Below the pieces are notes generated by a model. It was not told the origin of the DNA. It was given only the letters and a program-made list of their open reading frames with translations, and did not search any database. A program made the translations under genes and the position numbers. DNA of 60,087 nt, the filler included, from Platydemus manokwari (lineage: Eukaryota): NCBI GenBank assembly GCA_037951405.1. It is 6 parts of 6 records of this genome, joined end to end, with 100 filler letters (N's around TTAATTAATTAA, not from the genome) between each part and the next. Parts side by side here need not be neighbours in the genome. Positions count along the whole stretch, not along the records: positions 49,686 to 60,087 come from JBBMOY011136661.1; 5 more parts are not named here. One strand, given 5' to 3'. Shown one piece after another: positions 1 through 60,087 of the stretch (positions are counted from its first letter, which is position 1; each line of letters starts with the position of its first letter).

Positions 1-2699
1 TATTTCTTTTATAAATTATTTAATTTAAATTTTAAGCCTCACATAGTCGATTTAATTAAATTGAAAATAATATTAGGATCTATTTGAGTTAATGATAAGA
101 AAATGACCAGACATAAAAGTATGTCTGTTAAAAATTCGAGAAGTGTGACGGTATAAATATGAATGTATTTTGACTCTTAGATCAGAGCTAATTCGTCATC
201 ACAGCTAATTTGCTATTTGATTTACTTTGGTAGTACAATAAATATTTGGATTTTCCAATGATACTTATTGATTACATTGTTGAATCTCTAATCGACAAGC
301 TTGAAGAATCAAAAATCGCATTTGTATCTATCGACGGCAAACTAATTTCAAGAAAAGATCTAAAGTAATGAGATATCAAATTGCTCAAATGCATGTACTT
401 TAGGAATTTTATTATTCATAAATTAAACTTAAATATAAAATCTTTTCGAATTTACCCAGCCTTGTTTTGAAACTTCCCGGGTTTGAACTAAACTGCATGA
501 ATTGTTGATAATTTTCTATTAATTACTTGGTTTGGTATTTGTGTTTAATAAATATTGGTTGAACAGTTTATTCGAGTTTTCATGATATTAAATTTATAAT
601 TAAATATGCACATTGATAAATGCTGCAGCATATTTTATAACTATAAATATTGGAACACATAGGTAATTATAGAACAATATATTAAAGATGAATTGTTGGC
701 TGATTGTAGAAGTAACTATATGCACGTGGAAACAGATTTTCTAAATAATAAAATTATCAGTAATTAAAGTCGAAAACTTCCACAACTTACGCTGTTGAGA
801 TATATTATATTGAACCATATCTTAATTATATATCCCTTGATTTTTATTTCTGGTTAATTTTGAATAGGGATTCCGAGCAATCCAGCATTTAATAGATATT
901 TTAAATATTTTTCACTGATAGCACTTATTTGAGTAAGAAATAAACTCAATCAACTAAATCATTCACAAGTATTAAGAATTTAACAAATTTAAAATCGAAG
1001 AATTTCTTAGAGGTGTAGAAAAAATAGATGTTTGCATGCTACAGTTACTTTTCAAAAATTTTTAATGTTGGATATTCAGATAGAGATATATGAATTAATT
1101 ACTTTCATGTGCTCCAATTACATAATAGATTTAAAAAATTCAAGTGCGCTTGTGTAATACAGTAAGAGTTAAAAGTACAAAAATTATCATAAAACTCATG
1201 CCTTTGGCACCAAAATTTTTTTCGAATTTAATTGATCCATAAAATATTCTTAGTGAATGAGTCATATGGGATCAAAATTATACAATCACCTTTTGGTCCT
1301 TAAAAAAATCTTAAAGTTTGTATATCCATGCTTCGTCTTATATCATTATCTCAACCACTTAAAAAATTTTTGAAATTACAAAAAAGTATTTAATAACGAC
1401 AAAAAGAATTTTTCAAATTTCTCACCGCTATTTGATTTTAATGTTTCTTTATATTTAATCAAAAACTTTATTTTTTGTTAAATAATACTTTGGTAAAATA
1501 TAAACTTTGTAGCAATATTTACGATAATTATTGTAACAAATACAAAACGATTTGGTTTTGATGATTTATTGCACAATAAATATCATATATTTCCTTCATC
1601 TAGCAATAATTTCTTTTCATATCAGAATCGAATAATAGATTAACCCTAAAACAATTATGTGGAAGTTATTTCAAAATAAAGCTGATTAACTTATTAATTA
1701 TTGGCCACATTACTACAAGTAAAGCTTAACAAAATTGTTGATAAAGTAAAAGACATCTTCAATCGATAACCACTTAATGATCAAATTACACGGCTTCAAT
1801 TTTCGACTAACCATTCAAACTATAGCAACTACTATTTATATGACAAAACCATATTGTAATTAGACTTAGAAAATTCAGTCAATGGTTTTATAACATAATT
1901 TCTTAGACAAAACAATACCAATAACCAAAACTGCCGATAACAATAAAAATTTAAGCATTATCATTACTAAGTTATTTCATGGAATTTTTAAATGCATTGA
2001 ACTTTGAATTTACGATTAATTTGTATTTTGTGAACTTTGTATCTGTGATAATGTTTAAATTTTATTGATGTCAACTATATTAGATATTGGTGTTTAAAAC
2101 AACTGAATTGAGTGCATTTTTAAAAATCTTTTTTCAAGATGATTTCTAATAAAAACTTCTTACTATAAATGGAATAAATGTTTAAATAAATCATAAAGAA
2201 ATAATGATGATAAGACCAATAATTTTCCGAAGCATTATTTGAATTTAAAGTGATTGGTCTTTCCAATCTCAGAAGCAAAACATGAGCAACCGTAATCAGA
2301 ATAATATAATTAGCAAACATTGTATGTAGTGACCTTAATGAAAAATTGATATAATTAAATTTCCGACTTGTGAATAGAATTAAAATCGATTTATTGTTCA
2401 AGCAGCTCCCCGTTAAACAATAACGAGACGATTTCATAATTGTTACTTTTAATAAACAAAATTTGTATTTTCTGTTACATCCAATTGTAGTTAAGATTTT
2501 TTTCTTTTATAATAATTCCAAAAATGATTATCAAGATTGACCTTGAATAGTCATATCATATATTATTATAAATATTAAATCTAAAAGATATTAAATATTT
2601 TCTTTATTTTCTAGGATTTTTATTAAAAGAAAATATACATATATTCATTCATAAACTTTGATAATCGGGACACCTATACATTAAAGAATTCGAGGAATA

Positions 2700-2990
2700 T
2701 AGTTCTTTCCTTTGATCGTTCCATGGATCACAGTTCGTTTGTTTAATCATACAATCAAATCAATATTTCAATTGTTTCTGTTTCTCTCTTCCAGTTGTTG
2801 TTGTCTGGGATTTCTTCTACCCATATCTTTATTGCTCCTTTGCTGCCGTTGTCTTCCAAGTGTTTTTCTAGGAATGTGTCATTGATTTGTCATTGATAAA
2901 CTTCAACTTTTAAATTAATTCCACTTAGTCATGTATTCTATTCAAAGCAGTTATTTTGTGGTCAACCATCCTAGTTATCTGAGCAATCAA
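2700..2990 (-). mobile_element. Possible decayed 3' end of an RTE-like LINE
   Basis: Hand translation of the minus strand gives broken KNTWKTTAAKEQ*RYG, loosely like the GRPKNTW..T..E..G C-terminal motif of RTE ORFs. Many stops; weak support. Confidence 0.25.
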
Positions 2991-3069
2991 ATAATAAAAA
3001 ATTAAAAATATAGAAAAATTTTGAAAAAATAAAATAACAACTAAAGTTACTAAAACATTCTTACAAACA

Positions 3070-5760
3070 ATTGATGGGGTAGCACTGAGGATAAATCTGG
3101 TGGATTTGGTCTATGACCCATCGGTGCTTGACAATTCACTTTGGTTTACCGGAGACCAAATTAACAAGCATGTGTCTGAAAATATCCAACTAGTAGAAGC
3201 ATTATGTCAAATAATACATTGCCTAATCAATCATATTCAACAAAATCAACCTCAATCAAGCTAATACTAGTTAGTACCTTAGAACTTGATGCATGCCATT
3301 CAAATTTTGCAGTAATTAACATTGACAACGTGCATTGGACCGTACTCTTTGCAAAGAAGAATGATGGTGCTGAGATAATCAATTCCATTGTATAGAAAAG
3401 CATTTGACGTTAATAGAGCTATGAGTCGTGCAGGAACTCCAGTAAAAACTATGAGGCAAGCTACAACTTGCAAGCTACTCACTTGCTACTCCGAAATCCA
3501 GAAAGACACACAAAGTCATTGTCAAAACAATAACAATGGCTGCGACATAATAATCTGTGGATACATGAAGAAAATTATATCAAACAGTAAAGGTATAATT
3601 TATAATATTCCAGAAGTCAGGATGAAATTTGGAAACTCAACTAGAACAATAGATTGGAAAACCAATAATAACATGTCATATCATGGACCAATTAAAAACC
3701 AAGGAGGATTATATTTGTTTTACAGTCAAATAAATGAAGACTTTAAATCTCGTGCACTAGCCATTACATGAGGAATCTATTGAAATAAATTATGTATTCC
3801 AAGTTTGTTCACATGTAAAAGGACTCTTTGAATTCAAAGAAGCCACGAATCCTTACTAGGTCAAAACGACTGAGGAGCTACTGATAAATTCCTGAGACTG
3901 CTCTATAAATCATCTCTTGTCGTAGCCTTCAAAATCGTTACAAGAAACAATGATGTTGATTACGGTCTACAAATGATGGACTTCAAAATTCACTATTCAA
4001 AGAAACAAAACGAAACTCTAAAACTCAAACAATGCACAGATTCCTGCTTAAATCCATGTAGGCGGGCTTGCAGTCTCAGCAATTTTATTAAAAATGGTCC
4101 AATCTTCAAATTTTTAGAAATCACGATCAAAGAAATCTTTTCTAATCTGAAGTAAAAAGACCTCACCGCGTCTAGCAGGAATAAGTTCAATTGCTAAAAT
4201 ATGGATTTTGCTGATCCCAATACTGAAGTTCTAACAAGAATTATACATAAATGTTTGTTCACAAAAGCGGTACCCGAAGAGTAGCTTCAATAAAACACCG
4301 TGATGATACCTAAGACCACGAAACAACGGCATTGTCATAAGGTTGTATCTTGGAGACCAATAGGACTACTAGACTGTTGATTTAAATTTTATACCAGTCT
4401 GATCTGTCGACAGCCTAATCACTGAATTACGGAAAATTAGTTGCTACACCCAGTAGAAAGTGTCTTGGACCAACCGATGGATGTAGAGAGCATAATTTCC
4501 TTCTTCGAGCAGCTCTGGAGAAATATCATGATAAAAAGAAGAACAATATCCACATTTGCTTTTTGGATATAGAAGAGACATTCTCATCAGTCAATACAGA
4601 GATCTTATTGGCTATTTTGTCAAAGATAGAAATGGATGATGCCGCAATTCAAATTATCATATCGCTATACGAATATTCCAGGATAGCATTCATTTATAAC
4701 AATCGCAAATCCAATGAAATCTCGATAACGAAAGGGGTTACACAAGGCTTCCCTATCTCCATGGCTCTATTCAATATTGTAATTAACCCTATAGTGGATA
4801 AGGAGCGTAATCATTCTAGCTGGACATAAGATCAAGGCACTCGCCTAGAATAATGACATTACAGTCATTAGCCAAGATGAAACCAGCATCCAAGAATTTC
4901 TGAACAATTATACAATACTAGCTGAACAATTGGGTTTCAAATTTAAATCGGCAAATGCAGGTACATCTGGAACTGGAACTCAAAATAGAAAATAATGCAA
5001 TATCAATCAATAACCAAACTATACTACAGATAACCATGGAAGAACACTACCGACACCTTGGAGTTAATTTCTCACTGATGTTACATAAATCAATTGAAAG
5101 CCTGATCATCGTCTTGCAAAGTATAACTGAAAAACTGCTGAAATGCATTCTACTCCCATTGCAAAAGATAAACTCCTACAATGCTTTCATTCGCAGTGAG
5201 GCCATTTTATTCGTGAAGAATTAAATTGTCACATATACAAAACTGGAGATACTAGATGTAGCATTAAGGAAGATTCTCAAAAAGATTCACAGAGTCCCAA
5301 AGTCTTGTTCCAATCAATACTTATATTCATATAGATCAAATGGAGGTTGCTGATTGAGAAGCATTACGGCAGAGTACATAATCCAATCAATAGTAAATGG
5401 GCTATCAATCTCATCTATCTCATCAGCCGACCAATAGATGAAAACACAACGATAACAGACGCATTAAAATGGCTTAATTCAAACAAAAATAGCTCAGAAA
5501 GAAGTCTTACTTGGTGAGGAAAGATTCGTGAATCCATTAGTCATGCAAACATGAAGCTATTTACATCAATTAGTTTGAGTTACTTGATGGTGAGATAAGT
5601 ATTCGGGTATATCAAAACATCAACACTGAAGAGGGTGAAATAATGAGAGAAGCAAACATAAGCCACAGGAAGATTGACGAAATCCCAAAACTACTGTGAC
5701 AGTGTTTCTGAAGTTCCTACCAATTGCTTTGGACTAAACAAATTAAATCAGTCAACTATA
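3070..5760 (+). mobile_element. Degenerate R2/NeSL-type non-LTR retrotransposon: Ulp1-like (C48) cysteine protease followed by reverse transcriptase and thumb; many stops and frameshifts, 3'-truncated
   Basis: Protease: WFTGDQIN (~3142), VINIDNVHW (His at 3333), QNNNNGC (3523-3543). RT: VMIPK...SWRPIGLLDC*FKFY (4300-4392), DGCREHNFLL, FLDIEETFSSV, KGVTQGFPISMALFNIVI (4731-4785), ALA*NND at the YADD position (4837-4857), LGFKFKSAKC-like, YRHLGV, LLPLQKINSYNAFI, YLYSYRSNGG. No endonuclease is visible. Confidence 0.85.
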
Positions 5761-7939
5761 CCAAGGTGATATCAAAGGAGGATGATGAGATGTTTGAGAA
5801 ATTAAACTGGATAATGTTGGATGAGGAGTGTATAGAGTGAACTGTGATAATAAGCCCTGCCACTTAGTCTGAACCATATCAATTAAAAACTATTTGTAAT
5901 AAATATTTGTATAGTTACGTTGACTAAAAATGGTAACTTATGCATTACTTACATTACAGACACCAAAAATAGTAATACATGATATTAAGCATAGAATGTT
6001 ACTAAAAATTTATCATGACTCATAAAACATAAGCAGATAACATAAATTTAAACAGTACATAAACGAGTGACACTGGTCACCCTACACACAATTTTTCGAT
6101 CATAATATTACAAATACCCAAAATTGATATTATATATTAAATGCACAATATTGTTTGGATATTTATTCGGGAGAATTTATAATTGTTTAAGACAATCATT
6201 GTGAAAATATTTTTTGGAAATAAGTGAATTTTTTATTGTCGTCATAATAAACAATGACAATTTCTATCCACGTGGTCTTTTAAAACCCAATATGAATCTC
6301 ATACTTGGTTCCTCACCTTCTTATTAATAGAGAAGTTTGTCGGCGATCTTAAGCGGTACGCCATTTGCTTTCATCTTGAAGATACTTTGCTTATCCAATA
6401 ATATTATTTATTATCTGGCAGTGTTACTAAATAAAATTTAATTAATAAAATATATTTCATTGTTTTGTATTGTTTCATTTTATAATAAGTATTTATATTT
6501 TAAATATTATTTGATAATATCCGGGAATTAAATTGCAGACACAGCCTTTCTATGCTATAGTACATATAAGCTAACGATTTTCAAAACCTTCTTACAACAC
6601 CAGCTTTATCACATATTTAACAATTTTGCTATTGACATTAATTTTATTACAATGCTACTCAGTGGACAAATGGTTTTAAATTTATGTTTTTGATTAAGAA
6701 ATTAGTTTATAGCTATTATTAAACCAATTAATTTTATTGATTTTATTAAAATTTTATATAAGTTAGGTGAGTATGTCTCTTACCATAATGAACGTTTTCA
6801 ATTCCAGTAATCTAATAGAGATAATATCAATAACGTAAACTGAAGATAAGTAATATAATAATAAAATGTTTGAATAAAGAAAAGGATTAATTAAAAATAT
6901 AATGATATGATTGTTAATCAAAAAATACAAAACAAGAGTCTGAATGACAAAATGAATTTAATTATTTTTATAACTAAGTTTAAAAACATTATGGACATCT
7001 TGTTCTCTAACAAGAGTTTCGTCAATATTGATAGGCGGTCATTAAAGATTAAAGGGTCTTATAAAACATACGTTTGACTTTACGAAGTTTATCCTTAGTG
7101 GATTTTACATTTGGTTTTAAAACTTTTACAGATGGGTTAAGTCGACTGAGTATTTTTAGTCGTCTAAGATGATTGTAGATTTACAAAATTAACTAATTTA
7201 ATCATTTATTAAGTCAGTATCAATAAGTTCATAAATCCCCAGGACTCATTATAAAGTTCTCAATCAAACCCATCATAATTACTACAAAATGTTAAGAAGA
7301 ATACTGAATAATAAGCGTTTAAACATGGTATATGGACTTTTAAGATAGATAACTCTTTTAATATGGTATAAATTATTACCTGGAATACTATAGTTCTATT
7401 CTTTAGAAAAATGTTAGGATGTAGTAAATTTATGCTCAATTTAAAATAATATCCAATTCCCCAATTAGTATTTGCGAGAAATGTTGCTGAAATTGGTATT
7501 TCAGCTTTTAGGTCAGTATAGTGATTAAATTTGGTGTATATGTTGATTTTTTCACGGTCTATTTTTCTTTATTTATTATAATACTATTTGAAAATCTAGG
7601 ATAATTTTAAATGAAATTGTTATTTTCATATTTTACTTTACATCTTTCAAAATTTAACAAGAATTATAATTATTTTTAGCTATTATGTATTAAATTTTTT
7701 GATACTATATTTAGACATTTATTCTAGGAATAGATATGAATATTAAAAATGGGTAAGATATTTATTTGAAATGTAAAATCAAACTTGTTTGAATAAGCAG
7801 CATTATTTTCATATTTATATCATATTTTAAATAAATTGTAAAACTTTATATACTACTTTATTATTCATGTCGTCAATTACTTTAATGTTAATTTTTGATT
7901 TTGAATTTTAAAATTATGGATTTGTGTTTTAGAAATTAA

Positions 7940-10606
7940 ATGACAAAGTCAAGCAAGCCACCTACAAACAGCTTGGATTATATTAATAAATCTGTTTTAC
8001 CCAGCCTTTTAAAACATAAATATGCTTGGCCATTTTCGAAACCAGTCGACTACGTTGCTTTAAATATACCGGTAAGTTAATTTTTGAATATTAGATGTAA
8101 TTAAGATATTTATAGGATTATCCAAAAATAATTAGGCATCCAATGGATTTTTCATTGGTGAAAACTAAATTACGACAAAAACAATATGCAACCATTAGTG
8201 AATGTATAGATGATGTTAATCGAGTCTTCTGCAATTGTTATTTGTTTAATCAACCTGGAGAAGACGTTATATTTATGGCATTGAAACTGGATAATTTCTT
8301 CCGAGAAAAAATAAAACACATGTCTATAGACAACTATGCAACAAGTATCAACTCACGTGTTTCGACACCACTTAGTTTACAAAGCAACCATGTTGCAATG
8401 CCTATTAAAAATAAAGACGTTATTGATCAGTCGTCTAATTCGTTGCTTGGTAAACGGAAATTAGATGAAGAACCGGAAAAACCGTCTTGTAAAGTATCAA
8501 GATTTGATTCTGGGAAATCAATCAGAGATGATACAATATATGTTAGCAATAATGACATGACAAAATGCCTATCAATATTAAAAGAATTAATGTCATCGAA
8601 ATATCGGGTAAGATCTTTTAAAGTTCAATTGAATGTTAAATATTTTTTGTAAAAGTATCGTTTTAATATTATTAAAATAGTTTTTTAATTATAAGTAATA
8701 TTATTTTTAAATGACCGTTTTCAGAAATATAATACTTTGTTCCTTCAACCGGTTGATGTGAAAAAGCTGAGTCTTTTTGATTATTACGATGTCATTAAGA
8801 AACCTATGGATTTTAGCACTATAAAATCTAAATTGGAAGCGAATTTGTATGATTGTAAAGAGAAATTCGTCGAAGATATTGAATTGGTTTTTGATAATTG
8901 TCAAAAATACAACGGCGAAAACAACGAATGCAGTAAAATTGCTCGTGCTCTTAATGAAATCTTCAAAGATATTTATGCAAAAACATTCGGTACACAGAAA
9001 TCAATCGAGCCGTCACTGCCCACTCCAATAAAAATCGACGCAAAAGAGAAAACTCACATTAATCAGTTGAAATCCAAAGAAGAACCGATTTCAAAATTAT
9101 CACCTCAGGAACTTCCAAAATCGAAAGAAACGATTGTTGACAGATCACAATCATTTGATAATTTGGATAAAAATGAAATTATCCAACGCCTTTTTAAAAT
9201 CGAATCACTGCAAGATGAATTGATGCAAGAATCAAAAAAGGTTCAAGAGCTCATGACGATCCAAGGAGCTGAGATTGATGAATTGCATCAAAAATTGAAG
9301 GAAAAATCATTAATCAATTACAATTCCAACGAGAAAATTGCCGGAGAAAACAATATCGGCGAGTTTTGTGATGCTGGATCGATGATGTCTAATATGTCAG
9401 AAAGTATTTTATCATCGTCCACATCAACTATTTCCAATTCTAGGAAAAGCAAGCGCATTATTCGTCCACCGAAAAACAAACTATCTGACAGTATGAGTAC
9501 ACCTCAAAGCGTTAGCGGTAAGAAATTAGTGTCGAGTGCTGCCAAATTTAATGCTAGGAAAAGGTAACCTCTTGATTTTTGTCACATCATCTGTTGGATT
9601 TGGTTAATTTGATTCATTTTTTGCAGCGTCTCGGACAATGGTAAAAAAGTTATTCCACCTCAAAAATCATCGAAATCATCGTTTTCTCATGACGCTTGTC
9701 CAATTTCGAACAAATCGAAATTAGAAGGTTATTAGATTATTATGTTATTATATCATTAATTTTTTAATATTAAAATTTTATTTAATAAAAATATCAACTG
9801 TCAATTTATATAGAACAAAACAATACCATATAAACATATCGACTGATCTTCTAGCAGTGATAAAATCAATAATTGAGTTTTAATAAATAAATTTTTAAAG
9901 AATCCCGGTCCTGAATATGTAATATGAATTATTGATTTTAAATTTGCAATCGCTATTAAATATTTGATAATTTGCAGCTACTGATAAACTTAAGTAGTGT
10001 AGTAATTTTACGAAAATTATTTTTGTTGTCTCTTCATCTATGTGAATATTTTTGTAAATTAAGCAATAACTTGATGCCCCTACATTTCATTATAAAGATG
10101 TAGCAGACGATGAAGAAATGTATAAACCGATGATCTACGAGGAGAAACGAAAATTGCGACTCAATATCAATCAATTATTAAGTGACAAACTCGGTACGGT
10201 TGTGGAAATAATTCAAGAAAACGAGCCCACTCTTCGTGATTCCGATCCCGATGAAATGGAAGTTGATTTTGAAATTTTACAAACGAAAACGCTTCGAAAG
10301 CTCGAAAAATATGTCAATAGTGTATTGATTGTTCCCAAGATCTCTAATTCGAAAAAGGCCAATCCAAAAGTCAATTCAAAAGGTCTTAGTCAGTCGAAAA
10401 ACAAAAAAGCATATGATGAATATATCGTATCGAGTGTAGATAATAATACATATAATAATAAAGGTAATTCATTATTTAATCGGTACCCCCCCCCTCTCAT
10501 GAAATATTTTATCAGAATATATAAGAGATTATTTATATTATCATTATGTTTATATATTATGTTGCTTTTATTCATTATAAATTATCTGTTTGTTTTATCG
10601 AAATAA
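7940..10606 (+). CDS. BET-family protein (BD1, BD2, coiled-coil, ET domain; BRD2/3/4/fs(1)h-like). Exons 7940-8071, 8116-8607, 8725-9563, 9627-9727, 10098-(10463 donor or stop 10606)
   Basis: All four GT-AG introns keep frame. BD1 reads [31 protein letters not shown]...[14 protein letters not shown]2 reads [24 protein letters not shown]...NCQKYN. ET reads [18 protein letters not shown]...[31 protein letters not shown]. The 3' end is uncertain: a likely donor GTAATT at 10464, then an assembly gap at 10723. Confidence 0.93.
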
Positions 10607-10722
10607 ATGAATGAGATTGCTACTGGTTTTCTATTAGATGAAATATTAAATGAATGGTATTATTATGAAAATGATAATTATATAATCATAATATAATTTT
10701 TAAAATAATCAATATATGATTG

Positions 10723-10822
10723 NNNNNNNNNNNNNNNNNNNNNNNNNNNNNNNNNNNNNNNNNNNNTTAATTAATTAANNNNNNNNNNNNNNNNNNNNNN
10801 NNNNNNNNNNNNNNNNNNNNNN
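10723..10822. other. Artificial assembly linker N44-TTAATTAATTAA-N44
   Basis: Exactly 100 bp; the 12-mer has stop codons in all six frames; identical to four other linkers in the window. Confidence 0.97.
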
Positions 10823-11169
10823 TTATAATGAATATTTTGTATGGGATAGAAATTGTCAAATTAATTGATTGTAGAAGTTTTATTAGATTCGTGAAGAAAA
10901 TTAAAATTAAATAAATTACAATGAAGCAAATTATCATAATTTTAAAAATGAATTTTAATTTTGAATTTCTTAAAAAATTATGACAAATAATTTTTGAATA
11001 ATTTAAATATTTTTATTTACAGATTTTTGTATTTACATACCTGATTAGTATTGGAAATAATTAAAGCTTTCTTGGAAATATCTTAATTTATTTTAAAAAT
11101 ATTTTTAATAATATGTATTTGGAAAATTTTCTCAGTAAATAATTATATCGAATAACAGAATTTAATTAA

Positions 11170-11720
11170 GGTAGCTACTGGTAGCATTGCAATTACGGAC
11201 ACGGATGCAATCCTGAGCAGACTTGTGCATGAAAAATGCAGACGAAGGGACAATATCAAATAATTCACAAAATGCTGTAAACGATATTTCGATATTTAGT
11301 TGTAAATGCCATGTTGGATCAGGGCGCCCTCCTTAAATATGACTCAACTTCATAGGTGATTAAGGATCTCGAAGAAAAGCTGCATATAGCTTTTGGTAAA
11401 AAAAGATTTGGTAAAATTGTTTGAGAGCCTGATACCGAAGGTAAATGGAATCCATAAAAGTGTTCCTCAACAATATATAACAGATAGTGAAAGAAATTAT
11501 ATCGCATAAGGCGAACAAAGAAGATATTATCGCATTCCTGGGAGTTGATTGAACAGAGAATGTAGAATTAGAGAAAAAAGACTCAATACACCACTAAATT
11601 TCCGAAGATTAAAACAATAGTTAATAAACTGGTTAAAGTTTGAGAAGTGAAAAAAATAATAATGCTTTTCTATGATATAACAAGAAGAAAAACCAATCCT
11701 AACACCAAAAGAGGTAAGGA
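11170..11720 (+). mobile_element. Possible decayed LTR-retrotransposon PBS plus gag fragment
   Basis: TGGTAGCA at ~11178 matches 8 nt of an initiator-tRNA-Met PBS. It is followed by broken VNAMLDQGALLKYDSTS*VIKDLEEKLHIAFGKK, resembling gypsy gag L..GAL..Y....L..AFG. Confidence 0.3.
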
Positions 11721-11797
11721 TATAGCTTTCTATACCTGAAATGAAAGGTGCATTTTGCTAAACATTAATCCAAATCAACCTAATATAACAGATGCTA

Positions 11798-12708
11798 CGG
11801 TTATTATTTCTTGCTCTAATTATATTGTGAGTCCGATACTACTGTCAACCCTGTAAGAGCGAGTGTACTTAAATATTATAACCAAAAATCAAAACAAAGA
11901 ATGTGGTAATAAAATTTATTTGACTATCACAAATCTACAAAATGGAAATTTCAATTTTTTTTGCAATAAAAGTGTTTCGATTCCCTTTTATTCAGTAATT
12001 GATTACACTTTATTTCGAAAATACACTTAATTTCACAATCATTCAAGAGTTTAAATTTACCAAACACGCAGTTTAAGAACGAGTGTCAACTAAGGAAGGC
12101 TCTGATAATCAAATTCCTTTATATTGAATAAATGTAATTCAAAGTAGATTTTAAAATATGGACAAAACCCCCTTTTACTTTTATTAAAATCATGCTTTGA
12201 CCGAATTATTTCTTTCTCGTGATTTCTCGTTCTCGCTAAAACTCTTTTTTGTGTGAGCCAATTTTATGATTTTTTCATTCCTTATATAGCGTTTTCTATG
12301 ACAGATTATGAATAATTATTTTTGTTTGTTATTTTCTTTTTCCAAATTCGATTTTAAAATTATTTTACAAATCCGCCTACATTAATAATTTTAATTTATT
12401 TTTCCGAACATATTATTAATTGGATTTTCTTTTTCGCCTACATTTTAAATTTCCTATTTCGCGCACATTAATTATTTTCAAGAATAGCGTAATTCTATCC
12501 ATCCTTATAAAAATATAATTTTTGCTTATTAATCAATTTTTATTTTTTGAACCAAAAATTTTATACATAAAACTATCAAAATGTTCTCAAATATTCTTAT
12601 ACAAAAATTCGTAATTAAAATAAATTCAGTAAAGAGTCAAATTAAAAATTACAATCTGATCACTAATGGTCGTCACCAATATCCATCTTCTACTTGGGTC
12701 TTTGCAGG
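11798..12708 (+). repeat. Repeat family A, copy 1 (homologous to 48140-49086)
   Basis: Collinear shared blocks: tttgact.tc.caaatctacaa; attttatgatttt..cattcct.ata.ag..tttctatgac.gatt.tgaataat.atttttgttt.ttattttcttttt; ttttcgcctacattttaaa; cttctact...gtctttgcagg. Confidence 0.85.
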
Positions 12709-13000
12709 CCCAAACCAAGAGTTTAAAACCTTTTACTTAAATTTCCCATTCCAAAAACTCTCAACGTGGAAAATTACCTTTTGGCTAATTCACTCTATTG
12801 GTAACCACTGGAATCTATACATCCCTAACCAAACGAAATTGTGCACTCAATATTTATTACACTGTCAAAAATCACTATGGAAGAAGCTAAATTCACTACT
12901 CCAGAATAAATAATCTTCATTGTCCGGCCTATCGAAACAGCTGAATTCAGCATATGTGGCCTATTTGTGATTTAACACATCCTTCTTCGCAAGTGGTAAA
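12665..13000 (+). pseudogene. Decayed cysteine-protease-like coding fragment (Ulp1/adenain clan) continuing from repeat A
   Basis: WLIHSIGNHWNLY (His-Trp at 12806-12811) and, after a frameshift, SICGLFVI (Cys at 12955). The order and spacing fit the H...C catalytic motifs of clan CE proteases. Confidence 0.4.
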
Positions 13001-15097
13001 TGATATCCGTAATTCAATATCAAATATATTGCTGTCATAAATTATTTCTAAGACATGAACCGGGAACCAGCCAACCTACGCATCAAATGTCATTGGAAGC
13101 AATTGACGCTATTGACCAAAAACAGATGCTAGCAACTGCTAGAGCCGCTTCATCAACAACTGAACTATCAAGGTTGGCTCTAAAAAGTCGTTAAAGCATC
13201 AATACTATATTTCTATGATCGATCAAACTCCGACTATAATCTAAGTAGCCAATTTCTCCCAAAGTCTAAGAAAACTATCATAAACATACTACCGTCCTCT
13301 ACAACGACGTTATTACTAATACACGAAGAAACTATGCAACACTACACTATTTCAGCTCCTCTATCATTACCGAAAAGCTTCTTTCTTTTACTACAGTGCC
13401 ACGAGGATAACCAAACCACAATAATTTGACAAAATAATTCGCGCTACCTGCCCCAAATTTCAAAGATGGATACTTCTGAATCAGGCAACCACTTCCTTTT
13501 ATATTTCCCATGCAAACTAAGTGAATTAGTCTAACAACATCATTAGTGAAGTATTGTATTCAAACCGTAGTCTGTGTCTTTAGATTTCTAACTATTTCAA
13601 ACATGGAATTAAGAACATAGATAATTAAGCATCTAACTGACCTAATCAGACTTAGACTTACAAATGCTTCAGACCTAATCAACTACAAATCTACGGATAA
13701 ATGATAAAATTCTGTCTAACAGTAAAGGCATCTCAACAATCTGGTCGATCAAAAGCTCATACCGATTAAAGAAAAAGAAAAAACAAGTCATGGAAGCGAG
13801 CTTTTCAATTAATGACAAATAACTGAAAACCAACAACGTCAATTAGCAATTGCTAATAAGAAATCTAGATAGAATAACCTCCAAGAAGGTGAAGATTTGA
13901 ACTAATCAAATAAAATTTTATGATTAATACGAAATTAATTTAATAATGTGTTAAAGAGACCTAACATCATAGATTTCTGTGCATTTTTCAATTATTTGGA
14001 GATGAAATCAATTTTGCAAATCCTTTGATTCAGTCTGAAATACGTGTGTTTTAGAAATAAGAAATAAAAACATAGACAACGTCAAAGGAATCTCAAGTAA
14101 ATACTAGAAACAGAAATAATAATCACAATTGAAACTGTTTTCATCAACGGACTGATTGGTCGCTACATGAAGAATAATTTCTCAATCATTAATGTCTCGC
14201 TGACACTTGTTGTTGATGTCAGTGATAACCTATGTATGTTTCTCACAACTTGTTGACGCAAAATGCTTATAAAGATGAATATAATATGAAATAATAATTT
14301 CTTAAATATGTCACAGTACAGTGTTGGAATGAATCGATTTAAAGAGATTTTAAAAAATACTAATTCCATTGATTATGACTATTTGTTCATAACAAGAATA
14401 ATGAAAACGTATAAAATTTAACTCAACAAGAAAACAGTCAATTATAAATGCTTAATTTTATCGACAAACTTTCTTAAAAAGAATTTTTCTGCTCAACCAT
14501 CTAGTTGCTCCAATTGAACGAATTCAAATTTAATAAGAGCCTTTTGTTGAGTGAGATGAAATTCCGAAATTACACCTTGGAATCCTTGTTTTAGCACTTT
14601 GAACGTGGTGATCGGCCAATCACAGTGAAGTTAGATAGTAAATTACAATCGGAAAAAAGGGCATAACTACACAAAACACACACCTAGGGATTGACCAATC
14701 TCATTCATGTAAAAACCTAAAAATCCAATAAGAACAAAGAAAGCAAACATCAAATCAAATTGTAGTACATCATGACACAGAGAAATACACACAGATCGCG
14801 AGTATAAAAGCAATGTAAAGATGGACAACTGCCAGTTGGAAGGCAGATTTTGGTGAAAATACTGTGCTTGTATTTTGATTATCGTAGTTGTATATTGATT
14901 AATATACATATTGATTAATTGGGAGTCAGAAGTTTTGTTATTCATTTATAGATAACATTTTAGAGAAACTTGAGATTTTATTTCATTCTTGGCAAAATCA
15001 AAATGATCGATATGTCTATTAAAGATTTAAAGCTGATAAAGCACTGACAATAAAGTAAAAATCAATTCAACACCGTATTTAAGTTTATTGTCTAAAG

Positions 15098-15170
15098 CAG
15101 TGGTTTTTAATCAGGGTTCCGCAGAACCTTAAGGTATACACAGTACACTTTAGGGGTTCCGCAATTTCTA
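15098..15170 (+). mobile_element. One terminus of a hAT (Charlie/Buster-type) DNA transposon
   Basis: CAGTGGTTTTTAA terminus preceded by the 8-mer GTCTAAAG (nnnTAnnn target pattern), followed by subterminal GGGTTCCGCA repeats. The partner end was not found. Confidence 0.6.
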
Positions 15171-15219
15171 AATTAGAATAACCAAATTAACAGTATGTTA
15201 AATTCAATTTCGGAAATCT

Positions 15220-15780
15220 ATTTTATTATTATTATTTCATTATTATTTTTATTATTATTTATTGTTTAAATATACTAAATTTAATATAAAAAAATAAATA
15301 AATGAAATTAAAATTAAAAAAAATCTAATATTTATTAAGCATAAACAAGATCTTCTCGAGGCGGTGGGATAAACCCTCACCTCATTTTATTGTGATTGAT
15401 CCATGATTTTGTATAGGTTTCTTCCTGATTGATGGCATAGAAATTCTTCTAACATCCATAGTTTCCGGCATGTTCCAATTTTGGCCCTTGCAATTGATTT
15501 TTTTGATTTTCTGATTTTTTTGAATGGTGAGAAGATGAGTAGATTGATAATTGTAGACCGAATCGAATAAGTATAAAATCACAAATTTTGAAAGAATTTT
15601 TGAGGATCTCGAATATAAGTTGATACCGATTGGACGTCATTGAGAATAATTATGAATTGCATGGAGTAGAGTGCCGGGGATTGTAGACCATATCTCATTC
15701 GGGGTTACTCTGCCGAATTCCAAAATAGCACTCGCACTTGTCAGGATCATTTGTATGGAGAAGAAGTAAATTTGAAAGAT
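15220..15780 (-). mobile_element. Probable 3' fragment of a LINE with an (AAT)/A-rich tail
   Basis: The minus strand gives decayed PDKCEC...HSTPC (zinc-knuckle-like), a short 3' UTR-like stretch with AATAAA, then an aataaaaataataaaaataataat tail abutting the hAT end. Confidence 0.35.
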
Positions 15781-17454
15781 CACTTTGTTCTAACACTATT
15801 AGGTTTGCTTATATATATAATAAATATTAAACTAAAATAATTTGAAAAATAAACAATCGATTTATTTATTTAAATATTTTAGTTTGTTTATTAAAACTAG
15901 AAATCACAATTTGTAAATAAATTTTCAAATTAGGAAATTATTTAACTGGTATTTCAAAAAATATGAATAACTTTATGAGAATTGTTGTGCTCTACATCAA
16001 ATAGACCCAATCGATTTCATAATATATCTGTGAATACAATCGATTCATTTAATAATCAGAACATATATAAATTTTATATTATCGAATCTCTCGTGAAAGA
16101 TCTTCCAAAATACAATGATAAATGCATTACTTTCAGTTTATATGAGATATGTAATCAATACGATCAGGTAACTCAGCACAAAATTAAAATGTCATACATA
16201 TTGAATCAATATTGGAACAAATTTGAGAAAACGATGTTGAGATTAAAATGCGAACAGTGCAGCTGTCTTAAATTACAATTTATTTTCAAATATTTTTCAT
16301 CACATAAATGTTAAATTAATTCTTGTTTTCAGCTATGCAATTCAGAAGGATCGATTTAAACAAACATTGCTGATCAATATTATTGTGTGTAATCCTTTAC
16401 TTCATAAATTATTTCTCCACAAAAAATATTACAAAATCGAATGATGGTGTTTATATACATCTGTGTGTGTGTTCTTTTAAATATGCTTTGATCCTGAAGA
16501 GAAGTTCCTCTGATTATCGTATAAAATACCACAATTTCAAAAGTAAAATAAATGATCCGATTATCAACTAATAACAACTAATTTTCTTTTTCAAATCACT
16601 TGCATAAGTATTTTTGTTTATAAAATTTATTTGTTAATAATTTAGAGTTATACAAGATAACCATAAATAGAATAGTTTGATTGATTTAGCGTAAGTACGA
16701 TGAATACGAACACTTCGATTTTTTTAATAATACTTTAGTTATCTTACAAAAATGAAACTCGATAAAACAGCCGATGTCAGTCATAACGGTTGTACTTCGT
16801 TGCTGGGTCAGTGCGCTAGTTAACGGTCACTATCTAAATTATAATTTTTAAATAAATTGTTCAAATCACTTTAATCAGCATCATCATGTCTAACTGATTC
16901 AAGTAATCAGTCAGTTTTTTCCTGTACTTTTTGGTGATAATTATTGAATTGATTTTTAATAGTTTGTCACGTTTGGGCTTCATTGATTTTTTTGTTTTAT
17001 TAGCTTAATTCTATTTTATACCACTTTTACTTTAATAAGTCTATATGAGCTCTTGATTAAGGCCACAGGTGTAATCTATCTTATGTTGTGGTTCCTTCAC
17101 TTCGCACAACCCTATTATTTGAAGATAATAGGTGTAGTAATAGTGGTATCTTTTAATTAATTCAACTATCAGTTTCAAGTTATATAACATTTAAAATATT
17201 AACTATACTAATACGAACAATGATTTTATGATCCCTATATAATTAATAACTAAAACCTGATACTACAAATATTTATTAATAATTTACATCAATACAAATC
17301 GATTAACAATGATAAAATAAAAAATTACAAATGGATTTGAAAACCACACTATAGATCAAATTATAACGGACCTTAACAACTCCTGGATAAAGAAACGGTA
17401 AGCTTACTCACACTCGTGATGCAGAACCATTTACCTGTCAAGATGGTTGAGTGA

Positions 17455-17905
17455 AACTCGATAATAAGAGATAAACGATGCAATATATAATATAGATCAG
17501 TATTTTACACGAATGGACATTACTCTGGGGTCTTCCAGTAAAATACCGGACATACATGGAATCCTGTTTTTCTGTACTGAATGACCTTTTGATGTGCATT
17601 GACTGAATTGAAAAATAATGTCCTCTCTCGTATATGACAATCGGTGTGATGTGTAACTGTTTCTTAGATATTGTGACTGATGTCTTATATTGGGAGTGAT
17701 GAATCACTTATAGAAGTTCTCTGCGATTAAATCTAACGCAGTGAATTTATTATTATTTCGATAGAATTTATTCACCGGTGAAAGAAATTTTCTCCGATAA
17801 AATTTATTATATAGATTGTTACAAATAAGACGTTTAACACTGAATAATTTATTTAATACAATTACAATGTTATATACATCATTTTATTAATGGTGATGTA
17901 ATAAC
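17455..17905. repeat. Repeat family B, copy 1 (LTR-like; homologous to 23605-24018), next to the gypsy integrase
   Basis: Shared blocks ataaacgat.caatatataatat..atc.gtattttacacga, gtcttcca, tgtgc.ttga.tgaattg, attgtgactg, aaatctaa...agtgaatttatt. The shadow ORFs 17438..17707 and 23517..23783 are also similar to each other. Confidence 0.8.
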
Positions 17906-17966
17906 GTCTTGGGAGGTTTATTTGGACACCAGTGTTCATATCCTATTCCGTAATTTGTCTTTCTTT

Positions 17967-19582
17967 TTATTCTTTATTAATAGGTCTACCAAAAACTATT
18001 TCTGCATCTAAAAATTGCGTCGATTGTTGTATTGTAGTGTTCATCATAAATTCGATATCAGGCAATAAGTCAACCCAATCTGTGTATTTCTTATCTTGAA
18101 AACTTGTCGTTATTGCGTCACGTATTGTTCGAAATTGTCGCTCGATCAAACCATTGGTGATGTGATGATTAGGACTTGATTGTTGCAATACAATGTGATG
18201 CTTTGTCAAGAGTTCTAAAATAACTTTGGATTCGAAGACTTCCTCTATCTGTATGTTGCGTTTTAAGGGCGCCAAATTTTATAATCCATTTATTTCCCAG
18301 CACCTCTGCTGTTGTTTTCTCATCTTGGTGGGCTACCACTGTTAATGAAATATATTTGCTGAAATGATCAATAATTGCCAAAATGTATTGTTTCCCTGAT
18401 CTTGTTCTATTTAATGGTCCGCAGAAATCGACATACACATCTTTAAATATTTCATTAGAATCTTGATTTATAACATTTTCTTTTGTTTTTCTAGTCCACG
18501 TTTTCCTTCTTTGACATTTTTCACACTTTTCTATTACGCTTCTAACAGTCGCTTCAGTTGCTTGTATTGGAAGATTATTACGTAAAAATTCCCACACCTT
18601 TTTCGTATTTGCAAGGCACAGCTCTTTATGTAATTCAAATATTGTTTCTTTTATTTGTATCCTTTCGATTTCAAATCAAATTCTTCCATGGCTCTTATTT
18701 TCTCTTCGTCCGTTGAATGATATTCGATTGAAACAGAATTGCCCATTCTTCGTTGAGAATGCCGTCTTTAGTTGCGAGTCTTCCTCAAGTTCTTCTTGAT
18801 AATAAGCATTGCCTAAGTCAATCTTGCTGAAAACTTTGGCAACATTTAAAATATCTATCATTTCTTCTACATTTTGAATTGGAAATAAAGGTCGTTTGGT
18901 TATCGCGTTCAAGACTCGAAAATCTAAGCATATTCTTATATCAGATTTATTCTTCTTAGCAATACACACTAATGGAGTGTTCTATGGTGATTCGCACTTT
19001 CGAATTATTCCGGCATTTTCCATTTCTTTAATAATATCGTTGATCTTGATTTCTAAATGTATATACTGTCTACGAGGATTAATTGTTATTGGTGCACCAT
19101 TCGTAACAATTCGATGCTTAAGAAGATCTGTCTTACCTATGTCCCACTTATTTTTCATGAAAATATCTTTATATTCTTCCAAAAGTTTATTTTTTTTCAG
19201 GCCTAATACATTAACATACTCGGAACCTGTTCAATTACCCCCAACATTTTTAACACTCAATTTTATATTAAATTCATTCATCATATCAATACCACATCAT
19301 ATGTGGAGTTATAGTCTCTGTCACATAAAATTTTATTATTTTGGTAATAAAGAATAAAGTACCCAGAATCGTTAAATAGTTTTCATTTGCGCAAGTCACT
19401 TTTATCAAAGATTCACCTATTCTATCAATCATATCTAGCTGTCTAATCATTGATTCACTGATAACATTTATTTTAGCACCTGTATCCAACAAGCAATGCA
19501 ATTTCATACGCTTTTCTAACCAAATCTTAATGCTGGGTCTCCCATTCATAACATCATAAACAATATTCAATTTTTCTTTCTT
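17967..19582 (-). mobile_element. Degenerate Ty3/gypsy LTR-retrotransposon pol (protease, RT N-terminus, integrase), internally deleted
   Basis: Protease LLDTGA. RT: DIGKTDLLKHRIVT, GIIRKCESP*NTPLVC, IRICLDFRVLN, FSKIDLGNAYYQ, KTAFST. Integrase: CEKCQ, VDFCGP, IIDHFSKY, HTDRG, NGLIERQFRTI, EIVFGR. The PR-RT-INT order is gypsy-type; frameshifts and stops are present. Confidence 0.93.
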
Positions 19583-19682
19583 NNNNNNNNNNNNNNNNNN
19601 NNNNNNNNNNNNNNNNNNNNNNNNNNTTAATTAATTAANNNNNNNNNNNNNNNNNNNNNNNNNNNNNNNNNNNNNNNNNNNN
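19583..19682. other. Artificial assembly linker
   Basis: N44-TTAATTAATTAA-N44. Confidence 0.97.
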
Positions 19683-22600
19683 ATAAATCGAAAGATGCTT
19701 TCAATAGTAGATATCTGATTGATACACACAAAATATCTAAGTCTTAATTGAAAATTCAGTTGTATGTAATAAGTATGAATATAATAAACACGAAAATAAA
19801 GACAAATCTTTTATTCGAATACCATAATAATATCAATTGTGAAGTAAGTGAATTTAAAAGATAACATGTTGATCTTTAAAGGATGAAGTAGCCAACAGTT
19901 TACTAATGAAGGAGATAATATCACTCTATCTTGGTATACAAATTTTTGTAAAAACAAACACTGAATTTATGTTGAATCTTGTCTGACAATTGATTAAATA
20001 TTCTCTTTACAGGTAATTTCATCATAAAGTCATTAAAAAAAATTTGATATTGAATAAGTTTACTAATCTGGCATGTAGGTTTTTGAACACGTTCCATCGA
20101 ATAATGTGGATGTTGTCATGGAAACAGTGTTTTTATTACCAGATATAATTATAATCTATTAGTTTCAGATACTATTCTAAAAAATATATAAATCAACGAA
20201 AGGTTGCTCTTAATGAGGGCCGGATTGGTATATGTGATTTTAAAGTTATTTATTTATCGAGTGAAATCAAATTCATTAGCACAATTTTTTTCACTGATAA
20301 TCAAAATAGAATTAACGCAAACAATTACTAAACTGATAGTAAATAGAGTTTGTAATATAATTTGGAAAAAGAAAAGTGAAACGATTTATCTTCTACCCTA
20401 ATTTGAGAAGTTCTGGATTGATCATAGTAAATATAGCTTCGTATATTTTACTTTTATACTGATTTTCACTACCTGTTTTTTGGTTGAGACAGCATTTTAT
20501 AAAATTTTCTCGGTGGAGTACTACTGAGTGACTCACACAAACGCATTTATATGAATTTGACTCCAACTTTCTAAGTAGTATCGATTGTATAGAAAATAAT
20601 ATTTTTATAATTGTTTTCCAACTATCGAAAACCTAAAATAAAAAATTATAATATTTTCAGCAAAATAATACTGAGATAAATTCAATTAAAAATATATTCA
20701 ATCCAATGATGATAACTTTTCCTATTGTCTAAAAAACAGTGTTGTACTGAAAATTTCGTGTATCCTTTAAACAAAAATGCAGGGAAAATGCTCTAATAAT
20801 TTAATATTCCTAGTGATTTGTAAAAGATGTATTAAATTTTAACTAATATTATTGTAGAGTTTTCCTTGCTACTATTTAAATTACTTCTTTATCTGACTGC
20901 TAACAATATTTACTGTTCGTAAGTATGTAATTTAGTCTTTTTTCACGCATTGGTTCTCTATGTTGTAGATTGGACTGAGTGGGAGATGATATTAAGTAGA
21001 AAGTATATATACATTTGATTAAGATTCATCAAAAAGTTCATTTGCACGGCTTTGAACAAAAGTAAAGTAGATAACCGAGTGATTACTTTATGTACTTATT
21101 TAAAATAACTGAAATAGCTTTAGATGATTTCTAATAAGTCGTTTTGATTTGCTTTGAATTGAACTAATAGCCAAAAAAATGCTAACCAGAATGTAAATTC
21201 TTCTACAAAACTAATCTAATTTAAATACAATGTACTGATCCGAACGCTTATACTTATATTATTTTAATTTTTTGTGTTAGTGATCTTATTCATCGTTTTT
21301 TGTTTATCTCTTGTTTATTTCAGTTGGGCTTCGTTTGTTGCCCTAGTTGTTTTTGTTCTGTCTTTGTTTCATTGTATAATTCAGAAGGCTTACATTTATT
21401 AGGTCTACATGCTTTATTTTTTTATAAACTCTCAGGCTTTGTCTCATATACATGTTTATATCTTTAAAAATTTTTTTGTCTATTTAATATATTATTATTT
21501 GTATATCCGTTTGAGTATGTTCCACATCATTTCACTTCGTCCCGAAAATTCATACGACATTGACATAACATTTAAAATATCACTTAAAATAAAGTTGGCT
21601 CAATTATTTAATTTGGGATCCTATTGATTTTTATTAACTTTTTATTAAACTAATCTTGACATTGCACCTGTTACGTTTAATCGTTTCCTTGAGCTCCGAT
21701 GTGATGACCTTTTGTTCTTGTTTCATCTCAGTCATGCACTACTTTGTTTGAAGACAAGAAAGATAGGCTAATGGTGTATTGATTATTATTTCTGTTTTAA
21801 CTTTAATGTTAGCAATACTCGCATGGCTAGAAAGGTGATCAGATGACAATGAAATGATGTTTACAACAAGTGGATTATGATATTTAAGCCTAAAATGGCT
21901 GATAATCGTAAGCCATTCTTGTTTTATTATTGTGTTTATTATTAGATCAATTGTTATACTCCAAAATGACAATCGAAAATTATTGCTGGAAAGTTATGGT
22001 GTATAAACCCATTTATGATATCGGGTTAAAATCGGATACAAGAATGAACTTAGCTCTATAAATATGAATTATAATGAATGGTATAAATTGTGGATGATTT
22101 TACAGGAATTATTCTTTTACTATGACATAGAGTTGGATGATCTTCCATATAAACACTGGGCATAAAACTTTATTTGAATAACTTGGACGCTCTGGATCAC
22201 AGATAAAAAATGGTAATAATGGGTTTGGTGATTGCTTTAATGGTCAATAGTAACTTCGAAGTTCGGGTCATTGTTCTAAATTTTACGGCGCTATTTATAT
22301 TATTTATTATCCTCCATGGAAATTATTGATTATTTTTAATTTTCTAATTTATTTTTCTATTAATTTAATTTTATCGTATGTTGTTTATTCGGGGACATGG
22401 AATTATTTTTTGTAGTTTATTATGAATTAATATAAATAATAATAACTATTAATGTTATTTCGATTACCATTTTTATTCCCAAAAGGTTTTTCTTCTTGGT
22501 TTATTTGTTAATAGTTTTCTATTAAGCTTGATTATTTTCCATTAGGCTTTATTGATTATTAATCATCTATTATGTTCAATTATTTTATATTCTAATTATT

Positions 22601-23604
22601 AATGTTATCATCATTTTTATTGGATTCATACAATCCAAAAATTGTCGTAAAAATATCATAAAATACATTCATTTAAATTTAGAGAACATTTCAGATTCAA
22701 GGTTTGCAGCAAATTCGTTTTCTAAATAGTGCTTAAATCATTATTGGTTCGTCACTCTCGATTAGTTAAATTCCTCTATATTGATGGTTACTGGTTTATC
22801 TAAATCGACAAACTCTTTCTACTAGGTATCATCAATTTTCATGTTTCATGGTTTTCTCTAGCTAAATCTGTGGTAATAGAACTTGCTTCAGCTGGTGTCG
22901 TTGTTTTTTGACTCTGGGTTTATGGCAACGCTTCTTTTTAACATAACTTTCAGATAAGATTTTTATATTTTTTTGACGTATTTCTTCTTTTCTTCGACAT
23001 ATTGGCTTAATTATTTAATTTTTCTTTCTAATTTTTGAGATTCTAGTCACTCTTGAACACTACTTGCCTCTACTATTCGGGAATACTAATTATCCAATTA
23101 AGTTCTCGATCTAATTCTCTAATTTCTGATAAACATCAAAAGTTAGCATAATTTCGTCAGTTTTTATTTATCATTCTAATGCTTTTATTCATAACTGCCT
23201 TTCAGATTTCTGAATTATTGTAATGATTTTCTGCTTTCATTTATTTAATTTGGGTTCAAAATTTTCTCGACTGGTATGGAACCTTCCAAATCTATTACTC
23301 ACATGACTTTTCCTAGTGTTGTTGATAATCACTGCAACTTTTGTTTTGAATTGCAGCTCACTACCAGTTTTCCTCTTGTCATATCTATGATAAATCTATT
23401 AAATAATTTGATGTTGCGTGTGATTTTATATATTTGATGTGTTTTGGGGTTGCACTTAATTTATTTGAATTATCAGTCTCTATATTGATTTTAATTGTGG
23501 ATCAAAGCCGGCTTGATCAGTCTCTGTGAGTTCTGACCAACCCCTTAAGGTACACACTATTAAACCTAAAACCTATTGTTTTTTCTTTCTTCACCTCACT
23601 ATAT

Positions 23605-24018
23605 GGAGATAATAGGAAATAAACGATACAATATATAATATGAATCTGTATTTTACACGATATAATCTTACTTTGGTGTCTTCCAAAAAGATGCTGGGCA
23701 TCTAAAAAATCCCGTCTTTCTGCACTAAATGGTCTTCTAATGTGCGTTGATTGAATTGTGAAAATAGTGACTTCTCCTGACAATCTATTGACGTGTAACT
23801 TATGTGGTAGTGATAATTGTGACTGCTGCCTTAATTTTAGGCTCGCAGATATTCTCTGAATTTAAATCTAATGCTAGTGAATTTATTTTTTATCGATATT
23901 TAAGAGGGTTTTTGCACAAATATTCCGGGAGTTGTTAAAATATAAAAATTCATAATGATTAAAAATTTATACAATAAAAATCAATGTCATGCATTGTTGT
24001 AAAATGTATAGTGTTACA
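23605..24018. repeat. Repeat family B, copy 2 (LTR-like)
   Basis: Homologous to 17455-17905. It ends ...gtgttaca, i.e. starts TGTAAC on the minus strand, a typical LTR terminus. A PBS-like TGGTAGTGAG lies on the minus strand at 23357-23366. Confidence 0.75.
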
Positions 24019-27000
24019 TATAGTTTTTCAATGTGAATTTTTGGTTGTGCTGAATTTGCTTTAGGAGTGGATATTTAAAATTATTAAAAATAATGGTTCT
24101 AGTTTGATGATTGGAAAGAAGAGAGTGCAAATTGTTTATAAATCGATGAAGTCTTCCTATATTTATTTAAGATTTTTATGGCTTATTATTTATAAAATAC
24201 TTTTGGGCTTAATTTGACTTTCACTGGTTCTAACTCTCAGTTCTCTTAAATTTTCTTCCTCTTACTTCAATAGTAAGTATGAGGACTATACTAAAAGTAA
24301 GCTGAAAGTTTAAGGGTCTCGTTTATACTAATTTAAATTTAATGTTACCTAACAGAATATAACCTTGATTATATATTTTTTGCTAAATATAATTAAATAA
24401 TAAATGCTATGCAAGTGGAAATGAATAATCGATCTAACTGTCGAATGTAAGCTAAAACTCGAAGATCAAGATCATTGTAGTGCCAATAAACTTTGTGTAG
24501 AAATAGAAAATACAAGTGTTTGAAAAAATTAAAAATAAACACAAGCATTTTTAGAAACAATCCCAAATGCACAACGAAAGTGGATTACTGGAAACCCGAA
24601 GCAGGCACAGAAGAGATAGAGAGATTAATAATGCAATGGCAATATTAATTGATTATGATAATTAATTGTTGAAAATGTACATGATAATACTAATATAAAA
24701 AATTGTAAACCTCACTCCACTCAAATAGTAAAATCTCCTTTAATAATAAGATTATTGTCAAAAATTTTCTTCGATGAATTGGTAGAAATGAATTCTGAAT
24801 TCCAATAATAATTGATCCAAATGAATGTGCTCTGCGGTTGAAATAGCTAATTATATGTTTATTTCGATGTGTGACTATTGTTGTCTACTTTATTGCCGTT
24901 CTAGTTGTGGGCGGTTAGTTGAAATTTTATATATATTTATATTTATATTTATTTTAACGCGTAGGACATCTCCAATGATCTTTATTTATGCAAATATTTT
25001 GCATTTTTTATTGTTATATAACTTTACTATTTTTATTAATCATCTTTGTTAATTATTTCTATATTTATTTTATTTATCGATTTATTTCTTTTGTCATTAC
25101 ATAAACTCTGTTCTTTTACATAAAATGAAATATATTTCAATAAAACATAATTAAATAAAACAATAAAATATAATATATAATATTATATAATATAATAAAA
25201 TATAATATTATATAATATAATGTTAGATTGTCAAATTTGTTGGCAATTTATATCTGAATTGATTTACCATAATCGCGGCACATTATTTGGGATCTTCTTT
25301 TTGGTTTATTTTTTGAGATTTTTATTTCGAGAGATGAATTGGGTCTATATTCCTACATATGAATCAAAGCATATATGTTGTCCAGTTCAATCATTTGTTA
25401 TTTATTCTCAAATTGTTTATTGATATATTATCAATATTAGTGTGTCTCCAAGCATCATTGTTAATAATTGATAAAACCTTTTTGAAGCGTTTATTATTTT
25501 GAAATCAAAAATTCATTTCCTTTTTTGTTTGGCATTTCAACGCTTATGGGAATCCGAACACTCATCCACCCTTTGTAAAGGCTTATTATTAAATTTTTCT
25601 GTGAATTCAGTTGTTTGATGTAGACATAATTGAAATCATTGGTCGAAATATAATCAATATCATGAATACTAAAATGATATTCAAGACCTAAATAAACAAT
25701 TTTGAATATAAGAATTATTTACATGGATGATCGATTTAAAACTAATGTGTAACTAACACATACTTAACTCATAATAACCCCAAAAGCTCGTTTGGCCTGA
25801 AATCCATATAATAACTAAATAATAACTATTATGAAGGTAAAAAGACCCCTTCAAAACAACTTATTTCAAATAATGATACTGATTAGCATTTTATTTTAAT
25901 CGATAGTTTATTTCTAGGCTTGTTTGACTAAGATCAGGTTAATGCAAACGATCATGATTGTGATGACTGATGTTATCAGTAGACTCGAAATCTTCAAAAT
26001 GCTTGCCGTTATATTGTATATGAGTTATTTCTTATAAATGAGTTGATAATGTTTTGACAATAAATCTGAAATTTCTTTGTTAATCTTTTTATATCTCGAT
26101 ATTTTACGTTAATTTTTGCATTAACTGAATTTGCATGATTTATTTTAGATGTTTATTTTTTAAATCGTTTTTTATATAACAGTTGTTATTTATTTAACTT
26201 TTATTATTTTTCTTTAAATATATATATATCGTAAATTACGGTCTTATTCAATGACCGTGACCATCAATTGTAAATAACCATTTGGTACTTTATTAATATG
26301 AAAAACAGTGCAGACACTATTTTGGTATTTCATGAGTCCGGGACAACAATCTTGTAACTTTTCATATTATCGTACTTATCATATTAAAATAAAAAATATT
26401 AAAAGTATAAAAATTTATAATTTTATAAGATTTTTTTCATAAAATTTTCGCATATAAAAATTGCATGCACTGTTATTAAGAAATGTTTTTTTTCTTGAAA
26501 TCCCAACAAGTATATCAACGTAACCCATCATCCTTATCAGAAATAATTTGTAGAATTGTTAGGTAGTATTATCAAATTATCTAAGATAAATCTTCAACAA
26601 ATTATTTATGATCATAGACCCTTGTTAATAGTGAAGACAGTATATGTTTCTTGGAGAACCAATAAGATTTCGACAGAATTGTACAATAGTCAAGACATAG
26701 TTTCTATTAAGTTACAAACCTCATTAAAATTCATATTTTTTTATTCAATAAACGTTTCTTGAAAACTGATCTCAAATCAATATTGTGAGGAGACAAGCTG
26801 ATCTCAGAACCCGCTTGAATCCTACTCAAACTATCGGAATTTGATATTATCAAATTTAAATTACAAAAACTTCATTTATTGATTCCATAAGGTTATCTCA
26901 AGATATTTTCTGTTATATTTGCCTTTGTTGCTCTTTAGTATTACTTTATTTTGAAGTATTGATGATCATTAAATTAATTTATCTGTTACTGCCTACATTG

Positions 27001-29147
27001 ATATCAAGTAACTTGAATTGTATTCATTCACTCTATTGTGTCGATAGATAAAAATAATAATATAACTAATAAGATTGAGAACTTTCATTTCAGATTTGTG
27101 AAAGTCAATATAAAAACATTATCATATGTGGTTCACCATCTCATCATACAAATAGTTGCACTTTGAGGCCAACGATCAGCAAACATATAGGTTATATTAC
27201 TTACATGTGGTAAAATGAACTCATATAGAGACTGATAAGACTTATATGGTGTTCAAATTATAATAGAAGGAACTGATAATTGATATAACACGATATTAGG
27301 ATTATTTGTAAGCTCATATTTGACTGACATCACTCATTAAATATTAAATCATACGAAAATCAAAACACTTTAGAAATCAATATCCTATCAGTTATAATCA
27401 ATTTCTGAAAATCAATACTACTTAAAACAATAGAAAAATGCAATTATGATAAAATGCGTTATACTATCCAATTGTTTTCATAAAATCTTTTGAAAGTGTG
27501 AATATCTCCATGGTGATATTAGGCACTTGAACACAAATACTGCTCAACCTCATTTATCAATATATCGATGAAAAAAAAGAGAATCGATTGATAAATAATA
27601 TTTTAACCGATTTGGAATTTTAAAACAAACTAGTAAAAAATAATTTTATAGAAAAACCATAACTTGTTTCAAAACATCCTTCAATGATATGATCCTATTG
27701 TAATTCTGATTTTATTGAACTTCATTTAATACAATATATAGAGATGATCGAATTCGGATTTACCAGTTTTATAAATCGAAGCTTTAAGCAATGAAAATTA
27801 TTTAAATGAATATTCATAAATATATCACTTAATTCTAACGTTTCTAAGGATACCAGTATTGGTCAGAAATATAAAACATTTGTGTGTGCGCATATAGGTG
27901 CGTGTGTGCATGTAAGTATACATGTAGTAGTGCGATGTTTAGATTTCGATTTCGAAACTCATTATTTATTATTTAAACAAATTTATGAATGCCAAGCAGT
28001 TCAAAGATAGAAGACATGCAAATTTTGATTCTTATTATCGATTTGATTTGTCATTATTTTTATTCAATTCTTGACATTCTTCGTTAAAGTATCACACAAA
28101 AATGATTGATAAATAAGATTTTAACAGCAATCAACCCAATTGACGCATTAATCGAATAACGATAATCGACATGCAACCCACCAATATCGACGATCAAATG
28201 AATCCGAGAAAGAATTATTCCACCAATCAATCTGATACGGCATGAAAGAAATTATCCCCGACAAAATTCTCCACGAATCAATTTAGTCATGGTTTGGTAG
28301 CAAATGCCAACTGGAAACCCGATTCCCATCAATAAATTTTCACCAATCGCAACGAATCGGATACAGTTTCTTCCCACACCGACCAACATTGATCAATTTA
28401 ATTTTCCACAAAACCACCGAAATCAAAAACAAAATGTCTCGCTCGATTAAAATATATTTTTGAAAAAAACACAAAAATCGAATAAGCTACAATACTAAAC
28501 TGATTTGAGCATAACTATGTCGACGAAAAATTTCATTGGATATAAAATTAAATAATTCAATCAATTGATCAATAATTAATCCTTATTTGGACTATAAACA
28601 AAATTTTCTTCCATAAAATAAACAGAATGCCTGCTGACATCAGAACCAATCGAGATAAATATTGCCAAAGTGATTGCTATTTTCAGCCATCCGAATGGAG
28701 CTTTATAAGGCTTGGGCAAAACTGAACCCACATTCTATCATATAATTACATGCAATGTTTAATAATATAAATTATCTTACTGAATACGCTCCAGGGTATT
28801 CATTATGATACAATTTATTGAACATTAAATTATGATGATTTATTCTCGAAAACAACTTATTCATAAGAAAAAAAAATTCACACAAATAATTATTTAATTT
28901 TTATTGTAATCAATTTTGATATCAAGTATTAAATTATTAATATATTTCGAAAATCTTTCTAAGTTACAGCTCAAATTACGCTCCGATGTCGGTTTACAAA
29001 TTAAAAGAAATGTTTCATTCTATAAAGTGTAAGTTTTATTAAGAAGTTTTATTATAAAAGATTTTATAGATAAATAAATGTTCAAGTAAGTACTTCAGTT
29101 CTGAAATAAAGAAATTTTCAATTATTTTAGATAAAGTGAATCATTAT

Positions 29148-29247
29148 NNNNNNNNNNNNNNNNNNNNNNNNNNNNNNNNNNNNNNNNNNNNTTAATTAAT
29201 TAANNNNNNNNNNNNNNNNNNNNNNNNNNNNNNNNNNNNNNNNNNNN
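29148..29247. other. Artificial assembly linker
   Basis: N44-TTAATTAATTAA-N44. Confidence 0.97.
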
Positions 29248-29473
29248 TTCCAGTGAAAAACATTTTAATGTTTTTTATTTATAAATATTTCAACAGATGT
29301 ACATGTAAAATTTAAATATTAATAAAGTTAAAATATCCATTCACCTTGCAATTTATTTGTTTAAGATATTATAAATATAACAAACATTTAAATTGGAAAT
29401 TAAATTTGAAATTTTTATTATCATTTTGATTTTTATTAATCATATTTGTATTGTTCGATCTTAACTGTAAAAC

Positions 29474-32400
29474 ATGGGCCAGACACTATCCGAACCGGTT
29501 ACATCGAAAGAAACAACTCAATATAGTAACAATGATTTGTTATATAGCTCTTCTTCTATGCAAGGATGGCGAATTCACATGGAAGATGCTCATACCGGAT
29601 ATTTAAATTTACCCACCGATAAATCAGCAGCTTATTTCGGGGTTTTCGATGGGCATGGTGGTATGAAAGTTGCCCAATATGCAGGCAATAATTTACACAA
29701 ATTATTAACAGTACAAAGCGAATACGGTAATATATTAATTATTAATTACAGTCAGTTGTATTTTTAATTTTTATTTGGAAATTTTTTATTATTTGAAATT
29801 ATTTAATGAATTTTGCACAGACAAGGGTGATTATCCGGAAGCGATTAGGAAATCATTTTTAGCTCTCGACCAAAACATGCTTGAAGATCGAGAGGTTCGA
29901 GATGAATTAGCCGGTTCTACTGGGATTATTATTTTAATTAAAGACAATTTAATATATTGTGGAAATGCCGGTGACAGCAGAGCAGTGGCATGCGTGGCTG
30001 GTCGGGCTATATCATTATCTTATGATCACAAACCCAGCATTCAGGCAGAACGAGAACGAATCATTTCCGCTGGAGGTTGGGTGGATTGGAATCGAGTCAA
30101 TGGCAATTTGGCCTTATCACGAGCATTGGGAGATTTTGTATTTAAAAAGAATTCGAAAAAACCACCCGAAGAGCAAATTGTGACAGGTTTTTATTAATTT
30201 AAATTTTGTTTTTCTTATTTTTTATAACATTTTCACAGCAAATCCTGATGTTATCGTTAAGGAAAAAACAGATGAATTTGAATTCATAGTCATGGCCTGT
30301 GATGGCATCTGGGACGTTCTGACGAATCAGGAAGTGGTTAATTTCATCAGACATCGTATCGCTAATGGTATGGATCCAACTCATGTTAGTATTCATCATT
30401 TTCATTGTTGAATTTGTCGAGGTTCCTCTTTGAATGATTGTCATATTTTTACCATAATATATTGAGAATTGACCAAACGTAACACCAGTTGCCAATTGGC
30501 CACAATTATTCACATTTACATTGTGGTTTTATCAGTTATTATCACGAATTTTGGCACGTGGTTTCGATTTTCGGACTTGATTTTGTGTTCTGCGTTCATA
30601 AAGCCATGAAAATAATTTTTAAATTGATAATTTGTTTAATATAAAATCTTCAATAATTGTGGAAATACGTTTGTAGGTGTGTTAATCGATTTCTGGTGTA
30701 TGCCGAATAGGATGATTTTGATTGGTCGATTTAATGTTATTATTGATGAATGTTTCAATGATATTAGATTTGGATTACCATGGATATTTTTGGTGCCAAA
30801 TGTTTGCACGTATCAATATTAATATCAATTTCCAAACATATTATTTACATTGTGTGTTTTAATATTCTTGTTGATATGGAAACCTTTATAAGTATATTCA
30901 ATTCGTCGCGGAACTCCATGTCATTGATCTTATTGTTAAAATTACATTTGAATAATACTTGTAAATATGTTGAAAAATAATTGATCGATGTCAATGCGAA
31001 ATCTGTGCTTGGTGGTTTCTGCACAAGATCTGACAAGTAATCAATAATGTCATCTTGGCGAAAAACTGTTAAAGATGCAATGCCTGTATTGTTCTTTTGT
31101 CTAACTGAAAATGAGTTGAGTACAAGTGGCTCACGATCTCTTTAGTTTACATTAAGAGGGGCCATGGGTTCCATCGATTATTGAATGAAAACCACTATAT
31201 GAATATCTATATAATTTGTTTATTCTAAATGGAATTTTATTCTTATTCCATATTAAAAAAAATTGCTCTAATATTTCTATAAGAAATTATTATTATATTA
31301 ATCATCAATTCCAGATTCAGATGGGTGTTTTGAAAATATTTTTACCGGATTAATAATTAATACAATTATCTGCTTGAACAGATAATAATAGAATGAATTT
31401 ATTTCTTTTTTAAAATCTTTTTTGTGTCATTTTTTTGAGTTTATAAAATTTCCCATTAATTTTATTTGTTTAAATCGACATATTAATTGCTTTATGCATC
31501 TGTTTTATTTTAATTTCTGATGACACTTTCCGATAGCAAGAATTTCATTTTTATCAAATATAATTTTGTTTAAAATTCCAATTAAGTCACCAGAAGGAAG
31601 ATAAATAAAGTTGGCGGTGAAATATTATTAACATAATAATTCTTTATTGATTTAGATAATATATGAAATAGTGTAATAATTGGGGAATATTATTGAAAAA
31701 TATTAATTTATATATTACACGTAGAATTTCCAACACTCGATAACAATTTTATTGATTAGAATTTCAATAAATGATGTGAGAATAACATTTCGTACATTTG
31801 GATGTGCTGATATGGAATTTACAACAGATTTAGATAAGTTTGTGCAGGTCCCGCTATATTATGTTGTCTACGTGGAGGGGTTGGCCCATTATAATTTCTT
31901 GGCATCCAATAACAATCTCAACGTAATTAAATATACTTTATCAGAATCCATGAAAATAAATAAATTATTAATTTTATAACAATTATATAACGTTGTTTCA
32001 AATATCTCATCAGCCGCCCATAAACTATAGTGATATCAATCAAGTTTACTAAAGATCTAAAATATTATTTTTATGTTTTCTATAAAATTAGTTCAAAAAC
32101 ACATTATATTGATTTGTCATTTTCTCCCACTATTCCTTTATCATTATAAAGATTAATCTGGATTTGTTAACTAATCCTGATATATTATTAATAATATTCA
32201 AATATAGATTATAAAATAGTTATTTGTTTGTGATTAATCAATATTTTGGCATTTGAGTTTATCAACAGGTTCAAGTAAACTGCATAATTTTTTTCATCAA
32301 CTCAGCCAGCCAAATTTATCTGCATTTATTAAATCGATTAAAAATTATTTAGTGTTATTAAACGAAATTACTAGCCACCTATAATTTATAAATGAATGAA

Positions 32401-35400
32401 TATTTGATTAGGATAATATTGACATATCGAAAGGAATGTAAATGGTTCTGACCTATAAATATGATGAGGCGTGGGTCTGACTGGTATTATATGTATTTTT
32501 TTATTCTATAATTTGAATAAAATACATTTTTATTTAATTAATTGTTATGAGATATGACAAGCAAACTTTTCATTTTTATTAATTTATGTTCTTTGAACGT
32601 CAATTTTTACGTCACAATAATAAAATTATGATAAAGGTCGTAATTACAATTGAGTGAAAATTTTCGACTGTACTTTTCTATTTTTTTTATTGTTTTATAA
32701 AATAAAATATTTTGAAAAAATGAATTTTAATTAGACCTTGACAAAATCAAATTTTCTTAAATTTTCTTAAGATCTACTAAATTATCAATTAATACCATTA
32801 ATTTTGTTGTTAAAGATAAAATTTAGATGATAGAATTCTCAAGCTTCACATCTTACAATATCTATATATTCACATTTCATCTTTATTTTAATGCATTATA
32901 TAATTGATATCGAATTTTCTGATTTTTAATAAATCCATATTTTATTTGTCTGATGAAAATAAGCTTTTCTTATCTGCCTGTATCACATGTGTATCTGTTC
33001 TGTTTGACCAAAATCAATTTTATGCTATTTTATACTGATTTTCGTTAATCAAAACAAATTTGCATGATTAGTGTGATTACCCAATTTTAAGGAACATTTG
33101 TCAAACACATTAACCACACCTGCAAGGTATAAGTGTGCATTTTATGAACTCCATTATCTTTTGAAAAATCTGAACGTCTGACTATAAGTACTTTTGTTGT
33201 AAAAACTTCAAATATACCGCATCAGTGTTGCCATTTCTCATTAAGTAAGTCGTGAAGAATGTCCTTGAATGTTCACATTCAAAACTTAACAATTCTCTTT
33301 TCGTCTGGCACATTCACAATCGATAATTGTTGTGAAATATATTTTAATCAATCAATGATCGAAAATGAAGAACATCGATGAAAACGAGAAAATGAGTTGA
33401 TGTATATATGTGACTCGAAAATTGTCCCAACTCTGACTCCGACCCCTTGAACTTGTTTAAAACTATAATATATTTATTTTCTAATAAAACACTTAAAATA
33501 CGATAGCAGCTTTGGTATATGAATAATTTCAATAATTGGGAATATGATGATGATTAATTTAAGGAAAATTTATTTTGAAAGTCATCTGAAAACAGCGCTA
33601 TCGATTATAGATGTGATGCGAGAATTTTTATGAAAACATTAAGAAGATTTTTTTATTTCGGGTATTCATTGTTTGTGATGATAAATAAAATCATTGTCTA
33701 GTTTTTCATCAAAATTATCTTGAGAAAACAAATGATGTGACTTGACTAAACAATAATAATTCATTATATTCAGATGGTTTATTGTTGTCTTTATCTGTTG
33801 ATTAAAGTCTATTATTATTGGTGAGTTCTGATATCTGCCTAGAATTATAAAATCATTGAACTTTGAACCCGATAATTTTCTAATTTTTTTTGTTGATCTG
33901 GTTATGTTTTTGTGAAATAGTTTTCAATCCCATCATTAGATTAGATTGCTTAGTTATAGATAAATTATAATTGATATACCAATTGGCTTCTAATATAGAT
34001 CTATCAAAGTTAATTTATCAGTTTTAAAGTTTTATTCCTGAAAGCTTCTAATCAAACATTGTGATTCCTAATTTTTGGATTATATAAAAAAAATGAAGTA
34101 TTTTTAATGCTGATTTATTTGCTGTCATTTACACGTGAATGTCAGTTAATATTTAATATTGTGAAAGATATTCAAACGCAATGGAATTTTAAATCACAAA
34201 TATTGTTCTTACATATTATTTAATATTTTTCACATTTATTCTCAATATATTTCAAATGAAGTGAGAACGTCTTAAAATTTGAATCAGTATGTCATTTATC
34301 ATTAGGAATGGATTCTGATATACTACACTTGTTGTTGTCATAGAGTTTTTATTATCATTAAGTTGTGAAAATATCCTCAGTGTGTTGTTATTATGAGATA
34401 TATGATGTTGAGAATATCGGTGAATAATAATTTTGGTAAGACAATTATTTGTGATTTTGGATTTGAGTCTGTGTGATAATGATGATATTGCATCGAAATA
34501 GATATATTATCTAACAAATTTAACCTTATAAGAAAATTAATTTTTTTATTGAATTTAAGGCTGTTTTTCACGGAGTTCGAATGTAAATGAAGTTTGTTTT
34601 CAAAGAATTTGACGGATTTTCCATCTATATACAAACATTTTTCATGAATTTGTATTTGAAAATATATCATGAAGCTAAATGGCTTTGTTGCATAAATCTA
34701 ATTCTTTAATCAATATTACAAAGATATATAGGAGCCGGCAAAAAAGATTTCGTTTTTATCAATAAGAAAATATCTGGAGATAAAAGTTAAAATTTTCTAG
34801 GTAGATCATTAACAAGACTGGAAAGTTCAAGATTTAAATTTAAATAAATCGATTAGAGTTGGTTAAATGATTTAGCCTGAAAGATGAAAGCAAAGCAATG
34901 CTACATAAATTTCTTCTTTTCAACTTTAACAGGAAACAACTTTTCGGCTACCGAAACCCATCACTTTATTATATGCATTTATATATTGATTATATTCAAT
35001 AATTTCATATATTGCTACACTAATTTAATCCTGCTCTCTAAATATTCTCATCATATGACTCTTTCAAAGTTATCATTATATTGCACTTTCATATTATGAT
35101 ATTAGATAGTAAAAGTATTTTGTCGAAAATTTTATGCTTCAGTTAAAAATTCATTAATTTGTTTCGTATTTATGAAATATCAAAAATGAAATACTTTGGA
35201 TAGGATTTTTGACTTTCTCTTCAATTTCGTATGACGCTATATATAATCAGATGAACTTGAACTGGAAAATGTACGATTGTTTTGTTAAGTCGAGTTAGTC
35301 CATATGAATTTGGTTTACAGATGGGATATTTTGTTAATATGAAGTTTTTCACTGAAACAAAAAATGTGCATTTTCGATTATAAAATGTGATAACATCTAT

Positions 35401-36902
35401 CTCTATTGAATTTGTTAGTTTTGCTAAATATCTTGTTTCAATATCGAGGTAATGTTTTGTTCATTTCATTTCACATAATCTGTCTTTGTTGTCTACACTT
35501 TACATATTGATCTGAATATAAATATGGTTTGAATATAACAATAATAATAATTATTATTATTATTATACGTTCAGAAAATTAACCTGTTAAACAAATTTCT
35601 TTATGATTTAGTTTTAAAAATTCTTATTAATAATAATAACATTATTATTAAAACTATTAATTATAAAAATAATAATATTAGTAATAATTCGTCATAAGGT
35701 ATTACACTCATTGTCTGATTATTGTTTATTTTATTTGGATGTTTTATGACTAGGTTATTCATCCATTAAATACGATTTATATTAAATATCATAATTATTA
35801 AGGCATTATTTAACTTTTTAATGTTTTGTTAATATTTTACAATGTCGGTTTTAAAAAAACATTTTGCCATTTTCTTTCAAACGATGTCATTTCTTTACAA
35901 ATTTAATCAACAATAAAATTATCCATTCTCATGCCAATAATTTAATTATCGTATTTCTATTTGTTTTCTCATGGTTGATTGATTATTATTATCAACCATA
36001 TCGATGGATTTGAATTTTTTGTAACTTGTCTTGACAAGTAACAGTTTGATATGCAATTTAATTCAATGAAACCATCTATTGAATTATATAAATAATATTT
36101 GAGATATATTTTGTGAAAATATTTGAAAATATATTCAAATATAACCACAACAACTGAAATTGAATTCATCTTTGATGAATGATTTGAAACTCATTCCAAT
36201 TATTTTCAAGATTAAAAGTGATTGTTTTGCTTTGATTTCGGTAACAGCATCTCCGGGAAATGGCTTCATAGGCACTTGGTTTTGTCAAATAATCAGCTGC
36301 CTTAATTTTATATCAATTATTATAATTGTTTTGTATTTCATTTCACACTTGGAGTCTCAAAAATCGGAAATATTATCTCAAATGTTTTGTTATTTTAAAT
36401 GTGATAACTTCAATTTTCGATATTCACCCATGATACTTCACGAAGCTGTAATTTTGCTATTTAGGTTTGTTTTAATTTATGAGCACGAAAGCCATAATTT
36501 ATGCATTATATGAAGGCTTTTTATTTTTTTCTCCAGTTAAAAATTATCATAATTAAATCTAATACAATTTATTCACAGTAGCAGACTTGATAAGCCACTT
36601 CTTGGCCTTCAGTAGATGTGTTTGGCTTTTAAAATTTCTGGGTTCATCTTGTGGTTATTTAAAAATATTTTCAAAATTGATTGGTTTTTGTTTCATTTTA
36701 GATTTGTGAAGAATTGATGATGCGTTGTTTGGCACCAGATTGTCAAAACAGTGGTTTAGGATGCGACAATATGACAGTTTTATTGATTTGTTTCCTTAAT
36801 GATCAGCCTTACGAATCATTACAACAGCGTTGTTCAATAAATCCTTACACAAATTGTACAAATAATGAAATTCTTGAAGAATCGTTTGGTGCTCTTGAAT
36901 AG
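29474..36902 (+). CDS. Protein phosphatase 2C (PPM family, Ptc2/Ptc3/ppm-2-like), 321 aa. Exons 29474-29726, 29821-30186, 30239-30384, 36702-36902
   Basis: Exon lengths 253+366+146+201 = 966 nt, in frame with GT-AG introns. Motifs: MGQTLSEPV (myristoylation-type N-terminus), [62 protein letters not shown]. Confidence 0.97.
30430..31175 (-). mobile_element. Possible decayed gag-like fragment antisense in PP2C intron 3
   Basis: A ~110-codon minus-strand frame with one internal stop ([16 protein letters not shown]...ILKHTM*), then Asn/Gln-rich sequence and a frameshifted C-N-N-C-G-Q-L zinc-knuckle-like motif near 30495-30520. Confidence 0.3.
32910..33440 (-). mobile_element. Decayed Penelope-like element C-terminal fragment (post-RT region plus GIY-YIG endonuclease) in PP2C intron 3
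   Basis: In order on the minus strand: YINSFS; E..H...LMRNG (NGYP-like); NGVHK..IPCRCG*CV*Q (GVYxIPCxCGxYxGQT-like, 33100-33155); [11 protein letters not shown]...RQIRKAYF (HxIDF..R.I.Ea-like). Confidence 0.55.
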
Positions 36903-38481
36903 AGGAGGAGATATTTGTTCCAATTTGTAATTGTGTTCTTGTTATACTAATGTTTTTTGGACAATAATTTGATATACATATATATAATTTATTATTTGTG
37001 TTTTTTTGTTTTAAAAATATCATTTCATTACCCCGACATTTGATATTGAATAATGATGAGAAACGTGCGTGTCTTTTCAGTGAAATTGTGCAATTATCGA
37101 TTGGTTTTTGGTACTCTATTGTGATTATTTGTATATTTAAAAGAGATGGAATTTTTTTATTTGTCAAATAAATGAACATTAGCTTAGAGAAAAGGATGGA
37201 ATGTTGTCCACGTTTTTGACGTTAAAATAATATCTCAGATTGACATATTTGTATACACTAGTTTGATATATATATATAAATCGTTCAATGAAATTTTGTA
37301 CATGGATTTGTGAGCGTTTTGTAGTATTGTATTGAATAATTTATCATTGATGAGATTTATCGTGATTCTCATTTCTATGGTATGTGTATTGTAGCGTTTA
37401 TTTTTTTTATCTATGATTTATTCTTGTATTCAAACGAAAATTGAAATCATTGCAATCACTATCTATTTTCCGACAATCAAATATTAATCAGTATTTCTTA
37501 TGCTTTTTATACTTTTCTTGATTTTTAACAGCTGTTGTTCATATTAAAAGATGGCTTTTACGAAAATATTGGAAAGATTTGTCTAATACTAAAAATATAA
37601 AGAAAAACTTTTATTTATATATAATATCATTTTTTTAATAAGTCAAATTAGTTACTACATAAATATAATGATAAATTGTATTATATCTTATACAGATAAA
37701 CACATAAATACTAGCTCGTAAATATTTTACAAACACACCCAACTATAATTGATGAGTTTCAATAATATTATTAAAGTTTTTATTCAATTTGGCCATAAAA
37801 AATAGTTAAAATATAAATTACAATTACAAAACTTCAGGTTCATTATGTATGAGATCATGAAAATGATATTTGAGCGGATATTTCTTAATGTTAATTTCTT
37901 ATATGTTAATTTGAAAAATCATATTTCTCACTGAACTTACAAAGCCATTGAAATACCACTTTTGGTTTGGTTTTTTGTGTTATCTTGTAACCTAGCAAAT
38001 ATTTATGTCATATTTTATTTCTTTGAATATGATCTGATAATTGGTACTTATAAACTATTGAATATATTGTTTAATTAAATTTCATCTATATTCACGTCAT
38101 CTTCAATAACTGATGCTTTGACAATAATAATAATAATAATAATAAAATCTATAATTATGATATATAAATTATTATTTTTCACTTCTCCTTACGCATTATA
38201 TATTGTAAAGCAGGAAATATTTACGTCATGCTTGAATTCTTTATGTACAATTATATAATTGGCACTTAAACACTCGTAAATATATTGTTTTGTTAAATGT
38301 AATTAATATTCATGTGATGTACTTAAATTGATCCATCAGAAGATTACGTTATTTTATTATAATTAAATATTATTAAATATTAATAATAATTAAATATTAA
38401 TAAGTTTTTATAAATAATAATAATAATAGCAATAATAATAATATTTGAGACTAAAGATAAGAATTAATGAGTTATTTAGAC

Positions 38482-38567
38482 CAGGGGTGGCCAACCAGTC
38501 GATCTTGAAGCCAATTTTAGTCGATCGCGTGAGACGTTATTCAAATGAAAAGTCGATCCTACGTACA
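38482..38567 (+). mobile_element. hAT (Charlie/Buster-type) transposon terminus running into a gap
   Basis: CAGGGGTGGCCAAC preceded by ATTTAGAC (nnnTAnnn), with three subterminal AGTCGATC repeats. Confidence 0.7.
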
Positions 38568-38667
38568 NNNNNNNNNNNNNNNNNNNNNNNNNNNNNNNNN
38601 NNNNNNNNNNNTTAATTAATTAANNNNNNNNNNNNNNNNNNNNNNNNNNNNNNNNNNNNNNNNNNNN
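38568..38667. other. Artificial assembly linker
   Basis: N44-TTAATTAATTAA-N44. Confidence 0.97.
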
Positions 38668-39031
38668 GGTTTCTTTGTAGTCTTTAATTTTTATAAACAG
38701 CTTAATAGAATTTTACTCTTCTACCGTATCTACTTTAATTATGCTAGTAATTTCTGCCCTTTAATTTATTCATTTATCAGTAATAGGTACATTTAAAATC
38801 CTTAATAAATTATGAGAAACAGGAAAAATAATTTTGGTATTTTGATATTAATTTTCACTTTAGTTTATTTTTAAAAGGATTTCGGATAAATTACTCTGAT
38901 GATTTCATAAATACAATTTTGCAGTGAAAATTTGACATGAAACAACACTTCTCTTCTAGTGCCAGTTTTATTAATAATAATAATTTTATTTGAGTATTGA
39001 ACGATATCATTATTTATTTATGACATTTCAG

Positions 39032-42000
39032 TATTATCAAAGAGTTACAGTGGTCCAGAAAGTATTCCACAACTAACTTACGAAGTAATCCGATAAAAAT
39101 TATTTGCACTTTTATCATTTGTAGTCAGAGAATTATCGTGATAATGAAAATAGTTTTAATGAAGCTAGGAGTAGTGTTGAAGACCATGTGATATCAATTG
39201 ATTCGGAATATCCTATCAACAGAAGTCCTCCTACTCCAGATTTACGGAAAGCAGAGTTGGATTCAAATGACATATCTGAAGGAATTCGAGTGTTAATTGT
39301 TCAGCAGAATTATTTGCGAGCTGGTATAATTCAATTAGCCAATAAGGAAGGTTGTAATTGGCATGGTGTTTTTCTGTAATTTATTTTTCCAAATTTGTTA
39401 GACGATGATCAAAAATTATGGCAAGTGAAATTAGATGGTGACAGAAAATGCCAGGACATTGTAATATCAGAGTGGCAGCTACTTGAACAAGGAGTAAGAG
39501 AAGTAATTCCAACTTCAATCCATCAGTTAACTCAAGGAGCAAGAGTTTGTGCAAATTGGAGTGTTCAGTTACCTTTAAATCTTTATCCTGGAACTATATC
39601 CCGTAGTAAAATGAGTAAGCTAATTCGTTTAAATTTAATATTATCCGATTGTTTATTCATAATTTGTTTGTAATATAATACCATATAATAATGAAGAAAT
39701 GGTTTTGTTACTATTACCGCTTATGAATTCGTTTCGGTTTTTTGGTATTATTGAGTTATATTATTGTATCATTGAAATTACGTAATAGGTTGTCTAATTA
39801 AAAACAATAAATATCCTTGTATTTCAAGGAACGATTAAGCTTTTGAATAACTCTATTTCTGTGAAAATATTAAATAAGCACCTATCTGAATAGATAATAT
39901 ATTTAATATTTATATTAGGTAAGGTTACTTGACTTCATATTAAAATATCTGTATAGCATAACGATTTAACATCAAGGGCCATGAGTCAGAGTTTGTACAT
40001 TTCTTCGGTAAAAATAGTTGGATTTCAATCTATGTTGTTTCTGTTAGCCGGTTGTGTATTTGAAATCGAATTATTTTTATCCTCACCATAAGAGATTTGT
40101 TAATGAATCAGTTTTTTAAACTAATTTATTGGTTATTTTTAATAAGTAATATTATTTCATACACCCAAAATAAATATATTCCTATCATTGCTTAAATCCT
40201 GTATTCAGTGCTGTTTCATAAGTATGTGGAACATTTTCCTCTTCAAAATATCTTATATCTTGTGAATATCGTGAATATCATCAATTTTTCTGAAAAGTTA
40301 TTCCATGGTTGATATGTTAATTTGCATAAAATATGCCATGTAAGATATTATTTAGAAACTAAAAATCTATGAAAATATGATGTTGAGATTGCAATAGAAA
40401 ACTAGTAGATAGCACATAACAATTGTTCAGCAGTCTTTGATAATTGATGATACATTTCAGTGTTTTATTTTTAGATATTACTTAATAAAATTGCTTTTCT
40501 CCGTGCTTACAACAAACTTTGATGCTCTATTAATTGCAGAAGATCACTTGCAGTTAATTTGGACTTTACTAAAGTTGAAATTTAACATATAAGGAAACAG
40601 TAATGGAAATTTAAAGGCTACTTGATGAAAAATATATTCACACTAATACCATTTTTTTGCGGATGGTTTATAATAAATTTATCTCTCGAAAACCTGAGTT
40701 TGAGAGTGAACAAATTGCTTTTAATTTCACGTGTTTTCCTGACAAAATAGCACGTTGGTTATGTAAGAAAAGTGATTTCTTTAATATCACATGGTTTATG
40801 TTTGTGAATATTTTATTGATATATTTTCTATCTCTTGTTCGTTTCCATTCTCTTTCTTTCTCGCTTTTTTCTCGTGACTATATTTATGTGAATTTTACAA
40901 TAAATTAATATTTGAGTATTTTTTATTGAATATACTTTTATGGTTTGAAGGTTTTAGCTTTACTTTCGATTCTTATTTATGATATAAAGTATAAAGTTCA
41001 GCTTATCATTGTGTCCTTAAACATTTCAGTCTATGATTGACTTTTAACAATCCTGTATTTCATTTTAGCTTCAATAATTCACAATTTACCTATAAAAATG
41101 ATCTCGAGAAGATGTAATTTCTTTGGAATATTATTTGGAATTATATTTCGAAATTATTTGTATCCATATGAATCAATCATTAACAAATATTCATGTCCGT
41201 GTAAAAGTATTATTTTATGTTCGAAATTTTATAGAGAAACCCATAAATACATGTTTTTCTATAATGCAGCGATCCATGAATTTATTTGCTTGAAATTGTA
41301 TTATTTCTAATAAATCTATAATGATTTGTTTTCAATCTAAATTTCTTATTCGTTTTTTGTAAAAGAAAGTTTATTTTTAGATCAGGTTTCCAATTCCAAT
41401 ACTCTTCCCATTGATTTTGATGATGGAGATCACAAAGAAATAGACTTGAAACAAGTTCGATTATTGCCAGAAAACTTTCCAAATCTCCACGAATTAATAA
41501 AAACATCAGATCTAACAGTAACCAATTTCTACACTTCTGACAGAAAGATTCGAGTGAGAAACAAAATCTATGCAAAACCCGCAAAATCGGTTTCCATGGA
41601 TGCAAACAATAACGGTTATAAATAGAAACTTGACCTAATTATTTTTACTAATATTTACAGGAATCAATGAAGATTATGATGATAAAAAATCTTTAAAACA
41701 ATCGAAAAAGCGTAAACTAACAGTTCACTGGAAACTATGTAAAAATGTAATGAAACATTAGCATTGAGTTGAAATGAAATATTATGACTTTGAAATGTGT
41801 TTTTTTTTAATTTCCAGAAATGTTCCAGTCAAAACTCAATTCAAGCATTTCAATTTGTCCGAAATATTGACAATCTTTGTGTGACAATTGGTGACAATGT
41901 CCAATTATTGTCATATTCAAAAGGCATTTATTTGGCTAATATCATTAAAATATTAACCAAACGTCAAAGTTCGATAATGGAAGTCGAATTTAATTGGTAT

Positions 42001-45000
42001 TACATTTTATCGGATGTTCATGACAATTCTGATCTCATCAAGAAACTCAAGAAGAGCAAATTATCAAAACTGATCATTTTTCAGGTAATTTTTTCAATGA
42101 TTTCTGATTTATTTATTTCATTAGTTTTTCATTATTTTTTTTTTAATTTTTATTGTTTGTGATAAACTGAAAAATTACAGTTGAACTTGTCAAGGAATTT
42201 CAATCGAGGAAAATTCAAATATATTTCGATAAATCGATACTTTTTTCACGCCACTTTTAACTCAATACTATTTTGAGGAAAAATAATTTTATAAAAGAAT
42301 CGTTTTCTATTCGAATCTTTCGATTGTCTAGAATTGATGTGAATTATTGGGCACAGATTATATTAGTAATGTATTTTTGATTTTTATGGATGAAAATGGG
42401 ATTCGATCTAATATATTGTATAGTGGATTCAATATTTTATGTAATATTTTCTTATTATTGATGAATTAATTGAAAAAAATATTGCTGTGTTTGCTTCATA
42501 AAAATATTTCATTGAATATTGTGTGAAAAACTCAATTCTAAATTTTCAAGTTGCGTGATTCGTGATTGAAATGATAAATTAATAACTTTTTCATTTTCAA
42601 TTGGAGACAACCATCTCCTATCTTGGGAAATAAATGTGCAAATGCTACATTAATTGGCTAGTTCAATTGTTTCTTTATTTTTCCCTAATCGTTGATTGTT
42701 TGATTAATTAAATTTTATATTTTCTATTATCTTTAATACAAATCATCAGTTGATTATTACATGGGTTTGTTCAATCCAAAACTTAATTCCATTAATACAA
42801 GCGTCACAAAACAATCTTGGGAAAAATGGATAATTCCTGTATAATTCTAAATATTTCGTTATATACGAAAAATAGATTAAAATTTTTAAACCTTCCCAGC
42901 GGGCATTTTATTATATATTTACATGTATTTAAATAATATATAAATATTTAATTAATATATAAATTTAAATATTAAGTATTATTTTTAACGTTACTCCAAA
43001 TCAATATATTAATATAATCACATATGTACACAATTAAAAATGTGTAAAAATAATAAAATACTGATTTTCGTATAATTTTTTCCCAAATAAAATAATAATT
43101 TTGTGATATCAAAGATTTTTTCGATATCTCATATCACAAGGTTTGTAAAGATTTTCATTTCTGATACTCATATCCAAATTTTTTTGTACAGATGTAGGAT
43201 ATATAATTTCATATATAAGCTCCTATTTCTGCTCCACAGATCCGTAAAACTAAATTCAAACCAAAATCATGAATTTAAGAATCATAAACTTTGTAACATG
43301 GTTCAATTCTAGATCTATTCGTATTCTATATTTTATTTGGATATTTGAGGCCTGTTATTGAGATTAAAGTCGTTTGTATTGAATTTCATATTATTGATAA
43401 TTAGTATGACGCAATGTCATCTTAGAAGATTTTACATTATTATATAAAAATAGCTACAGCATAATAAAATTATTTTAAAAAGTTGCTTTAACTATCATTT
43501 TGATAGGTTGATAGTTTTAGCATAAAAATAACATTGTATTAGCCTGATTACAGGACTGGCTTTTATTGCTCTGTTTTATCGAAAATTATCTGTGTCATTA
43601 TAATTAGGTTTATTTAAAGATATATTTTTTTATGTTTTTCAATAAAAGTGGAACTTGCTTATTTTGTGATTGTTAATTTCTTGAATTATTAACATTATTG
43701 GGTTCAGATATTTAACAATTAATCTATTGTCTGTTTGATGTTTAGATAAAATCGATAAAATACCAATGTCTGAAAATTGTTTTTTCAATTTTAGAAAGTC
43801 ATAATTATTCTGAAGCTTTTAAATACAAGTCAAAAGGTTCTATTGAACACTTTGACTGCCATTAACTTATATTTTGGCCAAAACATTATTGATTAATCAT
43901 AAACAACATTTTTAATAACCAATTTTTGTTTGAATTGAAAACTCATAACAATATATGTGGGAGTATTAAAATTGAATGAAGATTTAATTTTATATTAATT
44001 TGTTTAAATAATTGTATTTAAATGCATAATTTAGTGTCGTGCTTTTTCAGTTCGTTTTCGATTATAAAATAGTAGCGGATTACATGGTGACCACGCCTCT
44101 GGATTCGATTCTGAGAAGACCAATGACTGTAAATTATGGAAAATAAGGACGAAGATGTAGATTAGATATAGAGAAGATATAAAGAAGGTGTAGAGAAGAT
44201 TAAAAAAGATAGAAGAATGAGAGACGCCCCTTTCAGAATAAATATTACTTAGAGCCCCTAAACTAACCTTTCTTTTAGTTTTATTTCAGTTAATCATTAC
44301 GGGGAATCCCAGAAATACTGCCACTCTACTACCAGACTTCGGTGTTGTAAGCGACAAAGCACAGAAGCAATGGCATTGAGTGCGCGATTACATATACTTC
44401 AATAAAAATTAGTGAGAACGTAGAGTACGTTTTTTAAAGACAAATTAAGCGTTTTGAGCAAACGAGATACATCAAAATTTTTAATAATCATTTTCTTACA
44501 TTCTTATAGTATTTTCGCCTTCAAATAGGCTTGTATTCACCACCAACCTTCTGGATCCTTGCAGCGCCAACTTTGGAAATTTATGGCGTAAATAAATATG
44601 GTAGAGTATTTGATACAATATCAATTAAGAATACCAAGTAAATCAAAGATTTTAAAGAAAGGGGATGTGAGAATGTTAAGATTTAATTTAATTTTGAAAG
44701 ATTTAATTTGATATCAAGTTTTATTTTTATATAAAATTATATTAATTTGTTTAAATAATGGTATTTATATACATTATTTTGGTTTCGTGTCTTTTAAGGT
44801 CGTTTTCGACGCGGGTCTTATAAAATACTTGCAGTTTACCGTATATGTTCTAAATAAGTTAATTACCCTATAATAAGAATAATAAAATATTATTTTTTAA
44901 GGTTTCGTGTAAGACTTTTAATTTTAAATCGATTTTATTTATAACTTCTCGAGCTATTTTTGGATAAATTGGATTTGTATTATTTGGAATCATAAAACTA

Positions 45001-45328
45001 ATTTAATTTATTATTATTATTATTATTCATCTTAAATGTAATTGGATTTAAATAATATATTTATTATTGCGTGAATTGTGTTCTTTATTGAAACGTATAA
45101 GGTGCATTTTTACAATTTTAGACAAATCATTCGGATATCAATGATGTGTATTCAATAATCAAGAAGGTTGAAGTGCTTTCATTCGAAAAATATAAATCCA
45201 AATATCTCAAGAAAACATGCAAAGCAGAACCCCCTAGCAATTCATATATCATTGCCGGTAAATACAATCAAAGTAAATCTAAGGTGGAATCTATTGATGA
45301 AGATATCAAACTCTATTTGTGCAAATGA
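39032..45328 (+). CDS. TNRC18/BAHCC1/winged-eye-like chromatin reader (tandem Tudor plus C-terminal BAH), 5'-partial. Exons 39032-39084, 39125-39350, 39402-39614 (or 39605), 41381-41614, 41661-41746, 41818-42084, 45122-45328
   Basis: All introns are GT-AG and phase-compatible. Tudor region: EGIRVLI...AG..VKLDGDR...QLLEQGVREVIPTS..LTQGARVCANWS...LYPGTI..IDFDDGD..IDLKQVRLLPENF. BAH: IGDNVQLLS..IYLANI..M.V.FNWYY..IFQTNHSDINDVYSIIKKVEV..EKY..YIIAGKYN, then TGA. Confidence 0.88.
43965..44225 (+). repeat. Repeat family C, copy 1 (in the last intron of the BAH gene)
   Basis: Matches the reverse complement of 51970-52310: tgtcgtgc.ttttcagttcgttt.cgat, acatgg.gaccacgc, atgactgt.aatta, and a GA-rich tail. 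Confidence 0.8.
44720..44830 (+). repeat. Repeat family C, partial copy 2
   Basis: ttatattaatttgtttaaataat.gtattta.at.cat.attt...tcgtg..tttt..g.tcgttttcga is shared with 43990-44062. Confidence 0.7.
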
Positions 45329-46846
45329 TTTTTTTTGGTTAAAATATTATCTGAATCAACAAATGTTTATCGTGGTTTGAGTCAATCGTATCATTTGTAT
45401 TGTGTTTAGAGAGCACCTAGATTATTTTTTTAGACATTGTAAAATGCATAACAATGTTAACCGGTTGCAGATTTTTGCTTTATTTCTTTAAAGATTTGTT
45501 TTTTTATTGTTACTCATTCATTTATTTGTATTTTATGTGTGAAATTTGTTTCCCATTTTTTGAACAATCATATTTTTTTCTATATATCATTGCTATCGGT
45601 TTTGAGTATATGCAATTAAAATAATATAATATTTATTTAATATTGCTTTTTAATAATCAAGAAATAATGTTTGTGTCGGTGTGTGCGTGTGTGTGTTTGT
45701 GGAGATTTGAAAAATCAGAAATGCTCAACAATTTATAACAATGAATCTACCTCCGTAGTTCAGAGCACTCTAAATTGTTTACTGTTAAATGAACTAGCTG
45801 TTTCATTAGTGAATGTAAAAGAAATAATAAATGGGATCAAATAATTTAGTAAAGTAAAACATTACAAATCTTAATTATAATTTTATTTATAAGCTTAAAA
45901 TAAAATTAATCTGAAAAAGATAATTTTGGTAATTGTAATATTTTAAAAGATTACTGGAACCGTAATTTTTATCAATTATTTTCAAGATAACCCTTAAATA
46001 AATAACAACCAATAAATGTTCCAGTGTTTTTTCTTAATATCAAGCCAAGCGTGTTAACTTTTTAAAGAAGTATTGTTATCTGAAATTATAAAATTTAAAA
46101 CTTATTATTGTCTGAAAAATATATATCTAAATAAATCTTTATTGAAACACACTTTAATTAAAGTCAAAAATTTAAAATGAATACTAACGAAGTTATAATT
46201 AAAATTCGAATTTAATGTAGTTTTATTTAATATTTGATTATACATCTATCAATTTATATGGCTACCAATAATTTAATATCTATAATTTTTTGAAATACTG
46301 TTGAATTCGTTTTCCACGTGTATTTTATGAAGTTTAAGCAGCTGACAAGAACAAAATATTAATGAACCTAGTACGTGAGTGGCTTCATATAAAAACTATT
46401 ACTTAAAATCTGAAATTTAAATTTTATGTAAAATTGAAACTTTGTAATAAATAGTTAGGACTGAAGCGGTATATTTAAATAATTATGTACTAGTTTAATT
46501 TTCTCATAATTGGGATAAAGACGAAGAAATGGTATTAGATATTAATACTTTTGACACAATTTCAAACATGTACCTTCATTTGCTTTGAACGAATAAGTTA
46601 CATAAGGGGTTATAATATGATTAATCTGTGTTCTGTTAACCCGGATAATCCGATTGAAGGAAAGAAATAAAAAAAAGAACTGTCACAGAATGGAATCAAC
46701 AAAACAATCAATAAGCTCAGCTTCGATCTCAACAATATCTTCTCTATCCTCACCCTTATATCAAAAGAGCAAGCCTCAACCGCCTCATCAATCAGCTTCC
46801 TCCTATCAAAGTCTGCAATGGAAGGTAGACATGGATGAATAACAAT

Positions 46847-46955
46847 TACATTTTGTGATTATTCTGAATTTTTAACATTTACTTTTTGTGATTAATTCGA
46901 ATTTTACTTTTTGTGATTATTTTTGAATTATCTAACTACACCTTTTGTGAATCTG
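46847..46955 (+). repeat. Imperfect tandem repeat, four units of ~24-34 bp (tac.ttttgtgatta.t..gaatt)
   Basis: ttttgtga recurs at ~46851, 46884, 46909 and 46943. Confidence 0.7.
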
Positions 46956-48139
46956 ATTCTTTAATTTTGTATGAAAAAATTGTATTTATGATTTCGGTTT
47001 TAATATAGTCGAGGAATGAGAGTATTGTAGAAAATATCTCCAGGGTACCGGCATTTGCTCACCGTTTTATGCTGTGACAGTGGCTCGAAGAACTGTGAGG
47101 AATTTGAAATTGGAGTTAGTATCGTTTTGAGTATAGAGATTGTCATCTATGCCTGGTGAGTTTAACCATGAGTCTCTGGTTTGCACTCACGTCTGTTCAT
47201 ATGAAATTTGTAGGCCTGATTCATATGATATTGTGATAAATATCTCCCTGTGACTTTAATCTCAAATCTTGGTGGGGTGTCATATATTTGATCGGATAAT
47301 TGTTTTGCAAGAATATTGATATTTCTGTTGCTGATTCCGGGAGTTTTTAGAACGCGGACGGTTCTTTATGAAACCGAACCTAGGGATCTCATTTTTATAG
47401 CATGAACCGACATTGTAAACTGGGGTTTACATGCATGATTCTCTCACTTAGTTGATATAATGAGTTAAGTTCTTTTCATCTATAGACGGTCTATACATTC
47501 CATGTCTACTAGAAATATCTTTCTTTCCAAACTGTTCTAAATATGAAGGTATAAATTTTATTTAGATATGGAATTACATCCAAGAAGATATCGAATTCAG
47601 AAAATATGAATACAGATCATAAGATCTCTTGAGTTCAGAAACCACTTGACTCATTTTAAACAGTTATCATGTCTTTGCAAATTAATATAAGGCATGACAC
47701 AGCTTTGAAGTACATGTATAAGTGATTCTCCTTTAGGGTAATATCGGCGAAATTTGCACCTAAGATGATCACTTACATACTGTACACGTTCGTGGCAAGC
47801 ACATTTAATCTTACACAATATGTTGAGTTCCTGTCCTATGTACTAATAGGATCGTTCGAAAAGATTTTATTGATGTAATAGTCATTATTTTTACTTATCA
47901 CATTTATAAATATCAACTTTGTTACTATGGTATTTTTAGAGATGTAATTTCTTTGTTCTTTAGGTTGTTTAAACAAAACGAAAACAAATGAATTCGTTGC
48001 TTTAAAACAATTTTATTTTATTTTATTTAAAATAATTTATTTTTATTTTAAGATATTTTATTTTTAGCTTTTATGATTTTATTTATGATTTTATTTATTC
48101 ATTGTTAATTAAATTTTTGCACTTTTCTCAAATTCGTTC

Positions 48140-49086
48140 GGGTTATCATTTCTTATTATATTGTGATTTGACTTTTCGCAAATCTACAATAAAATGAATA
48201 TGTCAATTTTTCTTTACAATACAAAATATTTTAAATCCCTAATTATAATAACTTACTCGTAAATTCACATTCACACTTAATTTTTCAATCAGTCAATAAG
48301 TTTACACAGTTACTCGGATACCGAACTTTTTTTATGTTCATATATATATATTAGAAGATATGAACTGACTCTTGGAATTTTTACCATTTTGAAAATTCGT
48401 ACTTTATAGATTCTTGTTATTTGTATCTCTCAACTTTCCGAAGCAGCGGAATTTTTATTTCGAAGTTTTAAGCTTTCAGTCAAAAATATTATGATTTTAT
48501 GATTTTATGATTTTTCCATTCCTCATAGAGTATTTCTATGACTGATTCTGAATAATCATTTTTGTTTATTATTTTCTTTTTTCCCGTTGAATTTTAAAAT
48601 TAATTTACAAATTTACATTAACTATTGCAATTTATTTTTCGCCTACATTTTAAAATTCTGATTTCGCTCATAAAAAATCCCACATTTTAATTAATTAATT
48701 TTCGCCCACGTTTATATTAATAAATTTTATTATAATTTATTAATTTTATTATTATTTTTCCTCAAATTAATTATTATTATTATTGTCATTATTATTATTA
48801 TTATTGTTATTATTATTATTCATTTATTTCAAAGTTTTATTATTGTTTCATCCATTTTTTTTCCAAAAATACAATATAATATAATTTTTACCCATTAATA
48901 AATTTTTCATTTCGAACTACACAAAAAATTTTTAAAAGAATTTCTACATAAAAACCACTAAATATTTACAAATAAATGATATTCATGCAAAAAGTAAAAT
49001 CAAGAGTTTAAATAAAAGTACTAAAGAGTTAAATCACGGATCAATCGTCTTTATCATTGTCTAACTTCTACTGGAGTCTTTGCAGG
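48140..49086 (+). repeat. Repeat family A, copy 2
   Basis: Collinear with 11798-12708, with an (ATT)n expansion at ~48770-48820. Confidence 0.85.
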
Positions 49087-49585
49087 TTTTGATAAGAAAA
49101 TTGAAGCAGAAGTTGTTGGGATTTGTGTCCTCTCTTCAGGTGAGCTGAAGACAAGGATTGAGGTTATCCCTCAGATGACATTGATGACTGCTGAGAAGAT
49201 ATTTTGATGTTGATCCCGATTTGTAGCATATTGTGGTTTATTTAGATTTCTAAAAATCGTTTATTTCATATATTTTTACTTACTAAATTATTGTGCCACT
49301 GTAACTCTAAAATACACTTTAATTATAATAATTATATTATAATTAATTTCATTGTGTTGGGAAAACAATATAAAACGTCTGGTGCTCTACTCAGATAGTG
49401 AGAAGAGCGAAAAAGAAAAGACTCAATATGAATGGAGGCAACAGTAACAATAACAACAGCAGCCATTCCAAAAACCTATGAGCAGATCACCCAAAGAACC
49501 CAGTAAAAGTAGAGGGAAAAAAGCTATTATAACGCACACCTCAAAAAAATTTTTAAAAAAAAGATACCCCTCTTTTTTTAGAAAA

Positions 49586-49685
49586 NNNNNNNNNNNNNNN
49601 NNNNNNNNNNNNNNNNNNNNNNNNNNNNNTTAATTAATTAANNNNNNNNNNNNNNNNNNNNNNNNNNNNNNNNNNNNNNNNNNNN
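49586..49685. other. Artificial assembly linker
   Basis: N44-TTAATTAATTAA-N44. Confidence 0.97.

Positions 49686-49740
<55 letters not shown>
49686..49740. repeat. (AAT)n microsatellite at a contig edge
   Basis: About 18 perfect AAT units directly after the gap. Confidence 0.95.
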
Positions 49741-49742
<2 letters not shown>

Positions 49743-51969
49743 TTAATAATAATATCACGGTAATTATAATAATTTGGTTTCTATATCCGTAATCCTGCTC
49801 TACCTTTTAATGCAATTGAGATTTTGAGAAACTTATCTTGAGCCAAATGGAATAATATCCTCTCTTTTTCAGAAATAGTAATTTCGAAACAGTTATTATC
49901 GATTTATTTGTTTAATTAATTCGATTATTCTATTTGATAATGTGTTTATGGACATTTATTTTTCAAATGAACGGTGGGTAGTGTAATTATCTTCAAAGAT
50001 ATCATTTATCAAATGGTTTCCTCTCAACTAAACAAAAGATCATTCACAATCATTATCAATAAATTTCAGAGTTCTCCAGATATCAATGGAAATAGTTCCA
50101 TTGTTTCATTTATTTTTATTTATAGCGGGGAAGCGATTAGAAATAGTTTTTGAATGATTTGATGGGTTTGAATAAATAAATAAATATTTTGTTTAATTAA
50201 ATGAAACAGTAACGCATAATTTGAAAGTATCTCTTCTGAGGAATTTCACGTTGAACCAAATAATCCGATAGGCTCAGACCAGATTTATCTATTGAGTTTA
50301 TGGGAAAAATATCAAGAAAATTTACAAAACACTGATTCTATTTACAAGATCAACCCGATACTTATGCCTTTGATAGGGAAATTTAAAGAAAACTCCAGAT
50401 TTTTACTCGTTTTCCTTTTGATAAAAAATGAAATCGTATTTTAAGATTATCTGATATTTCATATTTCAGAAAATAATGAATCATATCAATCTTTGAATTG
50501 AGCTTCATGCCACTTATCTCTAGGTACTATATTTGTCTGGATCGGGTAAGATTTTCAGTGTAAAACAAAGATATGAAGCGTATAGACGGAAGCTCCATTG
50601 AAAATATAATGTGAAGCATGTGACAAAAAATGATAGGAATACTTAGGGAGGCTATAGTATAGCAATAAAAGGATAGATACACACATGCTCGGAGAGCGCA
50701 TGTGCCAGTTGCCAATCATATGACTCCAAATTATTATCCTATAAATAGAATTCAATCGTCAATTGGCTCACACCAATAGCAGGCAACGAACATCAAGATA
50801 CGCCAATTTCATGGGCAATTTGAAAAAATCGCACCGAATCAAAAGCAAAGATGTTAGACAACATTTCAACACACAGGACAAATCTATAGAAGGAGTTGAA
50901 ACTCGAGAGCAACTGACAATCTTTAATTGGTATATAATTTCTATCGTCGTTTTTATCTTTCTGTTGCCAATCCCGTTGTAATCTGATAATCGACCTTTGC
51001 TTTTTTATATAACCCTCAGTTACGGTTCTGAGTGTTTTACATTGACGATTTGGTTTAAATTGTGCTAACGATTTCAAATTCGAATATTGCGCGTTAGTAA
51101 ATTATCTAACAAAAATAATAAAGACAACTTCAACTGTATTACAGAAATAGTACAAGACTTCCTCCCGTACTTGTAAATAACCTCCCCGATTCGAACATTT
51201 ATTGATTTGGTAAATATCGATTTTCATAATTTAATAATAATTAATTATATTATTTTAATAATAATTTTGAAAGTAATATCTATTATTATTACACGATTTC
51301 GGACAAAAACAGAAAAAAAAACAAATTCTACTTTAAAACCACGCGCGATTTAAATTAAATAAAGATCTGCGTATTATCAAACTAATCAACGCTTATTTAT
51401 ACAATAATAATTTTGATAATATCCCTGAAAATTTGAATTTAGAAGAAAACGGAGCTTTATCCAACCAATTGTGACAATCAATAAATTACAAAGGGAAATA
51501 TTGTTTCATCGAACTGATTAACATAATATCAAAATCGATGCTTGAACATTTTAATTTATTTTTTATGGTGATCACGATTGACCAAACCCAATATATTGTC
51601 AGATTGATTTTCCATCGCCAAACAAAACCGAACCAATAAATGATTCTAGGCAATTATATCAGTGAAACAATATTATTTTTCCTTCTACAAATTAATAGAG
51701 AAAAGATATTTTTTACTTTCGATTATTTATAACTGAGCAATCCATCGATTCGGCCATCTCGTGCCAGCATTTAATGCCAAAAATAAACCGTTAATTATAA
51801 CTTTTCCTTATTCTTATTATGAATAATATTTTTCGATAGCAGATTTTCGGTGAATTATAGATAAAATTTCAATTCTTCAATGGGGATAATAAAACCTGAA
51901 TTTAAAATTCCCACATCTTCCCTCTTTTTAAAAAATTTTTGTATCTTTTTACTCTATTTTTTATCTAAA

Positions 51970-52310
51970 TAAAAATCTCTAATTCTTCTATCTTTATATC
52001 TTCTTTACACATTCTCTACATTTTCTTTATATCTTCTCTATATCTTTTTAATATCTAATTTACATTTTATTTATATATTCTGTATAAAGTTTGAACATCT
52101 TCCGCCTTGTTTAATTCACAGTCATCGATCTTTCCACAATCGATTCCCAATGCGTGGTCGCCATGTCAACTACTACTTTTATATAAAAGACGCATCGCAA
52201 ACGAACTGAAAAGGCACGACAATAAATTATGTATTCAAATACAATTATCGAAGCCAATTAATATAATTTCATACAAAATTAAATATCTATAATTTACTTC
52301 AATTTTAAAT
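51970..52310 (-). repeat. Repeat family C, copy 3 (inverted)
   Basis: Its reverse complement aligns to 43965-44225. Confidence 0.8.
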
Positions 52311-52828
52311 TATCACAGAAACAATTTGTTTTAATTCGGAAAAATCGTTCACCAAATTTGACCACATTTCATTTAGTGAACCTAAAGTAAAAGATTGAGC
52401 AATATATTTTCGGGTTAATAATAAAATATTATACTACTTTAAAGATATCTAATAACAACAGTTAACGGTTAATATCTAGCTAGCCGATATCAAGAACATT
52501 GATTCTTCAAAAATCGATTCTTATTTTAATCAACATAAATATTTACTGATAAAATAATAAACAATTTTAATAATAATTTTACACAAGTACTAAGATTGTA
52601 CTCATGAATAATTTTTAAAATTCCAATTCACTCGGAGATCATGCAGAAAGTATAGCATCAAATACATGTATAGTTCTCTTCGATTCTAAATATTCAAGAA
52701 CTCATTGATTTCCCAAGTGAATAATTTACCAAGATAAAATTGGAAAGATTTCCTTTTCCATTATCGCTATTTCATCAACGGGTTATGAGAATGCATTTTA
52801 AAAGCAGCCAAAAAGGTTTAATAATCAG

Positions 52829-52829
<1 letters not shown>

Positions 52830-52863
<34 letters not shown>
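52830..52863. repeat. (ATT)n microsatellite
   Basis: About 11 ATT units. Confidence 0.9.
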
Positions 52864-53044
52864 CACATTTTTCATTATCGACATTAAGATAAATAAAAAC
52901 AATCGTCAGATTTTGTCAACAGAATTAGCGAAAAATATTCTATTTACAGATAGATATACAGCTCACATAAGGATTTATATTAATTGGATGAATGGAAACA
53001 CCGTAAGAAATATTTGCAACGATTCAGATATTTTATTTGTAGTA

Positions 53045-53930
53045 CAGGGTTGGTCAGAAGTGACATCCGAGTCAATGCATTTTTGAATACAAAAAACTAA
53101 AATTTATTGACAATAAACATGAAATCTTTTGCGACGAGGTGCCAGTAGTACTCGTACTGACTTTCAATTGTAATATTGATAGTTATAATTCCCGATTCGA
53201 GATTCCTTCATTTGAATTCTCCTCCTTTGCCATGTGACATAGCCAGATCAAAATCGTTATTCACTCATAGTTTTGCTTAAGTAGTCTCTGAAAATTATAA
53301 CCTGAACCCAAGATTCAATTTTATAGATTTCTTTGGTCGGTATAAGCCTTGCACGTTGCAAAGGTTCGATAGCAGATTATTATTAGTGAAAGATTTAAAT
53401 AACTTGACTATTAGAAAAATAGAGTTGTGTGAATCTCAAATTGAAAATGGTGCCCTCGCAATAATAGATAAAAATAATTCAATAATAAGAACCAATTTAT
53501 TATAATTTCTTTTCAAAATTTACAGCAAGTCTAAGTCAGGTCTCGTACTTCAACAAAATTTCGAGAAGCTAATAAAATGACACGATAAATAGGCTCAATC
53601 AATGCTTTGAATCAACAGATTTATGCAAATAACTTGTCAAGCCTTAGAAAAAATCCTGATTGTTGAAGTTGTGTTTGCTCATAGTTCATAGAATGAGCTT
53701 CACAAAATTTAGAAACTCCCAACGATGAATTTTATGATACGTAACTTTCACCTGAGACAATATCGTTCTCATTTTGTTTAATCATTAAAGAAAGATGATT
53801 ATGATATTCGTGCCAAATTCTCCCAGATGCCTCAGAAACCGTTTGAAATAATAGTGCATACCAGTGATCAAACAAATTTTAAATTAAATGGACGATTAAA
53901 ATCAGCATTAATTCCAGAACATTAGAATGA
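53045..53930 (+). mobile_element. Decayed Tc1/mariner-superfamily transposon (rosa/DD41D-like)
   Basis: TA followed by a CAGGGTTGGTCAGAAGT terminus at 53043-53061. Broken transposase FHLRQYRSHFV*SLKKDDYDIRAKF...VHTSDQTNFKLNG (53745-53892) resembles LHLxPYKxQxVQxLxxxDxxxRxxF...FSDEAxFxLNG. Confidence 0.7.
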
Positions 53931-54899
53931 ATTCAAATTTGATAAACTCATTCTTTATCGAGGGAAAATTGTGACTGACGAAATGTATTCCAGCAAGACA
54001 ATATCCATTTCAAATATTTTGCACGTGATTGGGTTCTTGATCACACATGTCGCTGTGGTCCTGTAAAATATCTTTCTCTCTCTTTATCTTACACATCTCG
54101 AGCATTTCCTTTGAAGTGATTTCGAAATTAAAGCTTTTACAGACAGTTTTTAATCATCTTAATTAAATAAATGAGATAAAATATCTTTAATTAATTATTT
54201 TAAACATTAATATTTTGCAGGTTTCAATCTGTTTTCAATAAAATACTGGCAGCTAATAGGGGTACTCAGAAAATAGGTTAGAGGATAAGAAATTCTTTCA
54301 CAGAAATCAAAGACACCTTGAACCTCTTTGTGAGCATATCTTTATCGAACCTCTAAATACATTGACAAAATCTGACAATATTTCAAGCACTCACTCTAAT
54401 TGTGTTCTGCGATGCATTGTTTCGTGTTATTATTCGTGTATTATTCAAATATCATATTATTTTATTATTAGAACTAAATAACTTTTGATTTATTGGCTAC
54501 TACTGATTCAGCGCGCTAACCAAAATATGTGAACTCTATTATGAAATCATGATTTATTATTATAATCACAATTTATTGACCCATAATCTTAAACATATTT
54601 CTGTTACGGAATTGTCCCGATAGATAACAAATACTAAGAATTTCAATAATAATTTTTAAAACAAAATTTCACATATTATTTCTAACAGTTTTAGTCTTCC
54701 CGTATGTGTTTGTTGATTGTTTAAAGAGTCTAAAAGGATTTTGAGATTGAAATTTCAGGTTTGATTATTCCATCCTCAACAGCTCTAAATTTTTTATGCC
54801 TATTAATAATTCCGAAACACTCAAAGTACAGAATGGATAACCGCAGAACAGTAATTATTCATAAATTGGTCTGAGGAATCCGAAAATCCATATTAAAAA

Positions 54900-55600
54900 A
54901 AACTTGTAACTCACAGTTTTTGAAAATATTTCATTGCAATTGTGATTTAATCATCTGCCTTGACTTCACCAGCTTGATTTCTTTTGATGAGCTAATGTTG
55001 TTATTTTGAAAAATATTAAAGAAATCAATAGAGCTATATTTGACCTCAACAGAAAAGACTCGTTGAAACTGAAAGATAAGTATCTCAAGAATAAGAATAA
55101 TTACCGAATGTTATCATAAACATGTATTGTGTGTTTACTTTGTGTTAAAAATTTTACTTTTCATTTGTCAGAGCTACCTGGAAACCTGACCATGAATCTA
55201 GTTGGAAAATGAAATTCTATCTCTTATGCATTTAGATGTTCGTAATTTTCTGTAGATATGCACCAATCGAAAATAATAATCCAATCAGATAGTTTTGATT
55301 GTACATCATGTCTTCCTATTTGAATACTGTTCCAATGGCTTCAATCAGCATTTTCAGTTGGTATTTTCTCATGTCCTACAGGTTTGATGTCTTTAAATAA
55401 CAAAAAAATTTTACAATAAAAATTTTAATGTCCAAAGAAATATTTTTTCTCCAATTAGTGCTTAAAAAAACTCGTTGAACTTTAAATTATCATAGCTCCC
55501 AGAACTGTTGATATGCAGCTATTGCCCTTTAATAAACATTTTATTGATCATACGGTTAGCATACAATGCGTAAATTGTAAAACAATTATAGCATTAATTT
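54900..55600 (-). mobile_element. Possible decayed pogo/Tc5-like transposase fragment
   Basis: Minus-strand FIFQLDSWSG (~55186-55215) and upstream LIGEK resemble pogo-type DDE motifs; many stops. Confidence 0.35.
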
Positions 55601-55881
55601 AATGTATCCAGACATTTATTTGAAAATCTAAGCACTTAAGCTTGAATTATTTCACTAATGCTGATTAATGCAAACCAATTCAATTTAATAATGGATTAAT
55701 CTCTTAATTCGTTTCTCATTTCATATATTTCTAAATATTAAAATTAGTGATAGATGTTCTATTATTTTTAATTTATTTGTATCCATAGCAATATAAAATT
55801 TCTATTTAAGGATTACATTGTTAAAGGGAAAACATAGGCCGATTTTCTAACGGAAGAAAATACATGGTGGATGTATTTAGA

Positions 55882-55882
<1 letters not shown>

Positions 55883-55933
<51 letters not shown>

Positions 55934-55953
55934 GTAATAATAATAATAATAAT
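55883..55953. repeat. (AAT)n microsatellite
   Basis: About 23 AAT units with one AGT interruption. Confidence 0.95.
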
Positions 55954-57241
55954 ATTAATTATTTCTAATTAAAGAAAATATAAATAAATTGAGCGCTAGG
56001 CAAAAGAATGTAAGCCAAGTAAAATTTAACTCTTATGAACAACTAAATATAGTTATAAGACATTATAGAATTGAAAAGGAAAAATTTTGTGAATTAGATG
56101 CAGTAATTTAGTATGAACAAGTGGCAAATAATAGAAACTACTCATATAAAATTAGTATTAAAAGTATAGCATTTCAGTGTAGCATAACCGTAATATTTAA
56201 ATGTAATAAACTTTTAGAGATTTTAACGAGAATATTACCGTAGAAGTTACCAGTGAATTAGAGTCGATTTTTGTTGTTTTTACTTTCTTTGCATTATAAC
56301 GATAATTGCGTAATCTCGTGACGTAATATTCTATTAAATTTAAAACATTTATTTAAATTAATATCGATGGTTTACCACTTAGAATTTTCCAATATGTCTC
56401 ATGCAGATACTTCCTGATTATTTGCTTGAACCATGTACCACTCTAATTAGCAAAATCTTATTGTTGTTTTATTTGTTTAAATTCCATTCATCCTAAATCA
56501 ATGTTTATTGGCAAAATACTGTCTCATGATATCTTGATCAGAGATATATCAAGACATAAATATATTTATTTCGGTTTAGTAAAGTTACAATCAGCCTGAT
56601 TGCAACAGAACTGAATCTACATGCAACAATCATCCCGAATTAAATAAACAAATTTTGGATATTTCAGGTTATTATTCCGGTAAAATCGCCTTCATATGTT
56701 TTACTGAAGTCTTTTAGCACCAAAAAGAACTAAAATAAAGCTTTCCAACTCAAACATTGTTTAATTAATTTAACCCCAATTATACTTTTGATATGTTACG
56801 GTTTGGATTATGGAACGGCAAAGACCACTAATATTAAATCTAGGCTTTCATTCGTCTTAAAATTTTCTTTTCTCTCAATTAATAATTTAATCTTAATTTT
56901 TTCACTCCTTTGCTACAAGTATTTCGATAGCCTTTTTAATTTTTATAATTATCATTCTTAACGTATTTTCTCTAAAAATTTAAACACAATATTTACACAA
57001 ACTTGATTTTTAGAAAAACAACATCAAAATGGTATTCTGTTATAATCACAAAAAATTAAAATTTTGAAATCATGGAATATAAAAGTTAATAAAAAGTTTT
57101 ACAATTATAAATGACTCGTTATGATAATATATGAACAATTATGAGAACAATAAAAGATTGTGTACTAAAATTAGAAAGCACCAAAACAATCAATGATGAA
57201 AAATTTATTCTAAGAAATTGATGCTAACACATTTATTGGAA

Positions 57242-60087
57242 TTATTTGGAACTTGAAGGCCCATATGATGGTGTTGTTGGAGTGAATGATGGAGAAGTGG
57301 GAGAATAATTTAGTGATGTATTATCAGTTGCAGTAGACTGAGGACTGTATGGACCCAATGAATGATTATTTGTTACAGAATATGCAGGAGAAGCTCCGGA
57401 AGAATACCTCGGAGACATTGGGGAATAATTGGGTGAACTGGGGGAATATCTCGGAGAACTTGGAGAATAGTTTGGTGAACTTGGAGAATAATTGGGTGAC
57501 GAACGTAAAGATGGAGAATTTGGAGAGTAATTTGGTGAGCTTGGAGAATAACCCCGACTTAACGGAGATGCGTTAGAAGAATAATTTGGTGAATTAGGTG
57601 AATAGCCAACAGAGTTTGCATTATACGAAAGATTCGGGGAATATATGTTTTGCGAATTTGTCATTCCTGGAGAATTAGGTGTATATCTTGGGGATGTTGG
57701 CGTGTAAGATTTTTGTGAATGGTTTAATGTTGAAGGGCTATAACAAGGAGACGATGAATGGAATGTTGGTGTATTAGGATTATAAGCTGGAGAGGTTGGT
57801 GAATAATTTGGGCTTGAGGGGCTATACGATGGAGATGTTGGTGAAAAAGCAGGGCTCATTCGAGAATAACCTGGACTGGTTGGTGAGTAACTTGGACTTG
57901 TGGGGGAGTAACCAGGGCTTGTAGGTGAGTAACTGGGGCTAGTTGGTGAATACCCAGGGCTTTTAGGAGAGTAACTGGGACTCGTAGGAGAGTATCCAGG
58001 ACTTGTTGGTGAATAGCTTGGACTAGTAGGAGAATATCCAGGACTTGTAGGAGAGTAACCAGGACTGGTTGGTGAGTAACTTGGACTTGTTGGTGAATAA
58101 CCTGGACTTGTTGGTGAGTAGCCAGGACTTGTCCCAGCATAACCGGGGCTAGTAGGCGAGTAGCTAGGACTTGTTGGAGAATAGCCTTGACTTGCAGCCC
58201 CACGAGGTGGTGAAGATGATGAAAATCCTGGACTTGCTGGACTGTATCCTGGACTGGATGCTGGAGAATAACCAGGGCTTGCAAGAGTCGGGCTTAGTGG
58301 ATTCATTCTGGGTGATTGTAAACCAAAATGATAGTCATTAGGAGTTTTTGGACTGAGCATTGGGCTAAATCCAATTGCAGGACTCGGTGACATACCCATT
58401 TCAGAAAATGCACTAGGTGAAAATGCTGCAGAAAAGTTACTAGAGCCTGGGGAGAAGCTGAATGGTGATGGACTCCACTGTGATAATTGCGGAGAGAATG
58501 CATTCATTGGCGTAGCTCCGCCTACCATGTACAAATTTTGAGCTACACCACTCATCATGGGCAAACTTTGGGCTTCGTTACATTTTCCGAAGTCCATTAA
58601 AATATCGAAACACCCAGTTCCCATTCTCGCCAATTGGCCTAACATAATTGATTCAGAAACACCTTTTACCGGATCGTTCTCTGCATGGATTCCAGCTTCC
58701 ATTAAAATATCAACCGTCTCTTCAAATGAAGAACGAGCAAGAACCCCAGTTTCCTGTCTGTTTATACCATGTCTATCAATTGACATCAAGAATCCTTTAT
58801 TAGTCATTATTTCACACAATAAAGCCAGATGTCGATAATTTACATATGAACCGTCGAATGAAATGACTGTTACCATCTCAGTTTCAATGGCTTTCCGAGC
58901 TGCTTCAATACCCAAAGTTTCAAAAATTTCAGTTATGTGATTACTAGTGGTGTTGACAGAATCCACATGTCTTTCACCTAATACTTTCAATAAGCATGTT
59001 CCATCGGTTTCTAAAATCCATTCGGAAATCTTTTCTAATTCACCTTCACTGTTAATAATGACTCGCTTTCTATCATCAGTTTTCGGATGTGAGAGATAGA
59101 CTTTAGAGATTTGAGGAATTCCTTGTAAACATATCTCATCTAGTATCAAATTTTCAACCGACTCTAAATATTTTCGATCTTCCAACTGGGCCGTATCTTC
59201 TTTTTTACCGTCATCTTTCTTTAACCTCCGTATTCTAAGAACTAAATTTAGTTTCTCATCAGGAATGTGGCAAATGATATCATTGTCGAAGTATTCAGTA
59301 ACTTTTTTAGCAATTTTTTGTAAGGTCAATTTTTTCACAATTATTTTCTTTCTGTTTAAAACAATTCTCAACACATATGGACTTATATTCTCAATGTCGA
59401 AATCAGGGAATTCGTAATATGTTCTTACCCATTCTCGATCATTTTCAATAACCGAATTCTCAGGATCAGGATCATAATATATTTCGGATTTCGAAGCGAG
59501 ACTTCTCAGCGTAGTGCGTTCTAAATTGGTGGCAATACTCTTTGCTTTTTCCACATCGTTAGCAGCATTTCCAATCAATCGAATTGTTAATGACGGAGTT
59601 TTAGGATTTTTACTGACATTGATGATTTCTTTCAATCTCGGTACACCGAGTGTTACGTTTTTGGCAGACATACCAGTAAAATGAGGCGCGTTCAATGTCC
59701 TCTGAGTAGCAGGTTCACCCAAACTTTGTGCAGCCAATGATCCAACCATTTCACCGGGATGAACAATGGCTTTATAAAAATTACTTTCAATCTCACCAAC
59801 AACCCAATCGAGTGCTTCAGTATTCAAACGGTAATCATCAATGACTTTTTTTGCACACAAATTGCTACGAATAAGACAGCAAAGCAACATTTTTGCATTT
59901 TCATTTGCGCATTTTCCAATGGGATCATCACCTTTTACAATAACTAGTTTGTCACACAATGCATTCACTTTCCTAACGATGTCATTTGGACGGATATCAG
60001 TTTTTTTTAAAAGATCAATTTTGAATATCTTTTGTGCATTCCAAACGAGCCTTTGAATATTGCAAGGTAATGCGACTCTTCCATCAC
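57242..60087 (-). CDS. RPB1: RNA polymerase II largest subunit (RPB1/POLR2A family), 5'-partial, single uninterrupted exon of at least 947 codons including the CTD; divergent trigger loop
   Basis: The frame is open from 60085 (DGRVALPCNIQRLVWNAQKIF) to TAA at 57242. Motifs: PGEMVGSLAAQSLGEPATQ, NVTLGVPRLKEIIN, EWILETDG, LGIEAAR, FDGSYVNYRHLALLC, RHGINR, SFEETV, GVSE, GQLA..GTG, then YSPTSPS heptads. Confidence 0.98.
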   Translation of the reverse strand, partial: DGRVALPCNIQRLVWNAQKIFKIDLLKKTDIRPNDIVRKVNALCDKLVIVKGDDPIGKCANENAKMLLCCLIRSNLCAKKVIDDYRLNTEALDWVVGEIESNFYKAIVHPGEMVGSLAAQSLGEPATQRTLNAPHFTGMSAKNVTLGVPRLKEIINVSKNPKTPSLTIRLIGNAANDVEKAKSIATNLERTTLRSLASKSEIYYDPDPENSVIENDREWVRTYYEFPDFDIENISPYVLRIVLNRKKIIVKKLTLQKIAKKVTEYFDNDIICHIPDEKLNLVLRIRRLKKDDGKKEDTAQLEDRKYLESVENLILDEICLQGIPQISKVYLSHPKTDDRKRVIINSEGELEKISEWILETDGTCLLKVLGERHVDSVNTTSNHITEIFETLGIEAARKAIETEMVTVISFDGSYVNYRHLALLCEIMTNKGFLMSIDRHGINRQETGVLARSSFEETVDILMEAGIHAENDPVKGVSESIMLGQLARMGTGCFDILMDFGKCNEAQSLPMMSGVAQNLYMVGGATPMNAFSPQLSQWSPSPFSFSPGSSNFSAAFSPSAFSEMGMSPSPAIGFSPMLSPKTPNDYHFGLQSPRMNPLSPTLASPGYSPASSPGYSPASPGFSSSSPPRGAASQGYSPTSPSYSPTSPGYAGTSPGYSPTSPGYSPTSPSYSPTSPGYSPTSPGYSPTSPSYSPTSPGYSPTSPSYSPKSPGYSPTSPSYSPTSPGYSPTSPSYSPTSPGYSRMSPAFSPTSPSYSPSSPNYSPTSPAYNPNTPTFHSSSPCYSPSTLNHSQKSYTPTSPRYTPNSPGMTNSQNIYSPNLSYNANSVGYSPNSPNYSSNASPLSRGYSPSSPNYSPNSPSLRSSPNYSPSSPNYSPSSPRYSPSSPNYSPMSPRYSSGASPAYSVTNNHSLGPYSPQSTATDNTSLNYSPTSPSFTPTTPSYGPSSSK
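57722..58183 (-). repeat. CTD core: 22 contiguous 21-bp heptad units within RPB1
   Basis: 6 exact YSPTSPS, 7 YSPTSPG, and variants; further scattered heptads continue to the C-terminus. Confidence 0.95.

What the first reader, a model, noticed from the sequence alone, without database searches (positions are those of the whole stretch)
59625..59725. Candidate specialised RNA polymerase II: remodelled catalytic trigger loop in an intact, CTD-bearing RPB1
Seen (minus-strand codons 59704-59669): CAG AGG ACA TTG AAC GCG CCT CAT TTT ACT GGT ATG = QRTLNAPHFTGM, versus the near-invariant Pol II QMTLNTFH(F/Y)AGV. In yeast numbering this is M1079R, T1083A, F1084P, A1087T and V1089M, while Q1078, L1081, N1082, H1085, G1097 and E1103 are kept and the flanks (GEPATQ, NVTLGVPRLKEII) are canonical. 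Established: the trigger loop controls NTP selection, speed, fidelity, pausing and alpha-amanitin sensitivity. M1079 anchors the open loop in a hydrophobic pocket; from memory, substitutions at M1079 and F1084 alter yeast Pol II activity (verify). Plant Pol IV/V arose from Pol II with diverged trigger loops. Inference: five clustered changes that spare the NTP-contacting residues look selected rather than decayed. This suggests an animal RPB1 paralog forming a distinct polymerase with altered kinetics or fidelity, e.g. for germline, stem-cell or TE/small-RNA transcription. I know of no described animal equivalent but cannot search.
Basis: partly seen in the sequence, partly recalled or inferred. 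Interest (0 to 1): 0.9.

Follow-up and report, generated by a model that had tools for sequence, protein, structure and literature searches.

The report
Extra RPB1 copy, remodelled trigger loop
This is a real, open-reading extra copy of the gene for the largest RNA polymerase II subunit in which five residues of the normally invariant catalytic trigger loop are changed. A near-identical copy with the normal loop is more abundant in the same sequencing run, so it is a divergent paralog whose function remains untested.

Summary
Minus-strand codons 59704-59669 read QRTLNAPHFTGM inside an uninterrupted 947-codon ORF (57242-60087, cut by the piece's edge). The ORF carries Pfam Rpb1 domains 5, 6 and 7 and about 29 strict CTD heptads. 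None of roughly 350 Pol II homologs examined has R at 1079 or P at 1084.

In the only public run holding this stretch (X1, contigs), a second contig over about 59633-59756 differs at exactly six bases. Those six changes restore QMTLNTFHFAGV. That contig has depth 93; the window-type letters have depth 55. The window's own CTD and 3' flank sit at about 13x, while the conserved domain is covered by several 94-100% identical short contigs at 58-91x. A contig about 80% identical lies at 16x.

So this gene is not the only RPB1 in the sample. It is one member of a multi-copy or mixed RPB1 set. The intact ORF, and a linker unlike the abundant copy's, argue for continued constraint. Against that:
- nonsynonymous differences are frequent (21 against 15 synonymous codons);
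- the window copy has more derived states at conserved sites;
- A1087 substitutions are near-lethal in yeast;
- there are no RNA data;
- the N-terminal half is missing.

A specialised polymerase is plausible but unproven.

The parts
57242..60087 (-). C-terminal half of an RPB1 (Pol II largest subunit) gene. It is one uninterrupted reading frame of 947 codons plus a TAA stop at 57242-57244, and it is cut at the piece's edge (60087).
   Evidence: Pfam RNA_pol_Rpb1_5/6/7 and Rpb1_R. E about 1e-186 to mammalian RPB1 residues 974-1473.
59669..59704 (-). N-terminal arm of the trigger loop (nucleotide-interacting region, equivalent to yeast 1078-1089). It reads QRTLNAPHFTGM, i.e. M1079R, T1083A, F1084P, A1087T and V1089M.
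   Evidence: In run X1 the alternative letters at 59700, 59689, 59686, 59685, 59677 and 59671 restore the canonical residues.
59621..59668 (-). Trigger-loop tip and C-terminal arm, SAKNVTLGVPRLKEII. It is canonical: G1097, L1101 and E1103 are kept.
58247..58600 (-). Linker between the conserved core and the CTD. It is specific to this copy. The abundant sibling contig shows 13 differences in the 46 nt from 58496 to 58541 and stops matching the window below 58465.
   Evidence: (tables 3, 7).
57287..58246 (-). C-terminal domain (CTD): 29 strict Y-x-P-x-S/T-P-x heptads. YSPTSPS and YSPTSPG occur 7 times each, and the distal repeats are N-rich. Degenerate repeats are additional.
   Evidence: In run X1 this part and the 3' flank form one 2.6-kb contig at depth 12.9.

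Best explanation
The piece holds the 3' half of a genuine extra copy (paralog) of the RNA polymerase II largest-subunit gene. It belongs to a fast-evolving, unidentified animal lineage whose sample also holds a more abundant, nearly identical RPB1 with the canonical trigger loop, plus at least one more diverged RPB1-like sequence.

What is shown: the variant codons are real; a canonical sibling exists; the visible 947 codons are open; the CTD is retained; the NTP-contacting residues Q1078, L1081, N1082 and H1085 are kept.

What is inferred: the copy is still protein-coding and under constraint. Its product would assemble into a Pol II-like enzyme whose trigger-loop open/closed balance is shifted.
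- R at 1079 removes the hydrophobic anchor of the open loop. In yeast this type of change is gain-of-function.
- P at 1084 lies next to the catalytic His. T at 1087 sits in the tight Ala-Gly pocket. M at 1089 changes a residue whose variants are mostly loss-of-function in yeast. Together these should weaken the closed trigger-helix state.

The net result is probably a slower or otherwise kinetically altered enzyme acting beside the housekeeping Pol II, not a replacement for it.
For: The ORF and domains are established. The trigger loop is unique among about 350 homologs.

a canonical contig at about 59633-59756 (depth 93.3 of 148.2) differs only at the six positions that convert R>M, A>T, P>F, T>A and M>V (decoded). 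The remaining depth of 54.9 carries the window's letters.

the window's CTD, linker and 3' flank form a single contig at 12.9x, and the intergenic contig is at 11.6x. Short conserved-domain contigs 94-100% identical to the window are at 58-91x. A contig about 80% identical (1744 nt) is at 16.2x.

The six differences fall within 30 of 123 nt (scan P about 0.004). The linker is strongly diverged from the abundant copy, yet about 450 further codons including the CTD stay open.

Yeast literature: M1079 pocket variants are gain-of-function and M1079R is viable. Gain- and loss-of-function trigger-loop substitutions can suppress each other. Trigger-loop function depends strongly on context. A1087T occurs naturally in some protist Pol II, and K1079+M1089 occurs in an oomycete fragment.
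Against: - No RNA run holds the gene, so expression is unknown.
- The N-terminal half, with the metal-A site and bridge helix, is outside the piece.
- No ortholog or close relative of the variant was found in any database range or by metagenome pattern scans.
- In the subset of differences shown, 21 codons are nonsynonymous and 15 synonymous. That is very relaxed for RPB1.
- The window copy carries the derived state at 9 conserved sites against 2 for the sibling contigs.
- In yeast, substitutions at A1087 are almost universally lethal or severe and cannot be suppressed. P at 1084 was seen in no homolog.
- Depths are means over Logan contigs, which drop rare variants and mix shared and specific k-mers, so copy numbers are rough.
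- Run X1 may be the sample the assembly came from, so it is not independent support.
Confidence: 0.45

Rival explanations
1. This is a redundant, decaying duplicate. In a multi-copy RPB1 family this copy is released from constraint and is collecting damaging changes, including in the trigger loop, but has not yet acquired a stop or frameshift in the visible half. It makes no useful polymerase.
For: The ratio of nonsynonymous to synonymous differences against sibling contigs is high: 21 to 15 codons overall, and 11 to 9 in the conserved core (residues 1-500) outside the loop. The window copy carries 9 derived states at conserved sites against 2 for the siblings. It has 43 deviations at 216 conserved columns, the most of any sequence compared. 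A1087 and nucleotide-interacting-region substitutions are severely deleterious in yeast. All six changes being nonsynonymous has P about 0.25 under neutrality. No RNA evidence exists. The contig breaks inside the gene.
Against: An open frame of 947 codons persists in a genome of about 27% GC, where stop codons arise easily. The copy-specific linker and CTD are very different from the abundant copy's, yet remain open and heptad-periodic. All NTP-contacting residues are spared. The changes are concentrated in 30 nt with identical flanks (scan P about 0.004), which neutral decay does not predict.
Confidence: 0.3
2. This is the sole housekeeping RPB1 of its own genome. The canonical contigs in run X1 would then come from a closely related, more abundant organism, strain or subgenome in the same sample (pooled individuals, a hybrid or a cryptic species), not from a paralog.
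For: The depth is about 13x for the window-specific contigs against 58-93x for sibling contigs. Sibling contigs map only in the conserved domain, while the linker and flank do not match. This is what a related genome would show. The run's metadata are missing (kind '?').
Against: The window-type trigger-loop letters have depth of about 55, not 13. A stretch identical to the window (59173-59423) is at 69x. There are no synonymous differences in the 123-nt trigger-loop contig. A separate contig about 80% identical lies at 16x, close to the window's own depth, which suggests that about 13-16x is the single-copy level of one genome holding several RPB1 types. A sole Pol II with P1084 and T1087 would be unprecedented among about 350 homologs.
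Confidence: 0.12
3. The two loop types are alleles or haplotypes of one locus, and the window shows the rarer haplotype.
For: Nucleotide differences in the core run at 3-6% (records 3-5), which is compatible with very heterozygous invertebrates.
Against: The depths are far from 1:1. The linker stops matching altogether. At least three sequence types are seen. A heterozygous, dominant-negative trigger-loop allele would be costly: in yeast, substitutions in the nucleotide-interacting region show apparent dominance.
Confidence: 0.08
4. The variant is an assembly or sequencing artefact.
For: The piece is short and ends inside a region that is repeated within the sample.
Against: Contigs of a public run carry the window's letters at all six positions, at a depth of about 55.
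Confidence: 0.03

Closest known systems
Canonical metazoan RPB1 (POLR2A / ama-1)
   Same: The domain order Rpb1_6, Rpb1_5, Rpb1_7, linker and heptad CTD is the same. Identity to animal RPB1 over 500 residues is 56-62%. The trigger-loop flanks and the residues Q1078, L1081, N1082, H1085, G1097, L1101 and E1103 are kept.
   Different: Five trigger-loop substitutions are absent from every Pol II homolog compared. The branch is very long (0.81 against a median of 0.05). The sequence is intronless over 2.85 kb. It coexists with a canonical sibling.
Plant NRPD1/NRPE1 (largest subunits of Pol IV and Pol V). This comparison rests on background knowledge and was not tested here.
   Same: Both are duplicates of the Pol II largest subunit with a diverged trigger loop, coexisting with the housekeeping enzyme.
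   Different: The plant proteins have lost the heptad CTD, gained other C-terminal domains, and have much more eroded active-site elements. Here the CTD and NTP-contacting residues are kept and only five loop residues differ. There is no evidence of dedicated partner subunits.
Development-specific Pol II subunit paralogs of ciliates (Oxytricha RPB1/RPB2 paralogs, PMC5312943)
   Same: There are extra copies of core Pol II subunits beside the housekeeping ones.
   Different: These are from a different kingdom. That paper turned up only in the literature search; I did not read it or compare any sequences.
Yeast Rpb1 trigger-loop mutants (M1079R, F1084I, A1087V, V1089 variants)
   Same: The same positions are involved. 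M1079R is viable with transcription phenotypes. M1079 pocket variants and F1084I are gain-of-function. A1087V and most V1089 variants are loss-of-function.
   Different: These are laboratory single mutants in yeast. The natural five-fold combination has not been tested, and trigger-loop effects depend strongly on context.

Membership tests
RPB1 (Pol II largest subunit) | Pol II-type C-terminal core domains (Rpb1 domains 5, 6, 7) | tested here: met
   PF04998 3.8e-58, PF04992 1.8e-40, PF04990 4.7e-36. E about 1e-186 to mammalian RPB1, far better than to Pol I or Pol III subunits.
RPB1 (Pol II largest subunit) | Heptad-repeat CTD (YSPTSPS type) | tested here: met
   PF05001; 29 strict heptads at residues 614-933.
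RPB1 (Pol II largest subunit) | Canonical trigger loop QMTLNTFH(F/Y)AGV | tested here: not met
   five of twelve residues differ. The NTP-contacting Q, L, N and H are kept.
RPB1 (Pol II largest subunit) | Metal-A motif NADFDGD and bridge helix | not testable with these tools
   These lie upstream of 60087, outside the piece. No longer contig could be fetched.
RPB1 (Pol II largest subunit) | Expressed and assembled with RPB2 and the other subunits | not testable with these tools
   No RNA run holds the stretch.
Specialised Pol II-derived polymerase (Pol IV/V-like) | A duplicate that coexists with a canonical housekeeping copy in one genome | tested here: inconclusive
   One search shows a canonical sibling contig in the same run at higher depth. 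That both lie in one genome is inferred from depths and was not phased.
Specialised Pol II-derived polymerase (Pol IV/V-like) | Variant conserved in orthologs under purifying selection | tested here: not met
   No sequence with the variant loop, and none above 62% identity over the 500-residue core (short partial matches reach 81%), turned up. The lineage itself appears to be absent from the databases, so this is weak negative evidence.
Specialised Pol II-derived polymerase (Pol IV/V-like) | Loss of the heptad CTD, or a new C-terminal domain | tested here: not met
   The CTD is retained.

The most novel reading that the evidence does not exclude
An animal lineage has expanded RPB1 into a small gene family. 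One CTD-bearing member has a selectively remodelled trigger loop (R1079, A1083, P1084, T1087, M1089). It forms a second, kinetically distinct Pol II-like enzyme beside the housekeeping one. This would be an animal counterpart, at an early stage, of the plant Pol IV/V innovation.
Probability: 0.3. Interest if true: 0.85.

Novelty: new variant of a known kind. Interest (0 to 1): 0.6.

Why it matters
The N-terminal arm of the trigger loop is among the most invariant stretches in eukaryotic proteins, and it sets Pol II speed, fidelity and pausing. A natural, CTD-bearing RPB1 that changes five of these residues, spares the substrate contacts and sits beside a canonical copy would matter in two ways. 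It would be a ready-made experiment on how the loop can be re-tuned through combined gain- and loss-of-function changes. It would also be a candidate for a specialised animal polymerase; my literature search turned up none, and I know of none. If it proves to be a decaying duplicate, it still documents an unusual multi-copy state of a gene that is normally single-copy in animals.

Tried and rejected
- **Protein searches at three length ranges** and the exhaustive representative search gave no close relative. The best was 62% over 500 residues. The full-length protein of this organism, if above 1657 aa, could not be reached with a 947-aa query.
- **Exact-product look-ups** of the 947-aa and 442-aa partial products found nothing on record.
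- **Degenerate DNA patterns** for the variant loop in JGI metagenomes gave no matches.
- **Phylogenetic placement** failed through long-branch attraction: the sequence groups with a fungal and a mollusc outlier, so no taxon could be assigned.
- **Retrogene signs**: no poly(A) tract or obvious duplication follows the stop. The gene is intronless over 2.85 kb, but the intron state of the sibling is unknown.
- **Other genes in the piece**: Pfam on the eight ORFs of 57-94 aa in 49686-57241, Rfam and tRNA scans all found nothing.
- **The search of earlier findings** was not open.
- **Assembly error** is rejected, because run X1 contigs carry the variant letters.
- **Ciliate or other non-animal origin** is rejected. 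There are no in-frame TAA or TAG codons, the best matches are animal RPB1, and the CTD is canonical.
- **Structure prediction** was not run. A model of half a subunit, guided by canonical homologs, cannot speak to trigger-loop dynamics.
Full report
**What is there**

The piece (49686-60087) has 20-36% GC in its non-coding part. Its only recognisable gene is a minus-strand reading frame from the piece's edge at 60087 down to a TAA stop at 57242-57244. That is 947 codons with no stop or frameshift and no intron.

Pfam finds RNA_pol_Rpb1 domains 6, 5 and 7 and the Rpb1 C-terminal repeat. The first 495 residues align end to end with residues 974-1473 of mammalian RPB1 in solved Pol II structures (E about 1e-186). 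They align much less well with Pol I, Pol III, archaeal or bacterial subunits. Residues 614-933 hold 29 strict heptads. YSPTSPS and YSPTSPG occur seven times each, and the distal repeats are N-rich. So this is the C-terminal half of a Pol II largest-subunit gene with a CTD. The N-terminal half, with the metal-A site and bridge helix, lies beyond the piece and could not be fetched.

**The observation**

In the alignment to human RPB1 the paired residues are QMTLNTFHYAGV. With the 23-residue offset this gives yeast M1079R, T1083A, F1084P, A1087T and V1089M. Q1078, L1081, N1082, H1085, G1097, L1101 and E1103 are kept, and the flanks are canonical.

- Among 240 homologs from two searches, the core QMTLNTFH is present in about 238.
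- Among the 150 best 50%-identity cluster representatives from 1.84 billion proteins, no trigger loop has R at 1079 or P at 1084.
- Individual changes do occur in protists. T1087 appears in P0494, P0247 and P0263. K1079 with M1089 appears in a fragment from the oomycete Peronosclerospora sorghi.

**The key new result**

Only one public run holds the stretch: X1, kept as Logan contigs, with no metadata. Laying its contigs on 55000-60087 shows the following.

1. The window's CTD, linker and 3' flank form one 2.6-kb contig with a single difference at depth 12.9. The next intergenic contig is at 11.6.
2. In the conserved domain (58400-60087) the run holds many short contigs, 94-100% identical to the window, at depths of 58-91. 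One stretch identical to the window (59173-59423) is at 69, and a 5.6% different version of the same stretch is at 58.
3. A 1744-nt contig only about 80% identical lies at depth 16.
4. Over about 59633-59756, a contig of depth 93.3 (of 148.2 in all) differs from the window at only six bases: 59700, 59689, 59686, 59685, 59677 and 59671.

Decoding the six bases in point 4 gives AGG>ATG, GCG>ACG, CCT>TTT, ACT>GCT and ATG>GTG, which is exactly QMTLNTFHFAGV. The other 54.9 of depth carries the window's letters.

Two things follow. The variant is real in reads. A canonical sibling, with no synonymous difference in those 41 codons, is present and more abundant.

**What the sample structure means**

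Three unrelated contigs sit at 12-16x: the window's 3' part, the intergenic contig and the 80% paralog. Conserved-domain contigs are four to seven times deeper. The simplest reading is one genome at about 13-16x that holds several RPB1-type genes. Their cores are kept very similar, by recency or by gene conversion, while their linkers and flanks differ. This would also explain why the assembly contig breaks inside the gene.

Depths here are contig means that mix shared and specific k-mers, and Logan contigs drop rare variants, so copy numbers are rough. A mixture with a closely related, more abundant organism cannot be excluded. X1 may also be the assembly's own sample.

**Selected or decaying?**

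For constraint:
- The frame is open for 947 codons in a very AT-rich genome.
- The abundant sibling shows 13 differences in the 46 nt from 58496 to 58541 and stops matching the window below 58465. Yet the window's copy keeps about 450 further codons open with a periodic CTD.
- The six loop differences fall within 30 of 123 nt (scan P about 0.004).
- The substrate-contacting residues are spared.

Against:
- Six of six changes being nonsynonymous has P about 0.25 under neutrality.
- In the subset of differences the tool displayed (40 of 127), 21 codons are nonsynonymous and 15 synonymous. In the conserved core (residues 1-500) outside the loop the count is 11 against 9. This is very relaxed for RPB1.
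- At conserved columns the window copy carries the derived state nine times: the five loop residues plus H190R, I342V, F350L and E500G. The sibling contigs carry it twice, at K180I and E469A.
- Overall the protein deviates at 43 of 216 columns that are at least 95% conserved. That is more than any other sequence in the set, and it sits on a branch of 0.81 against a median of 0.05. Because sibling contigs are about 95% identical to it, much of this is probably lineage-wide.

**Likely mechanism (inferred)**

Yeast work gives the following.
- M1079 sits in a hydrophobic pocket that holds the loop open. Pocket variants are gain-of-function, and M1079R is viable with transcription phenotypes.
- F1084I is gain-of-function but switches sign in many backgrounds.
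- A1087 and G1088 fit a tight pocket in the closed state. Substitutions there are almost universally lethal or severe and cannot be suppressed.
- Most V1089 variants are loss-of-function.
- Gain- and loss-of-function changes can suppress one another, and trigger loops are strongly co-adapted to their enzyme.

The five-fold combination therefore looks like one change that destabilises the open state together with several that destabilise the closed state. If the protein is made and assembled, I expect a Pol II-like enzyme with altered, probably slower, nucleotide addition and different pausing or fidelity, working beside the canonical enzyme. Nothing here tests this.

**Comparison and novelty**

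By domains and CTD this is an RPB1. It fails the family's canonical trigger-loop feature at five positions. It resembles the origin of plant Pol IV/V in that a Pol II duplicate has a diverged loop, but it keeps the CTD and catalytic contacts. The literature search found RPB1 paralogs discussed only for ciliates, plants and fungi, not animals.

I could not name the organism. The best identities are to flatworm, nematode and arthropod RPB1 at 56-62%. No relative closer than that exists in any database range tried. No RNA run is available.

**Verdict**

The paralog reading is supported by a canonical sibling in the same run. Functional specialisation is plausible but unproven.

| Reading | My odds |
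|---|---|
| Constrained paralog with altered catalysis | about 45% |
| Decaying duplicate | about 30% |
| Sole RPB1 of a minor genome in a mixed sample | about 12% |
| Haplotype of one locus | about 8% |
| Artefact | about 3% |

Noticed in passing
Run X1 contig laid on window 59360-59676, with further blocks down to about 58864: A third RPB1-like sequence: a 1744-nt contig at depth 16.2, about 80% identical in blocks, with unaligned stretches between them. It has Val (GTG) at the V1089 codon, and its sequence over the rest of the trigger loop did not align at 80%. It may be an older paralog.
   Followed up: partly
window 58400-60087 against 55000-58400: In run X1 the conserved RPB1 core is covered by many 190-250-nt contigs at 58-91x, while the same gene's CTD and flank are at about 13x. 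The assembly piece itself ends inside this region. This points to a multi-copy or mixed RPB1 set and a repeat-induced contig break.
   Followed up: partly
window 57287-58246 (-): The proximal CTD repeats alternate between YSPTSPS and YSPTSPG (seven each). The distal repeats are N-rich (YSPSSPN, YSPNSPN). At the DNA level the array has periods of 21, 42 and 63 nt and only 71-78% matches, so it is not a recent expansion.
   Followed up: partly
window 49686-49754, 52829-52863, 55882-55959: There are long trinucleotide microsatellites: (ATA)23, (ATT)12 and (AAT)26. The rest of 49686-57241 has no Pfam, Rfam or tRNA match and looks like AT-rich intergenic DNA.
   Followed up: yes
proteins P0341, P0494, P0247, P0263 (not in the window): Natural Pol II-type trigger loops carry single changes seen here. 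K1079 with M1089 occurs in a fragment from the oomycete Peronosclerospora sorghi. T1087 occurs in three unnamed protist-like or metagenomic RPB1s. So A1087T is tolerated in some contexts, despite being near-lethal in yeast.
   Followed up: partly
50%-identity cluster representatives: About ten RPB1-like representatives have a loop of the type (M/L)TLNSVE(W/Y)NTE(V/I/L), which lacks the catalytic His. I did not identify them; they may be Pol II-derived specialised subunits of some other lineage.
   Followed up: no
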